Shown: positions 1-42,832 of the stretch, piece after piece | How the letters are laid out: each line of letters starts with the position of its first letter | Position numbering within the stretch: the first letter of the stretch is position 1 | Source of the DNA: a virus | Lineage: Duplodnaviria > Heunggongvirae > Uroviricota > Caudoviricetes | Strand: one strand, 5' to 3' | Length of the DNA stretch: 42,832 nt | IMG/VR virus record: IMGVR_UViG_2541047913_000006 | The notes under the pieces: model-generated | Told to the model about the DNA's origin: nothing | The model's input: only the letters and a program-made list of their open reading frames with translations | Databases searched by the model: none | Translations under genes and position numbers: made by a program

Positions 1-1236
1 CTACGATAACCGCGCATTCAACATGGCTATCTGTTCGTCGTTCATGTCATCAATCCACATACCGTAAATTTCATACACCATCTGCGCAGTTTCATGCCCC
101 ATTTGGCTGGCTATAAATGCCGGGTTCGCTCCTGCCGTCAACAGCCAGCAGGCAAAAGTATGCCGCGTATGGTACGGATTACGGCGGCGAATACCAGCAC
201 GTTTTACTGCTGCATTCCACCTTGCCCCCAAACTGCTTACCGAGTAATAAGGTTTTTGTTTTCCGTTACACACCCTGGGCATGAAAACAAAATGCAGTTT
301 TTGCTTTTCGGTTCTGCCGTACTCCCGATGATAAAAGGTGATTTCGCTTTTGCGATGATGCCCGGTCAGTTTGTATTGCTCCTTCAGTGCTTCAAGAGCA
401 GGCTGCAGTAGTGTTACTGTTCGGATCCCGGCATTTGTTTTTGGGGGACCGAACATATCAAGTATCGTCAGGTTTCTTCTGACATTCACTATTCCCTTTT
501 CGAGATCCACATCCTCCCACGCCAGAGCTGCCAGTTCCCCGTGACGAAGTCCTGAGTAAACGGCAAATTTCCACAAGTTCTGGCTCTGTCCTTTTTCACT
601 TTCCATTAATGCATTGAATTCTGTTTTAGATAACGGATCAGGCTTTATTCTGTTTCGCTGTAATTTTTTTACTCCTTCAAATGGTTTGGTTGATATAAAT
701 CCCGACTGATACGCAAAACGCAACAGCGAACAGAGCAGGGCGATATAGTTATCAACTGTGCGCACGGTTCTTCCTTTTTTGTTGGATCTTGGATTATCCA
801 GGTAAAGCGTTTCTCCATGCAGCAGTTCATTCCGGTAGTTTAAGATATCGCTATAACGAATATGTGATATCGGGGTACTTTCACAAATTATTATTCTGAG
901 TGTTTTTAATTGTGATTTCGTTTTCTTCATTGTGTTTGTTGTTAACTCTGTCTCTTTAATTTTTGTCCAGATATCACAAAGCTCTCCGAACGTTTTTATG
1001 ACTCTCGTTGTCACCATTTTTGCCCCAGTGCTGGACTGGGGAAAACGTCTTAAATACTCAAATTCACCGGAGTTTATTTCATGAACTATCAGCGATCTTA
1101 AATTTCCGGCCTTTTTAATATTACTGTTTGTAATCTCCCAGCCTTTTAATGTTTCCCGACATCGTTTTCCTCGAAACATGAACCAGATGCGAATGTATCT
1201 ACCTCTAATCTCGACACCTGTTGGTAATTTAGACAT
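1..1236 (-). CDS. intR: Phage integrase, tyrosine recombinase (Rac-type)
   Basis: 411-aa ORF from track; N-terminus MSKLPTGVEIRGRYIRIWF and C-terminal R..HTRH..Y catalytic region match Rac IntR as I recall it; ATG at 1234-1236, stop at 1-3. Confidence 0.9.
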   Translation of the reverse strand: MSKLPTGVEIRGRYIRIWFMFRGKRCRETLKGWEITNSNIKKAGNLRSLIVHEINSGEFEYLRRFPQSSTGAKMVTTRVIKTFGELCDIWTKIKETELTTNTMKKTKSQLKTLRIIICESTPISHIRYSDILNYRNELLHGETLYLDNPRSNKKGRTVRTVDNYIALLCSLLRFAYQSGFISTKPFEGVKKLQRNRIKPDPLSKTEFNALMESEKGQSQNLWKFAVYSGLRHGELAALAWEDVDLEKGIVNVRRNLTILDMFGPPKTNAGIRTVTLLQPALEALKEQYKLTGHHRKSEITFYHREYGRTEKQKLHFVFMPRVCNGKQKPYYSVSSLGARWNAAVKRAGIRRRNPYHTRHTFACWLLTAGANPAFIASQMGHETAQMVYEIYGMWIDDMNDEQIAMLNARLS

Positions 1237-1237
1237 A

Positions 1238-1453
1238 TCATGAGTCTTTGATAAACTGATTTATCTTTGGATAGTTGTACCAGATAATCCCTCGTTTGCT
1301 GTCTGGCTTACCTAAAGGAGATACTCGTTTGAAGTGGAAGCCCTCCACCCAACAGTTCTGGCGGTATGCTTCAATTTGTCTGGCCCCCAGACCAGTGCGA
1401 AGCATCAGGCCGTATTCAACCATCCACTCTTCATTAAAGATTACTTGTGCCAT
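1238..1453 (-). CDS. xisR: Excisionase (71 aa)
   Basis: Internal Met [15 protein letters not shown] of the 79-aa track ORF gives the 71-aa YdaQ/XisR-like protein directly upstream of int. Confidence 0.75.
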
Positions 1454-1531
1454 CGCATCACCTCTGGCAGGCGCCAATGTTAGACTGAAATTGACGCCCG
1501 ATGTTGATTATTAATAATCAGCTATGAAGTT

Positions 1532-1741
1532 TTAATTTGAATACAATGCAATTCTCGAGGACTGAAGTTTCTCGCAATTAAAATTTATCAGTTTTACTTT
1601 CTGCTCTCTGGAAACGCCTGCTTCTTTTTTACCTGAGAGCATTTTTTCGCATTCTGATTTCGTTAGTTTAGATTTTGAATATCTTGTCCAGTTAGTAGAA
1701 GTGCCACCTTCCTTTTCAATAGTGGCGGTAATTTTATACAT
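1532..1741 (-). CDS. ydaC: Small Rac prophage protein YdaC (69 aa)
   Basis: Internal start MYKITATIEKEGG within the 93-aa track ORF; synteny between xis and ralR; 8-nt overlap with ralR. Confidence 0.65.
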   Translation of the reverse strand: MYKITATIEKEGGTSTNWTRYSKSKLTKSECEKMLSGKKEAGVSREQKVKLINFNCEKLQSSRIALYSN

Positions 1742-1928
1742 GAACACCTCCATTATTATTTCCAGTGGTTCGTTTATTCCATCTTTCGAGTGCTTCTTTT
1801 TCACTTCCACCATAACCGGTTCGGGATTCGCATCCGTTACACTTCGCTCGGTAATATCCTGAAATGGCTTTCACCGTTACTGATGGACAACCACAAAATG
1901 GACATGGTTTAACATTGTCATATCTCAT
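1734..1928 (-). CDS. ralR: RalR restriction-alleviation protein / type I toxin (64 aa)
   Basis: MRYDNVKPCPFCGCPSVTVK...NGGVHV; Cys-rich small protein matching RalR as I recall it; start taken at internal Met of the 77-aa track ORF. Confidence 0.8.
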   Translation of the reverse strand: MRYDNVKPCPFCGCPSVTVKAISGYYRAKCNGCESRTGYGGSEKEALERWNKRTTGNNNGGVHV

Positions 1929-1984
1929 AATTTTTCTCATAAAAAATATTTCAAGTTGGCGGTGCATTACACCGCCAGGCTGAA

Positions 1985-2794
1985 TTATTCCTCTGAATTA
2001 TCGATTACACTGTATTCCCCGGTTAATACAGAGGAATCTGCAGGATCGATTGTCAGTGGTTCCTTTTCATCCATTGATACTGCACGCTGGATCTCAATTG
2101 ATACGGGCAGATATTTGAACAGGCGACGAATAGCCGTTTTCTTTGCCATTTCTTCCCAGTGAGTTACCCACGGCCCGTTATTACCAGCTTTACTCAGGCT
2201 GCGCACCAGCTCAATCTGTTTGCGCGTCATAACTTCAAACTGAGTACCTCCGTCTTTCAGTCTTGCGACAGCATAGACGTGGGTAACCGGGGCATCTTCG
2301 TTTTCTCCCGGGCGGTGTATTAACTTTTCATCAAGGCCAAATTCGAAGCTAAACTCGTCACCTTCACGGACAACACGGGCTGACAGGCTGGCGATTTGAC
2401 CAGAACGGCGAGCCAGATCAATCATGCCGCGATAGCCAATGATTAGCTGAACGTTCTTTTTACCGCTCTTTTCGTTTTTATTACCAAAAGGCAGTAAATA
2501 TGCATGACCGAGGGCGCTACCTGGCTCAAGTCCGAGCTGTGAACACTGTACGATCGCACTGACAAAACTCATAGTGTCACAGTTTCCTAACGCCGGAACT
2601 TTACGAATTTCTGTGGTGGCGATACGGATCATACGTTCAGCCGTCATATGGCGTGGAAGAGCTGCTGCCAGTTGCTCTTTCATTGATGGCTGGTTAATAA
2701 AACTAATCACGTCGCTATTTTTAACTGCTGCTGGTGCACGGTTTCCCTGAGTTTTTTGCAGATCGGCTTTTGCGATTGGTGGTTGCTTAGTCAT
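1985..2794 (-). CDS. recT: RecT single-strand annealing protein (269 aa)
   Basis: Translation from ATG 2792-2794 begins [21 protein letters not shown]; 8-nt overlap with recE stop, the classic recE/recT arrangement. Confidence 0.9.
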
Positions 2795-5387
2795 TTGCAT
2801 ATTCCTTAGCCCAGCGGGGCAGTGATAATGTCTTAATAGCTGGCCATTCATCGGTATTCAGGCAGTCAGACAGGGTTCGCAGATTGCGGTGATATTCCTG
2901 TTGACCTGCCAGTTTTGCTTCTTCGCCCATCATGAAAATTTCAACCGGATAACGTCCGCATTCAATAGTTGTGCTGGCAACCAGAAAAACGAAAGTTGGC
3001 TGCACTCCAAACTGTGCTTCATAACCGTCACTGTAGAATGCATCCTGAACGTGATAGCGGTAGTCGTAATAAGCGGTTTTGAATCGTTGAATATCCGCCG
3101 TAGTTTTCACGTCCATGATCCAGTGAAATTCAGGGATAATTTTGTCCGGACGGCACCGACACAAAATTCCTGTTTCAGGATCTTCCCAGTAAATTGATGA
3201 TTCAGCGTGTCCGGCGCTTTCAACAAGCCATTGCCCCAGCGGCAAAGCCATAACGCTTTGATACATGAGTTCAATTTTCCGGCCTTCTTCCGCAGTGATA
3301 ACCGTTTTTCCTGTGCTTGCGCATTCCATCAGAAACGCTTTCTCTTCTTCTTTTCCGGCGTTTGTACGGCGGTTAAATTCAGGTGCTACGATAAAGCGGT
3401 TACTGAATTCTTCCTGTTCAAGTACCCGGCAGTGGAAAGCAGTTCCTAAATCGAGCGTTTTTGTCTTTGTGGTGTCCACGGGGGCATTTTTACGCCACAA
3501 ATATAGTGCCGGAGTATCAGCAATGTCATCGAGCTGAGACTTACTGATACCGGGACCCGCGTGGTAATTCTCATTCGAAATTCCGTAATAAATACCTGGC
3601 TCTATGTCTTCTACGATTACGGGATCTGCGACTTCGCCAGTTTCATCACTGCAATCGCGATGCGGATCGCTGCCAGCATTCTCATTGTGCGGATGTTCAG
3701 CGCCTTCCATTTCCTCCGGATCATTTTCCTTAGCTTCAACCTGACTCTCTTCATCGAATGTTTCCTGGTATGTTGCGTCGCCCATCACCGCACCACAGTC
3801 AGGGCAGTTATCCCCGCCAGTCTGGCCGCAGGCATTGCAGGCTATTTCCGGTTCCTGTTGCACTACTGGCTCAGGTTGATTCATATCCGGGCTGGTTTTT
3901 TCCGTTTCTGGCTGGTTCTGGTACACACAATCGCGAGTCTGGATCCCCTTTACCCATTTCGGATCGTTCGGGTCGCTAATTCCGTCAACAAATTCACCAC
4001 GTGATGCAGCAAGCAATTTATCGGCATCGACAGGATTTTTTGATGGAATGTTTTTCCGGGCTTCATGGAGTTCTGCCCGCAGTTCCTGATATTTCGCATC
4101 AACAGAATTTACCTGTGACTGAGCATCCAGCGGCTGCGTGTCCTGATGATGTTCAGTTGCGTCCTGTTCCATTGTTTCAGCCTCTCCCTGTTCAACTGCC
4201 GTTGTTCCAGATGGTTGCGGTTTTTCTTCATCATCCTGTTTTCCTTCTTCTGTTACTCGCTGCGGCATCGGGGCAGAGGAGCGACCGCAGGCAATATCCA
4301 CGATTTCCGGATCAGGGTTGGCATGATCGGTTTCAGTCAGTACTTTGTTCAGATATTCAGTGACGTGCGCGGGGATGACCTCGATCCCAATTGGTGCTTC
4401 TTTTACGGACGCAACCACGATGGCGCGGGAATAATCCAGCCCGCCAGGCATGGTGATGAATTTGTCGCGGAAAACAGAAAAGGGCGGTTTATTTTCAGCG
4501 ATAATTTCCTCAATGCGTTTAGCGTGTGCCGGATGAAGGTTATAGATGTCCAGATCCATTGAACGGGCCAGTACGCCAGTGGCTACGTCGCGCGCCAGTG
4601 ACGTCAGATCGTGTACGAAACCTTCGCCGCGATCGGTGAGGTTTCCGCCGCCAGCATTAGCACCGGAAGCCGTGCGAGTGATGTGTGAAACACGATTACC
4701 CTTCATCCACTCTTTTGTCAGCAGTCCTCGATCGGTGTAGTCAGCGTTCAGGTATGCTTCGAAAAAAGCAGTTATCAGTCCCAGGTTTGAATTACCAGGA
4801 TTAGGGAAAACTTTGTCAGTGTCACGAACCAGTTTGTGGAGTTCGCGAATTTCCAGCGGGTCGAGCAGGCTGGTTTTGTGGGAAACAGCCAGGGCAGTAA
4901 CAGCCGGTAGTTCTTCAGCCCGAGCAATGTGTAATGCCTGGAGTCCGTCGCGTGAAACGTGCGTTACCGGTTTTTCGCTGCCGTGTTGAGCAAGCCAACG
5001 AATGGGCAGTTCCTGGCCAGAAATTGGGAGTAGCATATTCTCCTCAATCTCAGTCATGTCTTCGCCGTTGACGTTGGTATTGCCTTGATAGTGAGCGTTG
5101 TCTGGTGCTGCTCCCGGTTTTAGTTCCCATGTCATGGAGTCTTTGCTGAGTTGATAGCGTTCACTCCAGGTAAAATCGATCTCACCTTCAGCGGGCAGGT
5201 CATTAACGACAGGAAAATTCGTGGCAACAGCTTTAAAATAGCTGCTCAGTTTTTTACCTGACTTAACGATCAGGTAGTCCAGAGTGGCACAGGTCGATTC
5301 AAAATCGTTGCTTGCCCACAGGACGACGTCAGGTTCACCGGATGATTTTTTCGCTTTCCGTAACAGGAAGAGTGGTTTTGTGCTCAT
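2787..5387 (-). CDS. recE: Exodeoxyribonuclease VIII RecE (866 aa)
   Basis: 866-aa [23 protein letters not shown]...; acidic central region and C-terminal nuclease domain; length and sequence match RecE as I recall it. Confidence 0.9.
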
Positions 5388-5488
5388 TGTTTTTTAACCT
5401 CAACTCAGATTAAAATTCGTTTTGTTCAGTGAATGATCTTGCCGGATACACACTGTTCATAGCCTGCGTCATACGCAGGCTATTTCTT

Positions 5489-5764
5489 TCAGATTTCACC
5501 TTTTAATTTCATTGCAATTAGAGTTGCCAGAAATTCGGCTTTTTTTTCTGTGGGCAGATTCTTTCCGATATGCACCAGGCACATTTTTTTGACACCTTCA
5601 TCAAGTGTTTTTACGTTGCCTGATGGACCATCGATATCAACCACAGTGAATGGGGTTTCTTTATTTTCTGTTTTAATTACGTAGCCAATGCGCTTTCCTT
5701 CCAGATTCACCTCGTGAACAATGTCATCGGTAGTTACAACAGTGGCTTCATAATTGGTAATCAT
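5489..5764 (-). CDS. racC: RacC protein (91 aa)
   Basis: Internal start MITNYEATVVTTDD of the 107-aa track ORF; position immediately upstream of recE. Confidence 0.7.
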   Translation of the reverse strand: MITNYEATVVTTDDIVHEVNLEGKRIGYVIKTENKETPFTVVDIDGPSGNVKTLDEGVKKMCLVHIGKNLPTEKKAEFLATLIAMKLKGEI

Positions 5765-5838
5765 GTTTTTCTCCTTAATTAAGGTTGAGCGAATACCTGC
5801 CATTTCTGGCATAAATTCAGTTTCGAATAGTCAATTAA

Positions 5839-6009
5839 TTAAAGTTCATGTGCCATCTGGTCTTTTTCGGCACAAGCTTCACTGCAATATTTTCTCGGTT
5901 CGTCTTTTGATAAAATCCCGTGCATGAAGTGAAGCATTCTTTCAATAGCTTTGCTTTCTTCAACGTCTTTTTTGCAAAGGTGGTAAGCACATTTTATTTT
6001 CTTAGTCAT
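5839..6009 (-). CDS. ydaE: Small Cys-rich protein YdaE (56 aa)
   Basis: Not in ORF track (<60 aa); my translation of the reverse complement gives [56 protein letters not shown]; ATGA overlap with kilR stop. Confidence 0.65.
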   Translation of the reverse strand: MTKKIKCAYHLCKKDVEESKAIERMLHFMHGILSKDEPRKYCSEACAEKDQMAHEL

Positions 6010-6230
6010 CACCATGACTCCGCCTTTACAGGTAAACCATCACGACCGAGGAAGACTTTAATCATGCGGTCAGTAATGCATGTTTTTGTGGTCAGGTTAC
6101 GAATATATAGTTTTCGCTTTTTAATATTGTTTGCCGAGGCAATATATGTCCGGCCTTCATGAAGAACATAATCGCCAGGAGTCACACACTGACGTGGTAT
6201 TTCATCAGTTCCGAAGTGATGTGCAATCAT
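6009..6230 (-). CDS. kilR: KilR, FtsZ-inhibiting killing protein (73 aa)
   Basis: [38 protein letters not shown]... matches KilR as I recall it; start at ATG 6228-6230. Confidence 0.85.
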
Positions 6231-6671
6231 AATTATCTCCATTTTTACAAATGAACTTTGTTGATGCGGTGCCTGGTGCCTCCAGGTGACTGCAACCAGT
6301 TAACAATTACAGTCGGCTTTCCCACCCAAACCAATAAGGACTAACATGACTTTTAACTGTGCCACGTGCGCTTAGCCGCATTCACCGCATCACAAAATTC
6401 ACTTTAAAAAGGGCGGACATCAGCCGAACTTCAAGAAAAAAACTGATGCCGCCAGGACTACACACAGCAATGTCGTTATTTACAACCGGAGGCGCACTCC
6501 CACCATTTAAATTTAACAGACAAGACCGACTCTTTATGGATATCGGAAATGCGCCTTCGTGTTGTGCCCGGTTTTATTTCACCACCTCCGGGCTTCGGTG
6601 GTCTCGGCTATACCCCTACAGCGAGAGCTTGTGTTAACATTTCAATACCCTTACAGTTGAGAGTTATTGAT

Positions 6672-7160
6672 ATGTTGGATGTATTTACTCCATTGTTGAA
6701 ATTTTTTGCTAACGAGCCACTCGAAAGACTTATGTATACGATTATCATTTTTGGTCTCACTCTCTGGCTGATACCGAAAGAGTTTACTGTCGCATTCAAT
6801 GCTTATACTGAAATACCTTGGCTCTTTCAGATTATCGTTTTTGCCTTTTCTTTCGTGGTCGCCATTTCCTTCTCAAGATTGCGAGCGCATATTCAAAAGC
6901 ATTATTCATTACTACCAGAGCAACGAGTATTGCTTCGTTTATCTGAGAAAGAAATCGCTGTATTTAAAGATTTCCTTAAAACAGGAAATCTTATTATCAC
7001 TTCTCCTTGCCGTAACCCGGTTATGAAAAAATTAGAACGGAAGGGCATCATTCAACATCAGAGTGATAGCGCAAACTGTTCTTATTATCTCGTCACCGAA
7101 AAATACTCCCATTTTATGAAGTTATTCTGGAACAGCAGGAGTAGACGTTTTAATCGTTAG
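6672..7160 (+). CDS. sieB: Superinfection exclusion protein SieB-like (162 aa, membrane)
   Basis: Internal start MLDVFTPLLKFFANEPLERLMYTIIIFGLTLWLIP; hydrophobic N-terminal helices; position between kil and repressor as in lambda/Rac. Confidence 0.7.
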   Translation: MLDVFTPLLKFFANEPLERLMYTIIIFGLTLWLIPKEFTVAFNAYTEIPWLFQIIVFAFSFVVAISFSRLRAHIQKHYSLLPEQRVLLRLSEKEIAVFKDFLKTGNLIITSPCRNPVMKKLERKGIIQHQSDSANCSYYLVTEKYSHFMKLFWNSRSRRFNR

Positions 7161-7312
7161 CTTACTGTGTGCTTCTCCAACCATCGGCGCGCACCAGTTT
7201 CGGTTTTAAATGTTTTGCTTTTGGTATACGTCATGGCAGTGAACGTTCCATCCTGGTTGGGGAACACGCCGCACACCAGGGATTCGTTGTTGCCGAGGTC
7301 GATTTTTTGCAT
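7157..7312 (-). CDS. ydaF: Small protein YdaF (51 aa)
   Basis: My translation: MQKIDLGNNESLVCGVFPNQDGTFTAMTYTKSKTFKTETGARRWLEKHTVS; synteny with K-12 Rac. Confidence 0.5.
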   Translation of the reverse strand: MQKIDLGNNESLVCGVFPNQDGTFTAMTYTKSKTFKTETGARRWLEKHTVS

Positions 7313-7322
7313 TTTGCGAATC

Positions 7323-7457
7323 TCACATCTTGTTGCTACGTATAGCGACTTCTGCCTGCCAGAGATCCCAGTCGTTGCTGCGTAAAGCCTGCACAGCCTG
7401 GTTGTAAGTGATACCGCAACAATCCATCAAATACTGAACTACTTCGTAATGCACCAT
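7323..7457 (-). CDS. ydaG: Small protein YdaG (44 aa)
   Basis: My translation: MVHYEVVQYLMDCCGITYNQAVQALRSNDWDLWQAEVAIRSNKM; adjacent to ydaF on same strand. Confidence 0.5.
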   Translation of the reverse strand: MVHYEVVQYLMDCCGITYNQAVQALRSNDWDLWQAEVAIRSNKM

Positions 7458-7744
7458 CTTATCTATCCCCTTAACGCCGGGTGGCGGAACTAACTGCTGC
7501 ACTGCAAAATTTGAATCCCGCCGTCATGTTCATACGCCTCGGGCTGGCTACTTAACCCCTGACCACTGCCTGGTAACTCGAAGTATTGCCCGGCGTTCTG
7601 TGGGGCGGGGTGGGTTGGTAGGTATATAATGTACTTTGTGTTCATCATTGTAAAGTACTTTAAGTACATTTTATGTATAAAAAAATGAGACGGGATAAAG
7701 TGAAGCACAAACCCGGAGGGGGACGCTACCGGATTTATGCTGGT

Positions 7745-8164
7745 TTAAGAGGCTTTTTGTTTTTTCTTTCGTGCTAACTCTTCGTAAATTGCATTGTACT
7801 TCTGTTTTTTCTCCTCAAGAGTTTTTAAAAGTTCATCTGTCTCACTGTCAGGGAGCTCGTCCAGAAGGTCAATGATGATTTTTTGTCTTGGATTTAACTC
7901 CTGATAGAAACGTATCTGTCCACTTTCTTCTGTATCCTCTCCCAAAAGATAGGTTGGTGTTGTTCCAATGAGTGTTGCTAATTCCCTTAATTTCTCTCGG
8001 CGAGGAATTGTTTCACCATTAAACCATTTGCTAACCGCTTTTGGTGTTAATTTCATTCGACGGGCAATTTCTGCCTGCCTTCCATGTTGTTCATAACCAG
8101 CGTTTTCACAGGCTAGCGCAAGCCTACTGGCGAACTCTTTACGCGCTTTATCTTCATGAACCAT
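7745..8164 (-). CDS. racR: Prophage repressor, HTH XRE family (RacR-like)
   Basis: 139-aa ORF with N-terminal HTH (GRQAEIARRMKLTPKAVSKWFNGE); divergent from ydaS/ydaT, typical immunity-region layout. Confidence 0.8.
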   Translation of the reverse strand: MVHEDKARKEFASRLALACENAGYEQHGRQAEIARRMKLTPKAVSKWFNGETIPRREKLRELATLIGTTPTYLLGEDTEESGQIRFYQELNPRQKIIIDLLDELPDSETDELLKTLEEKKQKYNAIYEELARKKKQKAS

Positions 8165-8243
8165 AAGTTCAATGATATTCGCTCTTGAATGTACTGTCAG
8201 TTCTGTTATAGCATGTACTCAAAGTTCACATTGTGAGGGTGAT
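8165..8243. promoter_or_regulatory. Divergent promoter/operator region between racR and ydaS
   Basis: 79-bp intergenic region with symmetric motif arrangement: AAGTTCA (8165-8171), ATGTACT (8189-8195), ATGTACT (8213-8219), AAGTTCA (8222-8228). Confidence 0.5.
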
Positions 8244-8498
8244 ATGAACCAGAAAACACTTGAAGATGTAATCAAAACTGTTCGCGTTTCTGTTGTGGCC
8301 GACGTTTGTGGTGTCAGCCAAAGAGCAATCTACAAATGGATGGATAACGGAAAATTGCCTCGCACAGAATATACCGGCGAAACAAATTACGCTGAAAAAA
8401 TCGCTCATGCATCAAACGGATTATTTTCTGCCGATGCAATTTTAACTATTGGCAGAAATAAAACTACTACGAAAAAGCTGATGGGAGTTGATTCATGA
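8244..8498 (+). CDS. ydaS: Cro-like HTH protein YdaS
   Basis: HTH (VSQRAIYKWMDNGKLP); start placed at ATG 8244 (RBS GAGGGTGA upstream) rather than track start 8172, which would sit 7 bp from the racR start. Confidence 0.65.
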   Translation: MNQKTLEDVIKTVRVSVVADVCGVSQRAIYKWMDNGKLPRTEYTGETNYAEKIAHASNGLFSADAILTIGRNKTTTKKLMGVDS

Positions 8499-8917
8499 AA
8501 ATCAAGCATGAGCACATCGAATCAGTGTTGTTAGCCCTGGCAGCCGAAAAAGGGCAGGCGTGGGTCGCTAACGCAATTACTGAAGAATATCTGCGCCAGG
8601 GGGGCGGCGAATTGCCCCTGGTACCAGGCAAGGACTGGAACAATCAGCAGAATATCTATCATCGTTGGTTGAAAGGTGAAACGAATGCGCAAAGGGAAAA
8701 AATTCAGAAACTGATCCCTGCGGTTCTGGCAATTCTTCCTCGCGAGCTGCGTCACCGACTCTGCATCTTCGATACCCTGGAACGCCGTGCATTACTGGCG
8801 GCACAGGATGCACTGAGTACGGCAATTGATGCGCATGATGATGCAGTCCAGGCCGTTTACCGTAAAGCACATTTCAGCGGCGGCGGTTCTCCTAGCGATT
8901 CTGTCGTAGTGCATTGA
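8495..8917 (+). CDS. ydaT: YdaT, CII-like regulator/toxin of Rac (140 aa)
   Basis: MKIKHEHIESVLLALAAEKGQAWV...; ATGA overlap with ydaS stop, indicating translational coupling. Confidence 0.8.
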   Translation: MKIKHEHIESVLLALAAEKGQAWVANAITEEYLRQGGGELPLVPGKDWNNQQNIYHRWLKGETNAQREKIQKLIPAVLAILPRELRHRLCIFDTLERRALLAAQDALSTAIDAHDDAVQAVYRKAHFSGGGSPSDSVVVH

Positions 8918-8994
8918 TTGAAATTAATCGTACCGAACTGTTTTGTTCGGTATCAGTTAAATGTAACGCTGCGAGCGTTACAAGGTGAAAACAA

Positions 8995-9783
8995 ATGGCT
9001 TCAAACTGGATAAAGCTCGAAGTTATTACGCCGGATAAGCCGGAAATATTCAGGCTTGCTGAGATTCTGAATATTGATCCAGATGCCGCATTAGGGAAAG
9101 TCATTCGCTTCTGGGCATGGGCGGATCAACAAATGATAGACGGTAACGCAGAGTGTAACGCTCGCGGCGTTACAAAAAGTGCAATAGATCGCATCACTTT
9201 TATGGCTGGTTTTGCTGATGCGTTAATTCAGGTTGGATGGCTGGTCGAAACTAATGGTGTGTTGTCGCTTCCTAACTTTGAGCGCCATAACGGGAAAAGC
9301 TCTAAAAAACGGGCGGTTACAAACGAGAGAGTAACAAAAATACGAGAACTGAAACGAAAAGGTAACGCTGCCAGCGTTACAAAAACGGATCAAAAAGCGT
9401 TACCAGAGGAAGAGAAAGAGGAAGATATAAATACTTATCTCCCCCTAAATCCCCCTCGCCAAAAACGAGCGTCTAAAAAATTCGAACCGGAGGCTATCGA
9501 GCTGCCTGACTGGTTGCCGGAAACACTCTGGCATGAGTGGGTTCAGTTCAGGCAGGCATTGCGAAAACCGATTCGAACGGAGCAGGGCGCTAACGGGGCG
9601 ATACGGGAGCTGGAAAAATTCCGCCAGCAGGGTTTTTCACCTGAGCAGGTGATTCGACACAGCATCGCCAACGAATACCAGGGCTTGTTCGCGCCGAAAG
9701 GTGTTCGACCTGAGACGTTACTCCGACAGGTTAACACCGTCTCGTTACCGGATAGTGCGATCCCGCCAGGCTTCAGGGGGTAA
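8995..9783 (+). CDS. ydaU: Phage replication initiation protein (YdaU-like, O-like)
   Basis: 262-aa ORF directly upstream of the DnaC-like loader; contains and is preceded by 19-bp palindromic repeats (candidate origin/iterons). Confidence 0.65.
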   Translation: MASNWIKLEVITPDKPEIFRLAEILNIDPDAALGKVIRFWAWADQQMIDGNAECNARGVTKSAIDRITFMAGFADALIQVGWLVETNGVLSLPNFERHNGKSSKKRAVTNERVTKIRELKRKGNAASVTKTDQKALPEEEKEEDINTYLPLNPPRQKRASKKFEPEAIELPDWLPETLWHEWVQFRQALRKPIRTEQGANGAIRELEKFRQQGFSPEQVIRHSIANEYQGLFAPKGVRPETLLRQVNTVSLPDSAIPPGFRG

Positions 9784-9789
9784 CTGACC

Positions 9790-10536
9790 ATGAAAAATAT
9801 TGCGACAGGCGACGTTCTTGAACGTATCCGCAGACTGGCCCCGTCACATGTAACCGCGCCATTCAAGACGGTAGCGGAGTGGCGCGAGTGGCAACTTTCC
9901 GAAGGCCAGAAACGTTGTGAGGAGATCAACCGTCAGAATCGTCAGTTGCGGGTGGAAAAAATTCTGAATCGCTCTGGCATCCAGCCATTGCACCGCAAAT
10001 GCTCGTTTTCGAATTACCAGGTGCAGAACGAAGGGCAGCGATACGCGTTGAGTCAGGCGAAATCCATCGCTGATGAACTGATGACCGGGTGTACAAATTT
10101 TGCGTTCAGCGGAAAACCTGGTACCGGGAAGAACCACTTAGCGGCAGCTATCGGGAATCGCCTGCTGAAAGACGGTCAGACAGTGATTGTGGTTACCGTG
10201 GCTGATGTTATGAGTGCCCTGCACGCCAGCTATGACGACGGGCAGTCAGGCGAAAAATTTTTGCGGGAACTGTGCGAAGTGGATCTGCTGGTTCTTGATG
10301 AAATTGGCATTCAGCGCGAGACGAAAAACGAGCAGGTGGTACTGCACCAGATTGTTGATCGCCGGACAGCGTCGATGCGCAGCGTGGGGATGCTGACAAA
10401 CCTGAACTATGAGGCCATGAAAACATTGCTTGGCGAGCGGATTATGGATCGCATGACCATGAACGGCGGGCGATGGGTGAATTTCAACTGGGAGAGCTGG
10501 CGTCCGAATGTCGTCCAGCCAGGAATTGCGAAGTAA
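9790..10536 (+). CDS. ydaV: DnaC/IstB-like helicase loader ATPase (YdaV)
   Basis: Walker [16 protein letters not shown] and Walker [10 protein letters not shown]; 248 aa. Confidence 0.85.
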
Positions 10537-10558
10537 TTTTTACCGGGAGAAAAATTTA

Positions 10559-11308
10559 ATGGAGACTGTTTTTGACGCACTGAAAGCAATGGGAAAAGCC
10601 ACATCCATAGAACTTGCTGCGCGACTTGATATCAGTCGTGAAGCAGTGCTGAACGAACTATGGGAACTGAAAAAAGCTGGTTTCGTTGATAAAAGCGCGT
10701 ACACCTGGCGTGTGGCTGATAACAACGTTCAGCAGGAACAGCCAATGCAGGCAGAACTGCCGGAAGAAACCACCACGGCAACTGTAGTGAAAATCTCAGA
10801 GTGCGATTTAACCGCGACGATTGAACAACGCGGACCACAAACGGCGGATGAACTGGCTACGCTGTTCGGTACAACATCCCGCAAAGTTGCTTCAACGCTG
10901 GCAATGGCAATCAGCAAAGGACGCCTGATTCGCGTAAACCAGAACGGTAAATTTCGTTACTGCATACCGGGCGATAATTTACCAGCAGAGCCGAAAGCTG
11001 CATCGGTAACGGAAACTGATTTTAAAGCCTTTCCTCAGCCAGCAGGTGTTGCGTTACCGGTACAGAAAGATGCAACACAGGAAGATATTAAAACAGAAAC
11101 TGTAGCGGACATTGTGCAGTCGCTGCCATCGTTTACTGCAACGCGAGAAGATGATTTGATTTTGCCATCGCTGCATATGGCAAACCGCGAACTGCGTAGG
11201 GCGAAGAATCATGTCCAGAAGTGGGAGCGAGTCTGCGCCGCGCTGCGGGAGCTGAACAAGCACTGGGATATTGTCCATAAAGTTATTGCAGCAGGTATGG
11301 AGAAATAA
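10559..11308 (+). CDS. ydaW: Winged-helix protein, YdaW-like (full length)
   Basis: Start at [30 protein letters not shown] (RBS GGGAGA upstream); by recollection ydaW is a truncated pseudogene in K-12, but here it is intact. Confidence 0.55.
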
Positions 11309-11561
11309 ATACTCCTGATTATATGAGTCATCCTGCTGCAGTTGTGACCAATATGATCGGTTGTGCAGAGTTCTTCAGATAGGGGTAATGAAAACTGCGG
11401 TGATTTGTATTCGCTGCAGTTAATATAAACTCGTCGAATTTTTTCATGAAATGTGATCTTAGTCATATTTATATCACGTCTATTTATCAGGTTCTGATGA
11501 AATCATCAGGTGTTAAGATACTATTTGTGCTGTCACCTCAATGGGTTAAAAAGGAATCTGG

Positions 11562-12164
11562 ATGAAAGGTAATATTCTTGGGGATATCCGAGCTGAACAT
11601 GACGAAAAGATGTTGGAAGCTTCATTTTGGCAAACAACTGATTATAAAGCTCTTCTCGAATCCTACGATCGATGCATCATTGTTGGCCGCAGAGGAACAG
11701 GAAAAAGTGCTCTGGTGCATATGCTTTCCAAACATTGGCATGCTAAGCCAAAAACCTATGTGATGACTATTAGTCCGGTTGAAGAACAAATTATTGGATT
11801 AAGGGATGTTATTTCTTTATTTGGTGAAAATTACTTACATATAAAAGCCGGTAGCAAGTTAGCATGGCGATATGCTATTTATATGGAGCTGCTTTCTGAG
11901 ATCGCAAGTCATTACAAGATGAAAAACGATCTTGACTACAAAAGTGTAGAGTCGCATTTATTATCTTGGGGACCGAAGAGACAAAATATAAGTAGCAAAA
12001 TAAGAAAAAAATTGAACGCTATTCTCGATGATAACAAAAATATAAAACCAGCTACAAGAATAGCCGAATTATCCGATAAATTTGAACTTGACTTATTGGA
12101 AGAGGTGATAGAAGAAGCAATTTCGAAGTCAAATAATCAATTTGTTATTTTTGCTGATAGGCTT
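11562..12164 (+). pseudogene. P-loop NTPase gene, 3'-truncated by IS1 insertion
   Basis: Walker A CIIVGRRGTGKSALVHML near N-terminus; AT-rich; the reading frame runs into IS1 at 12165, and the last 27 codons of the track ORF (to 12245) are IS1-derived. Confidence 0.6.
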
Positions 12165-12179
12165 GGTAATGACTCCAAC

Positions 12180-12683
12180 TTACTGATAGTGTTTTATGTT
12201 CAGATAATGCCCGATGACCTTGTCATGCAGCTCCACCGATTTTGAGAACGACAGTGACTTCCGTCCCAGCCTTGCCAGATGTTGTCTCAGATTCAGATTA
12301 TGTCGCTCAATGCGCTGAGTGTAACGCTTGCTGATAACGTGCAGCTTTCCCTTCAGGCGTGATTCATACAGCGGCCAGCCATCCGTCATCCATACCACGA
12401 CCTCAAAGGCCGACAGCAGGCTCAGAAGACGCTCCAGTGTGGCCAGAGTGCGTTCACCGAAGACGTGCGCCACAACAGTCCTCCGTATCCTGTCATACGC
12501 GTAAAACAGCCAGCGCTGACGTGATTTAGCACCGACGTAGCCCCACTGTTCGTCCATTTCAGCGCAGACAATCACATCACTGCCCGGTTGTATGCGCGAG
12601 GTTACCGACTGCGGCCTGAGTTTTTTAAGTGACGTAAAACCGTGTTGAGGCCAACGCCCATAATGCGTGCACTGGCGCGACAT
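12180..12683 (-). CDS. insB: IS1 transposase InsB (167 aa)
   Basis: [64 protein letters not shown]... matches IS1 InsB. Confidence 0.9.
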
Positions 12684-12877
12684 CCGACGCCATTCATGGC
12701 CATATCAATGATTTTCTGGTGCGTACCGGGCTGAGAGGCGGTGTAAGTGAACTGTAGTTGCCATGTTTTACGGCAATGAGAGCAGAGATAGCGCTGATGT
12801 CCGGCAGTGCTTTTGCCGTTACGCACCACGCCTTCAGTAGCGGAGCAGGAAGGACATCTGATGGAAATGGAAGCCAC
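12602..12877 (-). CDS. insA: IS1 InsA (91 aa)
   Basis: [68 protein letters not shown]... matches IS1 InsA. Confidence 0.9.
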
Positions 12878-13049
12878 GCAAGCACCTTAAAATCACCATC
12901 ATACACTAAATCAGTAAGTTGGCAGCATTACCCACGCAGACTTTGTGTAAATGTTAACAAATGTGCGTTTTATTTGATCTGATTCGCTGTTTGAGCGTCC
13001 AAAACAACGGTATATATAATCCTTTACTATATGACATATGTGAGGAAAA

Positions 13050-13478
13050 ATGGGTTTTCGTAGCGCATCAATTCTTACGTTGATTATTAGTGGGATTATT
13101 ATCGGGTGCACTGATGCTGTATCGACAAATTATCATGACCGTACATCATATTACTCCGATAAAGCAATAGAGACACAGTATGTGAGTTCATCTGAACGTA
13201 CTTCTGATGTTAGTGAGGATATCCGTCTGTATGCCCATCAAATCAAGAGCGCCATCGAAAAACAGTTCGGGGATGCGAGTAAGTATTCAGGAAAAGAGTG
13301 TACACTGAGAATGCATATGGCCCCGAATGGCCTTCTACTGGAGGTTAAAAGAGAAAGTGGAGACCTCGATTTATGTCGTGAAGCGATGAATGCGATAAAG
13401 AATGCTGATATACCTGCCCCCCCTTCGCCGGAAGTATATAAAGTATTTCAAAATGGGGTGCTGGATTTTAAACCCTGA
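13050..13478 (+). CDS. Lipoprotein with TolA domain-III-like C-terminal domain
   Basis: Signal peptide with lipobox IIGC; C-terminus YAHQIKSAIEKQFGDASKYSGKECTLRMHMAPNGLLLEVKRESGDLDLCREAMNAIKNADIPAPPSPEVYKVFQNGVLDFKP resembles the TolA C-terminal domain as I recall it (...YAGQIKSAIESKFYDASSYAGKTCTLRIKLAPDGMLLDIKPEGGDPALCQAALAAAKLAKIPKPPSQAVYEVFKNAPLDFKP). Confidence 0.7.
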   Translation: MGFRSASILTLIISGIIIGCTDAVSTNYHDRTSYYSDKAIETQYVSSSERTSDVSEDIRLYAHQIKSAIEKQFGDASKYSGKECTLRMHMAPNGLLLEVKRESGDLDLCREAMNAIKNADIPAPPSPEVYKVFQNGVLDFKP

Positions 13479-13628
13479 TATTTATTGTTTTGTAATAAAC
13501 GGTTTCGGCTTAGGTTTGTTCTGACACAGCTACGGCACTGAGCTAAATTTAGCGGATAGTCAGCTCTGAGCCAGTGGCGGACGTAACAACTACTATTGCT
13601 GAGATTTTAATGGATTGAGGAGCAAGAA

Positions 13629-14024
13629 GTGGGATTAAAGAAAATCGTTATGTTGACTTTTTGGGTCGGTTTTGTTGCGGGATGCACACCTTTACACCCT
13701 TCAGATTGCCACAAAACTACTGCTACAGGTAGTTGCAGTTCAGGACGCTGGGATGATCAGGATGAATGGGGGGCGCAAGCGCGGGGAATCAGAGCTGCAA
13801 TTAATGCCAAACTTGATGAGCCGCATAACTGGAAAGGGAAAAAATGCAGGTTGCATATGGAATTCTCTCAGGATGGCACGGCGTTAAAAATATCTACCAG
13901 TAACGGTGATAAAGCCTATTGCGAAGCGATAAAGTCCGCAGCTCATAAAGCCAAATTTCCGGCCTTCAACAATCCGGAAGTCTACAGAGATTTTCAGAAA
14001 TCTGGCTTTGACATGCGAGGTTAG
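13629..14024 (+). CDS. Lipoprotein, divergent paralogue of the TolA-III-like lipoprotein
   Basis: GTG start with RBS GAGGA; lipobox VAGC; C-terminal KKCRLHMEFSQDGTALKISTSNGDKAYCEAIKSAAHKAKFPAFNNPEVYRDFQKSGFDM aligns with the upstream paralogue and TolA-III. Confidence 0.6.
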   Translation: MGLKKIVMLTFWVGFVAGCTPLHPSDCHKTTATGSCSSGRWDDQDEWGAQARGIRAAINAKLDEPHNWKGKKCRLHMEFSQDGTALKISTSNGDKAYCEAIKSAAHKAKFPAFNNPEVYRDFQKSGFDMRG

Positions 14025-14149
14025 CTCTTCAATTACTATATCTCATTCATAGCAAACTGACAGATTTGATGATGTTCTATATACGAAACCTGTGATGTCA
14101 AGTCTGAGCTAATACAAATAAACATAATATCAGAGAAATACATTTTATT

Positions 14150-14172
14150 AGCTCGCTACGGCGAGCTTTTTA
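14150..14172 (+). terminator. Intrinsic terminator (possible tR'-like, or terminator of the lipoprotein operon)
   Basis: Hairpin AGCTCGC-TACG-GCGAGCT followed by TTTTT, about 100 nt upstream of the holin start. Confidence 0.45.
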
Positions 14173-14275
14173 TATTGCATCGTCTCCAGCATATATATCA
14201 ATTAAGGCTCTGATTGATGTGTCTGAAAGCCTACACATAATAACTATGCCATCCGTTCCGTGCGGAGGTGAGGCT

Positions 14276-14491
14276 ATGAAATCCATGGACAAAATTTCAA
14301 CAGGCATTGCCTACGGCACCTCCGCAGGCAGTGCTGGCTACTGGTTTTTACAGTTGCTCGATAGAGTAACTCCGTCACAGTGGGCTGCAATCGGTGTGCT
14401 GGGTAGTCTGGTATTTGGCCTACTGACGTACCTGACAAACCTTTATTTCAAGATTAAAGAAGATAAGCGCAAGGCTGCGAGAGGTGAATAA
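14276..14491 (+). CDS. Holin (class II, EssD/S21-like, 71 aa)
   Basis: [71 protein letters not shown]; two TM segments; dual-start motif MKSM; RBS GGAGGTGAG; 1-nt overlap (TAATG) with endolysin. Confidence 0.8.
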
Positions 14492-14988
14492 TGCCTCCAT
14501 CATTACGAAAAGTCGTTGCTGCTGCTATTGGTGGCGGAGCAATTGCTATAGCATCAGTGTTAATCACTGGCCCAAGTGGTAACGATGGTCTGGAAGGTGT
14601 CAGCTACATACCATACAAAGATATTGTTGGTGTATGGACTGTATGTCACGGGCATACAGTAAAAGACATCATGCTCGGTAAAACGTATACCAAAGCAGAA
14701 TGCAAAACACTCTTGAATAAAGACCTTGCCACGGTCGCCAGACAAATTAACCCGTACATCAAAGTCGATATACCGGAAACAACGCGCGGCGCTCTTTACT
14801 CATTCGTTTACAACGTGGGTGCTGGCAATTTCAGAACATCGACGCTTCTTCGCAAAATAAACCAGGGCGATATCAAAGGCGCATGTGATCAGCTACGTCG
14901 CTGGACATATGCTGGCGGTAAGCAATGGAAAGGTCTCATGACTCGTCGTGAGATTGAGCGTGAAATCTGTTTGTGGGGTCAGCAATGA
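14491..14988 (+). CDS. SAR endolysin (GH24 lysozyme, R21/RrrD-like)
   Basis: 165 aa; N-terminal Gly/Ala-rich signal-anchor-release segment ([20 protein letters not shown]); lysozyme motifs (EG..Y.PY.D..G..T.G.GHT). Confidence 0.85.
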
Positions 14989-15286
14989 ACAGAGTAACCG
15001 CGATTATCTCCGCTCTGGTTATCTGCATCGTCGTCTGCCTGTCATGGGCTGTTAATCATTACCGTGATAACGCCATCGCCTACAAAGAACAGCGCGACAA
15101 AAATGCCAGAGAACTGAAGCTGGCGAACGCGGCAATTACTGACATGCAGATGCGTCAGCGTGATGTTGCTGCGCTCGATGCAAAATACACGAAGGAGTTA
15201 GCTGATGCGAAAGCTGAAAATGATGCTCTGCGTGATGATGTTGCCGCTGGTCGTCGTCGGTTGCGCATCAAAGCAGTCTGTCAGTC
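14985..15286 (+). pseudogene. rzpR: Rz i-spanin, N-terminal fragment (interrupted by IS3)
   Basis: [21 protein letters not shown]...[14 protein letters not shown] then frame enters IS3 at 15287; ATGA overlap with endolysin stop. Confidence 0.8.
15205..15286 (+). pseudogene. rzoR: Rz1 o-spanin lipoprotein, N-terminal fragment embedded in +1 frame of Rz (interrupted by IS3)
   Basis: [27 protein letters not shown]; lipobox VVGC; continues after IS3 at 16547-16651 (QCVKPPPPPAWIMQSPPDWQTPLNGIISPSGNDW). Confidence 0.75.
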
Positions 15287-15316
15287 TGATCCTACCCACG
15301 TAATATGGACACAGGC

Positions 15317-16183
15317 CTAAGCGAGGTTCTTGTTTTCAAATTGTTCCGGACTGAGGCCGCCACACCAACTGTGCCGCCGCCACCGATTGTAATCACATTC
15401 GATATAATTAAACACCGTTGCCCGCATTATTTCCCGGCTGATAAAGTGTTCTCCATGGATACATTCCACTTTCAGCGAATGAAAGAAGCTTTCCACGCAG
15501 GCATTATCGTAGCAGCAACCTTTTGCGCTCATACTTCCACGCAGATTATGCCGCTTCAGTTGCGCCTGATAATCTGCTGAACAGTACTGGCCTCCACGGT
15601 CCGTGTGAACGATAACGTTCCGGGGCCTCTTACGCCGCCACAGCGCCATCTGCAGGGCATCGCAGGCCAGTTGCGCCGTCATGCGTGGCGACATTGACCA
15701 GCCAATAACGGCACGTGACCACAGGTCAATGACCACTGCCAGATACAGCCAGCCTTCATCTGTACGTAAGTACGTGATGTCTCCTGCCCACTTCTGGTTC
15801 GGGCCACTGGCGTAAAAATCCTGCTCCAACAGATTTTCTGACACAGGCAGGCCGTGTGCGCGGTAGCTGACCGGGCTGAACTTCCGGGAGGCCTTTGCCC
15901 TCAGTCCCTGACGGCGCAGGCTTGCCGCCACGGTTTTTACGTTAAAGGGGTAACCCTGAGCACGCAGTTCATCCGTCAGGCGTGGGGCACCGTAACGCTG
16001 TTTTGACCGGGTAAAAGCCGCGAGGACAACGCTGTCGCAGTGTTGGCGGAACTGCTGACGCGTGCTTATCCTTGTCCGCCGCTGACACCACGTATACCAG
16101 CCGCTGCGGGCCACCCGGAGCACGCGGCACATTGCTTTGATGCTGAACTCAGCCTGATGTTTTTCAATAAAGACATACTTCAT
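15317..16183 (-). CDS. insF: IS3 transposase OrfB (InsF, 288 aa)
   Basis: DDE integrase-type transposase, [32 protein letters not shown]...; matches IS3 InsF. Confidence 0.9.
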
Positions 16184-16479
16184 TTCAGGCGCTTCGCGAA
16201 GTATGTCGCGGCCTTTTGGAGGATAGCCAGCTCTTCATCCCGTTCTGCCAGCTGGCGTTTGAGACGTGCAATCTCGGTAGACATCTCCAGTTCACGTTCA
16301 GAAGACGTCTGCTGATTTTGCTGTTTACTGCGCCAGTTGTAGAGTTGTGATTCATACAGGCTGAGTTCACGGGCTGCGGCAGTAACACCGATGCGTTCAG
16401 CAAGCTTCAGGGCTTCACTGCGAAATTCAGGCGAATGCTGTTTACGGGGTTTTTTACTGGTTGATACTGTTTTTGTCAT
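16180..16479 (-). CDS. insE: IS3 OrfA (InsE, 99 aa)
   Basis: [32 protein letters not shown]...; HTH; overlaps insF as expected for -1 frameshift fusion. Confidence 0.85.
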
Positions 16480-16544
16480 GTGAGTCACCTCTGACTGAGA
16501 GTTTACTCACTTAGCCGCGTGTCCACTATTGCTGGGTAAGATCA

Positions 16545-16710
16545 GTCAGTGCGTGAAGCCACCGCCACCTCCAGCGTGGATAATGCAGTCTCCCCCAGAC
16601 TGGCAGACACCGCTGAACGGGATTATTTCACCCTCCGGGAACGACTGGTAATGATGCAGGCCCAACTTGAAGGTGCTCAGCAATACATAACCGAACAGTG
16701 TTTAAAGTAA
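16545..16710 (+). pseudogene. rzpR: Rz i-spanin, C-terminal fragment (after IS3)
   Basis: After removing IS3 and one GTC copy, the frame continues ...AVCQSVREATATSSVDNAVSPRLADTAERDYFTLRERLVMMQAQLEGAQQYITEQCLK with stop at 16708-16710. Confidence 0.75.
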
Positions 16711-16847
16711 AATCTTAACTACAATATGATTCATTTTGATGATTGTTTCATAAGGAACAGTGAAGTAAGATCTAAGAGGAGTTAAATTTTATACAGTATA
16801 ATCATAATATTGCAGCAAGGTGGTTATAATTGAAAGAATATTTAGAT

Positions 16848-18305
16848 ATGAATACATCTCATGTAAGAGTTGTTACTCATATGTGTGGGTTCCTGGTTTG
16901 GCTCTATAGTCTTTCAATGTTGCCACCAATGGTTGTAGCATTGTTTTATAAAGAAAAAAGCCTGTTCGTTTTCTTTATAACTTTCGTTATATTTTTTTGC
17001 ATTGGTGGCGGAGCGTGGTATACAACTAAGAAATCTGGCATTCAATTACGTACCCGTGATGGGTTTATTATAATTGTAATGTTTTGGATTTTGTTTTCTG
17101 TTATTAGTGCATTCCCTTTATGGTTTGACTCAGAACTTAATTTAACGTTCATTGATGCTCTGTTTGAAGGGGTTTCTGGAATAACAACAACAGGAGCAAC
17201 TGTAATTGATGATGTTAGTTCATTACCTCGGGCATATTTGTACTATCGGTCACAGTTAAATTTTATAGGTGGTTTAGGAGTTATTGTTCTGGCGGTTGCA
17301 GTATTGCCATTATTGGGTATTGGTGGTGCAAAGCTTTATCAGTCAGAAATGCCGGGGCCATTTAAGGATGACAAACTCACTCCCCGCCTGGCCGATACGT
17401 CACGGACACTGTGGATAACTTATTCTTTATTAGGTATTGCTTGTATTGTCTGTTATAGACTTGCAGGAATGCCTTTGTTTGATGCTATTTGTCACGGGAT
17501 TTCCACAGTTTCGCTTGGTGGTTTCTCAACTCATAGCGAGAGTATCGGATATTTTAATAACTATTTGGTTGAGCTGGTGGCTGGTTCTTTTTCCCTGCTA
17601 TCGGCTTTCAACTTCACTCTTTGGTATATTGTTATTAGCAGAAAAACGATAAAACCTTTAATCAGAGATATTGAACTTCGTTTCTTTCTGTTAATAGCCT
17701 TAGGGGTGATCATTGTTACCTCTTTCCAGGTCTGGCATATAGGTATGTATGACTTGCATGGAAGTTTTATTCATTCGTTTTTTCTTGCCAGCTCCATGCT
17801 CACTGATAATGGTTTAGCTACGCAGGATTATGCAAACTGGCCCACGCACACGATAGTGTTTTTGCTGTTGTCAAGTTTCTTTGGGGGATGTATAGGTTCA
17901 ACCTGTGGTGGAATTAAGTCACTTCGATTTCTTATACTTTTCAAACAAAGCAAACACGAGATAAATCAGCTTTCTCATCCCAGAGCGTTGTTGAGTGTAA
18001 ATGTAGGAGGGAAGATAGTTACAGATCGTGTAATGAGGTCTGTATGGAGTTTCTTTTTTCTTTATACTCTCTTCACGGTGTTTTTTATACTGGTGTTAAA
18101 TGGTATGGGATATGATTTTCTTACATCATTTGCAACAGTGGCTGCATGTATTAATAATATGGGATTAGGTTTTGGGGCTACTGCATCGTCATTCGGAGTG
18201 CTTAATGACATTGCAAAATATTTAATGTGCATAGCTATGATTCTTGGTCGCCTTGAAATTTATCCTGTTATTATATTGTTTTCAGGTTTTTTTTGGCGCT
18301 CCTAA
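16848..18305 (+). CDS. trkG: Trk-system potassium uptake protein TrkG (485 aa)
   Basis: MNTSHVRVVTHMCGFLVWLYSLSMLPPMVVALFYKEKSLF...; multi-pass membrane protein; AT-rich gene; matches Rac trkG as I recall it. Confidence 0.9.
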   Translation: MNTSHVRVVTHMCGFLVWLYSLSMLPPMVVALFYKEKSLFVFFITFVIFFCIGGGAWYTTKKSGIQLRTRDGFIIIVMFWILFSVISAFPLWFDSELNLTFIDALFEGVSGITTTGATVIDDVSSLPRAYLYYRSQLNFIGGLGVIVLAVAVLPLLGIGGAKLYQSEMPGPFKDDKLTPRLADTSRTLWITYSLLGIACIVCYRLAGMPLFDAICHGISTVSLGGFSTHSESIGYFNNYLVELVAGSFSLLSAFNFTLWYIVISRKTIKPLIRDIELRFFLLIALGVIIVTSFQVWHIGMYDLHGSFIHSFFLASSMLTDNGLATQDYANWPTHTIVFLLLSSFFGGCIGSTCGGIKSLRFLILFKQSKHEINQLSHPRALLSVNVGGKIVTDRVMRSVWSFFFLYTLFTVFFILVLNGMGYDFLTSFATVAACINNMGLGFGATASSFGVLNDIAKYLMCIAMILGRLEIYPVIILFSGFFWRS

Positions 18306-18442
18306 TATATGGCTGATTTATAATTGTGAGTTTAATATTATGTTGACTCACTCATTGATCCAATACCTAACTTTACCAGCAACACCTCCGCCCCCAGTAG
18401 CACTGGCTGCTGGGGTGCGTTTTATTCATAAAGCAAGGCTGT

Positions 18443-19237
18443 ATGAGCGAGAAATTAAAGATAGTCTATCGCCCATTACAAGAATTGTCACCGTATGCGC
18501 ACAACGCCAGGACGCACAGTACTGAGCAGGTGGCACAACTGGTAGAAAGTATTAAGCAATTCGGCTGGACTAATCCGGTGCTGATTGACGAAAAGGGCGA
18601 AATTATTGCGGGTCACGGTCGTGTTATGGCGGCTGAAATGCTCAAAATGGATTCTGTTCCGGTCATTGTTCTGTCTGGCCTGACGGATGAGCAGAAAAAG
18701 GCGTACCGCCTGGCAGATAATCGCCTGCCGATGAATGCTGGCTGGGATGAAGATCTGTTGCGGATGGAGCTGTCGGACCTAATCAATGCTGATTTTGATG
18801 TCTCCCTGACAGGCTTCATCCCGACAGAAATTGATGAACTGTTGACGGATGTTTTGCCCGGTACAGGAAATGAGGAGGAGCCGTATACGACGAAAATTGA
18901 TACGCCTGTTTATGAGCCGTCGGGCGGTAAACCGGATATCAGTGAACTGTACGACGATACGAAAACTCAGGAGCTGATCAGCCGGATACGTTCGGCGTCC
19001 CTTGATCCTGATATTGAGAAATTCCTCCTGTGTGCGGCAGAACGTCACACAGTGTTTAATTTCAGCAGAATTGCGGACTATTACGCTCATGCCCCCGCTG
19101 AAATTCAGTGCCTTTTCGAGGAGTCGGCGCTGGTGATCATTGATTATCAGCAGGCTATTGAAAATGGATTTGTCCGAATGACGCAGCGCATGGTGGAGAT
19201 CATGCATGGCGGGGAGGAGGAGGAGGAATATGCGTGA
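18443..19237 (+). CDS. ParB-like nuclease domain protein (full-length YnaK-like)
   Basis: 264 aa; ParB/Srx N-terminal domain with GHGR motif (GEIIAGHGRVMAA); acidic C-terminal tail GGEEEEEYA; position after trkG as ynaK in K-12 Rac. Confidence 0.7.
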   Translation: MSEKLKIVYRPLQELSPYAHNARTHSTEQVAQLVESIKQFGWTNPVLIDEKGEIIAGHGRVMAAEMLKMDSVPVIVLSGLTDEQKKAYRLADNRLPMNAGWDEDLLRMELSDLINADFDVSLTGFIPTEIDELLTDVLPGTGNEEEPYTTKIDTPVYEPSGGKPDISELYDDTKTQELISRIRSASLDPDIEKFLLCAAERHTVFNFSRIADYYAHAPAEIQCLFEESALVIIDYQQAIENGFVRMTQRMVEIMHGGEEEEEYA

Positions 19238-20162
19238 TGATTTTTGCGCCTTTATTCTGACTCACGGGCGACCGGACAAAGTTCTGACTTACCGGACGTT
19301 GCGTCGTGCTGGCTATACCGGGAAAATTTTTATCGTTGTTGATGATGAAGATAAGACACGGCATCAGTACATGGCTGAATTTGGTGAACAGGTGCTGGTA
19401 TTTTCCAAAGCCGATATTGCCAGTCGTTTTGACGAAGCCGATAATTTTGGTGATCGCCGCTCAATTTTTTACGCCCGTAATGCCTGTTTCGACCTGGCAA
19501 AACTGGTCGGGTGTAAATACTTCATTCAGCTCGATGATGATTATCACGAGTTCCAGTTTCGGGTGGATCGCAACTATGACCAGGCCTATTTCCCGATAAG
19601 GAAACTGGATGCGATCCTTTCTGAAATGCTGGCGTATTACGAATCAATACCCGCGCTTTCCATCGCTATGTCGCAGGGCGGGGATTTTCTTGGTGACAAT
19701 GGCGGCCATGCTTCGTGGGTGAAACGCAAGGCAATGAACAGCTTTATCTGTTCGGTTGATCGACCGTTCTCATTCATGGGGCGCATTAACGAGGATGTGA
19801 ATACGTACACGAATCTCGGTCGCTGTGGTGAATTGTTTATGACGATCGGTGCTGTCCAGTTAGGGCAGAAACAGACGCAGAAAAACAGCGGCGGAATGAC
19901 CGAGCTGTATCTGGATTCCGGAACCTACGTTAAAAGTTTTTACTCCGTCATGTATTCGCCGTCGTGCGTAAAAATCTCACTGATGGGTGCCAGCCATAAA
20001 CGCATTCACCATCAGGTCACCTGGAACAACGCTGCAGTAAAAATCCTTCACGAAAAATACAGGAAGAAGACACCCTGCATATCAATGGGGGTGACAAATG
20101 ATTCCGTATTCGAAAGTCGAGTCTCTGGCAGCGTGCCGGATGACTGCACAACAAATCGCTGA
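19230..20162 (+). CDS. Hypothetical protein, possible GT-A-like fold (full-length YdaY-like)
   Basis: Start at ATG 19230 with RBS GGAGGAGG, 8-nt overlap with the ParB-like gene; N-terminal FILTHGRPDKVLTYRTL...IFIVVDDEDK and DxD-like motif IQLDDDYHEF; function not established. Confidence 0.5.
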   Translation: MRDDFCAFILTHGRPDKVLTYRTLRRAGYTGKIFIVVDDEDKTRHQYMAEFGEQVLVFSKADIASRFDEADNFGDRRSIFYARNACFDLAKLVGCKYFIQLDDDYHEFQFRVDRNYDQAYFPIRKLDAILSEMLAYYESIPALSIAMSQGGDFLGDNGGHASWVKRKAMNSFICSVDRPFSFMGRINEDVNTYTNLGRCGELFMTIGAVQLGQKQTQKNSGGMTELYLDSGTYVKSFYSVMYSPSCVKISLMGASHKRIHHQVTWNNAAVKILHEKYRKKTPCISMGVTNDSVFESRVSGSVPDDCTTNR

Positions 20163-20349
20163 CGTTCTGGATGTTGATCTGAACCGACTGAAAGAAAATC
20201 GGGAAGCAATGACAGATTTTTATGCGGCCATCCGTAAGGGCAGAGCGAAAGGTGAAGCCGAGTTACGAGCGGCATTGTTTAAGCTTGCCAGAAAAGGGGA
20301 TGCCTTTGCTCTGCGCGAACTACTCAGGGTGGATAAAAATCAGGACTAA
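20098..20349 (+). CDS. Small HTH DNA-binding protein (packaging-associated?)
   Basis: 83 aa; RBS GGGGGTGA 5 nt upstream; MTAQQIADVLDVDLNRLKENREAM helix-turn-helix-like; immediately precedes terminase genes. Confidence 0.45.
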   Translation: MIPYSKVESLAACRMTAQQIADVLDVDLNRLKENREAMTDFYAAIRKGRAKGEAELRAALFKLARKGDAFALRELLRVDKNQD

Positions 20350-20352
20350 CTG

Positions 20353-21447
20353 ATGAGCAGACCGGACTGGGGGGCGTTGCAGCAGGAGTATATTGCTGAA
20401 TACACCCGCTCCGGTATATCTCCGGTGGCATGGTGTGAAGCAAGGGGACTGAACTACGCAACAGCCCGTCGTTACATCAAAAAAACTCCGAAAAATGCGC
20501 AGAAAGAAATGCGCAAAACTGCGCAAAAAAGTGCGCGAAAAAAAACTGCGCAGACTGCGCAAAGGCAGAACGGAAAATCTCAGAAAAAAAAGGCTGTATC
20601 CGATGCACTCCTGATTGAGGGGGACACGGAAGAAATTTCGTTCTGCCCCGATGAATTCGGTATTTCTGACCAGCAGGCAAAATTCGCCATGTTGGTTGCT
20701 CAGGGGAAAAAGCCGACAGAGGCATACCGACTGGCTGGTTATGAGGGGCAAGGTGCGACAGCTAACAGCAACGCCAGCCGTATGCTTAGAAATGCCAGGG
20801 TTTATCGTGCTATCAGCTACTTCCGCAATCAGTACCAGAAACGCTATACCGCAGACCTGGATTTACTGGTGAGCCAGTTGATGGCCATTGTCCAGGCCGA
20901 CCCCAATCAGTTGGCACAATTTCGCCGTGTTAACTGCCGTTATTGCTGGGGCGAGAATCATCTCTACCAGTGGCGTGATATTGCAGAATTCGATAAGGCT
21001 GCGGCACAGGCCTCCAGAGATGGTAAACCCGAGCCGGAATATGGAGGCCTCGGCTTTGTTGATAACGCCATACCCAATCCTGATTGCCCGAAGTGCTGCG
21101 GTGAGGGAACAGGACAGCTTTATATGGCTGATACCACACTGCTTGATGGGGATGCGCGGCAATTATATGCAGGGTCAAAGCTCGGAAAATACGGTGTTGA
21201 GATCCTGCTGGAGGATAAGGCTGCCGCCCGGCGTGAATTGTTGCGTTTGCTTTCTGCTGGCGGGGCATTATGTGCAGATAAGCGGCTACAGGAACTGGAA
21301 ATTGAACGGCGCAGAATAGAGAACCAGAAGCTGCGCAAAGAGATCGAAACGGTGGAGGATAATGAACATCCCCAGCCTGTGGCGATCAATATTAATGTGG
21401 TTGATGCCAGATTAAGGAGTGATGAAGATGATCTCTCCGACGCTTAA
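20353..21447 (+). CDS. Putative terminase small subunit (HTH N-terminus, basic repeat region, zinc-ribbon Cys cluster)
   Basis: 364 aa; position directly upstream of large terminase with overlap; CxxC...CPKCC cluster; internal TGCGCA-rich DNA repeats at 20495-20560. Confidence 0.55.
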   Translation: MSRPDWGALQQEYIAEYTRSGISPVAWCEARGLNYATARRYIKKTPKNAQKEMRKTAQKSARKKTAQTAQRQNGKSQKKKAVSDALLIEGDTEEISFCPDEFGISDQQAKFAMLVAQGKKPTEAYRLAGYEGQGATANSNASRMLRNARVYRAISYFRNQYQKRYTADLDLLVSQLMAIVQADPNQLAQFRRVNCRYCWGENHLYQWRDIAEFDKAAAQASRDGKPEPEYGGLGFVDNAIPNPDCPKCCGEGTGQLYMADTTLLDGDARQLYAGSKLGKYGVEILLEDKAAARRELLRLLSAGGALCADKRLQELEIERRRIENQKLRKEIETVEDNEHPQPVAININVVDARLRSDEDDLSDA

Positions 21448-22729
21448 TGTGCCTCAGGCGCGATTTCTTTCAATGCCCCATAAATTTAAAGCCTATATTG
21501 CTGGTTTTGGCTCGGGCAAAACATGGGTTGGGTGTGGCGGCATATGCAAGGGGATTTGGGAGCATCCAGGTATAAATCAGGGATATTTTGCGCCAACGTA
21601 TCCCCAAATTCGCGATATTTTTTACCCTACAGTGGAAGAAGTTGCTGCTGACTGGGGATTGAACGTAAAAATTAATGAGGGAAATAAAGAGGTTCACTTT
21701 TATTACGGACGCCAGTATCGGGGAACCACTATCTGCAGATCGATGGAGAAGCCACAAACGATCGTCGGTTTCAAAATTGGTAATGCGCTGGTGGATGAAC
21801 TGGACATTTTGCCGAAGGAAAAAGCCAGAACGGCGTGGCGCAAGATAATTGCGCGTATGCGTTATAAGATTGATGGACTTCGCAACGGTATTGACGTTAC
21901 AACCACGCCGGAAGGATTCAAATTTGTCTACGAGCAGTTTGTTAAAGCCGTGCGTGAAAAAACAGAGCTGGCCTCACTGTATGGTCTGGTGCAGGCATCT
22001 ACTTTCGATAATGAAAAGAACCTGCCAGCAGATTACATTCCTTCACTTCTTGAATCATACCCTCCAGAGCTGATTAAAGCCTATCTTCTAGGACGGTTTA
22101 CTAACCTGACAAGTGGTACTGTTTACCATCAGTTTGACCGGAAACTGAATAATTGCGAAGAAGTGGAGCAGCCAGGGGAGCCGATTTATATTGGGATGGA
22201 TTTTAACGTTGGAAAGATGGCGGGAATCGTCCATGTGCTGCGTTTGGGGCTTCCATGTGCGGTAACTGAAATCATCAATGCCTACGATACGCCGGATATG
22301 ATCCGCCTCATTAAAGAACGCTTCTGGCTGTATGACGGGCATGATTACCGGAAAGTGAGGGAGATTTATATTTATCCAGATGCTTCCGGAGATTCCAGAA
22401 AATCAAGTAACGCAAGTACGACGGATATAGCCCAGCTTAAGCAGGCAGGTTTTAACGTTGTGGTGAACAGCTCGAACCCGCCAGTAAAAGATCGCGTTAA
22501 CTCAATGAATGCAATGTTCTGCAATGCCAATGGTGAGCGTCGCTATAAAGTTAATGTGAAGCGTTGTCCGGTATATGCCGAATCTCTGGAGCAACAGGTC
22601 TGGGATGATAAGGGGGAGCCTGATAAAAAATCTGGCAATGATCACCCGAATGATGCCGGAGGTTATTTCATCGTTAAGCAATTCCCTATTGTCAAACCGA
22701 CCGGAAGAGTCACATCACTTCGGATTTAA
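21419..22729 (+). CDS. Terminase large subunit
   Basis: 436 aa; Walker A-like IAGFGSGKTW near N-terminus; C-terminal nuclease-like region; followed by portal. Confidence 0.85.
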   Translation: MMKMISPTLNVPQARFLSMPHKFKAYIAGFGSGKTWVGCGGICKGIWEHPGINQGYFAPTYPQIRDIFYPTVEEVAADWGLNVKINEGNKEVHFYYGRQYRGTTICRSMEKPQTIVGFKIGNALVDELDILPKEKARTAWRKIIARMRYKIDGLRNGIDVTTTPEGFKFVYEQFVKAVREKTELASLYGLVQASTFDNEKNLPADYIPSLLESYPPELIKAYLLGRFTNLTSGTVYHQFDRKLNNCEEVEQPGEPIYIGMDFNVGKMAGIVHVLRLGLPCAVTEIINAYDTPDMIRLIKERFWLYDGHDYRKVREIYIYPDASGDSRKSSNASTTDIAQLKQAGFNVVVNSSNPPVKDRVNSMNAMFCNANGERRYKVNVKRCPVYAESLEQQVWDDKGEPDKKSGNDHPNDAGGYFIVKQFPIVKPTGRVTSLRI

Positions 22730-22731
22730 TT

Positions 22732-24138
22732 ATGGCTGATATATCAACACCCAACCTCGACTATAACGATATGCTGGAGGCGTGGGATATTAACGACGCA
22801 TTGATGGGCGGTACGCTTGAAATGCGCAGGCAGGGGGAAAATTATCTCCCCAAATGGCCTAATGAAGATGAAGACGCTTATAAAAAACGCCTGTCTGTGG
22901 CTACGTTACTTCCTGTGTATGAAGAAAGCATCAAACAAAATATTGGGCGCATATTTGCAGAGCCGACAGTATTGAGTGAGGAAACGCCGGAAAAAATCAG
23001 GGAATATGCAGAAAATATCGACATGGAGGGGAGCCGACTGGATGTGTGGGCGCAGCAATTTTTCAGTCTCGCATTTCAGTATGGTGTGGCACATGCGCTG
23101 GTGGACTATCCACGAACGGATATGAACGAGATTCGGACAAAAGCCGATGAAAACGCGGCCGGTGGTCGCCCGTACGTTACGATGCTGAATCCACGCCAGG
23201 TTATTGGATGGAAATCGAAAGTTGAAAAAGGGAAAGTTGTTCTCACTGATTTGCGTATAAAAGAGGTCATCATTATTGATGGTGATGATTTCGGGCAGAA
23301 GAAGGTGGAGCAGATCCGCCATATTATGCCCCGTCGAGTAGAAATTTATCGACGCAGCGAAGGTACTAATGGCGAATCTGTCTGGATGCTTCATGAGTCA
23401 TGGAATACCAGCCGTGATGATATTCCTCTGGTAACACTGTATACGAAGAAAACAGGGTTTATGCGTGGTACACCGCCATTGCTTAATCTTGGCTTGCTGA
23501 ATATCAAGCACTGGCAAAGCCAGAGCGAGCAGGACAATATTCTTCATGTTGCCCGCGTTCCATTGCTGGTGGCCTACGGGCTGGACAGGAATGAAGAACT
23601 GACGGTTGGTGCATCCACGGCTACGATTTTTGAGGACAGAACAAAAAATGGCCTCGAATATGTTGAACATAGTGGCGCAGCGATAGAATCTGGCGAAACA
23701 TCACTTGAGAAGCTGGAAAATCAGATGCGTCATGCCGGCGCTAAACTTCTGCGGGCTGAAAATACATCCACCAAATCTGTTGATCAGACTAATGAAGAGC
23801 GGATGCAGGAACACTCGCCGCTTTATACAATGGCGAACTCCCTCGAAGATGCCCTCGATAATATTCTCCAGATAATGGCGGAATGGAGCGGAGAGAGTTG
23901 CGGTGGCAATGTGGATGTGCGCACTGAACTGGATGTATCTGCCCAGGTGTTTGACTCATCCTCCGCGCTGGCTGTTCAGTCATTGCGTCAGGGCGGTGAT
24001 ATACGTCAGATTGATGCGGTTCGGGTGTTGCAGGCGTTGAAATTTATCGATCAGGATTCCCGTCCAGAGGATGTGATCGATGAATTAAAAAATCAGAGTG
24101 TAATGTTGATGGAAATCAATGATGCAAACCGTGAATGA
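22732..24138 (+). CDS. Portal protein
   Basis: 468-aa ORF immediately downstream of large terminase; size and position typical of portal. Confidence 0.7.
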   Translation: MADISTPNLDYNDMLEAWDINDALMGGTLEMRRQGENYLPKWPNEDEDAYKKRLSVATLLPVYEESIKQNIGRIFAEPTVLSEETPEKIREYAENIDMEGSRLDVWAQQFFSLAFQYGVAHALVDYPRTDMNEIRTKADENAAGGRPYVTMLNPRQVIGWKSKVEKGKVVLTDLRIKEVIIIDGDDFGQKKVEQIRHIMPRRVEIYRRSEGTNGESVWMLHESWNTSRDDIPLVTLYTKKTGFMRGTPPLLNLGLLNIKHWQSQSEQDNILHVARVPLLVAYGLDRNEELTVGASTATIFEDRTKNGLEYVEHSGAAIESGETSLEKLENQMRHAGAKLLRAENTSTKSVDQTNEERMQEHSPLYTMANSLEDALDNILQIMAEWSGESCGGNVDVRTELDVSAQVFDSSSALAVQSLRQGGDIRQIDAVRVLQALKFIDQDSRPEDVIDELKNQSVMLMEINDANRE

Positions 24139-25234
24139 ACGGCTGCGTGATGAATCAATTGCTCATGCAGTCTGGATATCCCGCTATAGCACTGGTGTGG
24201 CTGCCAGAATGGTGAAAATACTGAATGACAGCGATGCGGAGCTTACAGCTCGCCTGCTGGTAGCACTGGACAGCCTCGATCCTGGTAGTTTTACCGTTAC
24301 GCGCCTAGAGTCACTTCTGGCGAGTGTCAGAGAGGTTAACCGCGCTGCTATTAACAGCATGTTTACCAGTCTCTCCGGAGAGCTGAACGAGCTGGCAATT
24401 TATGAGGCTGGTTATCAGTTAAGTCTGTTTGATTCTCTGCTACCTGATTTTGTTGCTGATGTTCACCCTCTGGTTGGTATATCTTCTGATGCACTTTACG
24501 CCGCTGCAATGGCGCGACCATTCCAGGGACGACTGCTCAGTGAGTGGGCCTTGGATCTTGAGGCGGATCGGCTCAGACGCATAACAAATACGGTGCGTCA
24601 GGGTTTTTTGCTGGGGGATACCAATGAGCAGATCGCAAGAAAAATTCGGGGACATGTCAGCAAGGGATTTCAGGATGGTGCATTGCAGATGAGCCGGGCT
24701 AATGCGGCCAGCATTGCAAAAACAGCGGTTGGACATCTTGCTGCTACTGCCCGTGAGAGTTTTGCCAGCGCGAATAATGATTTGATTAAGGGTAAGCAAT
24801 GGTTATCAACGCTTGATAATCGTACTACGCCACAATGTCGAATCAGGGATCGCCTCAAATATACGCTGGATAATAAACCTGTAGGTCACAGTGTGCCTTA
24901 TTTGCATGGGCCGGGAAAAATTCATTTCTGCTGCCGCTCAACGGAAACGTTCATTCTGAAATCAGCGAAGGAACTGGGTATTGATGTTCGTGATATTTCC
25001 CCGGCTGAGCGGGCCAGCATGGATGGCGTGGTGGCCGGAGATACAACCTACAGGGAATGGTTTTTGCGTCAGCCTTACACCAGACAAAAACAGATTGTGG
25101 GGGAAACCCGGGCAAAGCTGATTCGGGATGGCGGTATGTCGCCAGATGAATTTTACACCGATAAAGGCGAATGGCTGACGCTGAAGCAACTCCGTGAGCG
25201 TGATGCACAGGTATTCAGAAAAGCAGGGATTTAA
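24119..25234 (+). CDS. Head morphogenesis protein (SPP1 gp7 / Mu F-like minor head protein)
   Basis: 371 aa; position after portal; overlaps portal stop by 20 nt. Confidence 0.65.
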   Translation: MMQTVNERLRDESIAHAVWISRYSTGVAARMVKILNDSDAELTARLLVALDSLDPGSFTVTRLESLLASVREVNRAAINSMFTSLSGELNELAIYEAGYQLSLFDSLLPDFVADVHPLVGISSDALYAAAMARPFQGRLLSEWALDLEADRLRRITNTVRQGFLLGDTNEQIARKIRGHVSKGFQDGALQMSRANAASIAKTAVGHLAATARESFASANNDLIKGKQWLSTLDNRTTPQCRIRDRLKYTLDNKPVGHSVPYLHGPGKIHFCCRSTETFILKSAKELGIDVRDISPAERASMDGVVAGDTTYREWFLRQPYTRQKQIVGETRAKLIRDGGMSPDEFYTDKGEWLTLKQLRERDAQVFRKAGI

Positions 25235-25244
25235 ATAAATCATT

Positions 25245-25269
25245 TATTACAACAGGCTACCTTCGGGTG
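25245..25269 (+). terminator. Putative intrinsic terminator after head morphogenesis gene
   Basis: Hairpin GGCTACC-TTCG-GGTGGCC followed by TTTTTT. Confidence 0.4.
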
Positions 25270-25338
25270 GCCTTTTTTATTGCTGCGATCCGGATGGTGA
25301 GCAGCGTAACTGTCGGAAGACTTAAACCAGGTACTAAT

Positions 25339-26103
25339 ATGAAACTGAAAACGGTCGAGATTAACGGAAAACAATACGCAGAAATTGATACTGCTGGCCT
25401 GCCAGTTTATGTGCACGACGATGGTAAAGAAATCGGCTTCGATGCACCGCTGGCGATAAAAAAAATTACAGAGCTTAATGGCGAGGCAAAAAATCATCGC
25501 CTGGCTAAAGAAGCTGCAGAGGAAAAACTGGCTAAGTTTGCCGCTATCGAAGACCCGAAGAAGGCGATCGAGGCACTGGAAATGCTGTCAAAAATCGACC
25601 AGAAAAAGCTGATCGATGCGGGACAGGTTGACCAGGTTAAGGCAGAAATTACGAAAAATTTTCAGCAGCAATTAGATGAAGAAAAGCAACGCTCTCAGAT
25701 GCTGGAGACGCAGCTTTACGATTCTATGATTGGCGGTAGTTTTGCGGGTTCAAAATATATTGCCGATAAAATTGCGATCCCGGCAGATTTATTACAAGCC
25801 CGCTTCGGGCAGGCATTCAAAGTGGAAGAAGGGAAGATCGTTGCTTATGACGCTTCCGGCAACAAAATTTATTCCCGCGCGAAGCCTGGCGAACTGGCGC
25901 AGTTTGATGAGGCGCTGGAGTTCCTCGTCGAAAATTACCCTCAGAAAGACTACATCCTGAAAGCCAGTGGCAACAATGGCGGCGGCTCCCGTCCGACACA
26001 GCATGATGTTGGTCAGAAAACGATGAAACGCTCTGCTTTTGATGCACTGGATGTTGCAGGTAAGCAAAACGCATTGAAAGACGGTATCACAATTGTTGAT
26101 TAA
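25339..26103 (+). CDS. Scaffolding protein
   Basis: Charged, helix-rich (AKEAAEEKLAKFAAIEDPKKAIEALEML), located immediately upstream of major capsid gene; start could alternatively be 25294. Confidence 0.55.
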   Translation: MKLKTVEINGKQYAEIDTAGLPVYVHDDGKEIGFDAPLAIKKITELNGEAKNHRLAKEAAEEKLAKFAAIEDPKKAIEALEMLSKIDQKKLIDAGQVDQVKAEITKNFQQQLDEEKQRSQMLETQLYDSMIGGSFAGSKYIADKIAIPADLLQARFGQAFKVEEGKIVAYDASGNKIYSRAKPGELAQFDEALEFLVENYPQKDYILKASGNNGGGSRPTQHDVGQKTMKRSAFDALDVAGKQNALKDGITIVD

Positions 26104-26201
26104 CACATTTGTCAGCTTCCGGATGGGAGCTGGTGTCAGGGCTGGATAGCTCATTACTCCATCTATTCACAATTACGCAAATTTTTAAGGAATATTTAAT
26201 T

Positions 26202-27341
26202 ATGGCTGGAAATACCCTGACCGGGTTGATCCCGACTATTTATACCGCCCTGGATGTTGTATCCCGTGAGCAGGTAGGTTTTATCCCTGCGGTAGCAAAA
26301 AACGCAAAAGCTGACGCCGCAGCAAAAGATCAGACGGTAACCGCGCCAGTTGCGCCTGAGGCGAAAACCGAAGATATCGTACCGGGGCCGTCAGCTCCGA
26401 ATACCGGTGATCAAAATATTGGCACTGTTGATGTAAAAATTACTAAATCCAAAATGGCACCGGTTAAATGGAATGGTGAAGAACAACTGGCTCTTGGCCC
26501 TTCAGGGACTTACAACACCATTCTGGCTGATCAGTTCAAGCAGGCTTTTCGCGCCCTTGCAAACGAGGTTGAGGCTGATCTTGGTGCGTTGTATTTCGGT
26601 GCTTCCCGCGCCGTGGGAACCGCAGGGACAACGCCGTTTGGTGTTAAAGATGATCTTTCTGATGCTGCTCTGGCTCGTCAGGTTCTGGAGGATAACGGCG
26701 CACCGACAACCGATCTGCAGATGGTGCTTGGCTCCACTGCCATTGCTAATTTGCGCGGAAAACAGTCTGTATTGTTTAAAGTGAATGAATCCGGCACTGA
26801 ACAGCTACTGCGTGAGGGCGTGTTGGGGCGTCTGGAGGGATTCAATATTCACAGTTCGGCAGGTGTGAAACGAGCGCCAAAGGTTGCTGCAACTGGTTAT
26901 CTCGTGAATGGAGAGAAAAAAGAAGGCGATGTTCTTATTTCCATTGATACTGGTTCGGGGAGTATTTCTGCAGGTCAGATTGTTACGTTCGCTGGTGATC
27001 CGAATCAGTATGTTGTGGCAGCAGCGACCAGCAATCTGATTACTCTTGCAGCGCCCGGACTGCGTCAGGATCTGGCCGATGATACTGCCATCACAGTTGT
27101 TGGGGCCTTTACTGCAAATATGGCGTTTGATCGCAACGCGTTTCTGCTGGCATCCCGTACTCCGGCAATGCCGGAAGGTGGCGATAATGCTGATGATGTA
27201 ATGAATGTTACGGACCCGATTTCAGGGATTACGTTCCAGATTGCACTGTATCGTCAGTATCGCCAGGTGCGCTATGAAGTTGGACTGGCATGGGGTGTTT
27301 CATCAGTGAAGCCGGCACATGGTTGTCTGATTCTTGGTTAA
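26202..27341 (+). CDS. Major capsid protein
   Basis: 379 aa from MAGNTLTGLIP (RBS AAGGA); follows scaffold; strong terminator hairpin downstream. Confidence 0.75.
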   Translation: MAGNTLTGLIPTIYTALDVVSREQVGFIPAVAKNAKADAAAKDQTVTAPVAPEAKTEDIVPGPSAPNTGDQNIGTVDVKITKSKMAPVKWNGEEQLALGPSGTYNTILADQFKQAFRALANEVEADLGALYFGASRAVGTAGTTPFGVKDDLSDAALARQVLEDNGAPTTDLQMVLGSTAIANLRGKQSVLFKVNESGTEQLLREGVLGRLEGFNIHSSAGVKRAPKVAATGYLVNGEKKEGDVLISIDTGSGSISAGQIVTFAGDPNQYVVAAATSNLITLAAPGLRQDLADDTAITVVGAFTANMAFDRNAFLLASRTPAMPEGGDNADDVMNVTDPISGITFQIALYRQYRQVRYEVGLAWGVSSVKPAHGCLILG

Positions 27342-27351
27342 ACATTCAAAC

Positions 27352-27371
27352 GGGGCTTCGGCCCCATTTTT
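27352..27371 (+). terminator. Intrinsic terminator after major capsid gene
   Basis: GGGGC-TTCG-GCCCC hairpin followed by ATTTTT. Confidence 0.6.
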
Positions 27372-27383
27372 AATGGGGGGCAT

Positions 27384-27560
27384 ATGGCCGGATTAACTAA
27401 AGAGCAAAGAGCACAGCGTGAAGCCGCACAAAAAACGCAAATTGAGTTAGTGGTTATGGTGACCGATTATCAGATGTTTCCCGGCGCACCAACTATCGCT
27501 AATGTTCATCCTGATGAAGTTGACAACTGGAAGGCTATGGGCTGGAAAACTCAGGAGTAA
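27384..27560 (+). CDS. Small hypothetical protein (58 aa)
   Basis: Not in ORF track; my translation MAGLTKEQRAQREAAQKTQIELVVMVTDYQMFPGAPTIANVHPDEVDNWKAMGWKTQE fills the gap between capsid terminator and next gene. Confidence 0.35.
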   Translation: MAGLTKEQRAQREAAQKTQIELVVMVTDYQMFPGAPTIANVHPDEVDNWKAMGWKTQE

Positions 27561-27563
27561 CAC

Positions 27564-27959
27564 ATGATCACTTACGTGACCTGTGATGACGTTGATAATG
27601 CGTTTGGGAACGCCTGGACGAGTGAGAACGCTAAAAATAAAGCTGTTTTAATGGCTAATGCCTGGCTTAATGGCTTCAACCTGAAAATTAACCCATCCCG
27701 TATTCCTGAAGAGGTAAAACTTGCGGGAGCATATGCAGCCAGAATTGCCTCATTCGGTAAGTTGTTTCAGCAGAAAAATGATTCTGGCGTTGTTATCAGT
27801 AAAGCCGTGTCGGCTGACGGGGTCAGTGTATCGAAATCATTTTCTGAGTTGCCAGCAAACAGCACTGCATTGCTTGAACCCGATTTACAGCTTGCGATAG
27901 CACTGCTGAAACCGTACGGACTTAGTCGCTCACAAGTCAGGGTTGTGAGGGGGGGATAA
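27564..27959 (+). CDS. Head-tail connector / adaptor protein (gp6-like)
   Basis: 131 aa; position after capsid; tightly packed with following genes. Confidence 0.5.
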   Translation: MITYVTCDDVDNAFGNAWTSENAKNKAVLMANAWLNGFNLKINPSRIPEEVKLAGAYAARIASFGKLFQQKNDSGVVISKAVSADGVSVSKSFSELPANSTALLEPDLQLAIALLKPYGLSRSQVRVVRGG

Positions 27960-28342
27960 TGGGGCTTCGTGAAGAGATTCAGTCAGAGGTTGCCGCTGCT
28001 TTTGATGAGGATTTAGCGGACGCCGTGAGTGATTTTTCTGGTTCTTACGTTACGCACCGGCACTGGGATCCTGTGACGGAAACTGGCGGCGAATCCACCG
28101 CAATCTATACCGGGCGAGGCGTGTTGACACGTTATAAGCTGGGCAGAATTGATGGGATTAATATTTTGCATGGTGACCTTAAATTAACCGCTCTGGTATG
28201 CGAGGTTACGGATAAACCAGCTGTCGACCATATTATTGAGATTTATGATCCTGTATCAAGGCAGTTACAACGATACGAGGTAATTACAGCAAGTGTAGAT
28301 CCTTCCGCATCAGTTTACTCTATCCAGTTAAGGAGAGCGTAA
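27959..28342 (+). CDS. Head closure / head-tail joining protein
   Basis: 127 aa; ATGG-overlap coupling with upstream gene; position in head-tail joining block. Confidence 0.45.
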   Translation: MGLREEIQSEVAAAFDEDLADAVSDFSGSYVTHRHWDPVTETGGESTAIYTGRGVLTRYKLGRIDGINILHGDLKLTALVCEVTDKPAVDHIIEIYDPVSRQLQRYEVITASVDPSASVYSIQLRRA

Positions 28343-28723
28343 ATGGCAAAGGCATGGGATATAGAACCGTCAATATTTGCCGGGATGATTGAGGAAAATG
28401 TAGGGCTGAAGATTCGCTACATCGCTATTCAGATTCTTACTGCTATTGATATTGCTGCTCCGGTTGATACCGGACGTTTCAGAAATAACAACCTGGTGTC
28501 GTTACAGCATCCCGATTTTGGTATATCTGATAACGTGGATCCGAACGGTACGATTGCTGTTCAGCGTGGGATCGGGGTTATTTCGAAAGCTGCAAATTAC
28601 GGGGTTATTTATATCCAGAATAACCTTCCTTATGCAGAGGCTCTTGAAAACGGTCATTCACAACAAGCGCCAACTGGCGTGTATGCCAACGCTTTTCATG
28701 GTGTTTTACAGGCTTACAAATGA
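28343..28723 (+). CDS. Tail completion / neck protein
   Basis: 126 aa; position. Confidence 0.4.
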   Translation: MAKAWDIEPSIFAGMIEENVGLKIRYIAIQILTAIDIAAPVDTGRFRNNNLVSLQHPDFGISDNVDPNGTIAVQRGIGVISKAANYGVIYIQNNLPYAEALENGHSQQAPTGVYANAFHGVLQAYK

Positions 28724-29112
28724 AGTTTACTGAAATCAGAAATACGGTTATTTCCAGAATGACGGCACAGACGATTATTGATGGAAAAGACGTATTGTAT
28801 CCGAACGGGCCAACGTTCGATCCTTCCGGTAAGTTAATCTGGGCGCGGTTAAGTAATATTCCCGGGCAGGCTGGAGTTAATGAAATTGGCGCGGGGCCGG
28901 TTGTTTATCGCACGGGGATAATCATTATTCAGTTATTTGTCCCCGCAGGTTCTGGTTCAAAACTCATTACTGAGACAGCCGATAAATTGCGGGAACTGTT
29001 TGAGTTTCAGGATGACGATCGTCTCAGTTACCAGGCTGTTTCCTCAATAGCCGTTGGCGAAAAGAATGGCTGGTTCCAGCTTAATCTTCAAATTCCATAT
29101 CGCGCGCTCTAG
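28720..29112 (+). CDS. Tail terminator / tail completion protein
   Basis: 130 aa; ATGA overlap with upstream gene; precedes major tail protein. Confidence 0.4.
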   Translation: MKFTEIRNTVISRMTAQTIIDGKDVLYPNGPTFDPSGKLIWARLSNIPGQAGVNEIGAGPVVYRTGIIIIQLFVPAGSGSKLITETADKLRELFEFQDDDRLSYQAVSSIAVGEKNGWFQLNLQIPYRAL

Positions 29113-29138
29113 CGCAATTAATGACATAGGAGGCTCCT

Positions 29139-30101
29139 GTGAGTTCAGGTGCAAAGGTTATCTCGGCATTTATCCGGGAGACGGTTGCAGGCACTACGCC
29201 AGCAAGTGGTGACTGGAGTTTATTAAAACGCACAAGCTGGGGAGTAAAACCCACCCAGAATAAAGGCGAAAATAATGAGATTGGTGGCTCCCGGATGGCT
29301 CAGGGGGCGACGCCTGGCACTGTGGATGTCGGCGGTGATGTTGGTACCAAATTTCGCTGGGGTCAACATGATGATTTTCTTGCATCCTGTTTCGGCGCGG
29401 AATGGTCAGGCGATTCTCTGACAATGGGGAATGAGCGAATAACATTTTCTCTAGCGACCTATGCGTCCGATGTCGGAATTGCCTCTGTCGTCAGAGGAGC
29501 GCAGGTTGGCTCATGGAAAATGCAGATCCCTAACGACGGCGATATTACAGCGACCGTAACCTTTGCCGGACTGGACTGGGAATCAAAGGCCGATGATACG
29601 AATTTTATCAAAGGCGAACCTGTGGATAGTGCAGGAAAGCTACGTTATTCGTTTAAGGAGGTTTCAGCAGTAAGCCTGAATGGTGTTGCCGGAGGTAACG
29701 GTTTTTGTATCGACAGTTTTGATATTCAGTTCGATAACAAACTCCAGACACAGCGTTGTATCGGGACTGGCTCGCCTTATGCAGGAGCAAATATTCCGAC
29801 TACTTTTACACCGTCCGGTACGGTGACGCTTTCATGGTCTAAAGCCGCGTGGGAAATCTGGAGTAAAACACTGACTGGAGAAACAGTTTCGTTCAGCTTC
29901 ACGCTTTCGAATGGAGAGGGTGCATACACTTTCAGTTTCCCGAAGGTTCAGGTGTCAGGTGAATGGCCTGATGGGGGTAATAGCGACATTATCCAGGTTC
30001 AATTGAGCATTACCGCAGCAGATGAAGCACCTACGATAACCAGAAAAAAAAATTCCCCGGCTGCCGTGATCGCAAAAGCCAGTGCTGAGGCGATTAGTTG
30101 A
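29139..30101 (+). CDS. Major tail (tube) protein
   Basis: 320 aa; precedes the G/GT chaperone pair and tape measure, the conserved siphovirus order. Confidence 0.7.
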   Translation: MSSGAKVISAFIRETVAGTTPASGDWSLLKRTSWGVKPTQNKGENNEIGGSRMAQGATPGTVDVGGDVGTKFRWGQHDDFLASCFGAEWSGDSLTMGNERITFSLATYASDVGIASVVRGAQVGSWKMQIPNDGDITATVTFAGLDWESKADDTNFIKGEPVDSAGKLRYSFKEVSAVSLNGVAGGNGFCIDSFDIQFDNKLQTQRCIGTGSPYAGANIPTTFTPSGTVTLSWSKAAWEIWSKTLTGETVSFSFTLSNGEGAYTFSFPKVQVSGEWPDGGNSDIIQVQLSITAADEAPTITRKKNSPAAVIAKASAEAIS

Positions 30102-30149
30102 TTTTCCGTTATTCCTCCTGTGGTACTGCCCTACAGGGGGACGCATTGA

Positions 30150-30611
30150 ATGAGGTTATGGATGTTTATTCTTAATCAGAAAATTATCATTGGTGGAGAA
30201 CGCTGGTTTACGCCAATGAAGGACTTAAAACCTGTAGACGGGTTAAAACTGTTGGTGGCAAGCAGCGATAACGATCAGTATCGCTCCCGTAATGCATTAA
30301 TCCGTCGCCACATTGAGAAAATGGATGCCAGTTTGCACGTCGGAACGAAGGAGTTTGATATTTCAAAGGTTTCCGAGGTGGATTCTGTTGATGATTTACT
30401 CATTGATAATGCCGCTCGTTATCTGCTGAAAGACTGGAAAGGGGTTGGTGAACTGGTTAATGGTGTTGAGGTTGCACTGGAATATACGGCAGAACGAGGG
30501 ATCGCGCTGCTTAAGCAGAATCCAGAGTTGTACTGGCAGATCCTTGCAGAAGCAGCCAGCATCGCCCAGGGTAAAGAGCAGCAGAAGCAGGATACGATAA
30601 AAAAGCCATAG
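30150..30611 (+). CDS. Tail assembly chaperone (lambda gpG analogue)
   Basis: 153 aa; ends ...DTIKKP with slippery heptamer A_AAA_AAG at 30599-30605 just before its stop. Confidence 0.75.
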   Translation: MRLWMFILNQKIIIGGERWFTPMKDLKPVDGLKLLVASSDNDQYRSRNALIRRHIEKMDASLHVGTKEFDISKVSEVDSVDDLLIDNAARYLLKDWKGVGELVNGVEVALEYTAERGIALLKQNPELYWQILAEAASIAQGKEQQKQDTIKKP

Positions 30612-30952
30612 CTGCCCAGCGGTGGTTATCGGAGTTCGGGGGAGAAAGGGGGGAAAAGGCAAGATGGAAGCGAGAAAAACTCAGGTTGCCACCGATACCG
30701 GAACCAGAAATAGACCCGGTGCTTAAGGAGTTGTTGTACGCCTATTCGGTAATATCCCGTGCCCGACGTTATGCTGGAATGGCTGGGGTGCCTTTGCCTT
30801 TATCTCTGACAGAGATAAATGAATATTTAGCCACTCATCCGGTATTGATTGAGCGCGATGAATTTGAAGCAGTGATCTTTGCACTGGATGACCAGTATTT
30901 TCAGGAGCAGTGTGTAGTTGTTAATTACGTACACTCTGTTACAGAGATGTGA
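30150..30952 (+). CDS. Tail assembly chaperone G-T fusion via programmed -1 ribosomal frameshift
   Basis: The -1 frame after A_AAA_AAG (30599-30605) is open to 30952 and matches the track ORF 30686-30952; conserved G/GT arrangement upstream of the tape measure. Confidence 0.65.
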
Positions 30953-31082
30953 TGGTGTCTTTAATTAAATCGATGATGCTCCTTGAGAAAAGCATTGCGT
31001 GGCCTCGTAATCGCTATATCTACTATTATGTCGCCTGAAACCCACTTCGCGGTGGGTTTTTTGTTGTCAGGAGTTTTAATAA

Positions 31083-34000
31083 ATGGCAGAGCAAACCTCG
31101 CGTCTCGCAATAATTATTGATAGCACTGGAGCGAAAAATAATGCTGACAATCTGACCTCCTCATTAGTCAAAATGACGCAGGCTGGGGAAACTGCTGCAA
31201 ATAGCGCAGGGAAAGTGACTAAGGCAACAGAAGATGAGAAGAACGCGCTCGCAAAATTAAAAGCAGTTATTGATCCAGTTGGTGCCGCAATTGATACTGT
31301 CGGTCGACGCTATTCTGAATTAAAGAAATTTTTCGATAAAGGGCTTATTGATAAAGAAGAATATGAATTTCTTGTCCGTAAACTTAATGAAACCACAGAG
31401 GAATTGAGCGGGGTTGCGCAAGCGCAGAGAGAAGCCGAGAAGGCCGGAAAACTTGCTGCCGCCCAGCAGGAAGCGCAGGCTCAGGCCTTTCAAAGAATGC
31501 TGGACAAGATCGACCCTCTGGCTGCGGCGCTAAGAAATCTTGAACAACAGCATGATGAACTTAATGCTGCGTTTGCATCCGGGAAAATAAATGGTTCTCA
31601 GTTTGAGAATTATAGCCGAAAAATACAGGAAACACGGCGAGAGCTTACTGGAGAGGCTCAGGCAGAGCGAGAAGCAGCAAAAGCGCATGATGAACAGGTT
31701 GTTGCTTTGCAACGTCTGATTGCTCAACTTGATCCTGTCGGAACTGCTTTTAATCGTCTGGTAGAACAACAGAAACAGCTCAATGAAGCAAAAGCTAAGG
31801 GGATGCTTTCTCCTGAAATGTATGAGGAGCTTTCTGGAAAACTTTGTGCTATGCGGAGTGAGCTTGAGGTTACTCAATCACAATTAAGCAAAACCGGAAT
31901 GTCGGCAAAACAAACGGCTTTTGCTATGCGCATGTTGCCTGCACAAATGACGGATATTGTTGTTGGGTTGTCCACTGGTCAGTCGCCATTTATGGTGTTA
32001 ATGCAGCAGGGCGGCCAGCTAAAAGATATGTTCGGTGGGATTGGCCCGGCGATCAAAGGTGTAGGTTCTTATGTGCTGGGATTAATTAATCCTTTTACCC
32101 TGGCCGCAGCAGCCGTTGGGGTCTTAGGACTGGCTTACTATAAAGGCTCTCAGGAGCAGGACGAATTTAATAAATCTCTTATTCTTACCGGAAATCAGTT
32201 GGGGACAACCAGCGGGCAATTGGGCGATATAGCTCAACGTGCCGGGAATGCGGCTGATTCGACAACTGGTGCTGCGGCGGCAGTATTAAATCAGCTTGTG
32301 CGTTCGGGAAAGGTAGCGAGCAGTTCGCTGGAGCAAGTGACGACAGCGATAGTAAAAACGAGCGAAGTAACAGGAATATCAACCGAACAACTGGTTAATG
32401 ACTTCAATGAAATTGCAAAGGATCCTGTCAGTGCCATATCAAAACTTAATGATCAGTACCATTTTCTGACACTTGCGACTTATAACCAGATTAAGGCGCT
32501 ACAGGATGAAGGGAACCAGCAGGAGGCCGCCCGCATTGCGACAGAAGAATACTCATCCTCAATGATCCAGCGCACCAACCAGATTAAAGAAAATCTTGGT
32601 TATCTTGAGACTGCATGGAAAGCTGTCGCAGACTCCGCAAAATGGGCATGGGATTCCATGCTGGATATTGGCCGTGAGGCCTCCCTTGATCAAAAAATCT
32701 CAGATGTTCTCCGTCAAATTGATGAAATAGAAAAAAATACCCGACCCGGAGTTTTCGGGTTAGGTGGCATTGGAGATGGCGGAGCTCAAAATAAAAGGCT
32801 GGCACGATTAAAGCAGCAATTGGGCGTACTTCAAGCAGAAAAAATTGCTCAGGACGTACTAAATTCATCAATAAACGATTACAACAAGCGACAACAGGAA
32901 GGAATTGAACTCAGACAGAGAGCAGATGCCTTTTCAAAACAATATCAGACCCGGGAGCAGCAGAGAGCTAGTGAACTTGCAAAACTGGAAAAGCTAAAGA
33001 ATCAGTATTCAAAGGAAGAATATAATAATCTTATCGCTCAAATAAATGAGCGTTATAAAGATCCAAAGCAACCAAAGGCGAAAGGTTATTCTGATGATGC
33101 AGCCCAACGAATGATTGATCATCTGAATCAACAGAATGCGTTACTAAGTTCACAAGCTGAGTTGACCGTTAAATTAAGTTCCTCTGAACAGGAACTGGTT
33201 AAGTGGCGTCAGCGGATTGCCGACCTAGAGTCACGACCATCATCGAAATTAACCCAGGATCAGAAATCGCTTCTCTTACACCGGGAAGAAATAACCACGT
33301 TGATGGAGAAAAATGTTGCGATTGAAAAAAATAACAGGCTAATCAAGGAATCCGCCGAAATAACAGCATGGCGTGATTCATTGCAGGCTTCGATTGATAA
33401 TCGTCAGCAGGGGTATGATATTCAGATTGCTGGTTATGGGGTTGGCGATAAAAATCAGCAACGCCAGCAGGAATTACTGCGGATTGAACATGGATATAAC
33501 AATCAGCGTCTGCAACTTGAACGTGACTATGCAGATAAATCCCGTGGAATGTCAGATCATGTTTTTCAAGAGAAAATGCAGGCTCTGAATGATGCTCTGG
33601 AACGGGAAAAAGAAATTGTCAGACAGAAAAACGAGCAGCTCGATATTCAGGCAGGAGACTGGGTTAGTGGTGCCTCCCAGGGATTCAATAACTGGCTGGA
33701 TGACACTAAGGATATCAGTGAGCAGATAAAATCAACCACGACTCAGATGTTTGATGGGATGACCGATGCGCTGGGTGATTTTGTCACGACAGGCAAGGCA
33801 AATTTTCGTTCTTTCGCTACTTCCGTGATTTCGGATCTTAGTCGAATAGCATTAAAGGCTTCAATTACTGGGATTTTCGACAGCATTAGTAACAGTTCTT
33901 CTGGGGGGATTTTAGGAACTATCGGGAGTGCTATTAGTAAATTTATTCCGAATGCAAAGGGCGGTGTTTATGAGTCTCCGTCATTGAGCACGTATTCGAA

Positions 34001-34316
34001 CGGTATTTATGATTCCCCGCAATTTTTTGCTTTTGCAAAAGGGGCTGGTGTTTTTGGTGAGGCTGGACCGGAAGCCATTATGCCATTAACACGAACTTCC
34101 GATGGTTCTCTTGGTGTCAGAGCTATTAATAGTAAAAGTGGTAATGGAGGCGGAGATATTACCTATGCCCCTGTATACCAAATCACTATTCAAAATGACG
34201 GCCAGAATGGAGAGATTGGCCCTCAGGCAATAAAAGCACTTATGGGGATGGTTGATCAGCGGGTGCAGGGCAATCTGTTAAATATGCGACGTGATGGGGG
34301 AATGTTAAGTGGCTAA
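31083..34316 (+). CDS. Tail tape measure protein
   Basis: 1077 aa; long coiled-coil-rich N-terminal half; position. Confidence 0.9.
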
Positions 34317-34647
34317 TACGGAAGAATTTCACTGGTTACCAGAGGATGGAATGAAAACAGAAAATAAACCATCGATAAAAACTGTAAGATTTGGCGATGG
34401 TTATGAGCAACGAAGTCCAAATGGACTTAATCATTCTCTGCGCGTTTTCACCTGTGATTTCAAAGTTGAGGCGAATGAACGTGATTCATTTGAAAAATTT
34501 TTAGCCCGGCATGAAGGCTATAAATCTTTTTTTTGGCGCCCGCCGGGTATTAACAGAAAAATCAGAGTGGTGTGTCGAACGTGGTCAGCGACAGAACATA
34601 TCACCTATACCGATTTTTCGTGTCAGTTTGACGAAGTGGTGATCTGA
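34309..34647 (+). CDS. Minor tail protein, lambda gpM-like
   Basis: 112 aa; [16 protein letters not shown]...FFWRPPG...FDEVVI resembles lambda M. Confidence 0.85.
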
Positions 34648-35345
34648 TGCAGGACATACAACAGGAAACGCTGAATGAATGCATTCGTGCGGAGCAGTCG
34701 GCCAGCGTGGTGCTCTGGGAAATCGACCTGACCGAGGTAGGCGGGGATCGCTACTTTTTCTGTAATGAGCAGAACGAAAAAGGTGAGTCTGTCACCTGGC
34801 AGAGTCGGCAGTATCAGGCCTATCCCATTCAGGGGAGTGGATTTGAGATGAACGGCAAGGGCAGTGCTGCCCGTCCGACACTGACGGTCTCTAACCTGCA
34901 CGGCATGATCACCGGGATGGCGGAAGATCTGCAGAGTCTGGTCGGCGGAACGGTGGTCCGGCGTAAGGTTTACGCCCGCTTTCTGGATGCGGTGAACTTC
35001 GTCAACGGAAACAGCGAAGCCGATCCGGAGCAGGAGGTGATCAGCCGCTGGCGCATCGAGCAGTGCAGCGAACTGAGCGCGGTCAGTGCCTCTTTTGTAC
35101 TGTCCACGCCGACTGAAACGGATGGCGCTGTTTTTCCGGGACGTATCATGCTGGCCAACACCTGCACCTGGACCTATCGCGGCGATGAGTGCGGTTATAG
35201 CGGTCCGGCGGTCGCGGATGAATATGACCAGCCGACGTCCGATATCACGAAGGATAAATGCAGCAAATGCCTGAGTGGCTGTAAGTTTCGCAATAATGTC
35301 GGCAACTTTGGCAGCTTCCTTTCCATTAACAAACTTTCGCAGTAA
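34647..35345 (+). CDS. Minor tail protein, lambda gpL-like
   Basis: 232 aa; C-terminal Cys cluster (CTWTYRGDECGYSG...CSKCLSGCKFRNN) as in lambda L. Confidence 0.85.
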   Translation: MQDIQQETLNECIRAEQSASVVLWEIDLTEVGGDRYFFCNEQNEKGESVTWQSRQYQAYPIQGSGFEMNGKGSAARPTLTVSNLHGMITGMAEDLQSLVGGTVVRRKVYARFLDAVNFVNGNSEADPEQEVISRWRIEQCSELSAVSASFVLSTPTETDGAVFPGRIMLANTCTWTYRGDECGYSGPAVADEYDQPTSDITKDKCSKCLSGCKFRNNVGNFGSFLSINKLSQ

Positions 35346-35350
35346 ATCCC

Positions 35351-36094
35351 ATGACAGAGACAGAATCAGCGATTCTGGCGCACGCCCGGCGATGTGCGCC
35401 AGCGGAGTCGTGCGGCTTCGTGGTGAGAACGCCGGAGGAGGAAAGATATTTTCCCTGCGTGAATATCTCCGGTGAGCCGGAGGAGTATTTCCGGATGTCG
35501 CCGGAGGACTGGCTGCAGGCCAAAATGCAGGGAGAGATTGTGGCGCTGGTCCACAGCCACCCCGGTGGTCTGCCCTGGCTGAGTGAGGCCGACCGGCGGC
35601 TGCAGGTACAGAGTGATTTGCCGTGGTGGCTGGTCTGCCGGGGGGCGATTCATAAATTCCGCTGTGTGCCGCATCTCACCGGGCGGCGCTTTGAGCACGG
35701 GGTAACGGACTGTTACACGCTGTTCCGGGACGCTTACCATCTGGCGGGAATTGAGATGCCGGATTTTCATCGCGGGGATGACTGGTGGCGTAACGGTCAG
35801 AATCTCTATCTGGATAATCTGGAGGCCACAGGGCTGTATCAGGTGCCGTTGTCAGCGGCGCAGCCGGGCGATGTGCTGCTGTGCTGTTTTGGTTCATCGG
35901 TGCCGAATCATGCCGCCATTTACTGTGGTGACAGCGAGCTGCTGCACCATATTCCTGAACAACTGAGCAAACGAGAGAGGTACACCGACAAATGGCAGCG
36001 ACGCACACACTCCCTCTGGCGTCACCGGGCATGGCACGCATCTGCCTTTACGGGGATTTACAACGATTTGGCCGCCGCATCGACCTTCGAGTGA
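35351..36094 (+). CDS. Tail assembly protein, lambda gpK-like (JAB/MPN + NlpC/P60)
   Basis: 247 aa; HSHP motif (IVALVHSHPGG) and NlpC/P60-type Cys (VTDCYTLFRD). Confidence 0.85.
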   Translation: MTETESAILAHARRCAPAESCGFVVRTPEEERYFPCVNISGEPEEYFRMSPEDWLQAKMQGEIVALVHSHPGGLPWLSEADRRLQVQSDLPWWLVCRGAIHKFRCVPHLTGRRFEHGVTDCYTLFRDAYHLAGIEMPDFHRGDDWWRNGQNLYLDNLEATGLYQVPLSAAQPGDVLLCCFGSSVPNHAAIYCGDSELLHHIPEQLSKRERYTDKWQRRTHSLWRHRAWHASAFTGIYNDLAAASTFE

Positions 36095-36633
36095 AAACGG
36101 GGTCCGAAGCCATCCGGGCGCTGGCCATGCAGATCCCGGCATTTCGTCAGAAACTGAGCGACGGCTGGTACCAGGTACGCATTGCCGGGCGTGATGCAGG
36201 TGAAACCGAATTGTCTGCCCGTCTTAATGAGCCGCTGGAAAATGGTGCCGTGATCCATATCGTGCCGCGTCTGGCAGGAGCCAAAAGTGGCGGTGTGTTT
36301 CAGGCTGTGCTGGGGGCGGCTGTTATGGCGGTTGCTATATGGATGCCGGGGGTAGGAATTATGGCGAGTAATCTGCTGTTTTCTCTCGGTGCCAGTATGA
36401 CGCTTGGCGGTGTTGCACAGATGCTGGCACCGAAAGCCAGAACCCCCCGCACACAGACAACGGATAACGGTAAGCAGAACACCTATTTCTCCTCACTGGA
36501 TAACATGGTTGCCCAGGGCAATGTTCTGCCTGTTCTGTACGGGGAAATGCGCGTGGGGTCTCGCGTGGTTTCTCAGGAGATCAGCACGGCAGACGAAGGG
36601 GATGGTGGTCAGGTTGTGGTAATTGGTCGCTGA
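35992..36633 (+). CDS. Tail assembly protein, lambda gpI-like
   Basis: 213 aa; overlaps K 3' end; C-terminus ...NVLPVLYGEMRVGSRVVSQEISTADEGDGGQVVVIGR as in lambda I. Confidence 0.8.
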   Translation: MAATHTLPLASPGMARICLYGDLQRFGRRIDLRVKTGSEAIRALAMQIPAFRQKLSDGWYQVRIAGRDAGETELSARLNEPLENGAVIHIVPRLAGAKSGGVFQAVLGAAVMAVAIWMPGVGIMASNLLFSLGASMTLGGVAQMLAPKARTPRTQTTDNGKQNTYFSSLDNMVAQGNVLPVLYGEMRVGSRVVSQEISTADEGDGGQVVVIGR

Positions 36634-36689
36634 TGAAAAACGTTTATGTGAAACCGCCTCCGGGCGGTTTTGTCGTTTATGGAGCGTGA

Positions 36690-40091
<3,402 letters not shown>

Positions 40092-40109
40092 ATTTTATAA
40101 CCCAGAACG

Positions 40110-40133
40110 GGCGTCAGAAATGACGCCTTTTTT
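40110..40133 (+). terminator. Intrinsic terminator after J
   Basis: GGCGTCA-GAAA-TGACGCC hairpin followed by TTTTTT. Confidence 0.6.
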
Positions 40134-40157
40134 ATTGCAGAAAAGCGAGAGGTAATT

Positions 40158-40757
40158 ATGCGTAAAGTTTGTGCAGCCATTTTGTCCGCAGCCATTTGTC
40201 TGGCCGTATTCGGTGCGCCTGCATGGGCATCTGAACATCAGTCCACGCTGAGCGCGGGGTATCTTCATGCCTTGACGAACGTTCCCGGCAGCGATGATCT
40301 TAACGGGATTAACGTGAAATACCGTTATGAGTTTACGGACACACTGGGGCTGGTGACGTCATTCAGCTATGCAGGAGACAAGAATCGCCAGCTGACCCGT
40401 TACAGCGATACCCGCTGGCATGAAGATTCCGTGCGTAACCGCTGGTTCAGCGTGATGGCGGGGCCGTCTGTGCGCGTGAATGAATTGTTCAGCGCGTATG
40501 CGATGGCGGGTGTGTCTTACAGCCGTGTGTCGACTTTCTCCGGGGATTATCTCCGCGTAATTGACAACAAGGGGAAAACGCACGACGTGCTGACCGGAAG
40601 TGATGACGGTCGCCACAGCAACACGTCTCTGGCGTGGGGAGCTGGCGTGCAGTTTAACCCGACCGAATCCGTGGCCATTGATATTGCTTATGAAGGCTCC
40701 GGCAGTGGTGACTGGCGCACTGACGGTTTCATCGTGGGTGTCGGTTATAAATTCTGA
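40158..40757 (+). CDS. lomR: Lom outer membrane protein (Ail/Lom family), intact
   Basis: 199 aa with signal peptide; beta-barrel OMP ending ...GFIVGVGYKF; position after J as in lambda. Confidence 0.85.
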   Translation: MRKVCAAILSAAICLAVFGAPAWASEHQSTLSAGYLHALTNVPGSDDLNGINVKYRYEFTDTLGLVTSFSYAGDKNRQLTRYSDTRWHEDSVRNRWFSVMAGPSVRVNELFSAYAMAGVSYSRVSTFSGDYLRVIDNKGKTHDVLTGSDDGRHSNTSLAWGAGVQFNPTESVAIDIAYEGSGSGDWRTDGFIVGVGYKF

Positions 40758-40783
40758 TTAGCCAGGTAACACAGTGTTATGAC

Positions 40784-40810
40784 AGCCCGCCGGTTCAGAC
40801 GGGCTTTTTT
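40784..40810 (+). terminator. Intrinsic terminator after lom
   Basis: AGCCCG...CGGGCT hairpin followed by TTTTTT. Confidence 0.6.
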
Positions 40811-40821
40811 GTGGGGTGAAT

Positions 40822-42832
40822 ATGGCAGTAAAGATTTCAGGTGTACTGAAAGACGGCACAGGAAAACCGGTACAGAACTGCACAATCCAGCTGAAAGCAA
40901 AACGTAACAGTACCACTGTGGTGGTGAACACGCTGGCCTCAGAAAATCCGGATGAAGCCGGGCGTTACAGCATGGACGTTGAGTACGGTCAGTACAGCGT
41001 TATTCTGTTGGTGGAAGGATTCCCGCCGTCACATGCCGGGACCATCACCGTGTATGAAGATTCTCAACCCGGTACGCTGAATGATTTTCTCGGTGCCATG
41101 ACGGAGGATGATGCCCGTCCGGAGGCACTGCGCCGTTTTGAACTGATGGTGGAAGAGGTGGCGCGTAACGCGTCCGCGGTGGCACAGAACACGGCAGCCG
41201 CGAAGAAGTCAGCCAGTGATGCCAGCACATCAGCCCGTGAGGCGGCAACCCATGCGGCTGATGCTGCGGACTCAGCACGCGCAGCCAGCACGTCAGCCGG
41301 ACAGGCCGCGTCGTCGGCTCAGTCAGCGTCTTCCAGCGCAGGAACGGCATCAACAAAGGCCACTGAAGCCTCAAAAAGTGCTGCCGCTGCAGAGTCCTCA
41401 AAAAGCGCGGCGGCCACCAGTGCCGGTGCGGCGAAAACGTCAGAAACGAATGCGGCAGCGTCAGAACAATCAGCCGCCACTTCTGCATCCACCGCGACCA
41501 CGAAAGCGTCAGAAGCAGCCACTTCAGCACGGGATGCGTCGGCTTCAAAAGAGGCGGCAAAATCATCAGAAACGAGCGCAGCCTCGAGCGCCAGTAGTGC
41601 AGCCTCCTCGGCAACAGCGGCAGGAAATTCCGCGAAGGCGGCAAAAACGTCCGAGACGAACGCCAGGTCTTCTGAGACGGCAGCGGGACAGAGCGCCTCA
41701 GCTGCGGCAGGCTCAAAAACAGCGGCTGCGTCATCTGCCAGCGCCGCGTCAACAAGTGCCGGGCAGGCCTCAGCCAGTGCCACCGCTGCCGGAAAGTCGG
41801 CAGAAAGTGCCGCATCGTCTGCTTCAACAGCCACAACGAAGGCTGGCGAAGCCACTAAACAGGCCAGCGCAGCAGCGAGTTCTGCTTCCGCAGCGAAGAC
41901 ATCCGAAACGAACGCGAAAGCCTCGGAAACCAGTGCAGAATCCTCAAAAATGGCAGCTGCATCGTCCGCCAGTTCGGCGGCGTCATCGGCATCATCTGCG
42001 TCTGCTTCAAAAGATGAGGCGAGCAGACAGGCATCAGCAGCGAAAGGCAGCGCCACGACGGCATCCACGAAGGCGACAGAGGCAGCTGGTAGTGCGACGG
42101 CGGCAGCTCAGAGCAAAAGTACGGCGGAATCCGCGGCAACGCGCGCCGAGACAGCAGCAAAACGGGCAGAGGATATTGCATCCGCCGTGGCGCTTGAGGA
42201 TGCAAGTACGACGAAAAAGGGGATAGTACAGCTCAGCAGTGCGACCAACAGTACGTCTGAAACGCTGGCGGCAACGCCAAAGTCAGTAAAATCAGCCTAT
42301 GACAATGCAGAGAAACGTCTGCAGAAAGACCAGAACGGCGCTGATATACCCGATAAGGGACGCTTCCTGAACAACATTAACGCGGTCAGTAAAACAGACT
42401 TTGCTGATAAGCGTGGTATGCGTTATGTGCGGGTTAACGCTCCTGCAGGTGCAACATCTGGAAAATATTACCCTGTTGTTGTTATGCGTTCTGCTGGCTC
42501 AGTAAGCGAACTGGCATCAAGGGTCATTATCACCACGGCAACGCGAACCGCAGGCGATCCGATGAATAACTGCGAGTTTAACGGATTTGTTATGCCTGGT
42601 GGCTGGACTGACAGGGGGCGTTATGCTTATGGAATGTTCTGGCAATATCAAAACAATGAACGAGCCATCCACTCAATAATGATGAGTAATAAGGGCGATG
42701 ATTTGCGCTCTGTGTTCTATGTTGATGGCGCTGCTTTCCCTGTTTTTGCGTTTATCGAAGATGGCCTGTCAATATCCGCACCTGGTGCTGATCTCGTTGT
42801 TAATGATACGACCTATAAGTTTGGGGCAACAA
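40822..42832 (+). CDS. stfR: Side tail fibre protein Stf (3' end beyond window)
   Basis: Frame open from ATG 40822 to the window end by my translation (MAVKISGVLKDGTGKPVQNCTIQLKAK...); long Ala/Ser-rich repeat region (...KTSETNA... units); not in track because it has no stop within the window. Confidence 0.8.
   Translation, partial: MAVKISGVLKDGTGKPVQNCTIQLKAKRNSTTVVVNTLASENPDEAGRYSMDVEYGQYSVILLVEGFPPSHAGTITVYEDSQPGTLNDFLGAMTEDDARPEALRRFELMVEEVARNASAVAQNTAAAKKSASDASTSAREAATHAADAADSARAASTSAGQAASSAQSASSSAGTASTKATEASKSAAAAESSKSAAATSAGAAKTSETNAAASEQSAATSASTATTKASEAATSARDASASKEAAKSSETSAASSASSAASSATAAGNSAKAAKTSETNARSSETAAGQSASAAAGSKTAAASSASAASTSAGQASASATAAGKSAESAASSASTATTKAGEATKQASAAASSASAAKTSETNAKASETSAESSKMAAASSASSAASSASSASASKDEASRQASAAKGSATTASTKATEAAGSATAAAQSKSTAESAATRAETAAKRAEDIASAVALEDASTTKKGIVQLSSATNSTSETLAATPKSVKSAYDNAEKRLQKDQNGADIPDKGRFLNNINAVSKTDFADKRGMRYVRVNAPAGATSGKYYPVVVMRSAGSVSELASRVIITTATRTAGDPMNNCEFNGFVMPGGWTDRGRYAYGMFWQYQNNERAIHSIMMSNKGDDLRSVFYVDGAAFPVFAFIEDGLSISAPGADLVVNDTTYKFGAT

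Follow-up and report, generated by a model that had tools for sequence, protein, structure and literature searches.

Six closely spaced hexanucleotides, TGCGCA or a near variant, inside the small terminase gene (terS) of a Rac-like prophage of Escherichia coli probably make up the recognition element of a pac-type packaging site, situated in the stretch of the gene that codes for the flexible linker of the small terminase, TerS; I put the probability of this reading at about 0.7. The initial annotation had proposed the cluster as a candidate packaging recognition site, and the comparative evidence presented here favours that proposal: the hexamers appear constrained as DNA, their type covaries with the third helix of the N-terminal domain of TerS, this domain shows an apparent homology to PacA of phage P1, and P1 itself provides the precedent of such a site.

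The prophage, its terminase genes and the array

The window, i.e. the whole stretch of 42,832 nucleotides that was analysed, is a full-length Rac-like lambdoid prophage of E. coli, in which an integrase gene, recT/recE, racC, kil, sieB, trkG and a ynaK-like ParB gene are followed by the head-tail module. It contains IS1 and IS3-family insertions and may not be inducible. The array had been assigned to a putative small terminase gene, and this assignment is borne out, as the gene product matches Pfam Terminase_2 (PF03592) over residues 122-316 with 36.1 bits (gathering cut-off 26.1 bits), its full length matches phrog_51, 'terminase small subunit' (E=6e-75), and terL and portal genes come after it. 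The gene is present in 896 of 5426 complete E. coli genomes, where the RefSeq annotation also reads terminase small subunit. The end of terS overlaps the start of terL (Table 1), with portal and Mu-F-like genes next, and in a closely related phage record with the same gene order coat protein genes are annotated thereafter. Directly upstream of terS lie genes for a ParB_N protein and a TAGT glycosyltransferase, and a small ORF (83 aa). The Terminase_2 core comprises a second helix-turn-helix-like region, oligomerisation helices and a Cys-x2-Cys ... Cys-x2-Cys insertion. Among solved TerS structures the best match of the window TerS reaches only E=0.13, and TerL has no sequence relatives among PDB structures. 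The nearest annotated relatives of TerL are found in Jersey-like and Dhillonvirus siphophages (40-44% identity, about 44% for the TerL of Jersey-like Salmonella phages), which probably package by the headful mechanism.

Table 1. Coordinates of the terminase genes, the parts of TerS and the six hexamers in the window
Feature	Position	Strand	Remarks
terS, small terminase gene (364 aa)	20353..21447	+	Terminase_2 and phrog_51 matches
N-terminal PacA-like helix-turn-helix domain, aa 1-44, ...GLNYATARRYIKK	20353..20484	+	AF2 helices, phrog_1711, hhalign
Basic low-complexity linker with the array	20485..20640	+	about aa 45-96; pLDDT <50 at residues 43-93
Hexamer 1, TGCGCA	20496..20501	+	AAT GCG CAG, N-A-Q
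Hexamer 2, TGCGCA, different codon phase	20510..20515	+	A ATG CGC AAA, M-R-K
Hexamer 3, TGCGCA	20520..20525	+	ACT GCG CAA, T-A-Q
Hexamer 4, variant TGCGCG	20532..20537	+	AGT GCG CGA, S-A-R
Hexamer 5, TGCGCA	20547..20552	+	ACT GCG CAG, T-A-Q
Hexamer 6, TGCGCA	20556..20561	+	ACT GCG CAA, T-A-Q
Terminase_2 core of TerS	20716..21300	+	Pfam aa 122-316; pLDDT 77-87 at residues 99-170
terL, large terminase	21419..22729	+	Terminase_6N E=3.5e-32; Terminase_6C E=7.8e-11

The cluster was initially described as six copies of (A/C)TGCGCA(A/G)A; five of these fit exactly, while the fourth, GTGCGCGAA, is off at two positions. The array, five exact TGCGCA and one TGCGCG at 20496-20561 (20495-20563 with the flanks), occupies nt 144-209 of terS, starts 12 nt past the ..RRYIKK codons, and its span encodes the peptide ...KNAQKEMRKTAQKSARKKTAQTAQR.... 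It holds 5 of all 20 TGCGCA in the 42.8-kb window, in which the hexamer as such is not enriched (20 observed vs 19.1 expected). Six TGCGCR within 66 bp compare with a maximum of three in 200 first-order Markov simulations, and a Poisson estimate gives a chance of about 2e-9 per site for such a cluster. The spacing of the hexamers is irregular (9-15 bp) and without helical phasing, and what Tandem Repeats Finder reports is only an irregular, imperfect array (periods 12, 24 and 36; 74-82% matches; indels present). The terS of the window has just this one cluster, the next TGCGCR being met first at gene nt 801 (21153); GATC is absent from 20480-20600, and no match to the IHF consensus, with up to one mismatch allowed, lies inside terS. 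An in-frame A_AAA_AAG heptamer is situated at 20586-20592.

The N-terminal domain and its hexamers

The array directly follows the codons of a small N-terminal domain of TerS, the helices of which lie at residues 6-20, 24-30 and 35-38 in an AF2 model that was built from a shallow alignment, is of low confidence (mean pLDDT 48.7) and was used only for the helix and linker boundaries. In 190 representative clusters this domain is always found at the extreme N-terminus.

In a motif-first survey, the viral contigs of IMG/VR were scanned for three TGCGCA within short distances. Of 120 loci among the matches listed, 71 have the cluster in an ORF directly after the N-domain (HMM E 1e-20 to 1e-32), and these 71 listed loci have 64 different N-termini, and C-terminal parts from several families. 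Among the remaining listed loci, one is truncated and one encodes a TerS with a different helix-turn-helix, and the other listed clusters are unrelated coding tandem repeats, GC-rich chance matches and intergenic arrays. The 66 distinct arrays contain 4-10 copies each, of which the first is usually located 8 nt past the ..RYIK codon, and the spacings between copies cluster at 7, 9, 12, 14 and 16 bp. Extended to its surroundings, the consensus reads AAAC-TGCGCA-RAA, and the flanks are A-rich on just one strand. Several loci that begin near the array were considered as proxies for DNA ends and rejected, as the locus boundaries turned out to be storage chunks and not contig or virion ends.

A comparison of this segment across homologous terminase genes, as suggested in the initial annotation, shows that the hexamers are retained in distant terS genes. 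The TerS of Serratia fonticola is 54% identical and its gene has TGCGCA at nt 144, 158, 168, 182 and 204, compared with nt 144, 158, 168, 180, 195 and 204 for the hexamers of the window. Serratia, Klebsiella and Stx-like phages carry five or six TGCGCA at the same position and in all three codon phases, and what their TerS proteins have in common with the window TerS are only about 45 N-terminal residues, M-x-K-P-D-W-G-x-L-Q ... G-I-S-P-x-D-W-C ... G-L-N-Y-x-T-A-R-R-Y-I-K-K, with the C-terminal parts of the proteins that share the N-domain falling in different families (phrog_51/Terminase_2, phrog_370). In a subset of the Klebsiella-type relatives another cluster follows 210-270 nt downstream. 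A homologue from Erwinia combines the same Terminase_2 core (43% identity) with a different N-domain, and contains at the position of the array three GGGGCA and an inverted TGCCCC; the motif therefore follows the N-domain and not the core.

Within the N-domain it is the third helix, the putative recognition helix, that the hexamer type appears to track, in a relation that is strong but not absolute (Table 2). The ARRY and ARRH types combined are associated with 488 TGCGCA vs one hexamer of the TGCGAA type. The pairing of AKRY with TGCGAA is seen in Klebsiella phage RothD, the domain of which is, outside helix 3, 89% identical to a TGCGCA-type domain. It is also seen in the Yersinia group and in a lineage that has only about 50% identity to all others. 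The domain of Min27, with its own hexamer, is 81% identical to a TGCGCA-type domain. Hexamer switches recur both between domains that are otherwise 81-89% identical and in the lineage of about 50% identity. A scan for GATCAT found only the 933W-type lineage. The sample behind these counts is partly motif-selected, and a search for exceptions among representatives chosen protein-first turned up one, L456. A perfect rule, by which R or K would set the fifth base of the hexamer, had to be discarded, as two AKRH loci (L456 and L216) have mixed arrays; the rule is not absolute because L456 carries mostly TGCGCA.

Table 2. Hexamers counted within 200 nt after helix 3, in unique arrays, by type of helix 3
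Helix 3	Arrays	TGCGCA	TGCGAA/TTCGCA	YGATCA
A-RRY	82	457	1	6
A-RRH	5	31	0	0
A-KRY	5	0	32	0
A-RTR (933W/Min27 type)	3	4	0	12
A-KRH	2	6	5	0

PacA of phage P1 belongs to phrog_1711 (E=4e-202), which the window TerS matches with its N-terminal part only (E=2.4e-4). The TerS proteins of Min27, GER2, ST16-OXA48phi5.1 and a Yersinia phage match it as well (E 3e-3 to 2e-5 including the window TerS), in all five cases over the N-terminal 75-95 residues, and P1 PacA in turn matches phrog_370. Aligned by hhalign with PacA (residues 1-60; aligned 3-40), a profile of the 43-aa, linker-free domain reaches a probability of 92.6% (P=4.5e-7), compared with at most 9.8% in 30 shuffled controls. These profile comparisons suggest a remote homology between the N-domain and the helix-turn-helix at the N-terminus of PacA; remote, because pairwise BLASTP gives a weak match with PacA (E=0.11, with the common helix motif LNxxTARRY) and PacA is not retrieved when the N-domain HMM is used in a plain hmmsearch.

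In the P1 record (NC_005856) pac cleavage is located at nt 276-285 of pacA, next to an IHF site, and is flanked by TGATCA/G hexamers at nt 194, 201, 213 and 228 and at nt 324, 336 and 347, spaced 7-15 bp. According to the summary in PMC10028697 of earlier work (Sternberg & Coulby 1987; Skorupski et al. 1994), these hexamers are the elements bound by PacA/PacB, and their synonymous mutation lowers the titre about 9-fold (PMC10028697). In the window as in P1, a cis site inside the gene of the recognition subunit lies just past the codons of an N-terminal helix-turn-helix, and hexanucleotides are repeated beyond synonymous expectation. The two differ in the hexamer itself, TGCGCA against TGATCA/G, and since TGCGCA has no Dam GATC, control by methylation as in P1 is presumably absent. 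They also differ in that the window has a single cluster of six and P1 has 4+3 hexamers flanking the cut, in that terS of the window has no IHF consensus whereas P1 pac has an IHF site, in the remainder of TerS, which is a Terminase_2 core instead of the PacA C-terminal region, and in the partner, a TerL of the Terminase_6 type instead of PacB.

Other known systems resemble the window TerS in part. Repeated boxes (pacL/pacR) are involved in the pac of SPP1/SF6, which overlaps with the 5' part of the terS region. The Terminase_2 core of the window TerS, above the Pfam threshold, is what it has in common with SF6 and SPP1 G1P, and PMC4737164 describes TerS of this type as targeting pac with helix-turn-helix motifs displayed on a ring. 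However, these short proteins do not have the extra N-terminal domain and the long linker of the window TerS, and the repeats of the window, as the Erwinia comparison indicates, track that extra domain and not the Terminase_2 core. The small terminases of 933W/Min27-type Stx phages (phrog_370) have an N-domain of the same family, about 40% identical, and the same layout, with four hexamers directly after the domain (gene nt 141, 153, 165 and 177); their hexamer is YGATCAT, which contains GATC as in P1, their helix 3 is ARTRIK, and their C-terminal part is unrelated to Terminase_2.

Alternatively, the sites of the N-domain could act as an operator-like brake on transcription or translation of terS-terL, with the start of packaging specified elsewhere. 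Covariation and linkage show that domain and site co-evolve and not what the binding is for, and a site inside the gene of its own binding protein suits feedback control. Nevertheless I consider this unlikely as the sole function, as the homologous array of P1 is the pac site itself and the N-domain is found only on small terminases, at their N-terminus. Autoregulation could coexist with packaging.

Constraint on the DNA and on the peptide

The initial annotation allowed for an action of the repeat at the DNA level, the protein level or both, and the codon phases, a synonymous resampling test and the retention of the hexamers in distant terS genes together answer in favour of DNA. In the window, five copies have the phase xxT-GCG-CAx (N/T/S-A-Q/R) and the copy at 20510 has the phase xTG-CGC-Axx (M-R-K), and in the Klebsiella genes the hexamer is found in all three phases (TAQ, TAQ, PAQ, LRT, TAQ, CAE). 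When the amino acids of the linker (aa 41-100) are held fixed and synonymous codons are redrawn in 20,000 resamples, 0.31 TGCGCA are expected in the window vs 5 observed, and none of the 20,000 resamples reached 5 (P<5e-5). Other terS genes, picked by protein similarity and not by motif, give expected and observed numbers of 0.57 and 5 (Serratia fonticola), 0.53 and 6 (Klebsiella phage ST16-OXA48phi5.1), 0.40 and 5 (Escherichia phage GER2) and 0.24 and 3 (Escherichia phage PHB10), and P1 pacA, with TGATCA/G as positive control, gives 2.45 and 7 (P=4e-4). To judge from these comparisons, the array is constrained as a DNA element and not as a peptide. The linker peptide differs among homologues while the DNA hexamers persist; it is predicted to be disordered and would therefore be free to carry a DNA signal, and it looks largely like a passenger.

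A purely protein-level repeat, i.e. a basic K/T/A/Q linker that grew by tandem duplication, with the hexamers as a by-product of copied codons, would account for the imperfect tandem array detected by Tandem Repeats Finder, for shifts of copy number in units of 9 or 12 nt, and for the single codon phase (x-A-Q) in which 73% of the copies in the 66 distinct arrays are found (phase counts 275:76:25). This last number does point as well to a degree of preference at the protein level, or to common descent of the copies by duplication. However, the hexamer is also kept in the other two phases (L/M/V-R-x or C-A), its counts are about 10-fold over the resampling expectation in independent lineages, it stays while the linker peptide diverges at 43-54% protein identity, and it changes when helix 3 of the adjacent domain does, all of which makes duplication of the peptide a quite improbable explanation.

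Slightly less probable still is recognition by some other factor, for which the ParB-like protein (with the array as a parS-like site), the product of the 83-aa ORF, or a restriction-modification system with TGCGCA as target or decoy could be considered. The three genes that adjoin terS upstream are in favour of this, and TGCGCA is palindromic and is recognised by FspI-type enzymes. However, in Klebsiella, Yersinia and GER2 phages the array occurs without an annotated ParB or TAGT gene immediately upstream of terS, the motif tracks the helix of the TerS N-domain and not the neighbouring genes, and it has asymmetric flanks (AAAC...RAA), which sets it apart from a simple palindromic target of restriction and modification.

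Close alleles in E. coli have 4-7 copies of the hexamer and differ by indels of 9 or 12 nt. In the commonest allele four copies are intact and two are decayed (TGTGCA and TGCACA); hexamer 2 is TGTGCA in this allele, hexamer 4 is TGCGCA in most other alleles, and hexamer 6 is TGCACA in several. Individual hexamers are thus dispensable, as the commonest allele keeps only four and copy number varies, and in this respect the window array resembles P1 pac, where single hexamers are dispensable too. In Rac-SA53 the N-domain was lost through a gene fusion and three of the five remaining hexamers are mutated, a decay that is suggestive of relaxed constraint in what is a single lineage with six substitutions only. 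One sequence (H52), taken at first for a mosaic joint at terS nt 145, proved to be an IS1 insertion or deletion. Variants with indels in the A-runs are present (L073, P0008 and P0016) and may be sequencing errors or pseudogenes. A slippage-prone contingency tract, whose A-runs and short repeats would vary the length of the TerS linker or switch the gene on and off, could draw on these variants, the heptamer downstream of the array and the polymorphic copy number, but is hardly credible, as it leaves the conservation of the exact hexamer across genera and its covariation with helix 3 unexplained.

Proposed packaging mechanism and its reach

If the array serves recognition within a packaging site, TerS would consist of a PacA-like three-helix N-domain (aa 1-44), a basic linker of about 50 residues and a Terminase_2-type oligomeric core, and several N-domains of one oligomer would each read one (AAAC)TGCGCA(RAA) through helix 3 (..TARRYIK). 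With 4-10 hexamers at distances of 7-16 bp, this segment would be captured in a multivalent and cooperative manner, on phage DNA that is concatemeric or replicated in situ, after which bound TerS would recruit TerL, the presumed nuclease and motor, for a cut nearby that is followed by headful packaging. Here I infer the binding, the position of the cut, the direction of packaging and the stoichiometry.

The N-domain and its site lie within about 210 bp and can therefore move together as a specificity cassette in mosaic phage genomes. A comparable arrangement is known from phage lambda, where the ori iterons are inside gene O, in the part for the inter-domain linker, and are bound by the N-terminal DNA-binding domain of O; binding sites within the own gene mean that the specificity of the protein and the site are inherited together. 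Lambda ori, however, serves the initiation of replication, its iterons are 19 bp long and the proteins are unrelated. In its full form this idea would combine a portable cassette of about 210 bp with a recognition code (ARRY-TGCGCA, AKRY-TGCGAA, ARTR-YGATCA, and a permissive AKRH) and with grafting onto at least three unrelated TerS cores, namely the PacA C-terminal region, Terminase_2 and phrog_370; I regard this joint reading as tentative, with a chance that falls somewhat short of even.

In the open-access literature I found no description of the array and no mapping of pac or of DNA ends for its TerS family. The pac coverage peak of prophage Gally in E. coli LF82 (PMC9928086) is uninformative here, as its TerS has 140 aa and neither the N-domain nor an array. 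The principle of such a site is known from P1, and the hexamer, the architecture and the covariation of helix and hexamer across TerS families appear to be new.

Experimentally known pac sites are limited to a handful of phages, and such sites are usually unpredictable from sequence. A PacA-like N-domain followed directly by 4-10 copies of a lineage-specific hexamer could serve as a predictor from sequence alone, and the same design, with GATC-containing hexamers, is seen in the 933W/Min27-type Stx-converting phages. The covariation of residue and base bears on the debated sequence specificity of small terminases, and if the cassette reading is true, packaging specificity would be re-programmable by one residue and one base per repeat. 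The start point of packaging determines the set of host genes that lateral transduction moves, and it defines what a plasmid needs, or a helper must lose, for phage-based DNA delivery. If the cassette reading holds, pac sites and the starts of lateral transduction would become predictable for a large class of enterobacterial prophages, one that would cover the Rac-like elements, present in about one sixth of complete E. coli genomes, and the Stx2a phages.

Genes upstream of terS and inserted elements

The genes directly upstream of the packaging genes in the Rac-like prophage include one for a TET-associated glycosyltransferase (TAGT), and the TAGT-terS synteny is also present in the Serratia locus. 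Among the ORFs scanned, neither a TET/JBP dioxygenase nor a DNA methyltransferase was found. The 83-aa ORF just 5' of terS aligns with the middle of phrog_309 (positions 145-218 of 319) and has no Pfam match; its product may act as an accessory factor in packaging or as a DNA-binding protein.

Features of the prophage upstream of terS and just 3' of the hexamer array (window coordinates)
Feature	Position	Location	Match
IS1 transposase	12180-12877	inside prophage	
IS3-family (rve) transposase	15317-16488	inside prophage, lysis-gene region	
ParB_N-domain protein	18443-19237	directly upstream of packaging genes	
TAGT	19206-20162	directly upstream of packaging genes	Pfam, E=6e-35
83-aa ORF	20098-20349	just 5' of terS	phrog_309 'terminase small subunit', E=8e-23
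A_AAA_AAG heptamer	20586-20592	in frame, just 3' of array	dnaX-type -1 slippery sequence
Stop in -1 frame	20616-20618		

As the IS3-family transposase lies in the lysis-gene region, this prophage copy may be defective. In E. coli CUWW10 (L006, 3001-3860) an IS1 is found at nt 145 of terS, exactly at the first hexamer of the array, and the remaining head-gene region is lost.

The reading frame around the array

A -1 shift at the A_AAA_AAG heptamer would give an 88-aa product consisting of the N-domain and linker. The heptamer is retained in alleles that differ just upstream of it (GAAAAAAAG, ATAAAAAAG), and it may be a mere reflection of the Lys-rich sequence. Single-base indels in A-runs are observed in one locus (L073) and two proteins (P0008, P0016), where terS is truncated or the array is read in another frame, giving KCAERNAQNCAKKCAKK, before the frame is restored; these variants may stem from sequencing errors or from real slippage, or they may be pseudogenes.

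Arrays and N-domains in other contexts

Intergenic arrays of 3-5 TGCGCA are present in six unrelated viral contigs (L153 around 10006, L198 around 1892, L208 around 3711, L175 around 276, L182 around 10242 and L097 around 4593), none with a PacA-like domain nearby; other proteins may use them as operators or iterons. The terS of Erwinia sp. OLFS4 (L005, 700-790) shares the Terminase_2 core with that of the window and has a different N-terminal domain; its linker carries, at the equivalent position, three GGGGCA followed by an inverted TGCCCC. In two further loci (L216 and L456), N-domains with the helix-3 sequence AKRHIK accompany mixed TGCGCA/TGCGAA arrays, which may represent a permissive or transitional state of specificity.

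Among the representative proteins, P0142, P0196, P0226, P0228, P0253 and P0268 each contain 4-7 separate N-domain-like stretches, internal rather than N-terminal. Actinobacillus phage vB_Apl-pPE4 (20979-21570) matches the middle of the E. coli terS of the window over 592 nt with 91% identity; the record is from Actinobacillus pleuropneumoniae, an unexpected host for so close a match.

GATC hexamers in Stx phages

The search that gave the 933W/Min27-type TerS matched 108 records of Stx2a-converting phages with the N-terminal query. In Min27, nt 141-182 of terS hold four YGATCAT hexamers spaced by exactly 12 nt, as is also observed in two further loci of this type (L397, L417), and the peptide encoded across them is IDHEIDHKTDHEIDH. 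Every one of these hexamers contains a Dam GATC site, and they strongly resemble the hexamers of P1 pac. These observations suggest that Stx phages have a Dam-sensitive pac site.
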